Origin: Polyangiales bacterium
GTDB taxonomy: Bacteria; Myxococcota_A; Polyangia; Polyangiales; Polyangiaceae
DNA length: 64,000 bases
Assembly (NCBI GenBank): GCA_038231275.1
Contig: JBBRLQ010000010.1
Location: forward strand, 64,001 to 128,000
Direction: 5' to 3'
Under the pieces are notes generated by a model. The model had not been told where the DNA came from. It was given only the letters and a program-made list of their open reading frames with translations, and did not search any database. Below, piece after piece: positions 1 to 64,000 of the stretch; positions within the stretch are counted from its first letter, which is position 1, and each line of letters begins with the position of its first letter. The position numbers and the translations under genes were made by a program.

Positions 1-1356
1 CGCGCCGGCGCCGAGGCGCTCGACGATCGCGTCCACTCCGTCGGTCGTCTCGGCCTTCGCGCCGAGCTCGCGCGCGAGCTTGACGAGGTCGAGGCGCTCC
101 GACTCCGGGACGTTCGCGCGGCCGAGCGGCGCGAAGAGGACGTGATCGGCGGCGTCGAACGCGTGGACGTACGCGTCCTGATGCAGATTCCGCACGGCCG
201 TCGCGCTGCGCGGCTCGAACACCGCCCACAACGCGCCCTCAGGGTGGCGCGATCGGAGGGCGCGAAGCGTCTCGTCGACCGCGGTCGGGTGGTGCGCGAA
301 ATCGTCGTAGACATGGATGCCGCGCGGCGTGCCAATGAGATCCTGCCGGCGACGAACGCCCTGGAAATTCGCGAGCGCCGTACGCGCGGTGGTCATCGGG
401 ACGCCGAACCCCTCGGCGCACGCGGCGATCGCAGCGACGGCGTTCCGGACGTTGTGGGCTCCGGGCACAGGCAACGCGAAGCGCCCGCACGACGTGCCAC
501 CGACGAAAAGATCGAAGAGCTGCCGCCCGTCCTCCACGATCGAGAGCGCGGCGAGCCACGTCGGGGTCACGTCGCCGGTCTCGTCGCCGTCGAGCGCGTA
601 GAACGACGTCCGCGCGAGCGAGCTCTCCTTCACGACGTGACGAGCCCGCGCGTCGTGCGCGTCGCACACCACGAGCCCGCCTTCGGGGACCGCCTTCAAG
701 AAGCGGTGGAACGCGTCCTCGTACGACGCGACGCTGGGGTAGATGTCGATGTGGTCGTACTCGCAGCTCGTCACGATCGCGACGTCGTCCGTGCCGACGC
801 CGATGTAATCGAGGAACTTGGGCTGCTTGTGCCAGTAGACGGCGTCGTACTCGTCCCCTTCGACCACGAATGGCGCGCGAACCGCCTTCGCGGAGAGGCT
901 CGCCTTCGCGCGGCCGATCGCGGCGCCGGAGGGCAGGTTCTTGGGGATGCCGCCGATGAACCACCCCGGCTCGAGGCTCGCGCAGTCGAGGATCCACGCC
1001 GCCATCGTGCTCGTCGTCGTCTTGCCGTGCGTGCCCGCCACGACGAGCGGGCGACGCTTCTCGAGGAAGTGCTCGCGCAGCGCGGCCGACATGCTCGTGC
1101 GCGCGAGGCCACGCTCTTCTGCGGCGCGCGCCTCGGGGTTGTCTTTGCGGATCGCGTTGCCGACGACGATGAGATCGCCGTCCACGTGCGAAGCGTCGTA
1201 GCCGACGAGGCACCGCACGCCCGCGTCCTTCAGCGCCGGGCCCATCGGAGGATCGAACGCCTGATCGGAGCCCGAGACCTCGTGCCCGGCGTCCCGGAAG
1301 AGCATCGCGAGCGAGCCCATCCCGGTGCCGCAGATGCCGACGAGGTGGACCTTCAT
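1..1356 (-). CDS. mpl: Murein peptide ligase (Mur ligase family), 3' end runs off the window
   Basis: Manual translation from ATG at 1356: MKVHLVGICGTGMGSLAMLFRDAGHEVSGSD, with GTHGKTTTS P-loop and VEGDEYD motif; start overlaps the ClpB stop (ATGA). Absent from ORF track because it is truncated. Confidence 0.85.
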   Translation of the reverse strand, partial: MKVHLVGICGTGMGSLAMLFRDAGHEVSGSDQAFDPPMGPALKDAGVRCLVGYDASHVDGDLIVVGNAIRKDNPEARAAEERGLARTSMSAALREHFLEKRRPLVVAGTHGKTTTSTMAAWILDCASLEPGWFIGGIPKNLPSGAAIGRAKASLSAKAVRAPFVVEGDEYDAVYWHKQPKFLDYIGVGTDDVAIVTSCEYDHIDIYPSVASYEDAFHRFLKAVPEGGLVVCDAHDARARHVVKESSLARTSFYALDGDETGDVTPTWLAALSIVEDGRQLFDLFVGGTSCGRFALPVPGAHNVRNAVAAIAACAEGFGVPMTTARTALANFQGVRRRQDLIGTPRGIHVYDDFAHHPTAVDETLRALRSRHPEGALWAVFEPRSATAVRNLHQDAYVHAFDAADHVLFAPLGRANVPESERLDLVKLARELGAKAETTDGVDAIVERLGAGA

Positions 1357-3944
1357 GCCTTCTCGAACGTGAATTCCTCGCCCTTCACGTCGACCTTCAC
1401 GACGCTGCCGGGGCCGTAGCCGCCGGCGAGGATCTCCTCGGCGAGCGGGTCCTGGAGCTTCTTCAAGATCGCGCGCTTGAGCGGCCGCGCGCCGAACGCG
1501 GGCTCGTAGCCCTGATCGACGAGCTGCATCTTCGCGGCGTCGGTGAGCAGCAGCTTGAGCTCGCGTCCTTCGAGCATCTTCTCGAGGCGCCTTAGCTGGA
1601 TGTCCACGATTCCCCGCAGATCTACCTTCGACAGCGGGCGGAAGATGATGATGTCGTCGATGCGGTTCAAGAACTCGGGGCGCAAGAAGTTCTTCAGCTC
1701 TTCACGCAGGACGTCGCGGAGCGCGTCGCGTCCTTCCTCCGACTCGAAGAGCTTCGCGTCGGTGTCGAGGATGCGCTTGCTGCCGATGTTGCTCGTCATG
1801 ATGACGACGGTGTTCGAAAAATCGGCGGTGCGGCCGCGGCCGTCGGTGAGGCGGCCGTCGTCCAAGACTTGCAAGAGCAGGTTGAAGACGTCCGTGTGCG
1901 CCTTCTCCACTTCGTCGAACAAGAGCACGCTGTAGGGCTTGCGACGCACGGCCTCGGTGAGAAATCCGCCTTGCTCGCTGTCGACGTACCCGGGAGGCGC
2001 GCCGACGAGGCGCTGCGCCATGTGCTTCTCCATGAACTCGCTCATGTCGAGGCGGGTCATGGATTGCTCGTCGTCGAAGAGGAACTCGGCGAGCGCCTTC
2101 GCGAGCTCGGTCTTGCCGACGCCGCTCGGGCCCAAGTAGAGAAAGCTTCCGATCGGCTTGCCCGGATCGCGAAGGCCCACGCGGCCGCGTCGCACCGCGC
2201 GTGAGACGGCGCGCACGGCCTCGGCCTGGCCGACGATGCGCTTGCTCAGGCGCTCTTCCATCTTGAGGAGCTTGTCGCTCTCGGCCTCGAGCATCTTGGT
2301 GATGGGGATGCCGGTCCAGTCGCCGAGCACGACGGCCACGTCCTCGTCGCTCACGATGTCGTTGCCGGTGGTGCTCGAGCCGTCCTTCTGGACCGCGGCC
2401 TCGGCGGCGTCGAGTCGGCGCTTCACGTCGGGGAGGGTCACGTGCTCGACCTCGCCCAGCTTGGCAAAGTCGTGCGACTTTCGCGCCTCGTCGAGTTGCG
2501 CCGTGAGCTTCTGGTGCTCCTCGCGCAGCGTCGCCACCGCGGCCTGCGCGCCTCTTCGCGAGTCGTGCTTCGCGCGCATCTCGGCGACGTTCGGCTCGAG
2601 CTGCGCGATCTCCTTCTCGATGCGCACCTTCGTCTTGACGCTCATCGCGTCGGCGTCGTTGGCCACCGCGGCGAGCTGCGCCTTCAGCGACGCGAGGCGC
2701 CGGATCGCGTCGTCGACCGCGGCCGGCACGCCGTCCATTTCGACGCGCTTGCGCGCCGCCGCTTCGTCGAGCAGATCGATCGCCGAGTCGGGGAGCGCGC
2801 GGTCCTGGACGTAGCGCTTGGCGAGGCGCACGGCCGCGACGACCGCTGGATCACCTATTTTTACCCGGTGCTGGGCCTCGTACTGCGTGGCGACGCCGCG
2901 CAAAATCTCGACCGCCTCGTCGACGGTGGCCGGCTCGATCGTGAGGATCGTGAACTGGCGGAGGAGCCCGGGATCGCGCTCGTTCAGCTTGCGGAGGCCG
3001 TCGGGCGTCGTCGTCGCGAGGAGGCGCACCTCGCCGCGCGCGAGCATCGGCTTCAGGAGCTCGCCCACGCCGCTGCCCGCCGCGCCCTGGCCGTAGAGCG
3101 ACTCGATGCCGCTGATGTAGAGGACCGCGTCGCCGCCTTTGTACGCGGTGACGACCTGCTTTACGCGCTCTTCGATCTCGCCGCGCAACTTGGCGCCGGC
3201 GATGAGCTGTCCGGTCTCGAGCTCGACGAAGTTGAGGCGCGAGAGGTTGTGCGGGACGTCACCGGCGGCGATGCGCATCGCGAGCGCGCCGACGATCGCG
3301 CCCTTGCCGACGCCGGGCTCGCCGACGAGGAGCGGGTGGTTCTTCTGGCGTCGCTCGAGGATTTGCAGGAGGCGGCGCACCTGCACGTCGCGGCCGATGA
3401 CGGGATCGAACCCGCCGCGGCGCGCGCGCTCGACGAGATCTTGCGTGTAGCGTGAGGCCACTTCACTGGCGCTCGTCGTCGTCGCGCCGTTCGCGTCGCG
3501 CGGCACGCTCTTCAGCGCGGCCATGTGCGGCCGGAACGAGCCGGGCCCGAGCGCGAACGCCTGGAGCACGACGGCGGCGGGGCCACGCAGCTCCTGCGAG
3601 AGTGCGTTCAAAAGGTGCTCGATGCCGACCGTCGATTTGTCCGCTTCTTTCTCGGCGCGGCCGAGCAGCGCGAGCATCCCGTTCGACAGGTACGCGAGAC
3701 CTCCGCTCGTCTTCGGCATGCGCCCGAGCTGCGTCTCGGACTCGGTCGCGACGTCCGAAGGCTCGGCGCCCGCCTTTCGAAATACCTCGGCCACGCCGCG
3801 ATCGCGATCGACCGCGCGCGCGAGGAGGTGGATGGGCTCGACCTGCGCGTGCTTGCGCTCGTCTGCCAGGGTCTGCGCCCCCGCGACCAGGGCTTTTGCC
3901 TCCGGCGCGTACCGCTCGAGGTGAATCGTCTGCTCCGCCGCCAT
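1353..3944 (-). CDS. clpB: ClpB-like AAA+ chaperone (Clp N-domain, degenerate NBD1, M-domain, intact NBD2)
   Basis: FDPVIGRD, LPDSAIDLLDEA, coiled-coil middle region, GPSGVGKTELAKALA, LLFDEVEKAH, RPEFLNRID, FGARPLKR. Confidence 0.9.
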   Translation of the reverse strand: MAAEQTIHLERYAPEAKALVAGAQTLADERKHAQVEPIHLLARAVDRDRGVAEVFRKAGAEPSDVATESETQLGRMPKTSGGLAYLSNGMLALLGRAEKEADKSTVGIEHLLNALSQELRGPAAVVLQAFALGPGSFRPHMAALKSVPRDANGATTTSASEVASRYTQDLVERARRGGFDPVIGRDVQVRRLLQILERRQKNHPLLVGEPGVGKGAIVGALAMRIAAGDVPHNLSRLNFVELETGQLIAGAKLRGEIEERVKQVVTAYKGGDAVLYISGIESLYGQGAAGSGVGELLKPMLARGEVRLLATTTPDGLRKLNERDPGLLRQFTILTIEPATVDEAVEILRGVATQYEAQHRVKIGDPAVVAAVRLAKRYVQDRALPDSAIDLLDEAAARKRVEMDGVPAAVDDAIRRLASLKAQLAAVANDADAMSVKTKVRIEKEIAQLEPNVAEMRAKHDSRRGAQAAVATLREEHQKLTAQLDEARKSHDFAKLGEVEHVTLPDVKRRLDAAEAAVQKDGSSTTGNDIVSDEDVAVVLGDWTGIPITKMLEAESDKLLKMEERLSKRIVGQAEAVRAVSRAVRRGRVGLRDPGKPIGSFLYLGPSGVGKTELAKALAEFLFDDEQSMTRLDMSEFMEKHMAQRLVGAPPGYVDSEQGGFLTEAVRRKPYSVLLFDEVEKAHTDVFNLLLQVLDDGRLTDGRGRTADFSNTVVIMTSNIGSKRILDTDAKLFESEEGRDALRDVLREELKNFLRPEFLNRIDDIIIFRPLSKVDLRGIVDIQLRRLEKMLEGRELKLLLTDAAKMQLVDQGYEPAFGARPLKRAILKKLQDPLAEEILAGGYGPGSVVKVDVKGEEFTFEKA

Positions 3945-3981
3945 GCAGCGGTGAGGCTACCACGCACCGCCGCGCGACGCG

Positions 3982-4995
3982 TCAGACGGCGTCGCGCCCG
4001 CCGCCTCCGAGCTTGGGGCCCACGAGCTGGACCACGGACTCCTCGAGCCGCCCCGAAATGCCCCGCAGGCTTGGCTCGCGCGTCTCGTCGTCGAGCGCTT
4101 TTCGCGCCGCGTCCTCGAACGTAGCCATCGGGACGTGACCGATGAGGCTCCAGTAACGGTCGTCGACAGGCATGAGATCCCCCGTGAACCCCAGGACGAG
4201 CTCGCGCGCGAGCGTGAAATCGGTGCGCGTGATGAGCTTGAGCCACCACGACGAGAGCGAGACGCTCAAGAAGGGCACTTGGAGGCTCGGCACCCGCCTG
4301 CCGCGGATCGCGGCGATGCGCCGGAGAATGTCGCGACCCGTCAGCGTCTCCACGCCCGGGATGTCGTACCAAGCGCTGGTAGGGAGCGGGAGATCGAGGG
4401 CTCGCACGAGCCCCACGATCACGTCGTCGAGCGCGACGGGCCGGGTGCGCGCCTTGGTCCACGCCGGCAGGAGCATGGCGGGAAGACGCAGCGCGAGGTC
4501 GCGCACGATTTGCCAGGACGCACCGCCACACCCGACGATCATCGAAGCGCGAAGCTCGAGGGTCGGTACGGCGCCGTCTCGAAGGGCGTTCCCTACGTGG
4601 AGCCTGCTCTGGAGGTGCTCGGAGGCTTTGCCCTCCGGCGCCACGCCGCCGAGGTATACGATGCGCGAGAGCCCCGCGCGCGCGGCGCCGTCGCGGAACC
4701 GAAGCGCTGCGCTTCGCTCTTTCTCCGCGTAGTCCGGCCGTCCGCTCCCCATGCCGTGCACGAGGAAAAAGGCCGCGTCGACGCCGTCCATCGCGCGCTC
4801 CACATCGGCGTCGGCGTCGACGTCGCAGCGGAGCCACTCGACGCCGGCCGAGCTCGGCGGGGGAGGAGAGGCGCGTGTGACGGCGCGGACCGCATATCCC
4901 GCCTCGGCCAGCGCGGGGACGAGCGCGCGTCCGACGAAGCCGGTGGCCCCCGTGACGAGAACGCGCGCGATGGACCTGGTCATGCTCTGAACCAT
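3982..4995 (-). CDS. NAD-dependent epimerase/dehydratase (atypical SDR, YbjT-like)
   Basis: VLVTGATGFVG Rossmann motif, RIVYLGG, HLQSR; start moved to ATG 4995 (or 4983). Confidence 0.85.
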   Translation of the reverse strand: MVQSMTRSIARVLVTGATGFVGRALVPALAEAGYAVRAVTRASPPPPSSAGVEWLRCDVDADADVERAMDGVDAAFFLVHGMGSGRPDYAEKERSAALRFRDGAARAGLSRIVYLGGVAPEGKASEHLQSRLHVGNALRDGAVPTLELRASMIVGCGGASWQIVRDLALRLPAMLLPAWTKARTRPVALDDVIVGLVRALDLPLPTSAWYDIPGVETLTGRDILRRIAAIRGRRVPSLQVPFLSVSLSSWWLKLITRTDFTLARELVLGFTGDLMPVDDRYWSLIGHVPMATFEDAARKALDDETREPSLRGISGRLEESVVQLVGPKLGGGGRDAV

Positions 4996-5020
4996 CGCAC
5001 GTTCCGTGCCTCTGCGAGCG

Positions 5021-5479
5021 CTACAGCACCTTCTCGTACTCGTTGTCTTCCCATTCGTTGTCGAGCTCGCGCACGAGAACGAAGCCGCTGCGCTCGTAGA
5101 GCCGTCGCGCCCGCGTGAAGCGGCGCGACGAATCGAGCCAGATCTTCGCGTATCCGCACCTACGAGCGAACGCCTCGGCATGCTCGAACAGCGCCCCTCC
5201 CACGCCGGTGCCGCGCGCGGCCGGCAGGACGTAGAGCCGCTTCAGCTCACCCGTGCCCGCCTCTTTTGGGCGAAGCCCGACGGTGCCGACGACCACCCCG
5301 TCGACCACGGCGATCCAAAACCCGGCGCCTTCTCCCTCGTAGCGCTCGCGGATTGTCTCGAGGTCGCGCCGCAGCCCTCCGACGTCGAACGCAAATCCGT
5401 ACTCGCCGAGCACGGTCTCGACGATCGCGAGCACCGCAGGAAGATCGCGATCCTCGTAGTCGCGGATCTGCACCGGCAT
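5021..5479 (-). CDS. GNAT family N-acetyltransferase
   Basis: ELKRLYVLPAARGTGVG motif A; ARRLYERSGF. Confidence 0.9.
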   Translation of the reverse strand: MPVQIRDYEDRDLPAVLAIVETVLGEYGFAFDVGGLRRDLETIRERYEGEGAGFWIAVVDGVVVGTVGLRPKEAGTGELKRLYVLPAARGTGVGGALFEHAEAFARRCGYAKIWLDSSRRFTRARRLYERSGFVLVRELDNEWEDNEYEKVL

Positions 5480-5482
5480 CTT

Positions 5483-7867
5483 CTACCTCGCGCGACGACG
5501 ACGCCAAAGCCCGACGAGCCCGACGAGCCCGACGGCCACGAGCGCGCCCGACGGATTCGCGGGCGTGCCGACGACGCGGCAACCGCACCCGCTGCTGCTG
5601 CTCCCGCCGTTGGCTCCGTCGCCGGTTCCTGCATCGTTCCCGCCGCCGCCGCCGGGCGCGTTGGCGTCACCGCCTCCTCCTCCGCCACCACCACCACCAC
5701 CGCCGCCGCCGTCCGCGCCGCCGTCACCGAGGGCCCCGACGCACTGGTTTCCCACGCACGTTGCGTCGGCCGCGCACGTGCCGCAGCTCACCGTTCCTCC
5801 GCAGCCGTTCGTGATCGTTCCGCACGTCTGTCCAGCCCCGCACTTGGTGACCGGCACGCACCCGCCGACCGTGAGCTGCGCCGACGTCGCGTGCACCGCG
5901 GACGGCGCTTTGCCGATGACGAGGAACGTCGCAGGCGCCGCCGTCACCGGCGCCGCCGCCGACGCGGTGAGCGTGAGGACGGACGTGGCCCCGGCGGTCA
6001 CGCTCGTCGGCACGAACGCCGCGGTGACTCCGCTCGGGAGATCTTGCACGTTGAGCGCGATCGACTCCGCGGCGCCGGCGGCCGCCGTCGTCGTCACCGT
6101 GTACGTGACCTGCGCGCCGAGGCCGACCGACTGTGCAGGCGGCGCGAGGGCGAGCGAGAACTCGCTCGCGCCGCAGCTCGGGAATTTCACGGTCGCGACC
6201 TGCGTGTCCCACGTCGACGTCCCGGAGGTCGCGTAGAGCTCCGTCGTGTACCAGAAGGTGCAGTCGTCGACGGGGTCGACGGTCATGTTGCTGTAGTCGC
6301 CCCAGCGGCTCGCGCCGTTCTCGCCGGCGGTCCCGGTGTCGAACGTCGTCTCGCCTTGCCCCATCGTCCCCGCCGGATCGCCGACGAGCCGTCCTGTCCA
6401 CGCGATCGACGGCTTGAGCGTCGTGCTCGCGATCGAGAAGCCGAGCGCGAGGTTCTGCGCCTGATCCTGCGCGATGCTCCCCATCCATCGCCACTTGGCG
6501 TCGGCGGGCGCGTACGTCCCCGATTGAAAGAGCGCCGGCGTCCCGTTGGGCGAGCGGATCTCGTACCAGCGAACGCCGCCGGTGGTCCCCGCGACGACAG
6601 AGTGGTTCACGACGAGCGAGTCGTGCGTCCCGAAGTTGCGGTACGCGAGGCGGAACATGAGGCGGTCGCCGAGCGAGTCGAGGTTCGCTCCGCCGCCTTG
6701 TGGAATGCAGGTCCCCGTGGCCTCGCACGTCTGCGTGTACGCGGTGATCGGCACCGCCGTCGGCCCCGTCAGCGTGCTGTTCGCCGGCGTCAGGAAGTCG
6801 GCGTGCAGCTTCCACATCTGGAGCGCGGGGATGAAGTTGCCCTGCGCGTCCTCGCCGAGCTGCATGAAGATTCCGGGCGACGCGGCGGGCGGCGGGATCT
6901 TCCCGTCCAAGCTCGCCGGCAGCGCGCTGTAGACCGTGGAGCCTTGCGGGAAGCACTGCTGCGTCGCGGGCGCGCCCTTCAGCATCGCGACGCGATCGTA
7001 CGCGCACAGCTCGGCGCCGACGTACTGCGCGTCGAACCCGTTGAACGCCGCGTAGTACGCGTCGGGCCACACGCCGAACTTTCCGTAGTCGTTGACGTCG
7101 AACGGGTACTTGTAGTCGTAGAGCCAGTACGCGCCGGTCGGATCGGCGGTCTTCGACACGGCGACGCACTGGAACGACGGCGCCTTCGCGTTGGGGAGCG
7201 AGAACTGCGTGATGAACCACCGGTCGGCGAGCGGATCGTAGACGACCACGGGATCGCCGTCGTTCTGCACCGCGCAGGAGTTGCCCGCGTTGGTGCCCGC
7301 GTAGCCGGTCCACAGCTCGTTCAAGAGCCTCGACGCCCCCGCGAGGGTGCCGTTCTTGTTCCAGACGGCGACGCCGCCGTTGACGGTCTGGACATAGTGA
7401 TTCGGTCCGACCGCGCCGTTGGTGTCGGGAGGCGTGCCGGTGACGGTGGCCTTCGACGTCGCGTTGCCCTGGCCCTTGAAGCTCAGGATCGCGTTCGGCA
7501 TGTTCGTGATGGGCAGGCTCGACTGGAGCAGCGGATCGGGCGTCGCGCTCGCGGGTCGCGTCGTGCGCGGCTTGTAGCGGACCTCGTGCTCGACCTCGGG
7601 GGCGGCGCCGGTCGAAGGCGGCAGCGAACGGAGGGGGAGCGAGCTCTCCGCGTGCGCGACCTCGACGCGCGGCGCACGCTGTACGATCGCGCGCGACGAG
7701 TCCGACGTGAGGGACGCGCTGGCGCTCGAGACGCTGACGCCCGAGCCCGCGTCGCCGCTGCCGTAGTCGGTGCTCGGTGGTCCGCTCGAACACGCGGCGA
7801 GCGCAGCTGCGAGCACGAAGAGGAGGGGCCGCGCGAGCAGGCCATCGGAGCGTTCGGGGCGGCGCAT
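5483..7867 (-). CDS. Secreted lipoprotein with C-terminal MYXO-CTERM sorting signal
   Basis: Lipobox ALAAC; PPDTNGAVGPNHYVQTVN and RWGDYS motifs; Cys-rich repeat, poly-Gly linker, then SSSGCGC + hydrophobic helix + RRRRAR. Confidence 0.8.
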   Translation of the reverse strand: MRRPERSDGLLARPLLFVLAAALAACSSGPPSTDYGSGDAGSGVSVSSASASLTSDSSRAIVQRAPRVEVAHAESSLPLRSLPPSTGAAPEVEHEVRYKPRTTRPASATPDPLLQSSLPITNMPNAILSFKGQGNATSKATVTGTPPDTNGAVGPNHYVQTVNGGVAVWNKNGTLAGASRLLNELWTGYAGTNAGNSCAVQNDGDPVVVYDPLADRWFITQFSLPNAKAPSFQCVAVSKTADPTGAYWLYDYKYPFDVNDYGKFGVWPDAYYAAFNGFDAQYVGAELCAYDRVAMLKGAPATQQCFPQGSTVYSALPASLDGKIPPPAASPGIFMQLGEDAQGNFIPALQMWKLHADFLTPANSTLTGPTAVPITAYTQTCEATGTCIPQGGGANLDSLGDRLMFRLAYRNFGTHDSLVVNHSVVAGTTGGVRWYEIRSPNGTPALFQSGTYAPADAKWRWMGSIAQDQAQNLALGFSIASTTLKPSIAWTGRLVGDPAGTMGQGETTFDTGTAGENGASRWGDYSNMTVDPVDDCTFWYTTELYATSGTSTWDTQVATVKFPSCGASEFSLALAPPAQSVGLGAQVTYTVTTTAAAGAAESIALNVQDLPSGVTAAFVPTSVTAGATSVLTLTASAAAPVTAAPATFLVIGKAPSAVHATSAQLTVGGCVPVTKCGAGQTCGTITNGCGGTVSCGTCAADATCVGNQCVGALGDGGADGGGGGGGGGGGGGGDANAPGGGGGNDAGTGDGANGGSSSSGCGCRVVGTPANPSGALVAVGLVGLVGLWRRRRAR

Positions 7868-7949
7868 GCGGTCACGGTAGCCGACGAGGCCCGCAGGCGC
7901 CCGCCACTTCTCCGCGAGCGCAGACGAATGCGGTTGTATCGTCGACGGC

Positions 7950-8537
7950 GTGTCCGCTCCGCGTGTCGGCGAGAAAATTTCCAGCGACGTTGCGCGCGCG
8001 CGCGTGCTCGATCGCGCCGGCGTGGAGCACGCGCTCGGTGACGAGTGGAAGAGCGGACCGTGCCTGCTCGTCTTCTTGCGTCACTTCGGATGCGTCGGCT
8101 GCAGCGAGCACGTGACGGCGCTCTCCCCGCGCCTCCTGGAGCTCGCGGCTCTCGACGTTCGCGCGGTATTCATCGGCAACGGCGCGCCGTCCATGATCGA
8201 TGGCTTCGTCGAGCGGCAAGCCCTGGCCGACAAGAAAGTCACGCTGCTGACGGATCCGTCTCTCACGGCGTACCGTGCCGCAGGCTTCGCGCGATCGAAG
8301 TGGTCCACGCTCGGCCCGCGCGCGCTCGTCGACTCCGCGCGCGCGCTCCTCGCTGGCCACCCGCACCTCAGCGTCCAAGGCGACGCGTTCCAGCAGGGCG
8401 GTACGTTGCTGGTCGATCGCGACGGCGTCGTTTGTTTCTTCCATCAAGCCACGAGCCTCGGCGACCACCCGAGCCCGTCGGATGTCGTCGACTCTGCGAT
8501 GCGCGTCCGCGCGCGCGAGAGCCAATACATCGTCTAG
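7950..8537 (+). CDS. Peroxiredoxin-like AhpC/TSA-type (PRXL2-like) redox protein
   Basis: LVFLRHFGCVGC (CxxC), LLTDPSLTAY, GDAFQQGGTLLV, DHP. Confidence 0.8.
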   Translation: MSAPRVGEKISSDVARARVLDRAGVEHALGDEWKSGPCLLVFLRHFGCVGCSEHVTALSPRLLELAALDVRAVFIGNGAPSMIDGFVERQALADKKVTLLTDPSLTAYRAAGFARSKWSTLGPRALVDSARALLAGHPHLSVQGDAFQQGGTLLVDRDGVVCFFHQATSLGDHPSPSDVVDSAMRVRARESQYIV

Positions 8538-8548
8538 AGGAGAACTCC

Positions 8549-9181
8549 ATGTCGGTCTGGCTGCACGTCGCCAACGCGCTCTACCTCCTCTCCTACTCGG
8601 TGAAGGACATCCTCTGGCTCCGCCTCCTCACGGTCGTTGCCGGCGGGATCCTCCTCGGGCAGCTCCTCGCGGCGTCGGAGCCGAGCCAGGCCGCGATCGC
8701 GTGGAACGTGCTCTTCACGATCATCAACGTCTACCGCATCGTGCTCCTCGTCCTCGAGCGGCGGCCGGTGCGCTTCAAGGAGGACGAGCAGCGCCTCTAC
8801 CAGCTCGTCTTCCGCTCGCTCACGCCGCGCGAGTTCGTGAAGCTCGTCGCGATCGGCGCATGGGAAGAGACACCCGCCGCGCTCCGGATCGTCACGAGGG
8901 GAGAGGACCTCGACCGCATCCGCGTCGTCTACTCGGGCCGCACCGAAGTGCAGATCGACGGGCGCACGATCACGTCGCTCGGCGAAGGAAAGTTCATCGG
9001 CGAGATGAGCTTCGTCACCGGCGACAAGCCGACCGCCGACGTCGTCGCCGTCGAGCCCACGCGCGTCCTCGCGTGGCAAAAGGACAGGTTGAAGACGTTC
9101 CTCGCCGACAACCCGGACCTTCGCGCGGCGCTCCAGCTCGTCATCGGGACGGATCTCGTGGGGAAGCTCCGCGCGGGCTGA
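8549..9181 (+). CDS. Popeye-domain-like membrane protein with cyclic-nucleotide-binding domain
   Basis: RBS GAGGAG before ATG 8549; three N-terminal hydrophobic segments (ANALYLLSYSVKDILWLR, WNVLFTIINVY); LYQLVFRSLTPREF; cNMP signature FIGEMSF..TADVVA. Confidence 0.8.
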   Translation: MSVWLHVANALYLLSYSVKDILWLRLLTVVAGGILLGQLLAASEPSQAAIAWNVLFTIINVYRIVLLVLERRPVRFKEDEQRLYQLVFRSLTPREFVKLVAIGAWEETPAALRIVTRGEDLDRIRVVYSGRTEVQIDGRTITSLGEGKFIGEMSFVTGDKPTADVVAVEPTRVLAWQKDRLKTFLADNPDLRAALQLVIGTDLVGKLRAG

Positions 9182-9252
9182 AGCGTGGAGGAGCCCGCCT
9201 CGCAAGCCACTTGCGAACCCTCCGCCGCGTGCGCACCATCAGACTGGGTGTC

Positions 9253-9522
9253 ATGTCCACGCGCGTTCGGATGTACTCGACGACGTACTGCGGTTATTGC
9301 TTCCTCGCCAAGCGTCTCCTCCGCGCGCGCGGCATCCCGTTCGAAGAGATCGACGTGACCCGCGATCGCGAGGCGCGCGCGCGGGTGGTCGCCGAGACGG
9401 GGCATCGCACGGTGCCGGTCATCTTCATCGACGATCGGTTCATCGGCGGCTCGGACGAGCTCCACGACCTCGATCGCGCCGGCGAGCTGGAAGTCTTGAG
9501 AGCAGGGACGCCCCCAGCATAA
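9253..9522 (+). CDS. grxC: Glutaredoxin 3
   Basis: MYSTTYCGYC, TVPVIFIDDRFIGGSDEL; true start ATG 9253 inside the 8275..9522 ORF. Confidence 0.85.
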   Translation: MSTRVRMYSTTYCGYCFLAKRLLRARGIPFEEIDVTRDREARARVVAETGHRTVPVIFIDDRFIGGSDELHDLDRAGELEVLRAGTPPA

Positions 9523-9626
9523 AGGCAGCCTCGCGGCGCAAAACCCGCGCCGTACGTGGTCTCTCGTCCTACCCCGTTCCGTGCCGTCCTTGAGGCTCCC
9601 TTGCGCGGGGGGTATCGTGAAGGACG

Positions 9627-11009
9627 ATGGCGGGCCAGCCGCGACCTGGCGAGGAATTCCTCGGCAAGTACCGCATCCTTCGAGTCGTCGGCGAGGGAGG
9701 GATGGGGTCGGTGTATGCGGCGCACCACCTCTTGCTCGACAAGAGCATCGCCATCAAGGTCCTCTCGCGCGAGGTTTCGAAGAATCCCGATCACGTCACG
9801 CGCTTCTTGAACGAGGCGCGACTCGCCGCGCGGATCAAGAGCCCGCACGTGTGCTCGGTGATGGACGTCGGGCAGCTCGACGACGGTCGACCGTTCCTCG
9901 TGATGGAGCTGCTCGAAGGTGGCGATCTCGCCGCGGCGCTGCGTGCGCGCGGGCCGCTCCCGATCTGGGACATCGTCGACATCGCGCTCGGCGTCCTCGA
10001 GGGGCTCGTCCACGCGCACGTGCGCGGCATCGTGCACCGCGATTTGAAGCCGTCAAACCTCTTCCTCGCGATCGAGCCGGAGGGGGGGCCGGTGGTGGTG
10101 AAGGTGCTCGACTTCGGGATCTCGAAGTTCGAGAACATGAACGAAGAGATCCCCGCGAGCTCGCAGCCGGGCGCGGAGCCAGTGATCCTCGGCTCGCCGG
10201 CGTACATGTCGCCCGAGCAAGCGCGTGACGCGCGGAGCGTCGACGTGCGCGCGGACATCTGGTCGCTCGGCGTCATCTTGTACGAGCTCGCGACAGGCGT
10301 ATGCCCGTTCGACTCGCCGACGCCGCAGGAGACGTTCGAGAAAATTCGCGGTCACGCCGCCGCCGTGCCAGCGGGCAAGCTCCGCGAGATGCCGGCGGTG
10401 TTGGAGGCCGCGATCGCGCGGTGCATGCGCAGGAACCCCGACGAGCGCTTCCCCAACGTGCTCGAGCTCGCGCAGGCGATCGCGCCGATTCGTCCGGGCG
10501 CCGACGCGGCCGTCGCTCGCATCGCCGCGGTGATGGCGCGCCCGAAGTCGTCGCTCGCCGACTCGTCGACCGGAATCCCCGCGCTCGAGACGGGGCGTCA
10601 CCCGACGAATGTCGCGTGGACCGATGGGGCACCACACCGCGCGAGCCGCCGCGCGATGGGCCTCGGCGCCGCGTTGGGGGTCGCGATCCTCGTCACGCTC
10701 GGCCTCGTGTTCGTGCTCCACAAGAAGGCGACCTCGCGCGCCGTCGCCACCGCGTCCGCGCGGACGACCGCCGAGACGACACTCCCGCCTGCGCCCGCGG
10801 CTCTGCCCGTCGCCGTGGCCGCGCCCGATCCGATGGCGCCGATGCCTTCCGCCGATCCCGCGGATCCGGATCCGTCGTCGATCGCCGCCGCATCGCCGTC
10901 CGCGTCGTCGGGGCAAGGCGCACGCACGGTGTCGAGGCCGCCTGGTCCCGGTCCCGCTCATGCGCCCGGCAAGCCGTCCAAGCAGGACCTGCTCAAGGAC
11001 CGCCGTTGA
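9627..11009 (+). CDS. Membrane Ser/Thr protein kinase (Hanks type)
   Basis: GEGGMGSVY, IAIK, HRDLKPSN, DFG, YMSPEQ, DIWSLG; TM helix then Pro/Ala-rich tail. Confidence 0.95.
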   Translation: MAGQPRPGEEFLGKYRILRVVGEGGMGSVYAAHHLLLDKSIAIKVLSREVSKNPDHVTRFLNEARLAARIKSPHVCSVMDVGQLDDGRPFLVMELLEGGDLAAALRARGPLPIWDIVDIALGVLEGLVHAHVRGIVHRDLKPSNLFLAIEPEGGPVVVKVLDFGISKFENMNEEIPASSQPGAEPVILGSPAYMSPEQARDARSVDVRADIWSLGVILYELATGVCPFDSPTPQETFEKIRGHAAAVPAGKLREMPAVLEAAIARCMRRNPDERFPNVLELAQAIAPIRPGADAAVARIAAVMARPKSSLADSSTGIPALETGRHPTNVAWTDGAPHRASRRAMGLGAALGVAILVTLGLVFVLHKKATSRAVATASARTTAETTLPPAPAALPVAVAAPDPMAPMPSADPADPDPSSIAAASPSASSGQGARTVSRPPGPGPAHAPGKPSKQDLLKDRR

Positions 11010-11947
11010 CACGCCTCGCGCGCGCGTTGGGCCTCGCCGTCACCCTCGTCACGACCTCCGCCGTCGCGGTCGCGGCGGAGCCCGAGGACATGAAGCGCGC
11101 CGACGTCCTTTTTCGCGAGGGGCAGCGCCTCCTCAAGGCAGGGCAGGTCCCCGAGGCGTGCGAATCGTTCGCGCAGAGCCTCAAGATCGATCCCGCCGTC
11201 GGCACGCTCTTGAACCTCGCCGAGTGCCATGCGCAGGCGCGGCGGTTCGCGTCGGCCCACGCCGAGTTTCTCGAGGCCGCGCGTCTGGCGCGTGAGAGCG
11301 GGCAACACGAGCGCGAGACGTTCGCGAAGGAGCAGGCCGCGCAGAGCGAGGCGGTGCTGTCCTTCGTGGAGGTGCGCCTCCCGACCGGCGTCGATGCCGT
11401 CACCCTCGACGAGAAGCCGATCCCGAAGGCGACACTCGCGCGACCGATCGCCCTCGACTCCGGCGCGCACGTCCTCGTCGCGTCCGGCGCGGGCAAGCTC
11501 GCGCGGACCGTGCGGCTCGACGTGAAGAACGGCCCGAGCACCCAGACCGTCGACGTCGCGCCGCTCGATCCCGTCGCCGCGGCGCACGTCGAGCCGCCGC
11601 CGCACCACGACGATCCCGCGCGCCCCCGCCGCATCGCCGGGCTCGCCACGGCGGGGGTCGGCGTGATCGCGCTCGGCCTCGGCGCCTTCTTCGGCCTGCG
11701 CGCGGCCGGCAAAAAGAGCGATGCCGAGCCGCACTGCAACGGCCACTTCTGCGACGACGAGGGGCTGTCGCTGCAAGACGACGCGCACTCTGCCGCGACG
11801 ATCTCCACGGTGGCGTTCGTGGTCGGCGTGCTCGCGGTCGGCGCCGGCTCGTATCTTTACCTCTCCGTTCCGCGCCCCGCGAAGGGCATCGCGCGCGCTC
11901 GCGTGGTTCCCACCGTGACCGGCCTGCGCGTCGAGGCGGCGTGGTAA
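11006..11947 (+). CDS. Exported TPR + PEGA-like protein with hydrophobic C-terminal region
   Basis: TTG start overlapping kinase stop; signal peptide; ADVLFREG..ACESFAQS..GTLLNLAEC TPR-like helices. Confidence 0.75.
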   Translation: MTRLARALGLAVTLVTTSAVAVAAEPEDMKRADVLFREGQRLLKAGQVPEACESFAQSLKIDPAVGTLLNLAECHAQARRFASAHAEFLEAARLARESGQHERETFAKEQAAQSEAVLSFVEVRLPTGVDAVTLDEKPIPKATLARPIALDSGAHVLVASGAGKLARTVRLDVKNGPSTQTVDVAPLDPVAAAHVEPPPHHDDPARPRRIAGLATAGVGVIALGLGAFFGLRAAGKKSDAEPHCNGHFCDDEGLSLQDDAHSAATISTVAFVVGVLAVGAGSYLYLSVPRPAKGIARARVVPTVTGLRVEAAW

Positions 11948-11949
11948 AC

Positions 11950-13407
11950 ATGTATATTGCACGGATCGCCGCGGTGCTCGCCGCGTCAGCGATTCTGTGC
12001 GCGTGCGCGGTGGTCCTCGGCCTCGACGATCACGAGCGCTACCCGGTCACCGACGCGGCCTCCGACGTCGGGCCCCTCGACGCGTCGCCGTGCGGCGATA
12101 CGCAGACCGATCCCCTCAACTGTGGGCAGTGCGGCGTCGCGTGCTCCGCGGGCTACGCGTGCATCGCCGGAAAATGCGGCAACGAGGTCGTCGGCGTGTC
12201 GGCCGGCTCGAACGGCTGCGCGCTTCTTCGCGGCGGTGAGGTTTGGTGCTGGGGTCCCAACACCGCCGGACAGCTCGGCGTCCGCGCCGACACCTGCACC
12301 GCATGCCCCAAGCCCGCGAAGGTCGACGGCGTGACCGACGCCGTGGAGCTCTCCACCAGCGCGAACGCGTCGTGTGTCCGCGACAAGGCCGGCGCCGTCT
12401 CGTGCTGGGGCATCAACAACCTCGGCCAGCTCGGGCATCCCGCCACCGATCCCAACTGCGCGTACGGCGGCCCGTGCAACGGCAAGCCTCAAGTCGTGAC
12501 GATGCCGGCGGCCGCGCAGATCTCGGTCGGCGAAGGCTATGCGTGCGCGCGCCTCACGGACGGTTCGCTCCGATGCTGGGGCGACAACGCGTTCGGCGAG
12601 CTCGGCCAGGGCGCACCCTCCGATGGCCCGCACCCCGTGCCCGCGAAGGTGGCGATCACTTCCGACGTCGTCGACGTCGCGGCCGGTCGTGCCTATGCGT
12701 CGACGTGCGCCACGAAGAAGGACGGCACCATCTGGTGCTGGGGCCAGAACGTCCGCGGCATCCTCGGACACACCGGGGGCGGCGACATCTCGTGCCCAAT
12801 CGCCGCTCCTTCCTCTCCGTGCAACGCGACGCCGTCCCCCGTGGCGAATTTTTCGACGTTCACGTCGTCGCAAGTCTCGCGCGTCACGTGCGCGAAGCTC
12901 ACCAGCTTGGATTTTTACTGCTGGGGGTACAACGGCTATGGGCAGCTCGGCCTGGGCATCATCGACGCCGTCGACCACGCGGTGCCTGCGCTCGTCACGA
13001 CGCTGAAGGCGACCATGATCTCGACCGGATCGAACCACACGTGCGCGCTCGACGCCGACGGCGTCGCGTGGTGTTGGGGCTACAATTTCTGGGGCCAGGT
13101 CGGCGACGGCACGATCCGCAGCACCACGGCGTGCGAGGGGGGGCCCCAGTACTGCGTGTCGCACGCGGTGCGCGTCGTCAACGTGCCGAAGCTCGCGAGC
13201 GTCGCGGCGGGATCGGAGCTCACCGTCGGCCTCGGCGTCGACGGCACCGTGTGGGCCTGGGGCGCGAACCCCGACGGACGCACCGGTCACCCGGCCGGCA
13301 AGAGCGACGGAGGCCCGAGCGACGACAACTGCACCCTCGTCATCGGCGACGCCAGCGCGGGCGGCCCCTGCACCGCGCACCCCGCCAAGGTGACCGGGCT
13401 CCCGTAG
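11950..13407 (+). CDS. RCC1-repeat (beta-propeller) Cys-rich lipoprotein
   Basis: Repeated CWGxNxxGQLG units; DPLNCGQCGVAC repeat; N-terminal lipobox-like Cys. Confidence 0.85.
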   Translation: MYIARIAAVLAASAILCACAVVLGLDDHERYPVTDAASDVGPLDASPCGDTQTDPLNCGQCGVACSAGYACIAGKCGNEVVGVSAGSNGCALLRGGEVWCWGPNTAGQLGVRADTCTACPKPAKVDGVTDAVELSTSANASCVRDKAGAVSCWGINNLGQLGHPATDPNCAYGGPCNGKPQVVTMPAAAQISVGEGYACARLTDGSLRCWGDNAFGELGQGAPSDGPHPVPAKVAITSDVVDVAAGRAYASTCATKKDGTIWCWGQNVRGILGHTGGGDISCPIAAPSSPCNATPSPVANFSTFTSSQVSRVTCAKLTSLDFYCWGYNGYGQLGLGIIDAVDHAVPALVTTLKATMISTGSNHTCALDADGVAWCWGYNFWGQVGDGTIRSTTACEGGPQYCVSHAVRVVNVPKLASVAAGSELTVGLGVDGTVWAWGANPDGRTGHPAGKSDGGPSDDNCTLVIGDASAGGPCTAHPAKVTGLP

Positions 13408-13447
13408 CGTCGTCACGGGCGGCCGACATGGACTATGCTCCGCGGCC

Positions 13448-14266
13448 ATGTCGCTCCGTGGAAAGACGCTCTTCATCACCGGCGCGAGCCGGGGCATCGG
13501 TCTCGCCATCGGCCTGCGCGCCGCGAAGGACGGCGCCAACGTCGTCATCGCCGCCAAGACGGCCGAGCCCAACCCCAAGCTGCCCGGCACCATCTACTCC
13601 GCCGCGAAGGAGATCGAAGCGGCCGGCGGCAAGGCCCTCCCGCTCGTCGTGGACGTCCGCTTCGAGGAGCAGGTGCAAGACGCCGTGAAGAAGGCCGTGG
13701 AGGCGTTCGGCGGGATCGACATCCTCGTCAACAACGCGAGCGCGATCTCGCTGACCAACACGCCCGGCACGCCGATGAAACGCTACGATTTGATGCACCA
13801 GATCAACACGCGCGGCACCTTCATGTGCTCGCAGGCGTGCGTCCCGCACCTCCTGAAGGCGAAGAACCCGCACGTCTTGAACCTCTCTCCGCCGCTCAAC
13901 ATGGACACCAAGTGGTTTGCCCCGCACGTCGCCTACACGATGGCGAAATTCGGGATGAGCATGTGCGTCCTCGGAATGGCCGGCGAGTTCGCGTCCGACG
14001 GGATCGCCTTCAACGCTCTGTGGCCGCGCACCGTCATCGCGACGGCGGCAGTGCAGAACCTCCTCGGCGGCGACGAAGTGATGCGCGGCTCCCGCAAGCC
14101 CGAAATCATGGCCGACGCCGCGTACGCGATCTTCCAGCGCCCCTCGCGGGAGTGCACGGGCAACTTCTTCATCGACGACGAGGTGCTCGCCTCGATCGGC
14201 AAGACCAACCTCACCGAGTACGCGGTCGACCCGTCCGCGACGTTGTACCCGGACTTCTTCGTCTGA
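13448..14266 (+). CDS. Short-chain dehydrogenase/reductase (HSDL2/AtuG-like)
   Basis: ITGASRGIG, AAKTAEPNPKLPGTI, NNASAI, YTMAK, NALWPRT. Confidence 0.9.
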   Translation: MSLRGKTLFITGASRGIGLAIGLRAAKDGANVVIAAKTAEPNPKLPGTIYSAAKEIEAAGGKALPLVVDVRFEEQVQDAVKKAVEAFGGIDILVNNASAISLTNTPGTPMKRYDLMHQINTRGTFMCSQACVPHLLKAKNPHVLNLSPPLNMDTKWFAPHVAYTMAKFGMSMCVLGMAGEFASDGIAFNALWPRTVIATAAVQNLLGGDEVMRGSRKPEIMADAAYAIFQRPSRECTGNFFIDDEVLASIGKTNLTEYAVDPSATLYPDFFV

Positions 14267-14273
14267 GCGGCGG

Positions 14274-14675
14274 CTACGCGGAGCGCGCTTCTTCGCAGAG
14301 CTCGCGAACGCTGGCGGTCATCGCGCGGATCTCGGCGCGCCCGAACGGCGCCTCGAGCGCGCGATGCTCGGCGAGGAACTCGTCGCTGAGGCCGCCCGTT
14401 CCCGTCAAGAAGACGACGCGGTCGGCCTGCTCGGGATCGATCCGCGCGACGCGGAGGTAGAGGCCAGTCATCTGGTCCATCATCAGACCACAAAAGACCA
14501 CGTCGAACCGCTCGCCGCGCTCGATCCGCGCGATCGCGTCGCTCGCCCGGAGGTCGGCGGCCACGCGGCAGTCGAGGAGGGCAGTCCACACCGCATCGAG
14601 GGTCACTCGATTCTCGTCGACGACGAGGACGCGGGCACCGGACACGACCAAGGAGCGGGAGTGGGAGGCGGGCAC
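14274..14675 (-). CDS. Stand-alone atypical (pseudo) receiver domain protein
   Basis: RVLVVDE...FDVVFCGLMM...VVFLTG...LEAPF receiver pattern with acceptor Asp and conserved Lys replaced. Confidence 0.65.
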   Translation of the reverse strand: MPASHSRSLVVSGARVLVVDENRVTLDAVWTALLDCRVAADLRASDAIARIERGERFDVVFCGLMMDQMTGLYLRVARIDPEQADRVVFLTGTGGLSDEFLAEHRALEAPFGRAEIRAMTASVRELCEEARSA

Positions 14676-14876
14676 GTCCTCAAGCGATGCAGGGAGCGTG
14701 CGCGGACACCGCGCCTCCCTTTCCCGGGGATCCTTGGCGTTCGCCGTCGCGAGCGGTCACCCGAGAAGACGGTCGGCGGCAACTGGCGTGACCGGGCTCC
14801 CCGAAATCGTGGGAAGCTCCGCCGTGGGAGCGCGTATACACGCTTCGCGCAATCACGCGCATGTCGGGAGGCCTCC

Positions 14877-15686
14877 GTGAAGATCAGGTACTTCGTCACC
14901 TTTGCAATGTTCGTCGCGATGGGGGCCGTCGCGGCCTGCAAAGGGAGCGGCGCTTCCAAGGACCAGGGCGGCGCGGCCGCGGATGGCGTGAAGGCGAGCT
15001 GCAACCAGATCCCGTTCCTCGGCACGTGCACGGAGTATCCGAAGGGCCTTACCTTCGCGCTCGCGGAGACGGCGTGCACGATGATCCCCGACGCCGGCTC
15101 GGTGTGGGGCAAAGAGAAGTGCCCGACCGATCGCGTCCTCGGAAAGTGCGTCGACTCGGCGAAGGACGCGCTCTACGAGAACGAGACGGAGATCTACTAC
15201 GCCCCGTACTTCACGCCGGAGTCGGCGAAGAAGGAGTGCGTCGAGGACACGATTCGCAAGGGCAAGACGTACGCGGCCGTCGACTTCAAGCCGAAGGACG
15301 GCGAGGCGCGTGGCGCCTGCACGCGCAAAGTCATCGGCTCGAAGAACACGGGCCCCGACGAGTGCGAGGAGTACCCGTACGCGACGTCCAAGGAAGACTG
15401 GATGGTCGTGAAGATGAACTGCTCGGGCGCGGACGACAAAATGGAGGTCGGCAAGACCTGCGCGAAGGACACCGCCGTGTCCAAGTGCGAGACCAAGGAC
15501 GGCACGGTCGTCTACTACTTCCCGCACGAGGCGAAGAACCAGAAGGAAGCGTGCGAGTCGGCGCCGACGTCCGGCAAGTACACCAAGCTCGGCAGCGCGG
15601 CGATGGCTGCGGCGACGACCCCCCCACCGAAGCACGCCCCCGCGGCCGGTTCGGGAAAGCCCCCGGCGCCGAAGGCCTCGAAGTAG
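14877..15686 (+). CDS. Cys-rich lipoprotein with two internal repeats, unknown function
   Basis: GGAGG RBS before GTG 14877; lipobox AVAAC; repeated CxEYP...C...YY...KxxC units. Confidence 0.7.
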   Translation: MKIRYFVTFAMFVAMGAVAACKGSGASKDQGGAAADGVKASCNQIPFLGTCTEYPKGLTFALAETACTMIPDAGSVWGKEKCPTDRVLGKCVDSAKDALYENETEIYYAPYFTPESAKKECVEDTIRKGKTYAAVDFKPKDGEARGACTRKVIGSKNTGPDECEEYPYATSKEDWMVVKMNCSGADDKMEVGKTCAKDTAVSKCETKDGTVVYYFPHEAKNQKEACESAPTSGKYTKLGSAAMAAATTPPPKHAPAAGSGKPPAPKASK

Positions 15687-15703
15687 CCGTTTTTCGCGGC
15701 CGA

Positions 15704-15737
15704 ATCACCGATTAGAGCAATTGCTCTAATCGGTGAT
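15704..15737. repeat. Perfect 34-bp palindrome
   Basis: ATCACCGATTAGAGCAA followed directly by its exact reverse complement TTGCTCTAATCGGTGAT. Confidence 0.95.
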
Positions 15738-15749
15738 AGGCTCACCGGC

Positions 15750-16580
15750 ATGAAGGCCGGTCGATCCGCCTCGTTCGCTCTCGTCGTGAGCTCCCTCGCG
15801 TGCGGCCGGGTCGCCGCCGATCCCGTCGTCGTCGTCGACCCGATGGCCGACGCCGGCGTCGACGCCCCCGGCGTGGCGCGAAGCGGCGGGTTGGTGTCGC
15901 TCGCGAACACCGACACGGACTGGGCCTTCGGGGCGATGTTCTACGGGTCCGGCCCGTCGTGCACGGTCGCGCGCGTCGACGGCTGCGACGTATCGTCGTG
16001 CTTCTCTTGGTACCCGTGGGACACGCCCGCCCGCTTCGAAGCGATCGGCGCGGTCGAAGTGACCGTCGGAACGACCGTCGTCGACCTCGCGCTCCAAAAG
16101 GACGCGACCTACGTTTCGACCGGGCTCGGGAGGCTATGGAACGGCGGCGAGCCGCTTCGGGCTCACGTGAGCGGAAGCGCGGGCACGTCGTTCGACTTCA
16201 TGACGCTGGCGCCGTCGCTGGTCACGCTGACCGCGCCCGTCATCCCCGTCGGGGCGACGGTGCCGCGTCGGAACCCGCTCCAGGTCGCGTGGGCCGTGCC
16301 GGACGCCGGGGAGGGCGCGATCGTCGCCGAGGTGGTCAACGATCCAAACGGTCCGCTGCCGGCCGTTCGCGCCCGATGCACGTTCGCCCTTCAGGATGGG
16401 CACGGCGAGATCCCTGCGAGCGTGCTCCAGCGGCTGCCGGCCGGTCCTGGAGGAATCCTCGTGACGTCGAGCATCGAGAGTACCCTCCCCGTCGGCGACC
16501 GCGACGTTCGCTTCGAGGCGTTCTCCGTCGCGATCGGCCCTCCCGGGGCGACCAACGGGATCACGCTCGTCTGGGAGTGA
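15750..16580 (+). CDS. Hypothetical lipoprotein
   Basis: Lipobox SLAC; GC3-rich coding pattern; beta-rich sequence. Confidence 0.65.
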   Translation: MKAGRSASFALVVSSLACGRVAADPVVVVDPMADAGVDAPGVARSGGLVSLANTDTDWAFGAMFYGSGPSCTVARVDGCDVSSCFSWYPWDTPARFEAIGAVEVTVGTTVVDLALQKDATYVSTGLGRLWNGGEPLRAHVSGSAGTSFDFMTLAPSLVTLTAPVIPVGATVPRRNPLQVAWAVPDAGEGAIVAEVVNDPNGPLPAVRARCTFALQDGHGEIPASVLQRLPAGPGGILVTSSIESTLPVGDRDVRFEAFSVAIGPPGATNGITLVWE

Positions 16581-16601
16581 CGGCGGCCCGCTCGCTCGGG
16601 G

Positions 16602-17804
16602 CTAGGCGAGCGCTTCGACGAGGCGCTCGACGTCACGCTCCGCGACCGAGCAGAGGGCGACACGAAGCGCGCCCTTGCTCGGCACGACGAAGACGCCTTT
16701 GTCCTTCATCGCGGCGGCCTTGGGCAACGCGTCGTCGTGGAACACCGTGACGAAGAAGCCTCCTTCGTAGCGCGGGTACGTGAGGCCCTTGCCATGCGCG
16801 ATGGCGTTGAACGCGGCGACGCGGCGCGCGAGCAGGGCTTGAAGCTCGGCGCGCTCCTTGTCGCACGCGCTGCGAAGGGCCGCGTCGGTGAGGAGGCGTG
16901 CGATGGCGTTTTGCCCGCCGCGCGTGCAGTTCGACCACGTGCCGCGGCACGAGTAGGTGAGGGCCGCCTCGGTCTTCTGTCGCTCGACGTCGTCCACCAC
17001 GCACGCGACGAGCGCGCCGACGCGGAGGCCGTAGTGCGTGAACGACTTGGACGCGCTCCACGCGAAGAGGAGCCCGACCTTGCCCACGAGCGGGCGCAGC
17101 TCGGCGAGGAACGCGCGCGGCGAGCGTGCGCCGTACAGGAAATACGCGGTGTCGACGAGGAGCGTGATCGGCGCCTCGTCGGCGTGCGCCACCAAACACG
17201 CGGCGACCGCGCGCCACTCCTCGGTGCTCATCGAGTAGCCGGTCGGGTTGTGGCAAGGATCGTTCAAGAAGAGGAGGACGCGCCCCTGTGACGCGATCTG
17301 CGCCTTCACCGCGCGATCGAGCGCGCCGACGTCGAGGCCGCCCTTCGCGTCGAACATGGTGAACGTCGTGAGCTTGCGATCCGCCTCGTCGGCGAGGGTC
17401 TGGTACGGACCCCAGAAGAAGCTCGACGTCAGCAGCGCCTGTCCGGGCTCGAGAAAATTCGCGATGGCGTGGCGGAGCGCCCCGGTGCCGCCTGGCGTCG
17501 CGACGGCGCATCCCGCGGCGCGCATCGTCGGCTCGTCTTGAAAGAGATCGTCGATGACCGCGCGAAGGAACGTCGGGCTCCCGGCGATCGGGGCGTACGC
17601 GGCCCACTCCTCGTCCGGCACCTCACGCACGACGCGCGCGGACGTCGGCATCACCGCGAGCTTTCCGTCGTCCAGCAGAAGCGAGCCGACCGTCGCGTTG
17701 ATCACCGCGTCGCCGCGCTCTTTGCGCTGCATCGCCTCTTTGTTGAGCGCGAAGATCGGATCGTCGCTCGGACGCGACTGATGGCTCGGAATGACGTGAA
17801 GCAT
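16602..17804 (-). CDS. PLP-dependent aminotransferase class I/II (aspartate aminotransferase-like)
   Basis: TPGGTGAL, NDPCHNPTGYS, DTAY, SASKSFTHYGLRVG (PLP Lys). Confidence 0.9.
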   Translation of the reverse strand: MLHVIPSHQSRPSDDPIFALNKEAMQRKERGDAVINATVGSLLLDDGKLAVMPTSARVVREVPDEEWAAYAPIAGSPTFLRAVIDDLFQDEPTMRAAGCAVATPGGTGALRHAIANFLEPGQALLTSSFFWGPYQTLADEADRKLTTFTMFDAKGGLDVGALDRAVKAQIASQGRVLLFLNDPCHNPTGYSMSTEEWRAVAACLVAHADEAPITLLVDTAYFLYGARSPRAFLAELRPLVGKVGLLFAWSASKSFTHYGLRVGALVACVVDDVERQKTEAALTYSCRGTWSNCTRGGQNAIARLLTDAALRSACDKERAELQALLARRVAAFNAIAHGKGLTYPRYEGGFFVTVFHDDALPKAAAMKDKGVFVVPSKGALRVALCSVAERDVERLVEALA

Positions 17805-17931
17805 CGGGCGAGATTCTTACCACGAAAGCCGTCTGACAGAATGGCACCGGAGGCCTGATTCGAGCCTGCAACGTGACAGCTTGGCTGAGTCCAAGAGCTC
17901 GGAATCATGCAAAAACACCGCCCGATACGCG

Positions 17932-17947
17932 TGGCACGCGGTATGCT
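17932..17947 (+). promoter_or_regulatory. Candidate sigma-54 promoter (-24/-12)
   Basis: TGGCACG-CGGT-ATGCT, one mismatch to TGGCACG-N4-TTGCW, just upstream of ATG 17964. Confidence 0.5.
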
Positions 17948-17963
17948 CTCCCGTCCATCGCCC

Positions 17964-19283
17964 ATGCGCTTCTCTTCACGTTCTCTCCTCGCCATCGCGT
18001 TCGGCGCGTTCGTCTTCGCGGCCGCGACGTTGTGGCCCTCCCCCGCGCGCGCGCAGTCGGTCACGCTCGCCGCTGCCGCGGTGACGCGCAACCTCCCGCT
18101 GCCGGGACGCAATCAGTACAACTGGGTCAACTTCAACGACTGCGAGCAGGACCTCGTGCTGACGTTCCCGCTGGTGCTCGACGGGGCATCCACGGGAAAT
18201 TCTTCGCTCTCGCTTCAAGCATGGGCCGGCGCGTCGGGTGCGACCTGCACGGATCTGATGACGCGCAATGGGCAGAGCACGCAGACCTGCTGGCAAATCT
18301 ATCCGGGGAACATCCCCAAATCGCAGACGGACAACCGTTCCATTCCCGTTCGCGACATCCTCTCTCAGTACGCTACCGGCGCCACGACGAAGACGGCCTA
18401 CGGCGGCCCTTACGGCGAGTCCGTCTGCCATTCGTCGACCTCTAGCGGTCCAGCGACGATCACTCTCTGGTTTTTCATGATCGACACTGCCAGCGGTAAC
18501 CTGGCAGGGACCGGCGCGCAGTTCCCGCTCCTCGCCGATCTCGTCGGCCCCGCGCCGCCGACGAACTTGAGCGCGGCAATCGGCAACCAGAAGCTGATCC
18601 TCAACTGGACGCCGTCCGGCGACACCGACACCGCGAGCTACAACTTCTACTGCGATCCCCCTCCGTTCGGAAAGAGCGCGCCCGAGGGCGGAGGCGCGAC
18701 GGTCACCACCGACGCCGCGACCACGACCACGTGCGTCGACGGCGGCCTCGACGACGGCGGCTTCGACGAAGCGGGCGACGCGCTCCCCGGCAACCCGCTC
18801 GACGGAGGGTGCACCACGACGACGACGCCGGGGACGACGACTCCCACCGGCCCGGTGACGCTCAACGGATGCACGACGTCGGTGCTCGTTCCAGCGCAGG
18901 CATCGACGACCTCGACGAACGAGGCGGGGCAGTCGGTGTCCGCCGGCTCGCAGTTCATCGACGACGCGTACAAGTGCGGCAGCGCGGGCAGCGTGTCGAG
19001 CTCGAACGGCGTCACCGACAAGCTCGAGAACTACAAGCTCTACAACGTCGCGGTCGCCGGCATCGACAACTACGGCAACACCGGCATCCTCTCGACGCCC
19101 GGGTGCAACACGCCGCAGGAGATCATCGACTTCTGGCAGGAGTACCGCACGGACGGCGGGCTCGCCGGCGGCGGATTTTGCAGCATCGACGGGGTCGGCG
19201 TGCCGGCCACGGCGACGCCGCTCGTCGTGTTCGGCGGCTGGGCGATCGCGACCGTCTTGCGGCGAAGGAGAAAGAAGAAGTGA
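17964..19283 (+). CDS. Secreted FN3-like protein with MYXO-CTERM-type anchor (MXAN_2561-like)
   Basis: Signal peptide ending ARA; GPAPPTNLSAAIGNQKLILNW and YNVAVAGIDNYGN FN3-like motifs; DFWQEY..GGFC + TM + RRRRKKK. Confidence 0.75.
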   Translation: MRFSSRSLLAIAFGAFVFAAATLWPSPARAQSVTLAAAAVTRNLPLPGRNQYNWVNFNDCEQDLVLTFPLVLDGASTGNSSLSLQAWAGASGATCTDLMTRNGQSTQTCWQIYPGNIPKSQTDNRSIPVRDILSQYATGATTKTAYGGPYGESVCHSSTSSGPATITLWFFMIDTASGNLAGTGAQFPLLADLVGPAPPTNLSAAIGNQKLILNWTPSGDTDTASYNFYCDPPPFGKSAPEGGGATVTTDAATTTTCVDGGLDDGGFDEAGDALPGNPLDGGCTTTTTPGTTTPTGPVTLNGCTTSVLVPAQASTTSTNEAGQSVSAGSQFIDDAYKCGSAGSVSSSNGVTDKLENYKLYNVAVAGIDNYGNTGILSTPGCNTPQEIIDFWQEYRTDGGLAGGGFCSIDGVGVPATATPLVVFGGWAIATVLRRRRKKK

Positions 19284-20047
19284 GGCTCAAGGCACTGGCG
19301 CTGTCGTCCGCGGTCGGAGTCTCGGCGATCGCGCTCCCCCTCACCGCGCGCGCCGACGACGAGTCGGGCGTCCTGAACTCGCGCCATCGTCGCTTCGCGT
19401 CGCCCCAAAATTTCGCCCTGGAGTTCCGCTTCGCGCCGTACAAGCCGCGCATCGACGAGGCGCCGGAGCTGACGGGCTCGCCGTACACGCGAACGTTCGG
19501 TTCGATGCCGCGCCTCGAGATCGCGATCGAGTTCGACTGGCAAGCGCTGCGCATTCCGCACTTCGGCACGTTCGGTCCAGGCCTCAGCGCCGGCTACACG
19601 TCGATGGGCGACAAGGCCCGCCTCAAGGCGAACCCGAGCCAGTCGAGCGGCGAGGACACGACGCTCGAGATTTATCCGCTCTACGGCGTCGCGGTCCTGC
19701 GCGCCGACGTCGTCATGCGCGAGCTCCACATCCCGCTCGTCCCGTACGCCAAGGCCGGCGTGGGCATGGCCTTCTGGCGCGCGTCGACGACAGGCGGCAC
19801 CGCGCAGGCGACCGACGGCGTGTCCGGCAAAGGTCACACGGTCGGCGCGCAGTTCGCGGTCGGCATCGGCCTCCACCTCAACGCGTTCGACAAGGCCGCG
19901 TCGGTGAACCTCGACAACAGCGTCGGCATCAACAACACCTACGCGTTCTTCGAGCTCATGAGCGCGCAGCTGACCGGACTCGGCCAGACGCACGCGCTCT
20001 TCGTCGGCACCAACACCTGGGTGACCGGCCTCGCCTTCGAGATGTAG
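19280..20047 (+). CDS. Outer-membrane beta-barrel protein (MXAN_2562-like)
   Basis: GTG overlaps upstream stop (GTGA); signal peptide; SPQNFALEFRFAPY, amphipathic strands, C-terminal WVTGLAFEM. Confidence 0.75.
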   Translation: MRLKALALSSAVGVSAIALPLTARADDESGVLNSRHRRFASPQNFALEFRFAPYKPRIDEAPELTGSPYTRTFGSMPRLEIAIEFDWQALRIPHFGTFGPGLSAGYTSMGDKARLKANPSQSSGEDTTLEIYPLYGVAVLRADVVMRELHIPLVPYAKAGVGMAFWRASTTGGTAQATDGVSGKGHTVGAQFAVGIGLHLNAFDKAASVNLDNSVGINNTYAFFELMSAQLTGLGQTHALFVGTNTWVTGLAFEM

Positions 20048-20081
20048 AGGCGCCTCGGTCGCGCTCGCGCGTCGCGCGTGC

Positions 20082-20435
20082 CTACTCGATCTTGAACTTC
20101 TTGCCGACGCTGACGGGGTCGCCCTTGAAGGCGGGGACCTTCGCGCGGCGGTACTCCTTCACGATGCACTTCTCTGCCTTCGTGCCGCCGAACGGGCCTT
20201 GATCGAGCACGGCGCCCGCGGCGCTGCCGCTCGGCGCGAACGTGACGATGACGTGCCCTTCGCCGATGGGTCCCTTCTTCAGCTTGCACCTGCCGACGTC
20301 GACGCCCGACAAGGCGGACGCCGCGGCATCGCGACTGAATGCCTCGTCGCTCGCCGCGGCGCGCGCGTCGAAGCATAGGAGGAGGCCGAGGGTGACGGTG
20401 ACGAGGCAGCGGGGGATGTTGAGAGCGGGTCGCAT
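20082..20435 (-). CDS. Small exported protein with AgmX/PglI C-terminal-like (TonB-C-like) domain
   Basis: Signal peptide; C..GPIGEGHVIVTFAPSG...FGGTKAEKCI...VPAFKGDPVSV. Confidence 0.65.
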   Translation of the reverse strand: MRPALNIPRCLVTVTLGLLLCFDARAAASDEAFSRDAAASALSGVDVGRCKLKKGPIGEGHVIVTFAPSGSAAGAVLDQGPFGGTKAEKCIVKEYRRAKVPAFKGDPVSVGKKFKIE

Positions 20436-20577
20436 CGAGGTGGACACTACGCAAGCATCGCGCCCACGCGGTCGCAAGCGGCGACCTCGCAATCGTAGGC
20501 TTTTCTTTGCCGGGAAAAGCGCACCGGTGGTGCGCGTGTTGTCCATGTGAGGGCTGGCAGCTACAGTTTTTGTTTAC

Positions 20578-21048
20578 GTGATCCACGCACGCGAAAAAAT
20601 TTTGGCGCTGCTGCTCGTGAGCGCGTGCGGAGGGCAAAATCCTGCCGTTTCGTCTCACGTGCGTCCCTCGTCCGACGGGGTCGTTGCGCCGTCGCCGATC
20701 TCGTCGGGGGATGCGCCGCCCGTGGACGAAGAGCCGGAGCGCGCGAGCCCGTCGCGATCGCTCTACGTCACCGGTCCGCGCACGATCGGCGGTGGTGAGC
20801 ATTCGAGCGAACGACCGCGCTACCACGGCGCGCGCATCGATCTCGACGTGAAGGGGGCCGATCTCCACGAGGTGTGTCGCCTCATCGCCGACGTCGGCAA
20901 GGTGAACATCGTGGTGTCGGACGACGTGAAGGGCACCGTCACGATCAAGATGAAGGGCGTGCCTTGGGATCAGGCGCTCGACACGATCCTGCGCGCGAAG
21001 GGATACCGTACCGAGCGCGACGGAAGCGTCATCCTCGTCTTGCGGTAA
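20578..21048 (+). CDS. Lipoprotein with a single secretin N0/STN domain
   Basis: Lipobox LVSAC; YHGARIDLDVKGADLHEVCRLIADVGKVNIVVSDDVKGTVTIKMKGVPWDQALDTIL matches the PilQ N0 pattern. Confidence 0.8.
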   Translation: MIHAREKILALLLVSACGGQNPAVSSHVRPSSDGVVAPSPISSGDAPPVDEEPERASPSRSLYVTGPRTIGGGEHSSERPRYHGARIDLDVKGADLHEVCRLIADVGKVNIVVSDDVKGTVTIKMKGVPWDQALDTILRAKGYRTERDGSVILVLR

Positions 21049-21059
21049 GCTGCGACGCG

Positions 21060-21914
21060 ATGCACGCGACGAAGCCGAGCCGAACGGCGATCTGGGTGGC
21101 CCTCTGGCGCGGCGTCGCGCGCTTCGAGCGCCCGCCGATCGTGAGCGACAGCTTCGCCGACGCGCTGGTCCCAATGCCGTACCGGCCCATCCTCGACGTC
21201 GCGCGCGCTCTCCCCCGGACGAGTGGAGTCGTGCTCGGCGCATTCGATCGCGTCACGCAAGGACGCAGCCGTCACATGGCGCTCCGCACGCGTGCGATCG
21301 ACGACGCGATCGAGGACGCCGTCCGTCGCGGCGCGCGCCAGCTCGTCCTCCTCGGCGCCGGCCTCGACGCGCGCGCGTGGCGCATGGACGCGCTCCGCAC
21401 GTGCACGGTCTTCGAGGTCGACCACCCTTCGACGCAGACGTACAAGCGCGCCCACGTCGAGGGCCTCGTGCCCACCGCGCGGAAGGTGAAATTCGTCGAC
21501 GTGGACTTCGAGCGGCAGGATCTCGGCGAGCGCCTCCGTGAGGCCGGGCACGACGCCGCCACGCCGAGCGTTTTCGTCTGGGAGGGCGTCACGATGTACC
21601 TGACGCAGGCCGCCATCGACGGCACGCTCGCGGCGGTCTCTCGCATCGCGGCGCCAGGCTCGACGCTCGCCACGACATACCACTCCGGCGCGCACATCGC
21701 GCCGCTCTCCCTCGCGGTGCGCGTCGTCCGAGAGCCCTTCGTCTCCGTGTTCCTGCCGCCCGCGATCGCGTCGATCGTGGCCGCGCACGGCTTCACGGTG
21801 ACGAGCGACGAGAGCGATCCGGAGTGGCGGCAGCGGTACTACGGCGCATCCACGCCCTTCGCCGTGGAGCGCCTGGTCTGCGCGAAAAAAGAGGCGCCGG
21901 CAATTTCGGCCTGA
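21060..21914 (+). CDS. SAM-dependent methyltransferase (leucine carboxyl methyltransferase-like)
   Basis: RTRAIDD, QLVLLGAGLDARAWR, FEVDHP, WEGVTMYL. Confidence 0.9.
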   Translation: MHATKPSRTAIWVALWRGVARFERPPIVSDSFADALVPMPYRPILDVARALPRTSGVVLGAFDRVTQGRSRHMALRTRAIDDAIEDAVRRGARQLVLLGAGLDARAWRMDALRTCTVFEVDHPSTQTYKRAHVEGLVPTARKVKFVDVDFERQDLGERLREAGHDAATPSVFVWEGVTMYLTQAAIDGTLAAVSRIAAPGSTLATTYHSGAHIAPLSLAVRVVREPFVSVFLPPAIASIVAAHGFTVTSDESDPEWRQRYYGASTPFAVERLVCAKKEAPAISA

Positions 21915-21944
21915 GCGCTCCCGCGCGCTACCATCTCTTTTGGA

Positions 21945-23021
21945 ATGATGCGCACGCGCGGCCTCCTTTTGGGGCTCATCTGCGCCACGGCGTGCTCGGC
22001 GGGTCACGCCGAGGTGCGCAGGCCATCCTCCATTTCTGCCTCGACCGGCGCCGTGTTCGCGCCGGGCGTGCGGCCGATCGGTCGCGTCGACGTGCAGGAT
22101 CCCGCAGGGCCGCGCTTCGCGTGGTCGGGGGCTGGCTTGGCAGTGCGTTTTCACGGCACGCAGCTGGACGCGCGGATCAAGGCGGTTTGGGGCGACGCGC
22201 TTCAGATAACGGTCGATGGGAAGCCGGCGCCGACGATCCAGCTCCGCGCAGAGAAGGAGAACTACGCGATCGTCTCGGGCCTCCCCGAAGGCGACCACGA
22301 GGTCGACCTCGTCAAGCGAACGGAAGCCCGGGTCGGCGAGGTGCAGCTCCTCGGCTTCACGCAGCCTCTGCTGGATCCGCCGCCCGCGCCGCCGCGCCGC
22401 ATCGAGATCGTCGGCGACTCGATCAGCGCGGGATACGGTAACGAAGGCCCCGACCAGCACTGCCGCTTCACGCCGCAGACCGAGAACGCGACCATCACGT
22501 ACGGCGCTCTCGCCGCCAAGAACCTCGGCGCCGAGGCGTCGATCGTCGCATGGAGCGGCAAGACGATCGACGAGGTCGCCTCCCTCTACGAGCGCGCGCT
22601 CCCGACGCGACCGGACAACCGCTGGGATCCCCGCGGATTCGTGCCCGACGCGGTCGTCGTCAACCTCGGCACCAACGACGTCACGCGCGGCGACGGCCAG
22701 GCTCCGTTCGTCGCGTCGCTCCTCAAGCTCGTCGATCGCGTACGCGCGCAGCATGCGAACGTGCCGGTGGTCCTTTGCGTCGGCTCGATGCTCACCGACA
22801 CGTATCCTCCCGGAAAGCAGACGCTCACCCGCGCGCGTGCCGGCGTTCGCGCGGCGGTGGATCAGAAGAGGAAGGCGGGAGACCTTCGCGTGAGCTACCT
22901 CGAGTTTCCGACGCAAGACCCTGGGGTCGGCTACGGATGCGACTACCATCCCAGCGCGAGGACCCACCAGATGATGGCCGAGCGCTTGACCCAGCACCTG
23001 AAGACGGAGCTCGGCTGGTAA
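21945..23021 (+). CDS. SGNH/GDSL esterase (CE2-like), exported
   Basis: KRTE, IVGDSISAGYG, NLGTND, GCDYHP. Confidence 0.85.
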   Translation: MMRTRGLLLGLICATACSAGHAEVRRPSSISASTGAVFAPGVRPIGRVDVQDPAGPRFAWSGAGLAVRFHGTQLDARIKAVWGDALQITVDGKPAPTIQLRAEKENYAIVSGLPEGDHEVDLVKRTEARVGEVQLLGFTQPLLDPPPAPPRRIEIVGDSISAGYGNEGPDQHCRFTPQTENATITYGALAAKNLGAEASIVAWSGKTIDEVASLYERALPTRPDNRWDPRGFVPDAVVVNLGTNDVTRGDGQAPFVASLLKLVDRVRAQHANVPVVLCVGSMLTDTYPPGKQTLTRARAGVRAAVDQKRKAGDLRVSYLEFPTQDPGVGYGCDYHPSARTHQMMAERLTQHLKTELGW

Positions 23022-23082
23022 CGGCCAGTTCGATTTGCAAATGAGGACGCCTCGCGGGAGCCAAGAGCTGGTGAGGTCCGAA

Positions 23083-23898
23083 ATGAAGAGGATGAAGTTG
23101 CGCGCGGGGGCGCTCGTGGCGTTGGTCGGCATCGCGGCGCCGGCAGTATTTGGCGCATGCGGGGGCGAGCAGGCGAGTCCGAGCGCGAACGACGCGGGTT
23201 CGAGCAGCTCCGGAGCCAGCGGCTCCAACGCGTCGAGCGGAGCGAGTGGAAGTGGGTCCAGCAGCAGCAGCGGAACCAGCGGCACGAGCGGGACCGGCGG
23301 GTCGAGTGGTACCAGCGGAGCCAGTGGAACGAGCGGAACCAGCGGGTCGAGTGGTTCCAGCGGAACCAGCGGGTCGAGCGGCGATGGCGGACAAAGCACG
23401 CTCTACGATCGCCTCGGCGGGCATTCGGGCATCAAGCAGATCCTGACGGACGTATTGGTCCACCTCCTGCAAGACCCCCATCAGAAGACGTATTTCGTAC
23501 TCAACGCGCCGCCCCTCGGCCTGCACCCGTCGGGCGCGGACATCATCGAATGTTTCACCGCGCTCCTGGACTCTGCGGTCCCGGGTGGTCCGGGGACGCC
23601 GTACCCCCCCGCGCCGCTCGCAAGCGGCTACACCTGCCGCGGCCTCGCGGAGGCTCACCACGGGATGCTCGCGGACGGCGGCACCAGCCGCGCGGACGAG
23701 TTGAATTACCGCATTCCGAATGGCATCTTCAACGACTTCGTCCTGATCGCCGCAGCGACTGCCGCAAGCGCGCCGCACAACATCAAGCCCGCCGACGTGA
23801 ACGCGCTCGGAGCCCTCTTGGGGTCCACACGAGCGTCGGTCGTCGATCCCAGCCAGCCGGACTCCGGCGACTTCGACGCGTCGGCATACACGGATTGA
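23083..23898 (+). CDS. Lipoprotein with Gly/Ser linker and group I truncated-hemoglobin-like domain
   Basis: Lipobox FGAC; (SGT)n linker; TLYDRLGG, D...YF, GGPG..Y, AEAHHGM (proximal His), IFNDFV. Confidence 0.7.
   Translation: MKRMKLRAGALVALVGIAAPAVFGACGGEQASPSANDAGSSSSGASGSNASSGASGSGSSSSSGTSGTSGTGGSSGTSGASGTSGTSGSSGSSGTSGSSGDGGQSTLYDRLGGHSGIKQILTDVLVHLLQDPHQKTYFVLNAPPLGLHPSGADIIECFTALLDSAVPGGPGTPYPPAPLASGYTCRGLAEAHHGMLADGGTSRADELNYRIPNGIFNDFVLIAAATAASAPHNIKPADVNALGALLGSTRASVVDPSQPDSGDFDASAYTD
23197..23390 (+). repeat. Low-complexity Ser/Gly/Thr coding repeat (9-bp period)
   Basis: Degenerate AGCGGAACC / AGCGGGTCG units encoding SGT/SGS. Confidence 0.8.
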
Positions 23899-23991
23899 CA
23901 CGGATTGACTGTTGGGTCGCTACCGTCGCTTGCCCGTTCCGTCAAACGACGTTCGCTCTAACGCACCCGGTTTTGCTACCGTGTCGCTCGG

Positions 23992-25458
23992 ATGGTGATC
24001 CGCCGCGCCGCGCTGTTCCTCGTTTCCCTCGCCGCCCTGTCGTGTGGAAAGTCGGACTCCTCTTCTCCGGACGCGACCCCGACCGCGACCGCGTCGGCGG
24101 CCGCGTCCTCGACCCCGACCGCGTCAGCGACTCCGACCGCATCGGCGACTCCGAGCCCGACCGCGTCCTCGACTTCCACGCCGACTCCCACTTCCTTCGT
24201 CGCGTGGATGCGCGCGCACGTCCCGGCGTCCGCGAAGGTCGAGCCCGACGGCGCCGGCGTGAAGGTCCTCCACACCGTCGCGGCAGGAGACACCTACCTG
24301 ACGATCGCGACCGCCTACCTCGACGTCGCGGACATCTACCACGCGAAGGACTTCGCCACCGCCATCCAGAAGAAGGTGCCGGCGCTCGCCGTCGGCAGCG
24401 CGATCGAGATCCCGAACCTCGTCACCGCGCCGCACAAGGATCCGCTCGAGGAGCGCCTCCTGTGGCCCGAGGACAAAGCCCTCCGCGGCGTGTTCATCAC
24501 CGGCGTGTACGCGAGCCTCTACTGGGCGCAGACGCTCGACAAGGTCGCCGCGCGCAAGATGAACGCGATCGTCCTCGACGCGAAAGACTACATGGGGCCC
24601 ATCACCTACCCGACGAAGGTGAAGCTCGCGAACGACATGGAAGCGGCCAAAAATCCGCCGATCCCCGACATGGCGCGGGCCATTCGCTTCGCGCATCAAA
24701 AGGGGATCCGCATCATCCTGCGCGTCCCGTGCTTCCACGATCCGCTCGCGGCGAAGAAGGCGCCGCGCCTCTCGCTCATGGGGACGTGGGGCGGGCCGAT
24801 GGACATGGGGTGGCTCGATCCGACGAACGAAGAAGCGCAGGATTACGTGATCGACATCGTCAAGGAGGGCATCTCGTTCGGCGCCGACGAGATCCAGCTC
24901 GACTACATTCGCTTCCCCGTCGTGGGTCCCGTGAAGAGCATGAAGCTCCCGCCCGCAAAGAACGGCGAACGCATCCGCGCGATTCGCGACATCGTGCACA
25001 AGATCCACGACGTCACGAGCGCGTCCAAGGTGCCTCTGTCGCTCGACATCTTCGGCGTCACGGCGACCGGCGACAGGTCCGACTGGGAGGCGCTTGGCCA
25101 GGACATCTCGGTGCTCGGCGCGGAGTGCGAGGCGCTCAGCCCCATGGTGTATCCCTCACACTACGATAAGGGCTACCGCGGCTGGGACGAGCCCGGCAAT
25201 CATCCCGAGATCATCGGCATCGGCACGAAGGCCGCGGTGAAGTACCTCGAAGGCGCGAAGCCGAAGCCGACCGCGGTCATCCGCTCGTGGCTCCAAGCGT
25301 TCGCGTGGAAGACGCCGGTGTACGGTCCGAAGTACCTCGTCGAAGAGGCGCGTCAGGCCGAGACCAACGGCGGCGTCGGGTGGCTGATGTGGAGCCCCGG
25401 CAACGACTACTACGCCGCGTGGATCGGGTGGCCGCCCGTGGACACCAAGAAGCCCTGA
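23992..25458 (+). CDS. Lipoprotein with LysM-like domain and putative glycoside hydrolase (DUF4015-like)
   Basis: Lipobox ALSC; Thr/Pro linker; HTVAAGDT; WLDP, GADEIQLDYIRFP, SPMVYPSHY, RSWLQAF. Confidence 0.8.
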   Translation: MVIRRAALFLVSLAALSCGKSDSSSPDATPTATASAAASSTPTASATPTASATPSPTASSTSTPTPTSFVAWMRAHVPASAKVEPDGAGVKVLHTVAAGDTYLTIATAYLDVADIYHAKDFATAIQKKVPALAVGSAIEIPNLVTAPHKDPLEERLLWPEDKALRGVFITGVYASLYWAQTLDKVAARKMNAIVLDAKDYMGPITYPTKVKLANDMEAAKNPPIPDMARAIRFAHQKGIRIILRVPCFHDPLAAKKAPRLSLMGTWGGPMDMGWLDPTNEEAQDYVIDIVKEGISFGADEIQLDYIRFPVVGPVKSMKLPPAKNGERIRAIRDIVHKIHDVTSASKVPLSLDIFGVTATGDRSDWEALGQDISVLGAECEALSPMVYPSHYDKGYRGWDEPGNHPEIIGIGTKAAVKYLEGAKPKPTAVIRSWLQAFAWKTPVYGPKYLVEEARQAETNGGVGWLMWSPGNDYYAAWIGWPPVDTKKP

Positions 25459-25468
25459 CCCCGATCGC

Positions 25469-26722
25469 GTGGCAAACCGAGCGAACGCGGAGCCCGTACC
25501 TCCCGGTGAGCCCGTGACGGAGCGCGCGGACGTCCTCGTGATCGGGGGCGGCATCTTGGGGTGTGCGACGGCGATGACGCTCGCGACCGGCGCGCCGCGC
25601 GCGCGCGTGATCCTCGTGGAGAAGGAGGACGCGCTGGCGGCGCATCAGACCGGTCACAACAGCGGCGTCATCCACGCCGGGCTTTATTACAAGCCGGGAT
25701 CGCTCAAGGCGAAGACGTGCGCAGAGGGGCGGTCATTGCTCGAGCGCTTTTGCGAGGAGCACGACGTCCCGTTCGAGCGGTGCGGCAAGGTGGTCGTGGC
25801 GACGCGTGAGGAGCATCTCCCGCGCTTGGAGGAGCTCGAGCGACGCGGGCGCGCGAACGGCCTCATGGGGATCACGCGTCTGTCGGCGGAGGCGCTGCGA
25901 GAGCATGAGCCGCATGCTGCCGGCATCGCGGGGCTTCACGTCGCCGAGACGGGCATCGTCGACTACCGCAAGGTGACCGAGGCCTACGCGCGCGTGGCGA
26001 AGGCTGCTGGAGCCGACGTGATCCTCGGTGCACGCGTGATCTCGATCGTTCGCGACGCAGGCGAGGTCGTCGTCACGACGACGCGTGGGGAGCATCGCGC
26101 GCGCGCCCTCGTCAACTGCGCAGGGCTCGCCAGCGATCGCATCGCGCGCCTCGCCGGCGTCGATCCCGGCGTGCGTATCGTGCCGTTCCGCGGTGAGTAC
26201 TACGAGCTCGCGGAGGACCGGCGCGGCCTCGTGAAGAACCTCATTTATCCGGTGCCCGATCCGGCGTTCCCGTTCCTCGGCGTTCACTTCACGCGGCGCA
26301 TCGGCGGCGAGGTCGAGGCGGGGCCCAACGCGGTCTTGGCGTTCGCGCGCGAAGGGTACAAGAAGACGTCGTTCTCGATGAGGGACGCGCTCGAGATCGC
26401 CGCGTTCGCGGGGACGTGGCGGCTCGTCGCGCGGCACTGGCGCACGGGCGTGGGCGAAATGTGGCGATCGCTGAGCAAGGCGGCGTTCACCGAAGCGCTG
26501 CGCGAGCTCGTTCCGGAGCTCGTTGCCACGGACATCGTGCCGGCGGGCTCTGGCGTTCGCGCGCAGGCGATGCGCGCGTCGGGCGATCTGGTCGATGATT
26601 TTCACATCGTCGAGGCGGAGGGAATGGTGCACCTCCTGAACGCGCCATCGCCTGCTGCCACCGCCTCGCTCGCAATCGCGCGGACGGTGGCAGAGCGCGT
26701 GCGCACGATGCTTGCGGCCTGA
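25469..26722 (+). CDS. lhgO: L-2-hydroxyglutarate oxidase
   Basis: IGGGILG, HQTGHNSGVIHAGLYYKPGSLKA, PFRGEYY, PFLGVHFT, NAPSPAATAS; start may be GTG 25514. Confidence 0.92.
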   Translation: MANRANAEPVPPGEPVTERADVLVIGGGILGCATAMTLATGAPRARVILVEKEDALAAHQTGHNSGVIHAGLYYKPGSLKAKTCAEGRSLLERFCEEHDVPFERCGKVVVATREEHLPRLEELERRGRANGLMGITRLSAEALREHEPHAAGIAGLHVAETGIVDYRKVTEAYARVAKAAGADVILGARVISIVRDAGEVVVTTTRGEHRARALVNCAGLASDRIARLAGVDPGVRIVPFRGEYYELAEDRRGLVKNLIYPVPDPAFPFLGVHFTRRIGGEVEAGPNAVLAFAREGYKKTSFSMRDALEIAAFAGTWRLVARHWRTGVGEMWRSLSKAAFTEALRELVPELVATDIVPAGSGVRAQAMRASGDLVDDFHIVEAEGMVHLLNAPSPAATASLAIARTVAERVRTMLAA

Positions 26723-26734
26723 GGCCGCCCCTCG

Positions 26735-28006
26735 TCACTTCGCGACGCGAGGCTCGGCGTAGGTCTTTCCAGGCTCGATCGCCTCGACGTAACGGCTGGT
26801 CCAGATGCTCGCGAAGAACGCGTCGAGGCGCGCCGGCAACGCGCCGCCCGCGACCACGAGCCCGACGTTCCTGCTCGCGTAGAAGTAGTCCCGCTCCCAG
26901 TTGCTGGTCCCGACCCACGCGCGCGCGCCGTCGACCACCATGTACTTGGCGTGGGCGACACGCGCGAACGGGATGAAGCCCGACGAGTGCAGTGGAATGC
27001 GGATGAAGCGAACGGAGAGGCCCGGTTTTCCGCTCGCCTTCAGCCGCTCGCCCGCGGCCGCGAGCTCTTGCAGGTGCGTCACGCTGTCCTTGCGGAGCGC
27101 CCACTCCGACACGAGAAGCGATACCTCGACGCCGCGCTGCGATGCGCGGACGAGGGCATCCTCGAGGTCGTGCATCTCGCCGCCGTGTCCGGAGACGCGG
27201 TAGGTGAGCACCTCGACGTGCACCGACGCGCGCGCGTCGTCGATGAGGCGAACGAGCTGCGGGAGATCCCAACGCGCGGGATCCGGCAAGAGATCGCGAG
27301 GGCTCGCGGCGAGCGTCACCGTCGCGCCGTCCAGAGACTCGGGAGGAGGAGGCGCGAGGGACGCGGTCGGCGGGGGCGTAGCCTTCGACGCCGGATCATT
27401 CGGCGCGCCTGCGGCACGCCAGTCCGACTCGAAGATTGCGGCGAGCGCGCGGACCTGCTCCGGCGCGCGAAAACGAACGCCGACCTCGAGGATGTGCTCG
27501 AGCGCGCGCCAGTCGAAATTCTGCGAGCCCAAGCACGCCTCGGCGCCGTCGACGACGATGTACTTCGCGTGGAGGACGCCGCCGCCCACGCCACGCGTGC
27601 TCCAGTCGATCCTCCGCACCTCCACGTTCGCGCGCGCGGCGAGCCGATCGAGCGTCTCGGGGTATTGCCCGTAAAATTTCTCGTCGGCGAGGACGCGCAC
27701 GTGAACGCCGCGCGCCGCCGCGTCCTCCAGCGCGCGCACGGACGGCTCGAGCGCCGAGCGCGGTTGGTCCGCGAGGTAGAACTCGGCGAGGTCGATCCGC
27801 GTCCGCGCGGCGGCGAACATCGCCGGCCACACGTCCTTTGCGTCGCGAACGTCGGCGTGGTCGAGCGTCGTCTCCGCCGGCCACGACTCGACGAGCTCGA
27901 GCGCCGCCGCCGTTCGAACGGCGGGTGACGTGGGTGGCGTTGGTGACGTGGGCGTCGCGGCGCAGCCGGCCGACAGCGCGAGCCCGACGATCCACCGCGC
28001 GCGCAT
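26735..28006 (-). CDS. Phospholipase D family lipoprotein
   Basis: Two HKD motifs (LHAKYIVVD, AHAKYMVVD) with GSQN/GTSN; lipobox LSAGC. Confidence 0.9.
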   Translation of the reverse strand: MRARWIVGLALSAGCAATPTSPTPPTSPAVRTAAALELVESWPAETTLDHADVRDAKDVWPAMFAAARTRIDLAEFYLADQPRSALEPSVRALEDAAARGVHVRVLADEKFYGQYPETLDRLAARANVEVRRIDWSTRGVGGGVLHAKYIVVDGAEACLGSQNFDWRALEHILEVGVRFRAPEQVRALAAIFESDWRAAGAPNDPASKATPPPTASLAPPPPESLDGATVTLAASPRDLLPDPARWDLPQLVRLIDDARASVHVEVLTYRVSGHGGEMHDLEDALVRASQRGVEVSLLVSEWALRKDSVTHLQELAAAGERLKASGKPGLSVRFIRIPLHSSGFIPFARVAHAKYMVVDGARAWVGTSNWERDYFYASRNVGLVVAGGALPARLDAFFASIWTSRYVEAIEPGKTYAEPRVAK

Positions 28007-28011
28007 GCTCG

Positions 28012-29058
28012 CTACGCCGGGAGGGCCACGACCGCCGGGAGCGTCCACTCCGTTCGGCTGCGCAGGAGCGCGACGATCTCGTCATTCGATCGGGGCGTCG
28101 CGCCGAGGTGGACGAAGCGCCGAGCGAGCCAGTCGTACCGCCCGAGCATCAGCAGCAGCCACACGCCGAAGTAGTCGATCCCGCGAAACACGATCGCGCG
28201 CTCGCTCTCGTAGCTCCCGACGTTGCGCAGGAAATCTCCGGGCATGTCGGTCCAGTGCATCGTCGCCTTGAGGTGGTGACCGATGTGGTAGCCGTCGTTG
28301 AAGCAGCGGCGGTTGTAGCCGGAGTCGATGCACGTGATGCTGTTGCGGTACGAGCACTCCGGCGACGCCTCATCCACGAAGGCGTGCTGCGCCCAGTTGC
28401 CGGCCATCATCCCGAAGCGCGTGATGACGAACGGCGCGACGAACACCGCGACGGTCGCGCGCCAATCGAAATAGAGGAGGGCGCCCATCCCCACGAGGAA
28501 CGACAGCTCGCCGACGACGCACCGGACGAGGAGCGTGCGGCGCTTCTTGCGCGCGAAATACCCCGAGAGCTCGAAGATCCCGACGAAAAAGAAGCGCAAA
28601 AAATAATGGAGAAACGCGATGAAGCTGTCGCGCCGGTAGCCGATGGTCGAGCTGAGATCCGCCCGCAGGTTGTTCTCGGCGTGGTGCATGCCGACGTGGT
28701 GCGCGAAGAACGTGTCCGGCGACTCGCCGAAGAACGGCCCGAGCACCCACGGGATGATCAGGTTCAGCCGCGACCAGCGCGTATTGAAGAAGCGTCGATG
28801 GCTCGTGTTGTGGAGCATGAGGACGAACGGCCCCATGAAGAAGATGACGAGCACGATGTGGAGCGCCGCCAGCCAAAGGCTGAAGAGACCGGGCACGAAG
28901 AGCGCTACGCCGGTGGGCACCACAGTGAGAGAGATGCGCGCAATGAGGCCGACGAACGGCATGTCGCGTTCGTCGCTCAAGAGCTTCCGCACGAGGCGCT
29001 CGCCGAGCCAGGGATCGGGGCGAGTCGTGTGAATCGGATCTCGGCCGGTGATTTCCAT
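28012..29058 (-). CDS. Membrane fatty acid desaturase
   Basis: His boxes LHNTSH, HHVGMHH, YHIGHH; TM segments. Confidence 0.85.
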   Translation of the reverse strand: MEITGRDPIHTTRPDPWLGERLVRKLLSDERDMPFVGLIARISLTVVPTGVALFVPGLFSLWLAALHIVLVIFFMGPFVLMLHNTSHRRFFNTRWSRLNLIIPWVLGPFFGESPDTFFAHHVGMHHAENNLRADLSSTIGYRRDSFIAFLHYFLRFFFVGIFELSGYFARKKRRTLLVRCVVGELSFLVGMGALLYFDWRATVAVFVAPFVITRFGMMAGNWAQHAFVDEASPECSYRNSITCIDSGYNRRCFNDGYHIGHHLKATMHWTDMPGDFLRNVGSYESERAIVFRGIDYFGVWLLLMLGRYDWLARRFVHLGATPRSNDEIVALLRSRTEWTLPAVVALPA

Positions 29059-29097
29059 TTGGCGGGGGCGGGACCCTAGCACGGGCGCCTCGCTGCG

Positions 29098-30408
29098 TCA
29101 GAGCGTGGCCAGGTAGGCCAGTAAGTCCGCGCGGGTAGCGTCGTCGAGCGAGAGCCCGAACGGGTGGCCGACGACCGCGCCGGGGCCGTGGCGACCACCG
29201 GTGAACTCGGGGCGGATGCGCGCGGGATCGAACAGGACGGCGAGACTCGGGAGCGACGCGTCGTGAAGGAGCGCGGCGCGGCTGCCGACTCCATGCAGCG
29301 ACGGGACGCGGTAGGTGCCGGTACCCCGCTCCGACGAGAGGCCGATCGCCGGATCGGTCCCGACGACGTCGAGCGGCACCGGCGGACCCGTCAGCGCGGG
29401 CGGCACGTGGCAGCGCGCGCAGGTATTCGAGAACACCTCCGCGCCGCGCGCCTCCTGGGCCGAGAGCGAGCGCGGCGCAGGAAGCGCGTCCGCCAGCGAC
29501 CAAATGAACGCCGCGAGACCCAGCGCCACCGCGCGAGGCGGACGCACCGAAGCGGCGTGTGACGTGATGATGAGCGTCTCGATCCGCACGGCGAGCGTCG
29601 CGCGATCGTGCTGCGCCACCGACGCGTCCGCCTGTAGGTGCGTGAGCCATCGCACCGGCCGCAAATCGGCCATTTTCACCGGCTCGCGGCCGTCGTTCGT
29701 CGTCACGTCGTTGCGGCCAGGACCCCACGAGAGGAAGCGCTCTGCCCCCGCCGGCGCTGGGCCCGATCGCGACGCGAAGTCGAACGCGAGCTGTCCGAGG
29801 TTCAGCTTTTCGTTCGTGAGACCCACGACGAGGCCGCTGTCCCGCGACGTCGCGTGGCAGGTCGCGCACGAGTACGCCAGCAGGCGCTCGCCGCCCGCCA
29901 TCTCCGCGCGAACGATCCCTCCGGCGCCGTGCACGTCGTCGGTCCAAAACCCGTAGCGCGCGAACGAGGCGCGTGACGCGGCGGCGACTTCGGCCGCGGG
30001 CGCGAGCTGGAGCGGATACCGGAAGAACGCCTCCGCCCCCAGCGCCACCAGCGCGCGCTCGTCGCCGGCGAGCGCTTCGTCCGAGATCGCGAGCGCGTGC
30101 GCGCCTTGCGTGAACGGCGCGCTCCCGCGTACGCCGCCCTCGTCGTCGAGCTCGCGTGACGGGACGACGTCGACGCGCGGGTTCCACTCGGCCAAACGAG
30201 CCCAATCGTGCGCTTCGCCCGTCTCGTACGACGCGAGCCGCAGCCGGGAGTAGCCGTTTTCAGGGTTCACCAACGAGGCCACGAGCGTCGCGCGACGGTA
30301 GGCCGTGTCCGTGAGGTACGGCTCGCGCGGCGCCGAAGGAGCGGCCTCATGGCCCCCGCACGCCGGCGCGAACGCGGCGAGGCCCAGGGAAATCGCGAGC
30401 CACTTCAT
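29098..30408 (-). CDS. Di-heme c-type cytochrome lipoprotein (peroxidase/RoxA-like fold)
   Basis: CATCH and CARCH heme motifs; VGTDP, YRVPSL, LLHDAS, GHPFG, LLAYLATL; lipobox APAC. Confidence 0.8.
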   Translation of the reverse strand: MKWLAISLGLAAFAPACGGHEAAPSAPREPYLTDTAYRRATLVASLVNPENGYSRLRLASYETGEAHDWARLAEWNPRVDVVPSRELDDEGGVRGSAPFTQGAHALAISDEALAGDERALVALGAEAFFRYPLQLAPAAEVAAASRASFARYGFWTDDVHGAGGIVRAEMAGGERLLAYSCATCHATSRDSGLVVGLTNEKLNLGQLAFDFASRSGPAPAGAERFLSWGPGRNDVTTNDGREPVKMADLRPVRWLTHLQADASVAQHDRATLAVRIETLIITSHAASVRPPRAVALGLAAFIWSLADALPAPRSLSAQEARGAEVFSNTCARCHVPPALTGPPVPLDVVGTDPAIGLSSERGTGTYRVPSLHGVGSRAALLHDASLPSLAVLFDPARIRPEFTGGRHGPGAVVGHPFGLSLDDATRADLLAYLATL

Positions 30409-30421
30409 CGCATCACCCCGC

Positions 30422-31108
30422 TCAGCCTGCGCACGCCGTGTTCGCGCACGCCCACTTGCCGAGCGCCGGCTGCCACGCGCAGTATCCCGCGCGACCTCCG
30501 TCGGTGCATTGGTCGTCGTTCGTACACGCGTCGTTCGGCGTGTGGCAGTAGTAGCCCTGCACGCCGTCGTAAGGTCCGCACGAGGTGTCGAACGTCGGCG
30601 AGCAATACCCGCCCGCGCCGCAGTCGCCGTCGGTGCGGCAGTTGCCCGGGAGGCACACGCTGCCCGTGCGCATCGGCGTACCGTCGCTGCCGTTCGCGAG
30701 CGTGTCGCCGCACGTGCAGAGCTTGCCCGCGCCGCAGTCGTCGTCGACGAAGCATGCGTCGTACGAGCAGATGTGCGGTCCGCCGCGGTTCGGCGGGAGG
30801 CACCGCCCGTTCTTCCCGCTCGTGCATTGCGAGTCGACCGTGCACCCGCCCGGGAAGCCCGCGTCGGAGGCCCCGCCGTCGGCGTTCAGCCCCGCCGGCC
30901 GCGTCGTCGGGCACGCGATGGCGCCCGGACGATGGCTCGTGGGAGGTGGGAGGTTCGCCGGCGGTGGCCCCGGCGGCGTCGGCGGAACGTAGCCGTCGGG
31001 GAGCGCCCCTGCGTCATTCGTCGCGCTCGTCGTCGTGCCTCCGCAATGGACGACCCCTAGCGCGGCGGCGGCGAGAAGGACGACGAGCATCGGCGTGCGC
31101 GAGATCAT
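30422..31108 (-). CDS. Cys-rich exported lipoprotein
   Basis: Hydrophobic leader ending HC; repeated CxxDxxC units. Confidence 0.7.
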   Translation of the reverse strand: MISRTPMLVVLLAAAALGVVHCGGTTTSATNDAGALPDGYVPPTPPGPPPANLPPPTSHRPGAIACPTTRPAGLNADGGASDAGFPGGCTVDSQCTSGKNGRCLPPNRGGPHICSYDACFVDDDCGAGKLCTCGDTLANGSDGTPMRTGSVCLPGNCRTDGDCGAGGYCSPTFDTSCGPYDGVQGYYCHTPNDACTNDDQCTDGGRAGYCAWQPALGKWACANTACAG

Positions 31109-31254
31109 GACTTCTGTAAAAGCACGTACGGTGCCACACCGGAAAATCGTCGATTTTGTCGACAAATTACGGTGAAAACCGACGATCACGGGTGCGCGCG
31201 TGGCCCACGTTGGCGCATCGGACGGCGTCGCGAGCCGTGCTAGCGTTCCGCGCG

Positions 31255-33330
<2,076 letters not shown>

Positions 33331-33351
33331 CCGGCACGCGTGACGCGCGCG

Positions 33352-33996
33352 TCACTGCACGCTGATCTTGGCGGTCGCCGTGCAGATGATGTCGCCGGAG
33401 CAGTTGCCGCTGAGGAAGCGCTCGCCGTAGCTCCACGAGAGGGGCGGGGCGCCGACGGGGCCCGTGATCGTCTGCGTGCTCTCGAGGTGGCAGCTCGAGA
33501 GATCGAAGGGCATGACGTTGGTGACGTTGACCTGTCCCGTCGCGCTGACGGTCCCGGTGAACGTCTGCGTGCCGAACGTCGCGGTCGCGGCGCCGCCGGC
33601 GCACGGGTAGGTGAGGGTCACGGGGCCCTTCGAGATCTGCGTGTTGATGTCGGTGCAGACGTGGTTCGAGAGCGACACGGTGCCGGCTTGGATCGTCTTG
33701 GTGCACGTGACGGGACCGGCGTCGACGGGCGGTGGCGGAGTCGTCCCTGCGTCGGTGCCGGGAGGCGGCGTCGTCCCGGAGTCGGCGTTGCCCGCCGGTG
33801 TCGCGGGCGCGGAGGCGTCGTCGCCCGGCGGCGGCGTGGTCGCGCTCGTGCCCTGATCGGTGGAGTCGCTGGACGGCGCGTAGTCTTTTCCTGCGCCGTA
33901 CGCGCACGCGGCGAGCCCGAACGCGAGCGCTGCGCCGGCGAGCATGATGCCCGTCGTGAGCCCGTGGTTCGCTCTCTCCTCACGCGCAGACGCCAT
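33352..33996 (-). CDS. Hypothetical lipoprotein
   Basis: Lipobox LAAC; Pro/Thr linker; six-Cys beta-rich C-terminal domain. Confidence 0.65.
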   Translation of the reverse strand: MASAREERANHGLTTGIMLAGAALAFGLAACAYGAGKDYAPSSDSTDQGTSATTPPPGDDASAPATPAGNADSGTTPPPGTDAGTTPPPPVDAGPVTCTKTIQAGTVSLSNHVCTDINTQISKGPVTLTYPCAGGAATATFGTQTFTGTVSATGQVNVTNVMPFDLSSCHLESTQTITGPVGAPPLSWSYGERFLSGNCSGDIICTATAKISVQ

Positions 33997-34182
33997 TTGC
34001 CGATCTCTCCAGAGGCACGAGAATGCACGGCGCGCGCCGCCGGAAATCCGCCCTCGCGCTCACCTCCCTACATCCGAAATATCGGCGAGTTACGGCTGCC
34101 GGGGGCTCGGCCCCGGGGGACGCGCGATCCGACACTGGCGTTTTTTTGAATCCAGGGCGGCGTCGCAGTCGCTCTCATTGGC

Positions 34183-34593
34183 ATGACCCACTCGCTCCAC
34201 TCTTTCTTCTCCGACACGAGCCCCGGCGAGCTCGTCCCGATCCTCGTGCCTCTCGCGTCGTTCGGCGCCATGGTCTTCGTCGTCGCGATCGCGCTCTACT
34301 ATCGGTACCGCCGCGACGCGGGCCGCCTCGAGGTCGCACGCTTCCTCGCGGAGAAGGACAAAGCGATCCCCGAGCGATTGTTCGGGCCCGAGCCCGTCGC
34401 CTCGAAGCCTGCGTCGGACCTGAAGCGCGGCTTCATCCTCGTCGCCGCCGGCGTAGGGCTCTCGATCGCGGCGGAGGTCGCCGGCGTGCGGCAAGCCGTC
34501 GGCTTCGGGTTCATCCCCGGCCTCATCGGCCTCGCGTACATCGCGGTGTGGCGGATCCAGCGCGGCGTCGCCCGCGAACGCGGCGAGGGTTAG
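34183..34593 (+). CDS. Membrane protein (DUF6249-like) upstream of ECF sigma factor
   Basis: TM, charged linker, SDLKRGFILV, GFIPGLIGLAY. Confidence 0.7.
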   Translation: MTHSLHSFFSDTSPGELVPILVPLASFGAMVFVVAIALYYRYRRDAGRLEVARFLAEKDKAIPERLFGPEPVASKPASDLKRGFILVAAGVGLSIAAEVAGVRQAVGFGFIPGLIGLAYIAVWRIQRGVARERGEG

Positions 34594-34602
34594 CCTGAGA
34601 CC

Positions 34603-35145
34603 GTGTCGCCGACCGATGGAGAGCTCCTCGCGCGCGCTCGGGCGGACGATCGCGCGGCCTTCGCCGAGCTGGTCCGCCGCCACCACGGCGCCGTGCGCGC
34701 GCTCTTGCGCCGCCTCACGTGCGGCGACCACGCGCGTGCCGACGATCTCGCGCAGGACACGTTCGTCCGCGCGCACCGCGCCATCGCGTCCTTCGAGGAG
34801 CGGGCGAAGCTCTCGACTTGGTTGTGCCAGATCGCGTACCGCGTGTTTCTCGCGGACATCAAGCGCGCGCGCGCCGCGCGACTCGAGACGGTCGACGAGG
34901 CGGAGCCCGAGGACCGTACGCGCACTTCTGCGGACGCCGCGCTGCTCCGTCACGACGTCGAGCACGCGCTCGCCCGACTCTCGCATGCCGAGCGCGACGC
35001 GATCGCGCTCACCTTCGGGCGCGACATGACCCACGAGGAGGCGGCCCGCATCCTCGACTGCCCGCTCGGCACGTTGAAGACGAACGTGGCGCGCGGGCTC
35101 GAAAAGCTCGAACGCCACATGCGCCCATGGAGCGAGACCGCATGA
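34603..35145 (+). CDS. ECF sigma-70 factor
   Basis: AFAELVRRH, ADDLAQDTF, STWLCQIAY, HEEAARILDCPLGTLKT. Confidence 0.92.
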   Translation: MSPTDGELLARARADDRAAFAELVRRHHGAVRALLRRLTCGDHARADDLAQDTFVRAHRAIASFEERAKLSTWLCQIAYRVFLADIKRARAARLETVDEAEPEDRTRTSADAALLRHDVEHALARLSHAERDAIALTFGRDMTHEEAARILDCPLGTLKTNVARGLEKLERHMRPWSETA

Positions 35146-35435
35146 AGACCCCGACCGAGCCGCCTCCCTGGCTGACCGATCTGCTCCGCGACGACGCGGC
35201 GCTCGACGATGACGGCTTCACCGCGCGGGTGATGGCCGCGCTTCCGCCGAGGCGTGCCCTTCGCGCGCGACCGGCGTGGGCGTACGCGCTGCCGCCGCTC
35301 TTCGCTGCCGCAGGCTGTGCGGCGTGCTGGCTCGTCGCGACCGCCGGTCACGCGCCGAGCCCCGCGATGTGGACGGGGCCGTTCGCGCTTCTCGCCATGG
35401 TCGTGGTCGGAAGCGTCGCCTTCGCCAACGACTGA
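35142..35435 (+). CDS. Putative membrane anti-sigma factor (DUF5056-like)
   Basis: ATG overlaps sigma stop (ATGA); DDDGFTARVMAALP then two hydrophobic segments. Confidence 0.65.
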   Translation: MKTPTEPPPWLTDLLRDDAALDDDGFTARVMAALPPRRALRARPAWAYALPPLFAAAGCAACWLVATAGHAPSPAMWTGPFALLAMVVVGSVAFAND

Positions 35436-35456
35436 CGCGCGACGAAACGAAAGCCG

Positions 35457-35855
35457 TCAGGTCGGCGGAACGACGCGGACCGAAACGACGTAGCGCATGA
35501 CGCTGTCGACCTGCTTCTGATCGAGCGTCGCGCGCGGCCCCATCACTTGGAGGATCTTCGGCCAGCGCGTCTCGTCGATGGCCTGGAGGTTGGGATACCC
35601 GTGGCACGCGTTGCATTTCGCGACGTACAGATCCCGCCCCACGGCGAGGTTCGCTTCCGTCGTGTCCGGCCATCTACGCTGCGCCGACTCGACCTGGGCG
35701 GCGGTGAGCGGCGTCGGCATCGCCTCGGCGTAACACGCCGCGAGCGCCGCGCTAACGCCGACTCCAATGACCGAGCGGCCGAGGCCCACGCCGCAGACAG
35801 TACTCGGGTCGTTCCCCCACTGTCTACGATCCACGGCATCTAGTGGGTCGCTCAC
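35457..35855 (-). CDS. Small monoheme cytochrome c lipoprotein
   Basis: ALAAC lipobox; GRDLYVAKCNACH; distal Met in WPKILQVM; start uncertain. Confidence 0.75.
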   Translation of the reverse strand: MSDPLDAVDRRQWGNDPSTVCGVGLGRSVIGVGVSAALAACYAEAMPTPLTAAQVESAQRRWPDTTEANLAVGRDLYVAKCNACHGYPNLQAIDETRWPKILQVMGPRATLDQKQVDSVMRYVVSVRVVPPT

Positions 35856-35901
35856 GTCGTTTGCCCGCCACGGTCAAACGACTTCGCTCTAAGCTCCGCC
35901 C

Positions 35902-37371
35902 GTGCGACGTGCATCGGCGATTTTCAGCGTCCTCCTTCTAGCGATCGTCGTGCTCTTTGCGCCGCGGGCGTGGGCAGAAGATCCCGCCGTCGCGACTGCC
36001 ATCGTGCGCGTTCACGAACGCGAGGTGTACGTCGTCCGCGTGCCGCGTGCCGGGCAGAGTCCGCAGGATCGGGCGCGACTGGCGGGACAAGCGCTCGAGA
36101 GCGTGCTCGAGGACGCGGGCGAGAGCGAGGTGCGCGTCGAGAATCAGGGCGCGCTCGCCGTCCTCTTCGTCGGCAAGTCCCCGATCTTGACACTCACCGA
36201 GGACGACGCCGCCGCCGCCGGAGACGCGACGCTCCAGGTGCACGCGGCGAGCGTCGCTACACGTGTTACCGAGGGCCTCCGCACCGAGCGAAAGCGCAGC
36301 GCGATCGCGACGACGGTCTTCTCGTTCTCGCTGCTCGTGTTCTCGGCGCTCATCGCCTTCCTCTTGCTCCGACGTGTCGGAGACGTCGGTGGCAAGATGC
36401 GCGCGTGGGTACAGAAGAACCCCGAGCGCATCCCCGCGCTCCACCTCGGCAAGATCGAGGTGGTCTCCCGCCGCGCGATTCGTGGAGTGTTGTCGATCGC
36501 GCTCGTCGTCGGTCATCGCATCGCGCAGATCGCGATCATCTACAGCTGGGTGCTCGTCGCCCTCTCGCTGTTCGAGTCGACGCGCGCGTACACCGAACGG
36601 TTGACCGGCTTCGTCCTGACGCCGCTCTCCGCGCTGCTAGGGCGCGTCGGTTCGGCGCTGCCGCTCCTCGTCGTCACCGGCGTCGCCGCGCTCGCGCTCG
36701 GCGTCGTCGTCCGGTTCACTGGCCTCTTCTTCGGGAGCGTCGCGCGCGGCGAAACGAAGGTGGGCTGGCTTCCGTCCGATCTCGCCGAGCCGACCAGCGT
36801 GCTCGCGCGTGCAGGGCTCGTCGTCACCGGGCTCATCCTCGCGGCGCCGCTGATCACGGGGAGCGACGAGGGAGCTCTCTCTCGCGCGGGCGTCGCGGCG
36901 CTCGTCGCGATCGGCCTCGCGTGTACGCCGGTCCTCGCGAGCGCGGCGGCGGGCGTCCCGCAAGTGTACGGCCGACGCCTCGTGCCAGGCGATCACGTGG
37001 AGATCGGCGGCCGCGAGGGGCGCGTGCGACGCGTGACGCTGCTCGAGGTCGAGCTCGACGATCGCTTCGGCTGCGAGCTGCGCGTCCCGCACCTCCTCTT
37101 GCTCGTAAAAGAGACGCGCGTCCTCGGGAAGGCCAACCTCGTCTCCGCGGAGGTCTCGGTCGACCCCCGCGCGCCGCAGACCATCGCGCACGACGCGCTC
37201 CTCGCGGCGGCGCGCACGATCTCGACGCGCGCGAAGGTGGAGCTCGTGAGCCTCGATCACGCGGCCGCGCGCTACCGCGTCACGTGCGAAGAAGGCGCGG
37301 GCAGCCTGGCCGGTGCGATCGCCGATGGGCTCGCGAAGGAGGGCATCGGCCTCGGGGCGGGTCCGGGATGA
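35902..37371 (+). CDS. MscS family mechanosensitive channel with periplasmic N-domain
   Basis: Signal peptide, several TMs, GDHVEIGGREGRV..VTLL..LRVP MscS beta-domain. Confidence 0.75.
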   Translation: MRRASAIFSVLLLAIVVLFAPRAWAEDPAVATAIVRVHEREVYVVRVPRAGQSPQDRARLAGQALESVLEDAGESEVRVENQGALAVLFVGKSPILTLTEDDAAAAGDATLQVHAASVATRVTEGLRTERKRSAIATTVFSFSLLVFSALIAFLLLRRVGDVGGKMRAWVQKNPERIPALHLGKIEVVSRRAIRGVLSIALVVGHRIAQIAIIYSWVLVALSLFESTRAYTERLTGFVLTPLSALLGRVGSALPLLVVTGVAALALGVVVRFTGLFFGSVARGETKVGWLPSDLAEPTSVLARAGLVVTGLILAAPLITGSDEGALSRAGVAALVAIGLACTPVLASAAAGVPQVYGRRLVPGDHVEIGGREGRVRRVTLLEVELDDRFGCELRVPHLLLLVKETRVLGKANLVSAEVSVDPRAPQTIAHDALLAAARTISTRAKVELVSLDHAAARYRVTCEEGAGSLAGAIADGLAKEGIGLGAGPG

Positions 37372-37384
37372 GGCGCGCCGACGC

Positions 37385-38623
37385 ATGAACGCGCTCCTCC
37401 TCTTGATGGGGCTCCTGGTGCTCGCGTACATCGGGAGCTTCCTCGTCGGCGGCCGCGCGCTACGCGGCATCGGGCTTCCCTCCGGCGCTGAGTACGTCGC
37501 GCTCGGCTTCGTGCTGGGCCCGCACGTCCTCGGGATCGTCGAGCGGTCGATGCTCGAGTCGTTCGAGCCGATCGTGCAGGTCGCGCTGGGGTGGCTCGCG
37601 CTCGTCATCGGCATCGACTACGGCTTCGCGGGCGAGCGCCGCGTCGGCCCCAAGAGCCTCGCGCTCGGCCTCACGAGCGCGCTCGTCACGGGCGGCGCCG
37701 TCGCGGCCGCAGTCATGGCGGTCCTGTCACGCGTCGCCCTCGTCCCGACGACGATGGACGGCTGGCTCCTCGCCGGCGGACTCGGCGCGGCCGGCGCGGA
37801 GACGACGCGTCACGCCGTACGCTGGGTCACCGAGCGCCACCACGCGAAGGGGCCGGTCTCGAATCTCTTGAACGAGATGTCGCACGCCGACGACGTAGTG
37901 CCGCTTCTCGTCCTCGCGGTCCTCTTCGCGGCGACGCAAAAAGAGGCGCACGTCCCCTGGCAGGTTCCTCTCTACGTCTGGGTGTCGACCACGATCGCGC
38001 TCGGCCTCGTCCTCGGCGCGGTAGCGGCGCTCCTCCTCGGCGGCGAGTTTACGCTGCACGCCACGTGGGGCGTCCTCTTCGGAACGTCCATGCTAGCGAT
38101 CGGCACGGCGGCGCGCCTCGATCTGTCGTCGCTCTCCGTGATGTTCTTCATGGGCGTCGCGCTCGCCGCGGTCTCGCCGCACCACTCGCTCTTGCGCGAG
38201 GCCGTCGCGCCGACCGAACGTCCAGTGCTCCTCCCCGCGCTGCTTCTCGCGGGCGCGCGCATCGATCTCAACGTGCTCCGCTCACGCTACGTCGTCATCG
38301 TCATCGTCGCCGCGCTCCTCGCCCGCGTCCTCGGGAAATTCCTGAGCGGCCTCCTCGTCCGCGTCACGCGCTCGGCGCGCGGCGCGAGCCCAGCGGTGGG
38401 CCTCGCGCTCCTGTCGTCGGGCGCGCTGTCGATCGCGATCGGCCTCGCGTTCGCGCTGCGCTTTCCCGGCGTGGTCGGCGACACGGTGCTCCTCGCGAGC
38501 GCGTTGTCCGCCATCTTCGGCGAGTTCGTGGCGCCGGCGACGCTGCGCCGCGTCCTCGAGGGCGTCGGGGAAGTCCGCGCAGCCGCCCCCGAGTCGACGC
38601 CCGCCCTGCCGGAGGTCCCGTGA
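37385..38623 (+). CDS. Cation:proton antiporter family protein (subunit 1)
   Basis: About 12 TMs; GFVLGP, ADDVV, LLLAGA, ARVLGK. Confidence 0.75.
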   Translation: MNALLLLMGLLVLAYIGSFLVGGRALRGIGLPSGAEYVALGFVLGPHVLGIVERSMLESFEPIVQVALGWLALVIGIDYGFAGERRVGPKSLALGLTSALVTGGAVAAAVMAVLSRVALVPTTMDGWLLAGGLGAAGAETTRHAVRWVTERHHAKGPVSNLLNEMSHADDVVPLLVLAVLFAATQKEAHVPWQVPLYVWVSTTIALGLVLGAVAALLLGGEFTLHATWGVLFGTSMLAIGTAARLDLSSLSVMFFMGVALAAVSPHHSLLREAVAPTERPVLLPALLLAGARIDLNVLRSRYVVIVIVAALLARVLGKFLSGLLVRVTRSARGASPAVGLALLSSGALSIAIGLAFALRFPGVVGDTVLLASALSAIFGEFVAPATLRRVLEGVGEVRAAAPESTPALPEVP

Positions 38624-39990
38624 GCAACCCCGCCGTAAAAGCGCCGCCCGCGCGCAAACTCCTCCAAGCGGGCCTCCTCATCGTCATCTCTGGCGTCCTC
38701 TTCGTCGCTACGCGCGTCGTGCCCGAGATGCACGGCGGCTCGGGCACGATCGCCGCGGTCGGCTTCCTCCTCCTCGCCGGTACGCTCCTCAGCGAGCTCG
38801 TCGAGCTGCTCGGCATTCCGCACCTCACGGGCTACCTCCTCGCCGGCATCCTCGCGGGACCGCACGTGCTGCACCTCATCGATCATCGCTCGGTGGAGCG
38901 CCTCTCCAGCGTCAACGCGCTCGCGCTCGCCCTCATCGCGATGGCAGGCGGCGCCGAGCTGAAGATGGAGCTGCTGAAGAAGGGCTTCCGATCGCTGGGG
39001 TGGGCGACGCTCCTTCAAAGCCTGCTCGTGCCGGTGCTCATGACCAGCGTCTTCATGGCCGTGCGCCCGCTCATCCCGTTCGCCAAGCCGCTCACGCTCT
39101 CGGCGCTCGCCGGCGTCGGGCTCCTGTGGGGCATCATGTCGGTCACGCGGAGCCCGTCGGCCACGCTCGGCATTCTGTCGCAGACGCGCGCGCAGGGGCC
39201 GGTCGCGCGCTTCATCCTCACGTTCGTCATGACGAGCGACCTCGTGGTCGTCGTCCTCCTCGCGCTCGGCCTCACGGTCGCGCGGCCGCTTATCGAGCCG
39301 GGCGCTGCTTTCTCCGGCGCCGCATTCCGGCGCCTCGCCCACGAGATCCTCGGCTCGGTGTCGCTCGGCACGACGCTGGGCATCGTCCTCGTCCTCTACG
39401 TGCGGCTCGTCGGGCGGCAGCTCCTCGTCGTCTTCATCGCGCTCGGCTTCGGGTTGACCGAAGTGCTCCGCTACCTGAACTTCGAGCCGCTCCTCACGTT
39501 CATGGTCGCGGGCTTCCTCGTGCAGAACCTGTCGAGCCAGGGCGAGAAGTTCCTCCATGCGATCGAACAGACCGGCGGCGTCGTGTACGTCGTCTTCTTC
39601 GCGACGGCCGGCGCCGACCTCGACGTTCCTCTCCTCAGGCTCCTCTGGCCAGTCGCGCTCATCCTCACCGGGTCGCGCGCGCTCATCTCCTGGGGAGTCT
39701 CGCGGTTGGCCGGGCGCATCGCCAACGATCCACCGACCGTGCTGCGATGGGGTTGGTCGGGGCTCGTGTCGCAAGCGGGGCTTGCGCTTGGCCTCGGGTC
39801 GCTCGTCGCGCGCGAGTTCCCGAGCATCGGGGGCGGCTTCCGTGCGCTCGCCATCGCGACGGTCGCGATCAACGAGCTCGTGGGCCCGGTCCTCTTCAAG
39901 CTGGCGCTCGATCGCGCAGGGGAGACGAGCGAAGAGCCGCGCCTCACGATCCCGAGCCTGCGCCCGCCGCCGCCTCCCGTCGTCGAGTGA
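38620..39990 (+). CDS. Cation:proton antiporter family protein (subunit 2)
   Basis: GTG overlaps upstream stop; IPHLTGYLLAGILAGP, GGAEL, SPSAT, FFATAGA, SQAGLALGL, NELVGP. Confidence 0.85.
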   Translation: MSNPAVKAPPARKLLQAGLLIVISGVLFVATRVVPEMHGGSGTIAAVGFLLLAGTLLSELVELLGIPHLTGYLLAGILAGPHVLHLIDHRSVERLSSVNALALALIAMAGGAELKMELLKKGFRSLGWATLLQSLLVPVLMTSVFMAVRPLIPFAKPLTLSALAGVGLLWGIMSVTRSPSATLGILSQTRAQGPVARFILTFVMTSDLVVVVLLALGLTVARPLIEPGAAFSGAAFRRLAHEILGSVSLGTTLGIVLVLYVRLVGRQLLVVFIALGFGLTEVLRYLNFEPLLTFMVAGFLVQNLSSQGEKFLHAIEQTGGVVYVVFFATAGADLDVPLLRLLWPVALILTGSRALISWGVSRLAGRIANDPPTVLRWGWSGLVSQAGLALGLGSLVAREFPSIGGGFRALAIATVAINELVGPVLFKLALDRAGETSEEPRLTIPSLRPPPPPVVE

Positions 39991-39998
39991 CGCCGCAC

Positions 39999-41597
39999 AT
40001 GAGTCTCGGCCCTTCGCTCCGCATCATCGCGATCAACGACGTCTACTCGCTCGAGAACCTGCCGCGCCTGCGGAGCCTCGTGGAGCACCATCGCACCGTC
40101 GCGCCGGCCGACCTGCTCCTCGTCACCCTCGCGGGAGACTTCGTCGCGCCGAGCGTCCTGTCGAGCCTCGACGCGGGGCGCGGCATGGTCGACTGCCTGA
40201 ACGAGGTCGGCGTCACGCACGTCACCTTCGGCAACCACGAGGACGACATCACCTACGAGGAGCTCCAGAAACGCGCGCAGGAGCTCCGCGGGGTTTGGCT
40301 GGCCACGAACGTCCACGATTTTCAGCCGATCCTGCCCGCGAGCGACGTGGTGCGCGTGGGTCGCCCCGGCGGGCGGACCGTCAAGGTGGGCCTCGTCGGC
40401 GTCGTCATGACCGATCCGGCCGCCTACCGCGGTGCGCCCTTCGGTGGCGCGAAGCTCGACCCGGCCAACGACGCCGCGCGCCGCGAGGCCGCTCGGCTGA
40501 TTCGCGACGAAGGATGCGCGTGCGTCATTCCGCTCACCCACCAGACGCTCGAGGAAGATCGCGAGCTCGCGCGCACGCAGCGGACGCCGCCGTTTCCCAT
40601 CCTCATCGCCGGGCACGAGCACGAGCCGCACCTCGAAGAAATCCAAGGGACGTGGATCGAGAAGGCCGGAGCCGACGCGTTCCACGCCGCCGTGATCGAT
40701 CTCGTGTGGCCCATAGAGGCGCCGCCCGCCGGCGCACCCGATCTGCCGAGTGTGCGCGTCGTGCTCGAGGACGTCGCGCCGTACGCGGAGGATCCGGCAC
40801 TGCGCGCGCGCGTCGAAGTGCACATGGCGAGGGTCCACGAGCTCGAGAAGGCGCCGCTGGTCAGGCTCGCGCCGGGGGAGGTGCTGTCGTCGGTGGGCAC
40901 GCGCCTTCGCCAGACGTCGATCGGCACGCTGGTCTGCAACCGCGTTCGCGATGCCCTGGGCGCCGAGGCGTGCCTCTTCAACGGCGGCGGCATCCGCGGG
41001 TCGCGCGAGTACGTCGGGCGAATCACCTACGGCGACCTGAAGGCGGAGATCCCGTTCGAGAACGAGGTCGTCGTCGCGACGATGCCGGGCCGCGTCGTGG
41101 CGGCTGCCGTCCGCGCGTCGCGCTCGCACGTGCCAGCCGAATCGGGCGGGTTCCTGCAGGTCGACGATCGCGTCACCATCACCGAGGACGGCGCGCTCGT
41201 GACGATCGCTGGCGAGCTGCTCTCCGAAGAGCGCGAGTACCGCGTCGCCCTCGTGCGAAACCTCCTCACCGGTCTCGATCACATCGAGCCGCTCGTGCGC
41301 TTCGCCACCGAGTTCCCCGAGCGCGTGCCTCCGGCTGGGAGTGGGCGCGACATCAAGCTGGTGTTGATCGAGGCGTTCGCGGTGGAGCTGTGGCGGCATC
41401 TCGGCGGCTTCGACGCGATCGACACCAACCATGACGGCGTCATCTCCGAGGAGGAGCTCGCCGCGGCGATTGGTCGCGTCACCTCGAGCGCGCCGTCGAA
41501 GGTGGCCGCCGAGCTTGTGCTGCGTGCGCTGGACGCCGATCATGATCTGGCAATCACGCGCGAAGAGGCCGAGAAAATAGGGCGCGGCGCGACGTGA
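39999..41597 (+). CDS. 5'-nucleotidase/metallophosphatase with C-terminal EF-hand pair
   Basis: INDVY, GDF, GNHE, THQ, AGHEH; NGGGIR and PFEN C-domain; DTNHDGVISEEE and DADHDLAITREE. Confidence 0.85.
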   Translation: MSLGPSLRIIAINDVYSLENLPRLRSLVEHHRTVAPADLLLVTLAGDFVAPSVLSSLDAGRGMVDCLNEVGVTHVTFGNHEDDITYEELQKRAQELRGVWLATNVHDFQPILPASDVVRVGRPGGRTVKVGLVGVVMTDPAAYRGAPFGGAKLDPANDAARREAARLIRDEGCACVIPLTHQTLEEDRELARTQRTPPFPILIAGHEHEPHLEEIQGTWIEKAGADAFHAAVIDLVWPIEAPPAGAPDLPSVRVVLEDVAPYAEDPALRARVEVHMARVHELEKAPLVRLAPGEVLSSVGTRLRQTSIGTLVCNRVRDALGAEACLFNGGGIRGSREYVGRITYGDLKAEIPFENEVVVATMPGRVVAAAVRASRSHVPAESGGFLQVDDRVTITEDGALVTIAGELLSEEREYRVALVRNLLTGLDHIEPLVRFATEFPERVPPAGSGRDIKLVLIEAFAVELWRHLGGFDAIDTNHDGVISEEELAAAIGRVTSSAPSKVAAELVLRALDADHDLAITREEAEKIGRGAT

Positions 41598-41794
41598 GCG
41601 GCGTTGGCACTCCGGCGGCTTTCGTCCGATCGAGGTGGCGCGAGGATCCAGGCGCCGTGACCGCTGCAGGCGCGCTTCTCCAACTCCGCTGAAACCTGCG
41701 CCGCTCTCGCGGGCCTTTTCTTTCTCCGCTGCGCGTTTTCGAAGCTCCGGACGGCGGAACGCCGGTTGCACCGAGAGACGCTGGAGGTTCCCCC

Positions 41795-43006
41795 ATGCGC
41801 GCGCTCTCCTTCTTCGCGTTGGCCGTCGTCGCGACCGCGGCGTGCTCTGCGGCGCCCTCGCACAGTGGCTTCAGCGAAGGCAACGCAACGGGCTCGAGCG
41901 GCGGCGCCGTCGGCGGTGGAAGCAGCGGCGGGGGGACGACACCCGGCTTCGGCGGCGACGGAGGGACACCGGCCACCGGCGGGACCTGCAGCCCCAACGC
42001 CGCCAGCGCGGAGATCGCCGACAACGGCTGCGACGACGACGCCAACGGCAAGATCGACGACGTCGCCGCGTGCGATGACGGCCTCGCCATCGACGGCACG
42101 GCCGGTGACTTCGCGAAGGCGATCGGGGTCTGCGACGTCGCCGCATCGCGCGGCTTCGGCCTCGTGAGCGCCTCGTACTCGAACGGCTACGGCCGCGCCG
42201 ACGCCCCGCAGCAGGGGCAGTGGGGACTCCTCCCCAAATTCGGCTCGTCGCTGACTCCGCGCGAAGGTCACCTCCTCGGCGCCATCAGCTCCGGCTACGC
42301 GCGCGAGTACGATTCGCCGAGCGGCACCGGCACGCCGTTCTTCAAGATCGGCCCGCTCGATGGCACCTCCTATCCGACCGGCGCGGCCCCCAGCGGCTTC
42401 CCGCGCGCCGCCGCGGGCTGCCAGCAGGACAACCTCGTCAACGACATGATCGACGTGAAGCTCACGCTCAAGGCGCCCCCCAACGCGCAGGGCTTCAAGT
42501 TCGACTTCGACTTTCACTCGTCGGAGTGGCCCGCGTTCATCTGCACCAACTTCAACGACGCGTTCGTCGCGTACCTCTCGGCGCCGAGCTTCAACGGCGG
42601 CAAGGGCGACAACGTCTCGTTCGACAGCAAGAGCAACCCGGTCAGCGTGAACAACGGCTTCTTCGACCGCTGCACGCCGAACTCTCCCATCGGGTGCGGC
42701 GACGGCAACGCGCCCACTGGCACCGCCGCGTGCCCGGGAGGCCCCGCCGAGCTGGGCGGCACCGGCTTCGGCCTCACCGGCACGCCGATCTCCGCGCCCA
42801 CGTGCGACCCGAGTCAGCCGCAGACCGTCGGCGGCGCGACCGGCTGGCTGACGACGCAGGCGAAGGTCAACGCCGGCGAAGAGTTCACGCTCGAGTTCAT
42901 GATCTGGGACGCGGGGGACGGCGTGCTCGACTCGCTCGTGCTGCTCGACAAGTTCCAGTGGATCGGCGGCGCGGTGACGCCGGGCACCACGCGGCCTCCG
43001 CGCTGA
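41795..43006 (+). CDS. Choice-of-anchor L-like lipoprotein
   Basis: Lipobox TAAC; EIADNGCDDDANGKID motif; FDFHSSEWPAFICTNFND, GGATGWL, IWDAGDGVLDSLVLLD. Confidence 0.75.
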   Translation: MRALSFFALAVVATAACSAAPSHSGFSEGNATGSSGGAVGGGSSGGGTTPGFGGDGGTPATGGTCSPNAASAEIADNGCDDDANGKIDDVAACDDGLAIDGTAGDFAKAIGVCDVAASRGFGLVSASYSNGYGRADAPQQGQWGLLPKFGSSLTPREGHLLGAISSGYAREYDSPSGTGTPFFKIGPLDGTSYPTGAAPSGFPRAAAGCQQDNLVNDMIDVKLTLKAPPNAQGFKFDFDFHSSEWPAFICTNFNDAFVAYLSAPSFNGGKGDNVSFDSKSNPVSVNNGFFDRCTPNSPIGCGDGNAPTGTAACPGGPAELGGTGFGLTGTPISAPTCDPSQPQTVGGATGWLTTQAKVNAGEEFTLEFMIWDAGDGVLDSLVLLDKFQWIGGAVTPGTTRPPR

Positions 43007-43056
43007 CGTCGCCGGCATCTCCTCGTCGTCAACCGGCGGCGTGCTAGATTCTTGGC

Positions 43057-43572
43057 GTGGAGTCCCTTCTCCGAGGACGCTTGTTCCCCCTTCTCTTCGC
43101 GCTCGCCGGCTGCAGCACGAGTAGCGGCGGCAATTCGGTCGACGCCGCCGCCGACGTCACCGAGGAGACCGGCGCGCGCGACACCGGAAAGGACGGGCCC
43201 GATCTCGACGCCGGCGCCGACGTGGGGAAGGCCGCGCCGGGCGTGGGCTTCGTCGCGTGCGGCGCCAGCCAGTGTGCGATCCCCGGCGAGGTGTGCTGCC
43301 CGCGCGTCGACGGCGGCGCCTGCTTCCCGCGAGGCGCGGCGCCGTGCAGCGGGATCGAGTGCGATCAGCCGGACGACTGCGCCGATGGCACGACGTGCTG
43401 CTACCAATTCCCTGCCGGCTGCGCCGACGTATCGGCGACGTGCAAGAAGACGTGCGGCGCCGCGGACGTGCCCGCGTGCCTTGGCCTGACCGACTGCAAT
43501 GCCTGCGTGTCGCTCACGTGCGCCGGCGTCCCGCTGACGACGTGCGGGACCGACGGCCTCTGCTGCCACTGA
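43057..43572 (+). CDS. Cys-rich lipoprotein
   Basis: Lipobox LAGC; CC and CDxxxDC motifs. Confidence 0.65.
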   Translation: MESLLRGRLFPLLFALAGCSTSSGGNSVDAAADVTEETGARDTGKDGPDLDAGADVGKAAPGVGFVACGASQCAIPGEVCCPRVDGGACFPRGAAPCSGIECDQPDDCADGTTCCYQFPAGCADVSATCKKTCGAADVPACLGLTDCNACVSLTCAGVPLTTCGTDGLCCH

Positions 43573-43592
43573 GAGTAGAGCGAGCGCTCGCG

Positions 43593-44003
43593 TCAGCCCT
43601 TCTCGACGTCCTTGCCGGACTTCTCCCATCCGCGGATGCCGGCGGGCATCACGTACACGTTCGCGTATCCGAGGTTCTCCGCTGCGACCGCAGCGGTGTG
43701 GCACGCGTGTCAGAGCTCGTTAGCGCAGTAGAAGACGAGGGTGGCGTCCTTGTCGGGGGGCAGATCGCCCGCCGTCACTTTGTCGAACGCGACCCACTTG
43801 GCGCCGGGGACGTGGCTCTTCGTCCAGCGCTCTTTGTCGTTGTTGTCGAAGATGAAGGTCTTCCCATCATGCCGGGCGATGCGCGAGGCGACGTCGTCCA
43901 CGCTCAGCTCTTTCAGCGGAGCGCCGCTCGCGGACTTCTTCGCGCAGCCCGCGGCCAAGGCGGCGAGCATCGCGGCGCTGAGCACGAAGGCACGACGGTT
44001 CAT
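43593..44003 (-). CDS. Rhodanese-domain lipoprotein, probable selenoprotein (UGA at codon 98 read as Sec), 136 aa
   Basis: SHVPGA rhodanese motif; LVFYCANEL-TGA-HACHTAAVAAENLGYANVYVMPAGIRGWEKSG continues in frame to TGA at 43593-43595; SECIS-like hairpin downstream of the UGA. Confidence 0.85.
43679..43696 (-). promoter_or_regulatory. Bacterial SECIS-like stem-loop
   Basis: mRNA CCGCUGC-GGUC-GCAGCGG, beginning 13 nt after the in-frame UGA at 43712-43710. Confidence 0.75.
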
Positions 44004-44103
44004 GCGCGAAACTCTAGCGCGCCCACACCGGTTCGGCCAGTCGCGGCGTCGTTCTCGCGATCAAACGGGCCCCCATCGGACATCTCCCGGTCGGCGAGAG
44101 TCG

Positions 44104-44277
44104 ATGCGTCGAAAGTCAGCGGACAAGCAGAGCCTGAAGCTCCCGATCGAGCTCGTCGTCGAGATGAGGGGTGAGGCGAGGCGCCTCGACAAATCGCTCT
44201 CGTGGGTGGCGCAAGAGGCCTGGCGCCGCGCCAAGGAGCGCATTCGAGCGCTCCCGGGCGTGCGCGACGTCGAGTGA
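44104..44277 (+). CDS. Myxobacterial small protein, TIGR04563 (MXAN_4361/4362)-like
   Basis: KQSLKLP..EMRGEARRLDKSLSWVAQEAWRRAKERIRALP matches the KQSL..EA.R.D.SLSW..Q.AW family pattern. Confidence 0.75.
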   Translation: MRRKSADKQSLKLPIELVVEMRGEARRLDKSLSWVAQEAWRRAKERIRALPGVRDVE

Positions 44278-44571
44278 TTTACTCGTCGATGGCCTTGGGC
44301 GACGACGCGAGCGTGCAACGCGGCGCGCTCGACGCACGACGCGATCGCCCTGGTGTCGCTGGCAAGCGGCAGCGTCGGAGGGCTCCGCGTTCGCGCCTTA
44401 AACGGTCCGGGCGAGCTGCTCGTCGGCGATGACCGTCGCGTGCACCTCGTGTCGAACCACCGCCTGCCGCGGATCCCTCGTTCCCCAGTCGCGGCAAATG
44501 TTCCCGAACGCGTCGACCCCGTCCTCATCCTGACGCCCGGCGCCCAGTAGTAGGGAGTAGAGGGGAGCAGC

Positions 44572-44609
44572 CTCGACGGAATCTGCCGCTCTCGGTGGAA
44601 TCCGTCGAG
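44572..44609 (+). other. Intergenic 38-nt hairpin
   Basis: CTCGACGGA-A-TCTGCCG-CTCT-CGGTGGA-A-TCCGTCGAG: 9-bp perfect stem, A/A mismatch, 7-bp stem with two G-U pairs. Confidence 0.6.
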
Positions 44610-44684
44610 AGCACGGAGAAGAAAGCCGCAAGAGACGTGAAGGATCGGTGGTGCGTCGGGCCGTGTGCGGACATATGCAGCGGC

Positions 44685-45809
44685 ATGATGCACGCGCCGC
44701 GCAGCCTGGTTCGTTTCTCTCGTCTCGGTCTGGTCGGTCTGGTCGCCGGTGTCGCTGCGCTCGCGTGCAGCGGCGCATCGTCGCCGGGCGGAACAGGCGG
44801 GGACGATGGCGGCAGCTCCGGCACCTCGGGCACCTCGGGCACCTCGGGGACGTCGGGCACTTCGGGGGCATCGGGCACCTCGGGAACGTCGGGCACTTCG
44901 GGGACGTCCGGCACGTCAGGGACCTCCGGCTCATCGGGCAGCTCGGGCTCTTCGGGCAACACGGACGGCGGCACCGATGGGTCGACGGCGACGAAGGTCA
45001 CGACCGTCTTCACGGTCCTGTTCGAGAACCACGACTACGCGGAGATCGTCGGCTCCGCGAACGCGCCCTACTTCAACTCGCTCATCGCGAAGTACGGCCT
45101 CGCGACGAACTACATCGACTCGAACGTCCACCCGTCGCTCCCCAACTACCTCTTCATGATCAGCGGCGGCACGCAGGGCGTGACCACCGACTTCGATCCG
45201 ACGACCAACGGCTTCCCGAAGGACGTGCAGCACATCGGCTCGCAGCTCGTCGCGAAGAGCGTCCCGTGGCGGTCGTACCAAGAGAGCATGGGGACGGCAT
45301 GCAAGCTCACGGGGAGCGGAAAGTACGCGCCGAAGCACGATCCCTTCCTCTACTTCACCGACATCCAGAACGGCGCCGGCGGCCTCTGCGCGAGCACCCA
45401 GGTCGACTACGCGCAGTTTCCGACCGATCTCGCGGCGAACACGAACCGCTTCTATTTCATCACGCCGAACCTCACCTCCGACGGGCACGATCCGACGAGC
45501 AATCCGGTGACCGGTCTCAAGAACTCCGACGCGTGGGCGCAGACCGAGATCGCGAAGATCATGGCGTCGCCGGCGTACCTGAACGGCGGGGTCATCTTCA
45601 TCACCTGGGACGAGGCCGAGGGGCGCAACGGCGACTCGAAGGATCAGATCCCGATGATCGTGGTGAGCGAGCTCATCAAGACGGCGGGGTACAAGTCGAA
45701 CGTCGCGTATTCGCACAAGAGCTGGCTCGCGACGGTGGAGGACATCCTCGGCCTCGGGCGCCTCGCCACGACGACCGCCGAGCCGACGCTGTCCGAGTTC
45801 TTCAAGTAG
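44685..45809 (+). CDS. Phosphoesterase (acid phosphatase/phospholipase C-like) family lipoprotein
   Basis: Lipobox ALAC; (GTS)n linker; FENH, HPSLPNY, YAPKHDPF, ITPNLTSDGHD, ITWDE, YSH. Confidence 0.85.
   Translation: MMHAPRSLVRFSRLGLVGLVAGVAALACSGASSPGGTGGDDGGSSGTSGTSGTSGTSGTSGASGTSGTSGTSGTSGTSGTSGSSGSSGSSGNTDGGTDGSTATKVTTVFTVLFENHDYAEIVGSANAPYFNSLIAKYGLATNYIDSNVHPSLPNYLFMISGGTQGVTTDFDPTTNGFPKDVQHIGSQLVAKSVPWRSYQESMGTACKLTGSGKYAPKHDPFLYFTDIQNGAGGLCASTQVDYAQFPTDLAANTNRFYFITPNLTSDGHDPTSNPVTGLKNSDAWAQTEIAKIMASPAYLNGGVIFITWDEAEGRNGDSKDQIPMIVVSELIKTAGYKSNVAYSHKSWLATVEDILGLGRLATTTAEPTLSEFFK
44812..44956 (+). repeat. 9-bp coding tandem repeat (Gly-Thr-Ser)n
   Basis: GGCACCTCG and variants repeated more than ten times. 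Confidence 0.85.
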
Positions 45810-45896
45810 AGGCCGTGTAGGCGAAGAGCGCCGTCCCGTGGCGGAATGCGCCGCGGGACGTGATCCTTTTGGCTGCTCGGTCCCACCATCTTAGAC

Positions 45897-47015
45897 ATGC
45901 ATCCTTCTCGCGTCGTTCTGCGCGTCCTTGCCGCGGCCGTCGGTCTGGTCGCGCTCTTGTCCGTGAGCTGCGGCCGGAGCGAGCTGTTCGCCGACACCGC
46001 ACTCACCGATGACGGCGGCGTCGACGGCGCGACCCCGTCGGCGTGCGGATCCTGCAGCGAATTGTCGGCGGAGTGCGGGACCGTCACGGACCGCTGCGGC
46101 AAATCGCTCGATTGCGGATCGTGCGCGGTCCCGAAGACGTGTGGCGGCGGCGGAACCGCGAACCAATGCGGGTGCCAGGCGTCGACGTGCAGCGCGGTCG
46201 GGGCCGAGTGCGGCGAGGCCCTCGACGGATGCGACGGCGTGCTCTCGTGCGGGACGTGTCCGGCTGGCCTGACGTGCGGAGGGGCCGGCGCCAACCGCTG
46301 CGGCCCGAACTCATGTGCTCCCAAGACGTGCGCGCAGCTCGGCGTCGCGTGCGGCAAGGTCTCGGACGGGTGCAGCAAGGTGCTCGACTGCGGCGGATGC
46401 TCGGCGCCCCAGACCTGCGGCGGCGGCGGCACCGTCAACGTGTGCGGCTGCACGCGCAGCACGTGCGCGGGCCGCGGCGCGACGTGCGGCAAGGTCTCCG
46501 ACGGATGCGGCAAAGAGCTCGACTGCGGGGGATGCACCGCTCCGCAGTCGTGCGGTGTCGGCGGCACGAACGCCTGCGGGTGCGTCGCAGCCACGTGCGC
46601 TTCGATCGACGCGCACTGCGGGACGATGCTCGACGGCTGCGGCGGGACGCTCAGCTGCGGGACGTGCACGGGCGGCGGTCGGCGCGGCGGGAAGGTGTGC
46701 ATCGGCTCGGGCCCCGCGAATTGCAGTGAAGAAGGAGAGTCGTGCACGCCGACGACGTGCGCGCGTCAGGGTGCGCGGTGCGGCAAAGTCGCCGACGGGT
46801 GCGGCGGGCTCCTCGACTGCGGCACGTGCGCGGTTGGCCAAACCTGCGGCGGTGGCGGCGTCTTCAACCAATGCGGCTGCACGCCGACGACGTGCGACGC
46901 CCAGGGTGCCACCTGCGGCAAGCTCGGAGACGGGTGCGGCGGCAGTCTCGACTGCGGCACGTGCGCGGCCGGGCAGGCGTGCACGTCCGTCAATCAGTGC
47001 GCGCGTACCAAGTAG
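45897..47015 (+). CDS. Lipoprotein made of tandem Cys-rich repeats
   Basis: Lipobox VSC; about seven repeats of TCxxxGxxCGxxxDGCGxxLxCGxC..TCGGGG..NxCG. Confidence 0.8.
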   Translation: MHPSRVVLRVLAAAVGLVALLSVSCGRSELFADTALTDDGGVDGATPSACGSCSELSAECGTVTDRCGKSLDCGSCAVPKTCGGGGTANQCGCQASTCSAVGAECGEALDGCDGVLSCGTCPAGLTCGGAGANRCGPNSCAPKTCAQLGVACGKVSDGCSKVLDCGGCSAPQTCGGGGTVNVCGCTRSTCAGRGATCGKVSDGCGKELDCGGCTAPQSCGVGGTNACGCVAATCASIDAHCGTMLDGCGGTLSCGTCTGGGRRGGKVCIGSGPANCSEEGESCTPTTCARQGARCGKVADGCGGLLDCGTCAVGQTCGGGGVFNQCGCTPTTCDAQGATCGKLGDGCGGSLDCGTCAAGQACTSVNQCARTK

Positions 47016-47030
47016 TGCGAGGCCTTCGCT

Positions 47031-48305
47031 CTACGCGAGCTCGCGCGCGCGCTCGGCGAGGCCTTGGATGACGGAGTGGAAGCTGGAGAGGCGGTGTAGC
47101 TTCTTGGCGCCGAAGCGTGCTTCGAGGCCGCGCGCGATGACGGGGACGCGCGCGGTGCCCCCGGTCGCGCAGACGAGGTCGATCGCGTATTCGTCGAGGC
47201 CGGCGGCCGCGAGCGTTTCGGTGACGCAGGAGAGGATGCGATCGGTGGTGGGCGCGGAGAAGGCCTCGAGCTCCTCGCGGCGGACCTCCTCGGAGACGTC
47301 GATTCCGGGGTAGGCGTAGCGGAACGGGGCCGTGGTGGCGTCGGAGAGAGCGCGCTTGGTGGCTTCGATGGCTTCGAAGATCTGGAAGCCGAGGCCGTCT
47401 TCGATCAGGACGAGGAGCTGGTCCATCCTCTCTTGGTCGCGCCCCCCCAGCGCGCCGCTCTTGATGTCGCGAAGGAAGCGGAGGACGTCTTGCCTGCCGA
47501 GGAGGCACACCTCTGCGGGTGAGCAGAGGCGCTCCATCAGCGCCTTGGGCATCGAGAGGACGTTGCCGCCGAAAGGGACCTTGTACGTGACGTCGCCGCC
47601 GAAATGCGCGGCGATTTTCTTGCGCATGAGGCTCGCGTCGATCGCGTCGCCGGCGACCGGCACGCCGCCGATGGCGAGGACGTCCGCGCGATCGTCCCGT
47701 CGGTCGCTGCTCAATCGAGCGACGGTGAAGTCGCTGGTGCCGCCGCCGAGATCGGCGACGAGGACGGTGGCGGTGCCGTTCATCTTGCTTCGAAAGTCGT
47801 ACGCCGCGGCGACCGGCTCGGGGCAGAACGAGACCTCGTCGAATCCCGCGAAGCGCGCGGCGCGTTCGAGGCGCTCCTGGGCGAGCGCGTCGGCCTCGGG
47901 ATCCTCGGAGAAGCGCGCGGGGCGGCCGAGGAGCGCGCGCTTCACGTCGACGCCGTAGTGCCGATTTGCGCGCACGCGCATCTCGCGCAGGAACACGCCG
48001 ACGAGGTCCTCCAAGCGGACGACCCGCGTGCCGATGCGCGTCTCGGCGACGCCCATCATCGGAAGGAATCGCTTCATCGAGCGAATGAAGCGGCCACGCG
48101 CGCCGTGCGCTTCGTAGCTGCGGAGCGCCTCGTGGCCGAAGGCCCACTCGCCGTCCGCGAAGAAGAGAATGCTCCGCAAGATCGTCGGCTCGGGCGCGGT
48201 CGGATCGAGCGGCGCCGGAGGGAACGCGCCATCCGGACCGACGCCGGCGAGGAGGGAGTTGCTGGTGCCGAAATCGATCGCGTAGATGGTCACGGCGGCG
48301 GACAT
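47031..48305 (-). CDS. Hsp70-family ATPase lacking substrate-binding domain (YegD-like)
   Basis: AIDFGTSNS, EPVAAA, VADLGGGTSDF, TGGTARVP; start ATG 48305 or 48314. Confidence 0.85.
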   Translation of the reverse strand: MSAAVTIYAIDFGTSNSLLAGVGPDGAFPPAPLDPTAPEPTILRSILFFADGEWAFGHEALRSYEAHGARGRFIRSMKRFLPMMGVAETRIGTRVVRLEDLVGVFLREMRVRANRHYGVDVKRALLGRPARFSEDPEADALAQERLERAARFAGFDEVSFCPEPVAAAYDFRSKMNGTATVLVADLGGGTSDFTVARLSSDRRDDRADVLAIGGVPVAGDAIDASLMRKKIAAHFGGDVTYKVPFGGNVLSMPKALMERLCSPAEVCLLGRQDVLRFLRDIKSGALGGRDQERMDQLLVLIEDGLGFQIFEAIEATKRALSDATTAPFRYAYPGIDVSEEVRREELEAFSAPTTDRILSCVTETLAAAGLDEYAIDLVCATGGTARVPVIARGLEARFGAKKLHRLSSFHSVIQGLAERARELA

Positions 48306-48381
48306 GAGGCCCATCCTGCCGCCCAAACGCCGCGCTTTCCTAGCTGGGAAATTCGTGGGATCCTGCGGCGAGCCTCGCGGG

Positions 48382-51231
48382 ATGGGGGAAAAACGCGACG
48401 AGAAGGACGCGGCGACGCTGGCGACCACGATCGTCGAGGCAGAATCGCGTGCTCCGTCTCGCAGCGGTGAGAGCCTCGCGCTTCCGCCAGGCACCGTCGT
48501 AGGGCGCTACGTCATCGTCCAGGACATCGGGCGCGGCGGGATGGGCGCCGTGATGCTCGCCTACGACACGCAGCTCGCGCGTCGCGTGGCGGTGAAGATC
48601 CTGCTCACCGAGGCCGCGTCGGAGGAGGCGCGCGTGCGAATGATGCGCGAGGCGCAAGCGATGGCGCGCCTGTCGCATCCCAACGTCGTCGCGATCTACG
48701 ACGTCGGGACGTTCGAGGGGAACATCTTCCTCACGATGGAGTTCATCGACGGCACGACGCTGCGGGGGTGGCTCGCGACGCGCCGCCCGTGGCGCGAGGT
48801 GCTCGACGTGATGCGAAAGGCGGGGCGAGGGCTCGCCGCCGCGCACGCCGCAGGGCTCGTCCATCGGGATTTCAAGCCGTCGAACGTCCTCATCGGCAAA
48901 GACGGGCGCGTGTGCGTGATGGACTTCGGGATCGCGCGCGCCGACGCATCGGCGATCATGGCGATCGACACCGGATCGTTCCCTGCGCTGGCGCCCGTCG
49001 ACGTGGTGCTCGCCCCCGAGCCGCCCACCGAGCCCTCGGACGGCCCGAGCGCCGTCCACACCACGGGGACGAGCGTGCCGCCGACGGCGACGTCCAGCCA
49101 TCAGCTGCTCAGCGAGAAGCTCACCGAAGAGGGCGCGGTCATCGGCACCGTGGGCTACCTCGCGCCCGAACAGGCGTCGAACGAGGGGACCGACGCGCGG
49201 AGCGACGTGTTCAGCTTCTGCGCGGCGGTCTTTCGCGCGCTCTATGGCGTGCCGCCGTTTCCGAGCAAGACGCTGAACGAGTACCTCGGCGCGCTCTCGA
49301 AGCCGCCCGCCGCGCGGCCGCGCGACACGAAGGTGCCCGCGTGGATTCATCCGGTTCTCCTCAAGGGCCTGAGCGAGACGCCGAGCGATCGCTACACGAC
49401 GATGGAGGAGCTCCTGCGCGCGCTCGACGACGATCCGGCGCGGCGTCGAAGGCGCACGCTGCTGACCCTCGGCGCGGTCGCGGCGGCGGTGGTGGTCGCG
49501 CTCGGGCTTGGGCGCGCGTCGAGCCATGTCGTGGCGCCGGTGTGTGACGGAGCTACCGCGGAGATCGACGAGGTGTACGGCCCCGCGGTGGCCGCCGAGA
49601 TCGAGCAGAAATTCACGGCGACCGGCGCTCCCTACGCGGCCGACGCGTGGCGCCTGACCAAGGAGAGCCTCGAGACCTACACGAAGAGCTGGATGGAGGC
49701 GCACCGGCGCACGTGCGAGGCGACGCGCGTGACCAAGCAGCAGTCCGAGGAGCTGATGAGCCTCCGCATGGCGTGCCTGGAGCAAAATCGCGCGCAGCTG
49801 CGGGCGCTGGTGGGTCTCTTGCGCGAGGCCGATCGCGATCTCGTGGGGCGCGCGGTGCAGGCCTCGATCGCGCTGCCGAGCGTCGACGCGTGCGCGGACA
49901 TCACGTCCCTCATGGAGGTGAAGCCGGCGCCGGCCGCCGACAAAGAGCGCGTCGTCGCGGCGCGACAGCGGCTCGCGGGAGCGCGCGCAGAGGTCGACGC
50001 GGGACGGTACAAAGCGGCGCTCGCGAAGCTCGAGCCGATCGTGCGCGAAGCGCGTGAAATTGGGTACGAGCCGCTCGTCGCCGAGGCGCTGTTCGTGATG
50101 GGCTCCGCGCAGCACTCGTCGGATCAGCCCGTGACCGCGGCGACGACGTTGCGCGAGGCGGTGTGGATGGCCGAGCGCGGGCGCGACGAGCGCCTCAAGA
50201 TCGCAATCCTGCTGCGCCTCGCCTCGGCGGAGGTGACGCTCACGCACTTCGACGCGTCGGCGCTCTGGCTGGACTTCGCGGGCGCGTCCTTGGCGCGTCG
50301 GCCAGGGAGCCAGGCGCTCGAGGCGCGCTTCGCGCTCGGTCAGGCGACGCGCCTCTACATCATGGGAAAGTACACGGATGCCGTTCCATACGCGCGAAAG
50401 GCAGTGGCGCTCGCCGAGCCGCGCGGAGGCCAGGATCCGACGACGCTCTGGGAGTCGTACTTTCGTCTCGGCAGCGTCCTCATGTCGCCGGACTCGCCGG
50501 AGGGACTCGGGTACCTGGAGCGCGCCGACGCGCTGGTGGTCGCGCGGTTCGGGGAGCTCCACCCACAGCGCGTGCGCGTAGCCGGCAACCAGTGCGTCGC
50601 GCTGGGCCTCGTCGGCCGGTACACGGACTGTCTCGATCTCGCCGATCGCACGCTCCAGCGCGCCACGCAGGTCCTGCCGCCGACCCATCGCTGGATCGGG
50701 ATCCTGCACGAGCGCCGCGGGATCGCGCAGTTCAAGCTCCATCGATCGACCGAGGCGCTCGCGTCGCTCGATCGCGCCGTCGCGATCACCAAGGCGTCCA
50801 AGGACGATCGCGAGCTCGGCGCCGCGCAGAGCATCCGCGGCGACGTCCTCCTCGACCTCGGCCGCGCGCGCGAGGCCGTCCCGGCCTTCGACGAGGCGAT
50901 CGGCGCGTTCACGCGCAGCGTGCCTGCCGATCACGATTTCTTCGCCGCCGCGTGGAAAGGGCGCGGCATCGCGCACCTGAGGCTCAATGAGCGGCCTGCG
51001 GCGATCGCCGATCTCGAGAAGGCGCTGGAGGTCTACGCGCGCGGCAACTCGATGACGAACGATCTCAAGCTCGGCCAGGCCGACGTACGCTTCGCCCTCG
51101 CGCAAGCGCTCGCGCAGACCGGACCGCGTCCTGCAAGAGTGACCGAGCTCGCGACTCTCGCCCGCGCGACCTTCATAGACGCGCGCGAAGACGGGCGAGT
51201 TGCGGCGCTCGACCTATGGCTCGCGCGCTAG
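48382..51231 (+). CDS. Ser/Thr protein kinase with TM and C-terminal TPR repeats
   Basis: GRGGMGAV, VAVK, HRDFKPSN, DFG, YLAPEQ; TM; TPR-like helices. Confidence 0.93.
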   Translation: MGEKRDEKDAATLATTIVEAESRAPSRSGESLALPPGTVVGRYVIVQDIGRGGMGAVMLAYDTQLARRVAVKILLTEAASEEARVRMMREAQAMARLSHPNVVAIYDVGTFEGNIFLTMEFIDGTTLRGWLATRRPWREVLDVMRKAGRGLAAAHAAGLVHRDFKPSNVLIGKDGRVCVMDFGIARADASAIMAIDTGSFPALAPVDVVLAPEPPTEPSDGPSAVHTTGTSVPPTATSSHQLLSEKLTEEGAVIGTVGYLAPEQASNEGTDARSDVFSFCAAVFRALYGVPPFPSKTLNEYLGALSKPPAARPRDTKVPAWIHPVLLKGLSETPSDRYTTMEELLRALDDDPARRRRRTLLTLGAVAAAVVVALGLGRASSHVVAPVCDGATAEIDEVYGPAVAAEIEQKFTATGAPYAADAWRLTKESLETYTKSWMEAHRRTCEATRVTKQQSEELMSLRMACLEQNRAQLRALVGLLREADRDLVGRAVQASIALPSVDACADITSLMEVKPAPAADKERVVAARQRLAGARAEVDAGRYKAALAKLEPIVREAREIGYEPLVAEALFVMGSAQHSSDQPVTAATTLREAVWMAERGRDERLKIAILLRLASAEVTLTHFDASALWLDFAGASLARRPGSQALEARFALGQATRLYIMGKYTDAVPYARKAVALAEPRGGQDPTTLWESYFRLGSVLMSPDSPEGLGYLERADALVVARFGELHPQRVRVAGNQCVALGLVGRYTDCLDLADRTLQRATQVLPPTHRWIGILHERRGIAQFKLHRSTEALASLDRAVAITKASKDDRELGAAQSIRGDVLLDLGRAREAVPAFDEAIGAFTRSVPADHDFFAAAWKGRGIAHLRLNERPAAIADLEKALEVYARGNSMTNDLKLGQADVRFALAQALAQTGPRPARVTELATLARATFIDAREDGRVAALDLWLAR

Positions 51232-51241
51232 AGCGAGTCCT

Positions 51242-52414
51242 CTACAGCTCGGGTCGGAACGACTGGGCGTCGCACCGCGCGCGCAGCTTGCGGAGCGCGG
51301 CGATCTCGATCTGGCGGATGCGCTCGCGCGTGAGGGACATCATCGTGCCGATCTCTTCGAGCGTGCGCTCGGGGGCGCCGTCGAGTCCGAAGCGCATGGC
51401 CAAGATCTGGCGCTCGCGCTCCGTGAGGCCCTGAAGGAGCCCGCGCGCGCGGGCGCCCAAGCGTGCGCGCTCGACGTCGTCCTCGGGGAGCGGGCTCGTG
51501 TCGTTTGCGACGAGATCGGCGATCGTGCCCGCATCGTCGCTGGCGCCGAGCGGAGTCTCCAGACTGACCGGCTCCCCGGCGAGGCCCAAGATCATCTCGA
51601 CTTTCTCCGGCGCGAGGCCGCTGCGACGCGCGAGCTCCTCGGTGGTCGGCTCCTGTCCGGTGCCTTCCATCGCGGCGCGGGCGCGACGGACGCGCGCGCG
51701 GCTCTCGACGAGGTGCACGGGCAGCCGAATCGTCGGCGCCTGATCGGAGATCGCGCGATCGACGGCCTGCTTGATCCACCAGCTCGCGTACGTGCTGAGG
51801 CGGTAGCCGCGGCGCGGATCGAATTTTTCGATCGCGTGCATGAGGCCCAGGTTGCCCTCTTGGATGAGGTCGCCCCGGGAGAGGTGTCGGGAGTTGAAGC
51901 GGCTAGCGATCGAGATGACGAGCGGGACGTTTCGCTCGAAGAGCTCGTCCTTCGCCGCGCGGATCTCCGCATGCGCCGCGTGCACGCGCGCGAGAAGAGA
52001 CGGATCGACCGCCGTCTCGGGAGAAGCCTCGACCGCCGCCTCGAGACGGTCGATCACCGCGGGGTGGAGACGGATTTCGGCCAGGCGTCGCGCGCGCCGC
52101 GCTCCACGCGAGGCCAGCGCCGCGAGGAGCTGCGTGCGCTGCGCGACGGTCGGATCGACGGTGTTGTCCTCGTCGTCGTCCACGCGCGTGTCGACGTTGC
52201 GGACGACGTGCTCGATGGGGGTCGTCTCGGCGATGAGCTCCGCGCGGACGTCGGCGACGACACGCGTCCCGGCCCGGGTCGCAAGGAGCGCTTCGAGCAA
52301 TGCATGCTCTCCAGCGAGAATGCGCAAGCCGAGCGCTTGCTCTTCCTGCCGCGTCGGCGGCGGTAGTCGTGCGGTGAAATGGAATGCCGTGTTCACGACA
52401 TATTCTTTAAGCAT
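51242..52414 (-). CDS. RpoD/RpoS-like sigma-70 factor lacking region 1.1
   Basis: DLIQEGNLGLMHAIEKFDPRRGYRLSTYASWWIKQA, TIRLPVH, TLEEIG..LTRERIRQIE; start uncertain. Confidence 0.92.
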   Translation of the reverse strand: MLKEYVVNTAFHFTARLPPPTRQEEQALGLRILAGEHALLEALLATRAGTRVVADVRAELIAETTPIEHVVRNVDTRVDDDEDNTVDPTVAQRTQLLAALASRGARRARRLAEIRLHPAVIDRLEAAVEASPETAVDPSLLARVHAAHAEIRAAKDELFERNVPLVISIASRFNSRHLSRGDLIQEGNLGLMHAIEKFDPRRGYRLSTYASWWIKQAVDRAISDQAPTIRLPVHLVESRARVRRARAAMEGTGQEPTTEELARRSGLAPEKVEMILGLAGEPVSLETPLGASDDAGTIADLVANDTSPLPEDDVERARLGARARGLLQGLTERERQILAMRFGLDGAPERTLEEIGTMMSLTRERIRQIEIAALRKLRARCDAQSFRPEL

Positions 52415-52491
52415 CGAGCGTGGCGTGTGCCATGCATGGCGCCGCGATCACGGGGTGCGAAGCGCGCGCGGCAGCATGGTAGAAGTGCCCC

Positions 52492-53613
52492 GTGAGGCGC
52501 GGTTTTCTCGGCTCAGCTGCTCGATGGCTCGTCCGTGCGAGCATGCTCGCGAACGGCGTCGTCGTCGCGTGCGGCTGCGGAGCTCCGCCTCCACCTCGTC
52601 CGATCGCACGCGCCACTCCCGTCGCGGACGCCGCCGGGATGGCCGCCGTCGATGCGAGCTCAGGCGGCGCCGTCGACGCGGCCGCGTTCGACGTCCTCGA
52701 TGCTGGCGCGCCGGTGGCGATTCTCGACTCCGCGCCGGCGCCTCCTCCCGATCCGATGGCGACGCACAAGGACTCGCGCGACGATCTCCTGGCGCTCATC
52801 GACGTCCCGAGCCCGCGCGAGGCCGCGCTCCTCCGCGGTCTCTTCGGTACCGACGGCCCCGGACAGATGAACCAGGGAAACAAATCCCTCGCGCGTCACA
52901 AGAAGAGTCGCGAGGAGTGCCTCGCCGGCCTCAAAGACATCGTCATCCAAACGCCCGAGCAGCGCGCGACGTGCGGCGCCGAAAACATGGTCCCCGTCGC
53001 GGCGAAGGGCAAAGACCCCGCGTATTGCATCGACGTCTTCGAGTTTCCGAACCGCGCGTGCGAGCTGCCCATCGTGTGGTCGTCGCCGTCGGGGGCGAGC
53101 AATGTGTGCAAATTACAAGGAAAGCGACTCTGCACGCAGTCCGAATGGCAGCTCGCCTGCCGCGGCGATCCCGAGGGCGGCAAGGACCGGCGGTACGCGT
53201 ACGGCGACAAGCTCGATCTCGACGTGTGCAACACGCACCGCCCGCACCGCCTGCGGTGCAACCCGCTCGGCTCCAAGACCGCGTGGGCGACCTGCGCGAC
53301 CGACACCGAGCCGTCGGGCTCCTTCCCCTCCTGCCGCTCGCGCTTCGGCGTCTTCGATCAGCACGGCAACGTCGCCGAGGAAATGTCGCGCAAGGACGTC
53401 GACGGGAAGGTCGTCAGCCAGCTGAAAGGCAGCGCCTGGTTCTACAGCGAGGTCGCCCGGGAGCCCGATCGGCCCATTCCCGCCAGCACCCCCTACAAGG
53501 AGAGCGCCCACTCCGACACCTGCAACTTCGACCCGCGGTGGCACGTCGAGCCCCTCGAGGCCGCCGTGCACGTGAACTACCACCTCGGATTTCGCTGCTG
53601 CAAGGGCCTCTGA
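52492..53613 (+). CDS. FGE-sulfatase (SUMF1/EgtB-like) domain exported protein
   Basis: YCIDVFEFPN, GKRLCTQSEWQLAC, SRFGVFDQHGNVAE, GFRCC; start uncertain. Confidence 0.85.
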   Translation: MRRGFLGSAARWLVRASMLANGVVVACGCGAPPPPRPIARATPVADAAGMAAVDASSGGAVDAAAFDVLDAGAPVAILDSAPAPPPDPMATHKDSRDDLLALIDVPSPREAALLRGLFGTDGPGQMNQGNKSLARHKKSREECLAGLKDIVIQTPEQRATCGAENMVPVAAKGKDPAYCIDVFEFPNRACELPIVWSSPSGASNVCKLQGKRLCTQSEWQLACRGDPEGGKDRRYAYGDKLDLDVCNTHRPHRLRCNPLGSKTAWATCATDTEPSGSFPSCRSRFGVFDQHGNVAEEMSRKDVDGKVVSQLKGSAWFYSEVAREPDRPIPASTPYKESAHSDTCNFDPRWHVEPLEAAVHVNYHLGFRCCKGL

Positions 53614-53762
53614 CCGCCCGGCAACCACCTGGCAATCACATGCGTGGGGACGGATTCACTCGCGTTTTCAGGGTTGCGGCAGTGACAAACCCGTGACAAG
53701 CAGCGGTCCCTTCGGAACCTCTCGATCTCCACACCAAATCGCGCAAGAGTGCGAACCACGAC

Positions 53763-55739
53763 ATGTCCGCGCAACTCACTGGGCTCCAGCCGGATACCGA
53801 ATCCAGGACGACGACGACGGAGGAGGTCCCGGTGTCACCGTGGACCGTCGAAGACGCTCGCGAGCTCTACATGGTCGAGCGGTGGGGCGGTGACTACTTC
53901 GGCGTCGACGAAGAGGGCCGCGTCACCATCGCGCCGCTCCAGAACAAGGGTCGCCGTTTCGCGATCATGGACGTCATCGACGCCGCGATGAAAGAGGAGG
54001 GGCTCAAGGCTCCGATCATCATCCGCTTCCAGGACATGCTGCACCACCGCGTGCGCGTCCTGAACGAGGCGTTCAACCGTGCCATCGCGGAGAACAAGTT
54101 CCGCGGCCACTACCGCGGCGTCTTCCCCATCAAGGTCAACCAGATGAAGGAGGTCGTCGAGGAGATCCTCGAGGCCGGCCGACCGTTCCACTACGGCATC
54201 GAGGTCGGCTCCAAGCCGGAGATCTGCGCGGGCCTCGCGGTCCACACTGACAACGATTCGCTCATCGTCTGCAACGGCTACAAGGACGACGCGTTCATCC
54301 GCGCGGCGCTCATGGGGCGCAAGCTCGGGAAGAAGGTCATCCTCATCGCCGAGAAGCTCTCCGAAGTGCGCGCCATCGTCCGTCTCGCGAAGGAGATGGG
54401 CGTCGAGCCGGAGATCGGCGTCCGCGTCCGCCTCGTCACGCGCGGCGGGGGCAAGTGGGCGGAGTCGGGCGGCGAGAACGCGAAGTTCGGCCTCTCGACG
54501 GCAGAGATCCTCGAGGCGGCAAGCGTCCTCAAGGATGCGGGGATGAGCAACGCGTTCAAGCTCGTCCACTTCCACATCGGCTCGCAAGTCCCCGACATCC
54601 TCATCATCAAGCGCGCCGTGCGCGAGGCGGCGCGCTACTACGCGAAGCTGCGCCGCATGGGCCACCCGATCGAGTACCTCGACGTCGGCGGCGGCCTCGC
54701 CATCGACTACGACGGCACGCGCAGCAACTTCCACGCGTCGATGAACTACAGCGTCGAAGAGTACGCGCGCGACGTGGTCTGGAACATCGCGGACATTTGC
54801 GACGAAGAACGCGTGCCGCACCCGCACATCATCTCCGAGTCGGGCCGCGCCATCGTCGCGCACCACACGGTCCTCGTCGTCGAGGCGTTCGGGACCATCG
54901 ACCGCGTGTCCGGCGATCAGGGGGAGGTCGCGGCGGTCGAGCACAAGCTCATCACCGGCGTGAAGGACATCGCGCAGAACCTCGCCGCCAACAACCTCAG
55001 CGAGTCGTGGCACGACCTGCTCCAGCTGAAGGAGCAGTCGCAGAACATGTTCGGCCTCGGGCTCCTCGAGCTCGACGTGAAGGGCTGTTTCGAGACGCTC
55101 TACTGGAAGACCACGTCGCGCATCAGCGCCCTGCTCGGCACGCTCGCGAAGGAAGAAGTTCCCGACGAGCTCGTCGACATCCAGCGTGAGCTGGCGAGCC
55201 AGCACATCTGCAATTTCTCGGTGTTCCAGTCTCTCCTCGACCACTGGGCGTTCGGCGCTCTCTTCCCGGTCGTCCCGCTCCACCGCTTGAACGAGAAGCC
55301 CACCGTGGAGAGCTCGCTCGTGGACATCACGTGCGACTCCGACGGCAAGGTCGCCAAGTTCATCGACCGGGACAACGAGAAGCCGTCGATCATGCTGCAT
55401 CCGGTCGACAAGGGGCCCTACTACATCGGCATCTTCTTGACCGGCGCCTACCAGGACATCATGGGCGACATCCACAACCTGCTCGGCCGGGTGAACGAGG
55501 TCCATGTGTTCCTCGATGACGACGAGGAATGTGGCTACTACATCGAAGAGACGATCGCCGGGAACACGATCTCCGAGGTCCTCCGGATGACCCAGTACGA
55601 GCCGCACGATCTCGCCGCGCGCATGAAGGCGCAGGTCGACGCGGCCATCAAGCAGGACCGGCTGAAGCCGACCGAGGGCATGCGCCTGCTCGCCGAGTAC
55701 GAGCGCGGGCTCAAGGATCAGACGTATCTGACGTGGTGA
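53763..55739 (+). CDS. speA: Biosynthetic arginine decarboxylase
   Basis: VFPIKVNQ, EVGSKPE, CNGYKD, HFHIGSQ, DVGGGL, SESGRA, DITCDSDG, GAYQDIMGDIHNL. Confidence 0.95.
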   Translation: MSAQLTGLQPDTESRTTTTEEVPVSPWTVEDARELYMVERWGGDYFGVDEEGRVTIAPLQNKGRRFAIMDVIDAAMKEEGLKAPIIIRFQDMLHHRVRVLNEAFNRAIAENKFRGHYRGVFPIKVNQMKEVVEEILEAGRPFHYGIEVGSKPEICAGLAVHTDNDSLIVCNGYKDDAFIRAALMGRKLGKKVILIAEKLSEVRAIVRLAKEMGVEPEIGVRVRLVTRGGGKWAESGGENAKFGLSTAEILEAASVLKDAGMSNAFKLVHFHIGSQVPDILIIKRAVREAARYYAKLRRMGHPIEYLDVGGGLAIDYDGTRSNFHASMNYSVEEYARDVVWNIADICDEERVPHPHIISESGRAIVAHHTVLVVEAFGTIDRVSGDQGEVAAVEHKLITGVKDIAQNLAANNLSESWHDLLQLKEQSQNMFGLGLLELDVKGCFETLYWKTTSRISALLGTLAKEEVPDELVDIQRELASQHICNFSVFQSLLDHWAFGALFPVVPLHRLNEKPTVESSLVDITCDSDGKVAKFIDRDNEKPSIMLHPVDKGPYYIGIFLTGAYQDIMGDIHNLLGRVNEVHVFLDDDEECGYYIEETIAGNTISEVLRMTQYEPHDLAARMKAQVDAAIKQDRLKPTEGMRLLAEYERGLKDQTYLTW

Positions 55740-56742
55740 CCTTTCCGCGGTGCATGCGGAACAGGTTGGCGAAGTAGCCGGCCACGAGCACGAGCGACAC
55801 GAAATACCACGGCGCCGCCGTGCCGAGGGAGTACGCCTCCGCGGCGGCGGCGTGCGCGGTGAGATCGTGCGCACCGTCGGACGAGCGCAGGAGCGTGGGG
55901 TAGAGCGTCGCGGCGACGCCGGCGAGCGCGGTCGCGAGGAAGAGGCACGACGCGAGAAACGCGGCCAGCTCGCGGCTTCGTCGTCGAAAGAGCGCGCTCG
56001 CGCCGAGGGCGCACGTCGAGACGACGACGAGCCCTGCGCCGAGAGGGGAGGGGGTGAGACGCGCGACGCGGGCCGTCGCCACGTACGCGAGCACGAGGAG
56101 AGCTGCGAGGACTGGAAGCGTCCGTCCGGCAGCAAGGCGCGCGCGCGCGTTGACGGTCCCCGAGGTCTTCCATGCGAGGAAGAGCGCGCCGTGGTGAAGG
56201 AGCGCGGCGACCGCGACGACGCCCACCGTGACCGTGTACACGTCGAGGAGGCCCACGGGATCGCCCTGGTGCGGCGCGAACGACGTGAAGAGAGCGAGCG
56301 TGAACCATCGCTCGCCGCCGAGCGGCACGCCGCGCAGGAGGTTGCCGAGGGCGACCCCGAACAGGAGCGCCAGGACGCCGCTCGCCGCGGAGAAGACGAA
56401 ATCCCAAAACGCCCGCCAGAGCGGCGAGGCGAGGTGGCTGCGGAGCTCGATCGCCGTGCCGCGCAGGATGAGCGCCCACACGACGAGGAACATCGCGAGG
56501 TAGAAGCCGCTGAACGCCACGGCGAGCGCGGTCGGAAACGCGAGCATGAGCGTGCCGGCGGCGGCGATGAGCCAGACCTCGTTGCCGTCCCACCACGGGC
56601 CGATCGCGCCGAGCACCGCGCGCCGTTCGCCGTCGGTGCGCGCGATCCAAAGGTGCAGCGCGCCGGCGCCGAGATCGAAGCCGTCGAGGACGACGTACGC
56701 CGCGAGCGCGAGCGAGGCGAGCGAATACCAGAGGGGGATCAC
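55711..56742 (-). CDS. cydB: Cytochrome bd ubiquinol oxidase subunit II
   Basis: YVVLDGFDLGAG, IGPWWDGNEVWL, FGVALGNLLRGVP; GTG start overlaps cydA stop. Confidence 0.93.
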   Translation of the reverse strand: MIPLWYSLASLALAAYVVLDGFDLGAGALHLWIARTDGERRAVLGAIGPWWDGNEVWLIAAAGTLMLAFPTALAVAFSGFYLAMFLVVWALILRGTAIELRSHLASPLWRAFWDFVFSAASGVLALLFGVALGNLLRGVPLGGERWFTLALFTSFAPHQGDPVGLLDVYTVTVGVVAVAALLHHGALFLAWKTSGTVNARARLAAGRTLPVLAALLVLAYVATARVARLTPSPLGAGLVVVSTCALGASALFRRRSRELAAFLASCLFLATALAGVAATLYPTLLRSSDGAHDLTAHAAAAEAYSLGTAAPWYFVSLVLVAGYFANLFRMHRGKVTTSDTSDP

Positions 56743-58088
56743 GCGTGCCCCTCCGCGCTGGCGTCCCTCGGAGGACCCTGGGCGATCTCTCGCCCGATGA
56801 GGAAGACGTAGAGGAGGCCGAGCACCAGGTAGAGCCCCGCGAAGCCGAGGAGCGTGAAGAGCGCGTCGCCCGAATGCACGGTGGGGCTGGCGCCGTGCTC
56901 CGTGCGAAAGACGCCGTAGACGAGCCACGGCTGGCGGCCGAGCTCCGTCGTCATCCACCCCGCCGAGTTGGCGATGTACGGGAAGGGAACCGCGAGCATC
57001 AGCACCCACAAGAGCGCGCGCGACCGTTCGAGCTTGCCGCGCCACGCTTGCACGGTGGCGAGCGCCATCAGCAGAATCATCAGCGTTCCGAGGCCGACCA
57101 TGACGTGAAACGCGTAATAGAGGAGCTCGATGTTCGTGGGCCACGTGCTCTCGGGGTACTCGTCGAGGCCGTGCACGAACGATCCGAAGTGACCGTACGC
57201 GACGAAGCTGAGGACGCCGGGCAGGTGGATGGGGTTGTCGAGGCGCTTCTCCTTCACGTTGGGCTGACCAATGAGGGTGAGCGACGCGTTGGTGCCGCTC
57301 TCGAAGCGACCCTCCATGGCGGCGAGCGCGGTCGGCTGGTGCGCGGCGACGAGCTTCGCTTGGGCATCGCCCGTGGGGAACGCGACCATCAGCGTCGCGA
57401 CGAGGCCCAGCGTGACGCCGACGCGGAGGGAGACGCGCGCCTCGGCGGGATGCGCGCCGGAGAGCGTCCAGTACGCGCCGACCGCGGAGACGACGAACGC
57501 GCCCGTCACCAGCGCCGCGAGCAAGGTATGTGCATACTGCACGAGTGCCCACGGATTGCCGAGAAACACCCAGAAATCGGAGAGCGCGAGGCGGCCGTCG
57601 GGCAACGTGACGTAGCCGACCGGGTGCTGGAGGAACGCGTTGGTAGCGACGATGAAGTAGCCGGACAGCCAGCTCCCGACGAGGAGCGCGACGGCGACGC
57701 CGAGGTGCGCCTTGGGGCTCATCTTCTTCTCGCCAAAGACGAGAAGCCCGAGGAACGTGCTCTCGAGGAAGAAGGCGAACATGCCCTCCATCGCGAGCGT
57801 CTGGCCGATCACGCCGCCCGCGGTGTGCGTGAGGCGCGCCCAGTTGGTGCCGAACTGCATCTCGAGCGGGATGCCGGTGACGACGCCGACGACGAAGTTG
57901 ATCCCGAAGACGCGAATCCAGAAGCGCGCGGTACGGGCGTACGCGTCGTCGCCCTGGCCCCGGCGAAGGTGAAGCGCCTTCACGAGGACGATGACGAGCG
58001 CGAGGCCGAGCGTCAGCTGCGGAAACAGGTAGTGGAAGACCGCCGTGAACCCGAACTGCAGGCGATGCCAGAAGAGCGCGTCCCCCAT
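56739..58088 (-). CDS. cydA: Cytochrome bd ubiquinol oxidase subunit I (short Q-loop)
   Basis: RLQFGFTAVFHYLFP, QFGTNW, AFFLESTF, FHVMVG, GWMTTELGRQPW. Confidence 0.95.
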   Translation of the reverse strand: MGDALFWHRLQFGFTAVFHYLFPQLTLGLALVIVLVKALHLRRGQGDDAYARTARFWIRVFGINFVVGVVTGIPLEMQFGTNWARLTHTAGGVIGQTLAMEGMFAFFLESTFLGLLVFGEKKMSPKAHLGVAVALLVGSWLSGYFIVATNAFLQHPVGYVTLPDGRLALSDFWVFLGNPWALVQYAHTLLAALVTGAFVVSAVGAYWTLSGAHPAEARVSLRVGVTLGLVATLMVAFPTGDAQAKLVAAHQPTALAAMEGRFESGTNASLTLIGQPNVKEKRLDNPIHLPGVLSFVAYGHFGSFVHGLDEYPESTWPTNIELLYYAFHVMVGLGTLMILLMALATVQAWRGKLERSRALLWVLMLAVPFPYIANSAGWMTTELGRQPWLVYGVFRTEHGASPTVHSGDALFTLLGFAGLYLVLGLLYVFLIGREIAQGPPRDASAEGHA

Positions 58089-58107
58089 CGCGGGGACACC
58101 CTACACG

Positions 58108-58713
58108 TTAGTTGCAGTACGTGTAAGCGACGCCGCGGGTCGTGATCGTCTGCGTGCAGGCGTGCCCGTTCGGGCAGCTCGTCGGATCGGAGGGATCGCA
58201 GAGCGTGAGGGCGCCGCCACAGAGGTCTTCGCACGACGTGCTGTTGTTCGGGCCGCCAGCCCACTGGGCGCAGCAGTATTTGACCCCTGGGCATTCGTGG
58301 CGATCGTCGCAGTTGACGAGGACGGCGCCGCCGCAACCTACCGGTGTCGTGCAACTCGCTTGCGACTGCTCGAGGCAGCAGACGTCAATCCCAGTGCAAA
58401 AGGCTCCATTGCCGCAGCGGATGCCGGGATCGCCTCCGGAGTCCGCGGCGTCGGCGGTGGCGTCCTTTGCGGCGTCCTTCGTGCCGGTGTCTGGAGGAGA
58501 TGAGGTGTCCGCGCCGCCGTCGTCGTTCGTCGCGCCGTCGCCGACGTTGCCGTCGGTTCCCGTGGGGGCGTCGGTGACCTGGCTGCCATCCCCTGCGATC
58601 GCGCCGTCGCCGCCGTCGCCGTCGAGCGGACCGACCGAGAGACCGTCGAGCCCGGAGACCGCGGCGCACGCGGAGAGCACCACCGTCGTCATCCCGAGCG
58701 CGAAACGCCTCAC
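58108..58713 (-). CDS. Cys-rich lipoprotein
   Basis: Lipobox LSAC; Asp/Gly/Ala linker; CC and CDxxxEC motifs similar in style to 43057..43572. Confidence 0.65.
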   Translation of the reverse strand: MRRFALGMTTVVLSACAAVSGLDGLSVGPLDGDGGDGAIAGDGSQVTDAPTGTDGNVGDGATNDDGGADTSSPPDTGTKDAAKDATADAADSGGDPGIRCGNGAFCTGIDVCCLEQSQASCTTPVGCGGAVLVNCDDRHECPGVKYCCAQWAGGPNNSTSCEDLCGGALTLCDPSDPTSCPNGHACTQTITTRGVAYTYCN

Positions 58714-58769
58714 CTCTGAAGAATAGCGCGATTGGTCGCCATGCGGCGGGTTGGCGCTAGAGTGCCGGA

Positions 58770-60719
58770 ATGGCTCCCCGGCGCACACACGGCCCCTGCT
58801 TTGCGCGCCCTGTCCTCGTGGCGCTCGTCGTCACGGCGATCGCCCTGGCGGCTGCGTGCGCGACGTCGAACGCGCCCGATGGGGCGGGACCGGCAGGTGA
58901 AGAGGCCGGCGCCGATGGCCTCACGGGCGCCGACGCCGCCAGCGACGCTCCCGCGGTCGACGCCGACGCCGCGCGCCCCGCAGATGCAGGCTCCGACGGT
59001 GACGCCGCGCCCGACGATCCGTTCAAAGAGACCCTCGTAGGCGCCGACGTTCCCGATCACCGCGTGGGGATGTTCTACCTCGTGTGGCACGCCCCTGCGG
59101 CGACGGCCATGAGCGCCATCGTCGACGCCGGAGGCGCGCTGCACACGCTCGAGGACGTCGTCCGCAGCAACGGCGCGCTTCGCTACGGCGATCTCTACGA
59201 GAAGTACGGCGTCGAGGCGCAGGCGATGTCGCTCTACTGGAACGTGCGTCCGAGCCTCGGCTTTTATTGCATCTACCGCGCGCGCGCCGGCGAGTCGGGC
59301 GCCGTCCCCGACTGCAAAGACATCGGCGCGACGACAAGCACCCACGCCGCGCAGCTCGTCGCGGCGGGGATCGATCATGTCGTCATCGACGCGACCAACC
59401 TCGTCGACGTCGACAAGAACGGCGGAGATCTCCTCCAGCTTCGCCCTACGGAGGTCCTCTTCGAGGAGTGGGCCAAGCTGCGCGCGGCCGGCAAGAAAAC
59501 ACCGCAAATTGCCGTGTGGAATGCGATCCCCGCCGGCGCCGTGCAATGGCAGAAGCACCTCGCGCTCTACCAGAACCCCGCCTACGACGGCCTCGTGCTG
59601 CGCGACAAGAAGACGAACAAGAAGGTCTTCTTCGCGGTCGACTCGCAGGACGCGCGCGCGCCCGATCCCGCCATTCTCGCGCAGATCGCGGCGGCCAACG
59701 TCGAGGTGCAGCGGATGTGGACGATCGCAGGGACCGACGCTTCGATCGATCGCTGGGCGTTCATGAGCTACTGCCAGGCGGGCGGCAAGGACACGACGAG
59801 CATCATCGGCGCAGGAGACTGCGCGCAGCCGTACACGCCCAAGAGCACGCTCGGCAGCGCGGTCGCCGTCGCGCCGTCGTTCCAGACCGGGTACGGGAGC
59901 CTCCCGAACGGCTCGGCCGGTAAGCTCGCGGGGACGACGTTCCGGCGGCAGTGGGGAACGGCGTTCGGCGTGATGCCCGACTATGTGTTCGTGTCGGGAT
60001 GGAACGAGTTCGTCGCGCAGCCGCAGCCGAACCCGTACGCGGGCGATCCGTTCGCGCGCGACGTCGGGCTCGAGCGCGATCCGGAAGGGCAGAAGCTCTT
60101 CGTCGACACGTTCGGCGCCGAGTACGGCCGCGACATCGAGCCGACCGCGGAGTACGGAACGGCGTACTACGATCTTCTGCGATCGTGCGTTCGCGTGTAC
60201 CGCAAGAACGCGGCGGGCGGCGTCACCGGGTGCAAAGACGCGGCGGAGTCGTGCTGTGACGCGTCCGGAAGCGCGGCGTTCGTCGGCGTGTACGCGCTGC
60301 ACAACGACGCCGTGAACGACGTGGTCCTCACGACATCGGCCGCCGAGAAGGCGATGTTGGTAGGGAACGGATGGCGCGAAGTGTGCTCCCGCTACGGATC
60401 GCCGTCGGTGTTCTGCCTCCGTGCAGACGAGCCGAGCACGCCGCTGGCGCCGTTCGTCGCGTACGCGGCGGCCGCGGCCGACAGGAAGGCGCTCTACCGC
60501 TGCCTCGCGGGGACGCGTCACTTCTACAGCCTCGACCCGGCGTGCGAAGGGCAGACCGCGGAGGCGCCGCTCGCGTACCTCGCGCAGTCTCCGACCGGCG
60601 AGATGCCGCGCCGCCTGCAGCGCTGCTACCGCGCGGCGACCGGCGAGCACACCGCGGCGCTGGGCTTCGACTGCCCCGCTGGAACGACCGACGAGGGCAC
60701 GTTCGGCTTCGTGCGTTGA
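58770..60719 (+). CDS. Lipoprotein with putative glycoside hydrolase TIM barrel and C-terminal repeat domain
   Basis: Lipobox AAAC; VGMFYLVWH, AGID, FVSGWNEF, DIEPTAEYG (GH71/GH99-like style); C-terminal LYRC..RHFYSLDPACEG repeats. Confidence 0.65.
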   Translation: MAPRRTHGPCFARPVLVALVVTAIALAAACATSNAPDGAGPAGEEAGADGLTGADAASDAPAVDADAARPADAGSDGDAAPDDPFKETLVGADVPDHRVGMFYLVWHAPAATAMSAIVDAGGALHTLEDVVRSNGALRYGDLYEKYGVEAQAMSLYWNVRPSLGFYCIYRARAGESGAVPDCKDIGATTSTHAAQLVAAGIDHVVIDATNLVDVDKNGGDLLQLRPTEVLFEEWAKLRAAGKKTPQIAVWNAIPAGAVQWQKHLALYQNPAYDGLVLRDKKTNKKVFFAVDSQDARAPDPAILAQIAAANVEVQRMWTIAGTDASIDRWAFMSYCQAGGKDTTSIIGAGDCAQPYTPKSTLGSAVAVAPSFQTGYGSLPNGSAGKLAGTTFRRQWGTAFGVMPDYVFVSGWNEFVAQPQPNPYAGDPFARDVGLERDPEGQKLFVDTFGAEYGRDIEPTAEYGTAYYDLLRSCVRVYRKNAAGGVTGCKDAAESCCDASGSAAFVGVYALHNDAVNDVVLTTSAAEKAMLVGNGWREVCSRYGSPSVFCLRADEPSTPLAPFVAYAAAAADRKALYRCLAGTRHFYSLDPACEGQTAEAPLAYLAQSPTGEMPRRLQRCYRAATGEHTAALGFDCPAGTTDEGTFGFVR

Positions 60720-60898
60720 ACCGCGACCGGCCTCCGCCGTTCACGCAGTGTGCGTGAACGCGCCTTGACGGCAAATCGGGCCGATCACCCACGCGCCGAG
60801 TCCCGATCCCAACGGCTACCGCGGGTGCATGACGATCCCGTTCGACGATCTCGCCACCGGCAAGCCGGCGACGGCGCTCGGGCTCCTCGTGTCCGAGC

Positions 60899-62368
60899 TC
60901 ACCGACAATGCTGCGTCGCCGCTCGGCATCGTGCGGACGACGATCCGCGCGCGCTGACCCGGCGGCCGCGACGAACGCGACGACCGGCGAAGGCGAGGCC
61001 GATCGCGGCGAAAGCGAAGCCTGCACCTCCGCGTGCGCCATCTCCGGGCGACGCGCTGCAACCCGCGAGGCCGCTCGTGGAATAGCTGCTCGTGCCGCCC
61101 GACCCGGAGGCGCCGCCGGTGCCGGAGCTGCTCGCGGTCGCGCCGTTTCCGCCGCTCGCGCCGCTGGTGCCGCCGCGGGTGCCGCCGCTGCTCGCGCCGC
61201 CGCTCGTCCCGCCGCCGCTGGAGCCGCCGCTGCTCGCGCCGCCGTCGCCGCCCGCGGTCGTCGCGCCGTCGAGGCCGAAGAATTTACCGGCGTAATACGT
61301 CGAGCAGATGCCAGCGCTCAGGATGTACGACCCCGCGGCGCCGCATTTTTCGCCGCCGGGGGTCGCCGGATCGACCGGCTTGCTCGGCGCAACCATCGTT
61401 CCGTGCCCCTGCCCCGTGATCTCGTACGCCTCGACGACCGCCTTGCCGCTGGGATCCTTCCAGACCTTGTGCGGGAAGCCGTCGACTTGCTCGGTGACCG
61501 CCGGCGTCTGGCTCGCGCCGAGGACCTGCGTCCACTGCTTCACGATCTCGCCTTCGGAGTGGAAGTTGACCGTGCCGTCCGAGGTGCCGTGCCAGATGGA
61601 GACGCGCGGGCGCGCGCCGGTGAACGTCGGCGACGCGTTGTGGACGAGATCGGCCCACGCTTGCGGCGTGCGGGTGAGGTACGCGTTCTGCCCCGTGCTG
61701 TAGTCGCCGAGGCACCCGCTCGCCTCGGCGGTGGTCTTTTTTACCATCGCGCAGCCGTACGGCACGCCCGCCATGATCGCGCCGGCCGCGAAGACGTCCG
61801 GCCACACCGCGAGCATCACCGACACCATCCCACCGCCCGCCGAGAGGCCGGTGACGAAGACGCGCGCAGCGTCGATGGTGTGATCCTTCTTCATCTGGTC
61901 GACCATCTCTTTGATCGACTCGTTCTCGCCGTACCCGCGCGTCAACTCGGTCGTGTCGAGCGTCTCGCTCGAGACCGGAAAATCGTTGGGCGCCGACGGC
62001 CAGCGCCCGCCCCAATTGAAGCAGCCGAGTTGGTTGTTCTTGCCGGTGTTCTGCTGCGGGTAGACGACGTAGAAGCCCCACTGGTCGGCGAGGTTGTTCC
62101 ACCCCGCGGCGACGTACGTGTCGGGCGTCTGCGTGCAGCCGTGCATCGCGACGACGAGCGGGCGCGGTCCCGCGGGCATCTTGGCCGGGACGTACTTGAG
62201 CATCGTGAGGTTGCCGGGGTTCGCGCCGAAGGAGGTCACGCCGGTCAGCGCGGCCTCGGTCTGGCCCACGTTCAGGACCGGCGCGTCGGCCGGCGTCCCG
62301 CACGCGAGCGCGGCGAGGCAAGCGAAGGCGGGAACGAGGCGAAACGGGCGGCACAACGACAGCTTCAT
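60899..62368 (-). CDS. PHB depolymerase family esterase with MYXO-CTERM-like tail
   Basis: FGANPGNL, AMHGCTQ, CFNW, VTGLSAGG (GxSxG), WHGTSD, GQGH; Gly/Ser linker, GC + hydrophobic + RR tail. Confidence 0.88.
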   Translation of the reverse strand: MKLSLCRPFRLVPAFACLAALACGTPADAPVLNVGQTEAALTGVTSFGANPGNLTMLKYVPAKMPAGPRPLVVAMHGCTQTPDTYVAAGWNNLADQWGFYVVYPQQNTGKNNQLGCFNWGGRWPSAPNDFPVSSETLDTTELTRGYGENESIKEMVDQMKKDHTIDAARVFVTGLSAGGGMVSVMLAVWPDVFAAGAIMAGVPYGCAMVKKTTAEASGCLGDYSTGQNAYLTRTPQAWADLVHNASPTFTGARPRVSIWHGTSDGTVNFHSEGEIVKQWTQVLGASQTPAVTEQVDGFPHKVWKDPSGKAVVEAYEITGQGHGTMVAPSKPVDPATPGGEKCGAAGSYILSAGICSTYYAGKFFGLDGATTAGGDGGASSGGSSGGGTSGGASSGGTRGGTSGASGGNGATASSSGTGGASGSGGTSSYSTSGLAGCSASPGDGARGGAGFAFAAIGLAFAGRRVRRGRRVSARGSSSARCRAATQHCR

Positions 62369-62535
62369 GGCGCCCGCAGGAGCACCGAGCGTGCCGCCCG
62401 CGGCACCGTCGGGAGCCGCCAAATTTGCAGGGAATCGTGAGCTACTGCGACACGCATGTCGCGTCTCCGTCGGCCGTTCGCGCGTCGCTCGCGACGCGGC
62501 GCAGCGGGCGTGCGCTATCCTCGACGTCGCGCGTC

Positions 62536-63621
62536 ATGTCCACCGATCCCAAGAACCCGACGCTGCTCCCGTTCCGGCAACGCATCGACGACGTCGACGA
62601 TCGCATCCTCACGCTCCTCGCCGAGCGCGCCGAGATCGCGCGCGCCGTCGCCGACGCCAAGCGCGCCGCGGCGACCCCGCATTTTCACGATCCGGAGCGC
62701 GAGCGTCAGGTGCTCGACCGCGTCGCCGCGCAAGGGGCTGGCGGCTTTCCGCGCGAGGCGCTCCGCGTCGTGTTTCGCGAGGTGATGAGCGCGTGCCTCT
62801 CGCTCGAGGAGCCGATGCGCGTCGCGTTCCTCGGCCCGGAGGGGACGTTCACGCAAATGGCGGCGCACCGCTTGTTCGGCCTCGCCGCGCGCTACCAGGA
62901 GTCGACCACGATCGACGGCGTGTTCGACGCGGTGCGCGCGGGCGCGTGCGCGGCGGGCGTCGTGCCGATCGAGAACTCCACCGAAGGCTCGGTCACCTTC
63001 ACCGTCGACGCGCTCCTCGACGGCGATCTCGTGATTCGTCAAGAGATGGTGCTCGACGTCTCGCATTGCCTACTGTCGCGCGCCGCGGCGCTGCCATCCA
63101 TCGAGCGCGTCTATTCGCACCCGCAGGCGCTCGCGCAGTGCCGGACGTGGCTCGCCAAGAACCTGCCGGCCGCGCAGCTCGTTCAGACCGCGTCCACCGC
63201 CGCCGCCGCCCGCGAGGCCCACGACGACGAGCACGCCTCCGCAATAGGGAGCGCGCTCGCCGGCGAGCTCCACGGGCTCGCGCTCCTGCGCGAAAAAATC
63301 CAGGACCGTCCCGAGAACGCGACACGCTTCGTGGTGCTGGGCCGCGAGGACGCGCCGCGGACCGGGCGCGACAAGACGACGATCGCGTTCAGCGTGAAGG
63401 ACGGGAAGGGGGCGCTCCGTCAGGTGCTCTCGATCCTCGAGGATTCCAGCGTAAATCTCACGCGCATCGAGTCACGGCCGACGCGGCAGCGCGCGTGGGA
63501 CTACGTCTTCCTCGCCGATCTCGAGGGCCATCGCGAGGACGCGCACGTCGCCGCAGCGCTCGCCGGAGTCCGCGCGCGGTGCCCGATGGTGAAGCTCCTC
63601 GGCAGCTACGCGCGGGCCTAG
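62536..63621 (+). CDS. pheA: Chorismate mutase / prephenate dehydratase
   Basis: RQRIDDVD..LLAER, DPERE, AFLGPEGTF, PIENSTEG, YSHPQALAQC, NATRF, NLTRIESRP. Confidence 0.95.
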   Translation: MSTDPKNPTLLPFRQRIDDVDDRILTLLAERAEIARAVADAKRAAATPHFHDPERERQVLDRVAAQGAGGFPREALRVVFREVMSACLSLEEPMRVAFLGPEGTFTQMAAHRLFGLAARYQESTTIDGVFDAVRAGACAAGVVPIENSTEGSVTFTVDALLDGDLVIRQEMVLDVSHCLLSRAAALPSIERVYSHPQALAQCRTWLAKNLPAAQLVQTASTAAAAREAHDDEHASAIGSALAGELHGLALLREKIQDRPENATRFVVLGREDAPRTGRDKTTIAFSVKDGKGALRQVLSILEDSSVNLTRIESRPTRQRAWDYVFLADLEGHREDAHVAAALAGVRARCPMVKLLGSYARA

Positions 63622-63622
63622 C

Positions 63623-64000
63623 GTGCTCGACCGAAGCGCCTCGCGCGCGATCATCGCGGCGTGCATCGCCCTCACGGGGTGCCGCGGCTGCGCGTCCTGC
63701 GAGCGCGAGGACGAGGACGGGGAGGAACAAGAGGAGCGTGATCGCGCGCGCGATCACTTCTGGCGCGCGGAGATCGTGATCGTCGGGAGCGGGCGCGTGA
63801 AGACGTTCATCGACGCCTTCGACTGCGTGTCGGACGGCGGCGCGGCTGGCGCGGGCGGTGCGACCGGGCAGTGCGGCCCGCGCCTCGTCACGTTCAAGGA
63901 GCTTCACCCCGCGACGATGCAGGCGACACCGGCGCCCGGCTGGGTCTTCGATCATTGGGAGGCGCGCATCCGCGAGCGCGACGGCGCGATCGGTCCACGC
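63623..64000 (+). CDS. Hypothetical lipoprotein, runs off the window
   Basis: Manual translation from GTG 63623: lipobox ALTGC, acidic stretch, ATPAPGWVFDHW (InlB B-repeat-like); open to the window end. Confidence 0.6.
   Translation, partial: MLDRSASRAIIAACIALTGCRGCASCEREDEDGEEQEERDRARDHFWRAEIVIVGSGRVKTFIDAFDCVSDGGAAGAGGATGQCGPRLVTFKELHPATMQATPAPGWVFDHWEARIRERDGAIGPR

Follow-up and report, generated by a model that had tools for sequence, protein, structure and literature searches.

An exported rhodanese of a Polyangiales bacterium with a probable selenocysteine in its active-site loop

Gene, reading frame and codon 98

On the minus strand of a 64,000-nucleotide stretch of Polyangiales DNA (the window, meaning the whole stretch that was analysed), an open reading frame breaks off at a TGA in the middle of a rhodanese active-site loop and continues in the same frame on the other side. 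The question raised by this locus is whether the gene ends at that codon or is read through it, with selenocysteine (Sec) or another residue inserted, and what kind of protein would result. The features that bear on the answer are the following.

43593..44003, minus strand: complete predicted selenoprotein gene, 136 codons with Sec as codon 98, plus a terminal TGA
43947..44003, minus strand: signal peptide, residues 1–19, MNRRAFVLSAAMLAALAAG (from the translation; pLDDT ~52)
43944..43946, minus strand: Cys20, putative lipid-modified Cys of the lipobox L-A-A-G-C (assigned by pattern match only)
43620..43892, minus strand: rhodanese homology domain, residues 38–128 (PF00581, E 3.1e-13)
43725..43727, minus strand: Cys93, the rhodanese catalytic Cys, following strand 88–92 (invariant in 80 of 80 aligned sequences)
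43710..43712, minus strand: in-frame UGA, probably read as selenocysteine 98 (TGA in 49 and TGC/TGT in 32 of 81 orthologues)
43701..43703, minus strand: Cys101, at the start of helix 100–110, forming U-x-x-C with the predicted Sec98 (translation and model)
43679..43696, minus strand: SECIS-like hairpin, 7-bp stem CCGCUGC/GCAGCGG with a GGUC loop, −12.6 kcal/mol
43593..43595, minus strand: true stop, also TGA (orthologues stop within a few codons of the same place)

The frame opens with the ATG at 44003 and runs for 97 sense codons (44003–43713) to the TGA at 43712–43710, beyond which 38 further codons, HACHTAAVAAENLGYANVYVMPAGIRGWEKSGKDVEKG, lead to a TGA at 43595–43593. Sequence and translation confirm what the initial annotation had described, a 97-residue open reading frame interrupted by TGA in the rhodanese loop and open for another 38 codons. 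Since the DNA is 69% G+C, an open frame beyond a stop carries little weight of its own, and since the gene's own terminator is also TGA, a general reassignment of UGA is not indicated. A scan of the whole window for TGA codons with coding-like GC3 on both sides returned two places, one of them the present gene and the other read as an antisense shadow open reading frame.

Orthologues were collected by scanning a genome collection with a single peptide pattern, so that divergent relatives could have escaped; the resulting set comprises 81 genes, that of the window and those of 80 further loci. Codon 98 is TGA in 49 of them, TGC or TGT in 32 and no other codon in any, and the TGA-containing genes include those of three cultured Polyangium isolates (L047, L048 and L051). 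In an alignment of 80 sequences, Cys93 and position 98 are both invariant, the latter as Sec or Cys. On the tree, the Sec/Cys state has changed at least six times, with at least three of these changes forced by well-supported branches, and the window gene groups with Polyangiaceae-type sequences in a Sec clade, separate from a 12-row clade linked to MccA that is considered below. The strict alternation of TGA with Cys codons across 81 of 81 genomic orthologues upholds the proposal that the UGA encodes Sec. The initial annotation had also raised Trp or another non-Cys residue at this position as an observation that would count against Sec; such residues are found in 0 of the 81 genomic orthologues and in two database homologues represented by protein records only, P0018 (W) and P0022 (L). 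Among the best 120 database homologues of one protein search, those continuing past position 98 have C in 17 cases, W in one and L in one, and the other two protein searches (best 120 each) gave C at position 98 in 96 and 91 continuing proteins.

The tail beyond the UGA is kept in all 81 genes. Over the 36 codons that follow it, differences at codon positions 1, 2 and 3 number 2, 2 and 11 between the window and locus L001 and 3, 0 and 13 between the window and locus L002, and position 3 holds 48% of all differences among the Sec genes. By this pattern of change, the 36 codons 3' of the UGA are evolving as coding sequence under protein-level selection, and the earlier suggestion that the tail is translated is borne out by the third-position bias together with the downstream frame conserved in 81 of 81 genes. 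It had further been anticipated that annotation pipelines would truncate the gene, and they do: 87 of the best 120 homologues in one protein search stop at the UGA, ending exactly four residues after the catalytic Cys, and the NCBI-named entries of 96–114 residues are labelled simply 'rhodanese-like domain-containing protein'.

The hairpin downstream of the UGA

The initial annotation placed a SECIS element just 3' of the UGA. The hairpin found there has its 5' arm CCGCUGC at 43696–43690, the loop GGUC at 43689–43686 and the 3' arm GCAGCGG at 43685–43679; it begins 13 nt past the UGA, with its loop 20 nt past it, and is present in the minimum free energy fold. Like the fdhF-type SECIS of E. 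coli, whose loop is also GGUC, it is a stem-loop that lies inside the reading frame a short way 3' of the UGA, and its small apical loop contains a G followed by U or G; unlike it, the 7-bp stem lacks a bulged U, and no Rfam or curated model matched. A search of the whole window with Rfam at gathering thresholds returned neither a SECIS nor any other family of relevance, and in the interval 43500–43800 the relaxed limit of E ≤ 10 yielded only a chance-level sRNA match (E 5.3) and no SECIS. The bacterial SECIS criteria given in section 5 of PMC13188914 comprise a loop of 3–9 nt, a stem of at least 4 bp, a G within the first two loop positions, a distance of 16–37 nt from the UGA and an energy of −7.5 kcal/mol or lower. 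The window hairpin satisfies them, its GGUC loop at 20 nt lying inside the consensus range of 16–37 nt stated in that section (PMC13188914).

Across the family, the hairpin tracks the TGA codon, in agreement with the SECIS assignment. A contiguous hairpin satisfying the same criteria occurs in 48 of the 49 TGA genes (the exception being L071) versus 4 of the 32 Cys genes, or 4 of 19 if only high-GC Cys genes are counted, and the median hairpin energies are −11.8 and −5.15 kcal/mol, respectively (Mann–Whitney p 7e-12, with genes treated as independent despite their relatedness). In the Sec genes, the spacing from UGA to hairpin loop is always 20–22 nt, the stems are 4–8 bp long, and the loops of all 49 have G at position 1 or 2, then G or U. 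The hairpins comprise 25 distinct sequences in three main registers, with a fourth register, with a 3-nt loop, in three genes. Double-sided changes are also seen: a U-A pair in the window and in L001 is C-G in L002, by way of two synonymous Ala codon changes, and at another pair C-G (17 genes) is exchanged for G-C (4 genes).

When the codons of its peptide are shuffled synonymously, the window hairpin does not stand out (p 0.15 and 0.16). In shuffles of all 49 Sec genes, p ≤ 0.05 was reached in only 14–15, with a median z of −1.5 to −1.6, so part of the hairpin comes free with an Ala-rich, GC-rich peptide. The 66-nt region taken whole likewise folds no better than its shuffles (z −0.96; 36 of 200 shuffles equally good). 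The argument that the hairpin is retained is therefore drawn from the contrast between TGA and Cys genes and from the compensatory changes, not from the shuffle test. The initial annotation had read the uncommon Ala codons in the stem as a mark of selection on RNA structure; in the shuffles this is not significant for the window gene by itself (p 0.15–0.16), and what stands of it is that the GCU and GCA codons make up the U-A pair that is compensated as C-G in L002.

The rhodanese protein, its export and its relatives

The Pfam rhodanese match scores 50.5 bits versus a cut-off of 22.2, and since residues 38–128 correspond to model positions 5–101 of 102, it crosses the TGA. In the AlphaFold2 model, residues 30–136 have a pLDDT of ~97, with strand 88–92 leading through loop 93–99 into helix 100–110; the best Foldseek match is 3nhv_A (E 3e-8, TM 0.72), and the fold is that of a rhodanese. 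Profile alignment to 6mxv pairs Cys93 with the active-site Cys of that structure and places Sec98 at the site of the Arg in the canonical rhodanese loop. Position 101 is Cys in 43 and Ser in 6 of the Sec forms, and Ser in 27, Cys in 4 and Gly in 1 of the Cys forms. With Ser this frequent at position 101 (6 of the 49 Sec forms, 27 of the 32 Cys forms), the family can do without a U-x-x-C relay. From the alignments, the product is a rhodanese with an invariant Cys93 and a predicted Sec or Cys at position 98, usually also with Cys101.

A signal-peptide-like N terminus was recognized by inspection in 81 of 81 family members. The lipobox consensus at the end of a signal peptide is [LVI][ASTVI][GAS]C, and 22 of the 49 Sec forms show a loosely defined lipobox-like pattern, as do 8 of the 32 Cys forms. 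Members without it have an apparent signal-peptidase I type site (ARA, with cleavage before D/E). The proposal of an exported rhodanese that is a candidate lipoprotein is thus supported, and the signal peptide and lipobox of the window protein suggest that it leaves the cytoplasm and is probably held on the periplasmic side by a lipid anchor. Twin-arginine (Tat) export, also suggested in the initial annotation, fares less well. The Tat motif, S/T-R-R-x-F-L-K, is conserved and lies in a long n-region. The window protein does have N-R-R-A-F-V-L, inside a signal of 19 residues. Across the family, RR occurs within the first 12 residues of 19 of 49 Sec and 4 of 32 Cys forms and RRxF-type motifs are present in 5 of 49 and 0 of 32, respectively; no Tat-signal model was among the Pfam and NCBIfam matches of the window protein at E ≤ 0.1. 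Judged by these motif counts, a Tat signal appears not to be conserved across the family.

Rhodanese-like selenoproteins are an established category, of which five forms are listed in PMC13188914; no single-Sec motif in that list is C-x4-U-x2-C. None of the NCBIfam models reaches its cut-off for the window protein. The best NCBIfam similarity is to the rhodanese part of the form 5 protein TsoB (NF045694), a rhodanese/DsbD fusion selenoprotein, at E 5.5e-11; it covers residues 78–134 of the window protein, where the active-site loop lies. This model is matched by all 80 family members, at best with E 2.6e-17. The motif of TsoB is given as UxxxxU (table in PMC13188914), with the same five-residue chalcogen spacing as C93-x4-U98, and we infer that the two motifs align. 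The window protein nevertheless differs from TsoB in reaching 41 bits over 57 residues versus a cut-off of 805 bits, in being a single domain of 136 residues without a DsbD part, and in having one predicted Sec in place of two, with Cys at the first position and Cys101 in addition. The form 3 model NF041203 ('LYCAU', CxU) describes a similarly small rhodanese of ~126 residues with Sec close to a retained Cys, and is matched end to end (residues 15–134 to model positions 5–124 of 126). Here the score is 36 bits versus a cut-off of 115 (best E over 80 members, 4.2e-14), and Sec comes two residues after Cys (CxU) in NF041203 but five after it (C-x4-U) in the window protein.

A further listed protein, 'form 1', has the motif UxxS, with the Geobacter protein WP_010941598.1 as its example (Zhang and Gladyshev 2005, as cited in PMC13188914). 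Compared by motif alone, 6 of the 49 Sec forms agree with it (U-x-A/S-S), so form 1 may belong to the same lineage; no Geobacter was present among the 80 loci or among the source-named entries of the best 120 matches of the three protein searches. ExtH, a Geobacter rhodanese-like lipoprotein, was considered as an equivalent and rejected, being a 49-kDa protein (PMC5877670).

The Cys-type relatives include a group encoded beside MccA/SirA, an octahaem sulfite reductase, in Shewanella, Ferrimonas, Paraferrimonas, Edwardsiella, Sutterella and Bryobacterales. These belong to the same family as the window protein, at 30–40% identity, with an invariant C-x4-C loop and a signal peptide, and make up the MccA-linked clade, whose 12 rows are all of the Cys type (SH-aLRT 97). 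By Pfam, the Cys-type gene lies directly downstream of a multihaem cytochrome gene in five loci (L072 twice, L078, L056, L062 and L066); for L055 and L060, the adjacency was read from gene layout only. The neighbour in L078 matches MccA (4rkm) at E 1e-234 and is the sole neighbour matched to MccA. L072 and L078 also have FKBP isomerase, Fe-S and NrfD-like genes and a divergent CcmF-like gene nearby, and L072 a thioredoxin-like gene. Unlike these relatives, the window gene has no multihaem cytochrome neighbour among the 40 window open reading frames searched, and lies outside the MccA-linked clade.

Proposed mechanism, alternatives and significance

The explanation that best accommodates these observations, and one that we regard as very probable on sequence grounds, is that the gene encodes an exported rhodanese selenoprotein decoded by way of its SECIS hairpin. 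The hairpin at 43696–43679, its loop 20 nt past the UGA at 43712–43710, would act as the SECIS and recruit SelB and Sec-tRNA(Sec), and selenocysteine would be inserted at position 98 in place of termination, yielding a protein of 136 residues. Its cleavable signal peptide would end in a lipobox, leaving a single rhodanese domain after export. The active-site loop, two residues longer than in solved rhodaneses, retains the catalytic Cys93, with Sec98 at the canonical Arg site and Cys101 on the first turn of the helix after the loop. In the proposed cycle, Cys93 would become a persulfide by accepting sulfane sulfur from a donor such as thiosulfate or polysulfide; attack by Sec98 would then free sulfide and leave a Cys93–Sec98 selenenylsulfide; and this bond might be handed to Cys101 through a U-x-x-C relay, with an extracytoplasmic thiol-disulfide oxidoreductase restoring the reduced state. 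Support for such a mechanism comes from the similarity to TsoB, with its DsbD fusion, and from the Cys clade adjoining MccA-like cytochrome genes. That a Cys93–Sec98 pair handles sulfane sulfur by redox chemistry outside the cytoplasm is plausible but stops somewhat short of probable.

Alternatively, Sec may be real and the protein a plain carrier of sulfur or selenium without a cycle of Cys–Sec bonds, comparable to Sud, a periplasmic polysulfide carrier, or serving selenium delivery. Rhodaneses are classically transferases, relatives of the window protein adjoin the MccA sulfite reductase, and Cys101 is dispensable in many members, all of which would suit a carrier, as would the Geobacter rhodanese-like lipoproteins described in clusters associated with selenite reduction and with a polysulfide-reducing selenoprotein (PMC5877670, PMC13510729). 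Two invariant chalcogen residues five positions apart in a single loop and the similarity to the DsbD-fused UxxxxU protein point instead to an intramolecular redox pair, and a scan of the window and of the flanks of 12 Sec loci found no conserved partner gene beside the Sec forms, so that a carrier role appears rather unlikely. The genes that do neighbour the 12 scanned Sec loci vary, and include Ser/Thr kinase, histidine kinase, VWA, GNAT and HesB-like genes.

Sec decoding, as proposed here, presupposes a capacity of the host genome that is assumed. No selA, selB, selD or tRNA-Sec gene was found in the 64-kb window: Pfam searches of 40 window open reading frames gave no SelA, SelB or SelD and no multihaem cytochrome, and ARAGORN found no tRNA there. 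For 60 of the 80 loci the flanks were scanned as well, and there ARAGORN gave just a tRNA-Gln and a tRNA-Ala, and no tRNA-Sec. An alternative in line with these results is that hosts without a Sec pathway read the UGA by near-cognate insertion of Trp or Cys, possibly stimulated by the hairpin, and the W of P0018 could be taken the same way; it could also be encoded by TGG, or by TGA under another translation table. Against such read-through stand the strict alternation of TGA with Cys codons, which is the usual signature of Sec, the hairpin spacing and G(G/U) loop, which fit the SelB-type model, and the terminal TGA, which argues against general codon reassignment; we consider it very unlikely.

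The absence of Sec machinery from the window is also in line with a pseudogene or a genuine 97-residue reading frame, with the downstream frame open merely because stops are rare in GC-rich DNA; gene callers end 87 of the 120 best database homologues at this point, and at 69% G+C open frames are cheap. Yet a rhodanese ending at residue 97 would be without the helix and strands needed to complete its fold, the tail is kept in 81 of 81 genes with change biased to third positions, and the TGA persists in 49 genomes and swaps with Cys codons only, which makes this reading highly improbable. An assembly or sequencing error for TGC or TGT, from which TGA is one base removed and which the Cys forms do carry, can be set aside, as 48 other independently assembled genomes, isolates included, have TGA at the same codon and the TGA genomes carry a hairpin that most Cys forms are without.

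The UGA is almost certainly read through with selenocysteine, and the window protein then joins the rhodanese-like selenoproteins already described instead of founding a system of its own. As a well-supported but unexceptional instance of something already known, it leaves the view of selenoprotein synthesis unchanged. Whether it represents a sixth, uncatalogued form, a lipid-anchored extracytoplasmic enzyme of Myxococcota in which Sec is the resolving partner of the rhodanese Cys and whose Cys relatives are linked to MccA, is a possibility on the doubtful side. If so, a sulfur transferase would have become a persulfide/polysulfide or thiosulfate reductase that is widespread in Myxococcota and that public annotation consistently truncates, and the Cys relatives would be unrecognized accessory components of MccA sulfite respiration.

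This gene and related ones are at present mis-annotated as 'rhodanese-like' or hypothetical proteins of ~91–118 residues with a third of the domain missing, and none of the curated NCBIfam selenoprotein models would rescue these truncated entries. A literature search combining selenocysteine or selenoprotein with Myxococcota found no paper, and recognition of the family would add an exported selenoprotein to this phylum. The retained catalytic Cys with a probable Sec five residues later would offer a testable handle on the role of a second chalcogen in the rhodanese loop, a question that takes in both TsoB, with its two Sec residues, and the Cys-Cys rhodaneses whose genes adjoin that of the MccA sulfite reductase.

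The rhodanese frame and codon 98

The rhodanese gene and its elements lie on the minus strand of the window; residue numbers refer to the read-through product.

44003 to 43712–43710, minus strand: first ORF, from ATG to the internal TGA (codon 98), 97 codons, from sequence and translation
To 43595–43593, minus strand: continued frame after the internal TGA, 38 codons, to a second TGA
Residues 1–19, minus strand: signal peptide MNRRAFVLSAAMLAALAAG, followed by Cys20, lipoprotein-signal-like by appearance
43696–43690, minus strand: hairpin 5′ arm, CCGCUGC
43689–43686, minus strand: hairpin loop, GGUC
43685–43679, minus strand: hairpin 3′ arm, GCAGCGG

Translation through the TGA gives a product of 136 residues, in which the Pfam rhodanese model PF00581 covers residues 38–128 (E = 3.1e-13, model positions 5–101 of 102) and spans the internal TGA without interruption. 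As the window has a G+C content of 69%, an open frame beyond a stop is weak evidence taken alone; the real observation is the continuity of the domain over the TGA. A window-wide scan found no second in-frame TGA candidate, except one read as an antisense shadow. No tRNA genes were found in the 64-kb window, no SelA, SelB or SelD among the 40 window ORFs scanned, and no tRNA-Sec in the flanks of 60 loci scanned.

Used as a query against protein databases, the 136-residue product returned 165 matches, the best 120 of which were classified. Exactly four residues past the catalytic Cys, the place expected for the TGA, 87 of these 120 listed homologues stop; among those reading on, the next residue is Cys in 17, Trp in one (P0018) and Leu in one (P0022), and the motif is absent from 14. 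The Trp and Leu could be real substitutions, or TGA under another translation table.

A genome scan using one genome per species yielded 80 orthologous loci (L-numbers), mostly from Myxococcota assemblies, three of them cultured Polyangium isolates, with the others from Bryobacterales, Thermoanaerobaculia, Binatia, Bdellovibrionota, Ferrimonas, Paraferrimonas, Shewanella, Edwardsiella and Sutterella. Read in frame and with the window included, 49 of 81 genes have TGA at codon 98 (Sec forms) and 32 have TGC or TGT (Cys forms); no gene has any other codon there, and the downstream motif A-C/S-H..A..A...G-Y..V.....G-I.G-W is present in all 81. Cys93 and position 98 are invariant in an alignment of 80 sequences, from which L007 was omitted owing to reading beyond its contig end. 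Over the 36 codons past the UGA, differences at codon positions 1/2/3 number 2/2/11 between the window and L001 and 3/0/13 between the window and L002; position 3 holds 48% of the differences among all Sec gene pairs. The restriction of codon 98 to TGA or Cys, the conserved tail and the third-position bias together rule out a pseudogene and, with TGA recurring in 49 of 81 genes, an assembly error. At the level of sequence comparison, this pattern is the one by which Sec/Cys pairs are normally recognized, and it bears out the proposal of the initial annotation that the UGA encodes Sec.

The hairpin as a probable SECIS element

The hairpin was found as initially described and is part of the fold of minimum energy; taken whole, the 66-nt region folds no better than shuffles (z = −0.96), and Rfam returned no matching family for the hairpin. 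The bacterial SECIS consensus (PMC13188914, section 5) comprises an apical loop of 3–9 nt, a stem of at least 4 bp, a G within the first two loop positions, a UGA-to-loop distance of 16–37 nt and an energy of −7.5 kcal/mol or lower. With the best contiguous hairpin of each gene scored under this model, it was satisfied by 48 of the 49 TGA genes (the sole miss being L071) and by 4 of the 32 Cys genes, or 4 of 19 among high-GC Cys genes alone. Median hairpin energies are −11.8 kcal/mol in TGA genes versus −5.15 kcal/mol in Cys genes (Mann–Whitney p = 7e-12, ignoring relatedness).

In all TGA genes the loop starts 20–22 nt past the UGA, and one of its first two positions is always a G that precedes a G or a U. 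Most frequent are the loops CGUGC (14), CGUGA (11), GGUC (10) and GGUCG (4). The hairpins comprise 25 distinct sequences, spread over three main reading-frame registers and a fourth (3-nt-loop) register with three genes. Two-sided changes occur at several stem pairs among TGA genes: a U–A pair in the window and L001 is C–G in L002, through two synonymous Ala codon changes (GCU/GCA versus GCC/GCG).

As a stricter control, the codons past the UGA were resampled among synonyms. The window hairpin was equalled or beaten by 15–16% of these shuffles, and p ≤ 0.05 was reached in only 14–15 of the 49 Sec genes (median z about −1.5); the median p of the Cys forms was 1.0. The Ala-rich peptide thus eases hairpin formation, and the rarity of the Ala codons, first taken as a sign of selection on RNA structure, is insufficient by itself, although GCU and GCA do form part of the compensatory change relative to L002. 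The weight of the SECIS case rests on the contrast between TGA and Cys forms.

Byssovorax cruenta (L016), a Cys form that branches within the Sec forms in the phylogeny, retains a hairpin at the SECIS position (8 bp, −14 kcal/mol, shuffle p = 0.024, about 19 nt past codon 98), possibly the relic of a recent switch from Sec to Cys.

Export and active site

By inspection, all 81 proteins have a signal-peptide-like N terminus, and export of the family is well supported on these predicted features. A loose lipobox pattern fits 22 of the 49 Sec and 8 of the 32 Cys forms; the remainder resemble signal-peptidase I substrates. Twin arginines are present in 19 of 49 Sec forms, but an RRxF-type motif is limited to 5 of the 49 Sec forms and absent from all 32 Cys forms. 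The window protein has a short, strongly hydrophobic signal and matched no Tat-signal model in Pfam or NCBIfam. Of the twin-arginine lipoprotein initially proposed, export therefore stands, lipidation of the window protein is likely, and Tat dependence is unsupported.

An AlphaFold2 model built from the 80-sequence alignment has a mean pLDDT of 88.8 (about 97 over residues 30–136, about 52 in the signal peptide), with a strand at 88–92, a loop at 93–99 and a helix at 100–110. Foldseek's top matches are single-domain rhodaneses (3nhv_A, E = 3e-8, TM 0.72). In a profile alignment with 6mxv, the closest solved sequence (E = 1e-20), Cys93 corresponds to the active-site Cys, position 98 to a loop Arg and position 101 to the loop-closing Ser, the loop of the window protein being two residues longer. 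The alignment and the predicted model place Sec98 within the active-site cradle, beside the catalytic Cys93. Cys101, in the first turn of the modelled helix, is found in 43 of 49 Sec forms versus only 4 of 32 Cys forms, which identifies the C-x4-(U/C) pair, not U-x-x-C, as the family constant.

Relatives, gene neighbourhoods and proposed function

A maximum-likelihood tree of 80 rows, based on the last 112 residues with position 98 masked in Sec forms, groups the window with L001 and L002 (SH-aLRT 99) within a nine-row clade of Polyangiaceae-type sequences that are all Sec forms. This tree requires a minimum of six Sec/Cys state changes, of which well-supported branches force three. A separate, all-Cys clade of 12 sequences comprises Bryobacterales, Edwardsiella, Ferrimonas, Paraferrimonas, Shewanella and Sutterella.

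A multihaem cytochrome of ~660–690 residues is encoded immediately upstream of the Cys-type gene in L072 (twice), L078, L056, L062 and L066; L055 and L060 have the same layout, judged from gene arrangement only. The two pairs of Ferrimonas kyonanensis (L072) lie at 7878–10390 and 14099–16592, and the corresponding region of L078 at 7784–9829. Downstream of the rhodanese, L072 and L078 have genes for an FKBP isomerase, an Fe-S protein and an NrfD-like protein (in L072 a gene for a TPR CcmH-like protein is interposed); upstream, both have a divergent CcmF-like gene, which in L072 adjoins a thioredoxin-like gene. L074 carries TPR, Fe-S and NrfD genes, and Shewanella has NosL/NosD-like genes downstream. 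The Shewanella cytochrome (L078) gives a match to the octahaem sulfite reductase MccA (4rkm, E = 1e-234), and the layout is consistent with the sir cluster of S. oneidensis as outlined in PMC6976685. In the literature excerpts at hand, the rhodanese of MccA-type clusters seems little discussed.

No partner gene is common to the 12 Sec loci scanned. In the window, the neighbours are a Cys-rich secreted ORF, a phosphoesterase and a 5′-nucleotidase-like protein, unrelated to the MccA-type neighbours. Two very Cys-rich, secreted-looking plus-strand ORFs lack a Pfam match: one of 372 residues (45897–47015), made of repeats of ~36 residues of the type CG..D.CG..L.CG.C, and one of 171 residues (43057–43572), convergent with the rhodanese gene and likewise beginning with a lipobox-like signal. 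In two related Myxococcota loci the Sec-rhodanese is immediately preceded, in the same orientation, by a HesB/IscA-like gene (PF01521; full-length, unbroken matches; L003, 9433–9876; L008, 9495–9884); HesB-like proteins are a selenoprotein family listed in PMC1794560. A 308-residue glutaredoxin–rhodanese fusion lies 2.6 kb upstream on the opposite strand in L009 (6461–7384, minus), and a 1367-residue multihaem cytochrome c converges on the Sec-form gene in L034, a Myxococcota locus (10533–14633, minus).

A 2026 review (PMC13188914) catalogues five forms of rhodanese-like selenoprotein: UxxS (form 1, with a Geobacter example), UxxG (forms 2 and 4), CxU (form 3, NF041203) and UxxxxU (form 5, TsoB, a rhodanese/DsbD fusion). 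Among curated models the window protein comes nearest to TsoB, in its rhodanese part, but the score is 41 bits against a cut-off of 805, and for NF041203 36 bits against 115; over the 80 members, the best E for any family in the table of their matches is 2.6e-17. UxxS also occurs in 6 of the 49 Sec forms, so form 1 may be the same lineage; Geobacter has no entry among the 80 loci or the named homologues listed in the protein searches. The family profile matches 1107 database proteins at E ≤ 1e-8, the best two being P0122 and P0123 (277 and 307 aa; 240 and 238 bits), whose length, about double the usual, suggests tandem two-domain versions.

From the TsoB similarity and the MccA-linked relatives, we infer that Cys93 and Sec98 form a redox-active pair in an exported rhodanese. 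A persulfide would form on Cys93; Sec98 would resolve it, releasing sulfide and leaving a selenenylsulfide, which would be reduced through Cys101 and an extracytoplasmic thiol-disulfide reductase. The main rival to this redox pair is a pure carrier, working without a redox cycle.

The core of the initial annotation proved right on comparative data: this is a real, well-supported candidate selenoprotein gene with a SECIS-like hairpin, predicted to encode an exported rhodanese. It belongs among the rhodanese-like selenoproteins, an already known category, and its C-x4-U-x2-C site differs from all single-Sec motifs in that catalogue. A single literature search combining selenocysteine and selenoproteins with Myxococcota found no paper. 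The gene is overlooked by current annotation: 87 of 120 listed homologues end at the expected TGA, and named entries among 120 listed of the 1107 profile matches are all plain rhodanese-like, rhodanese-related or 'hypothetical protein'.
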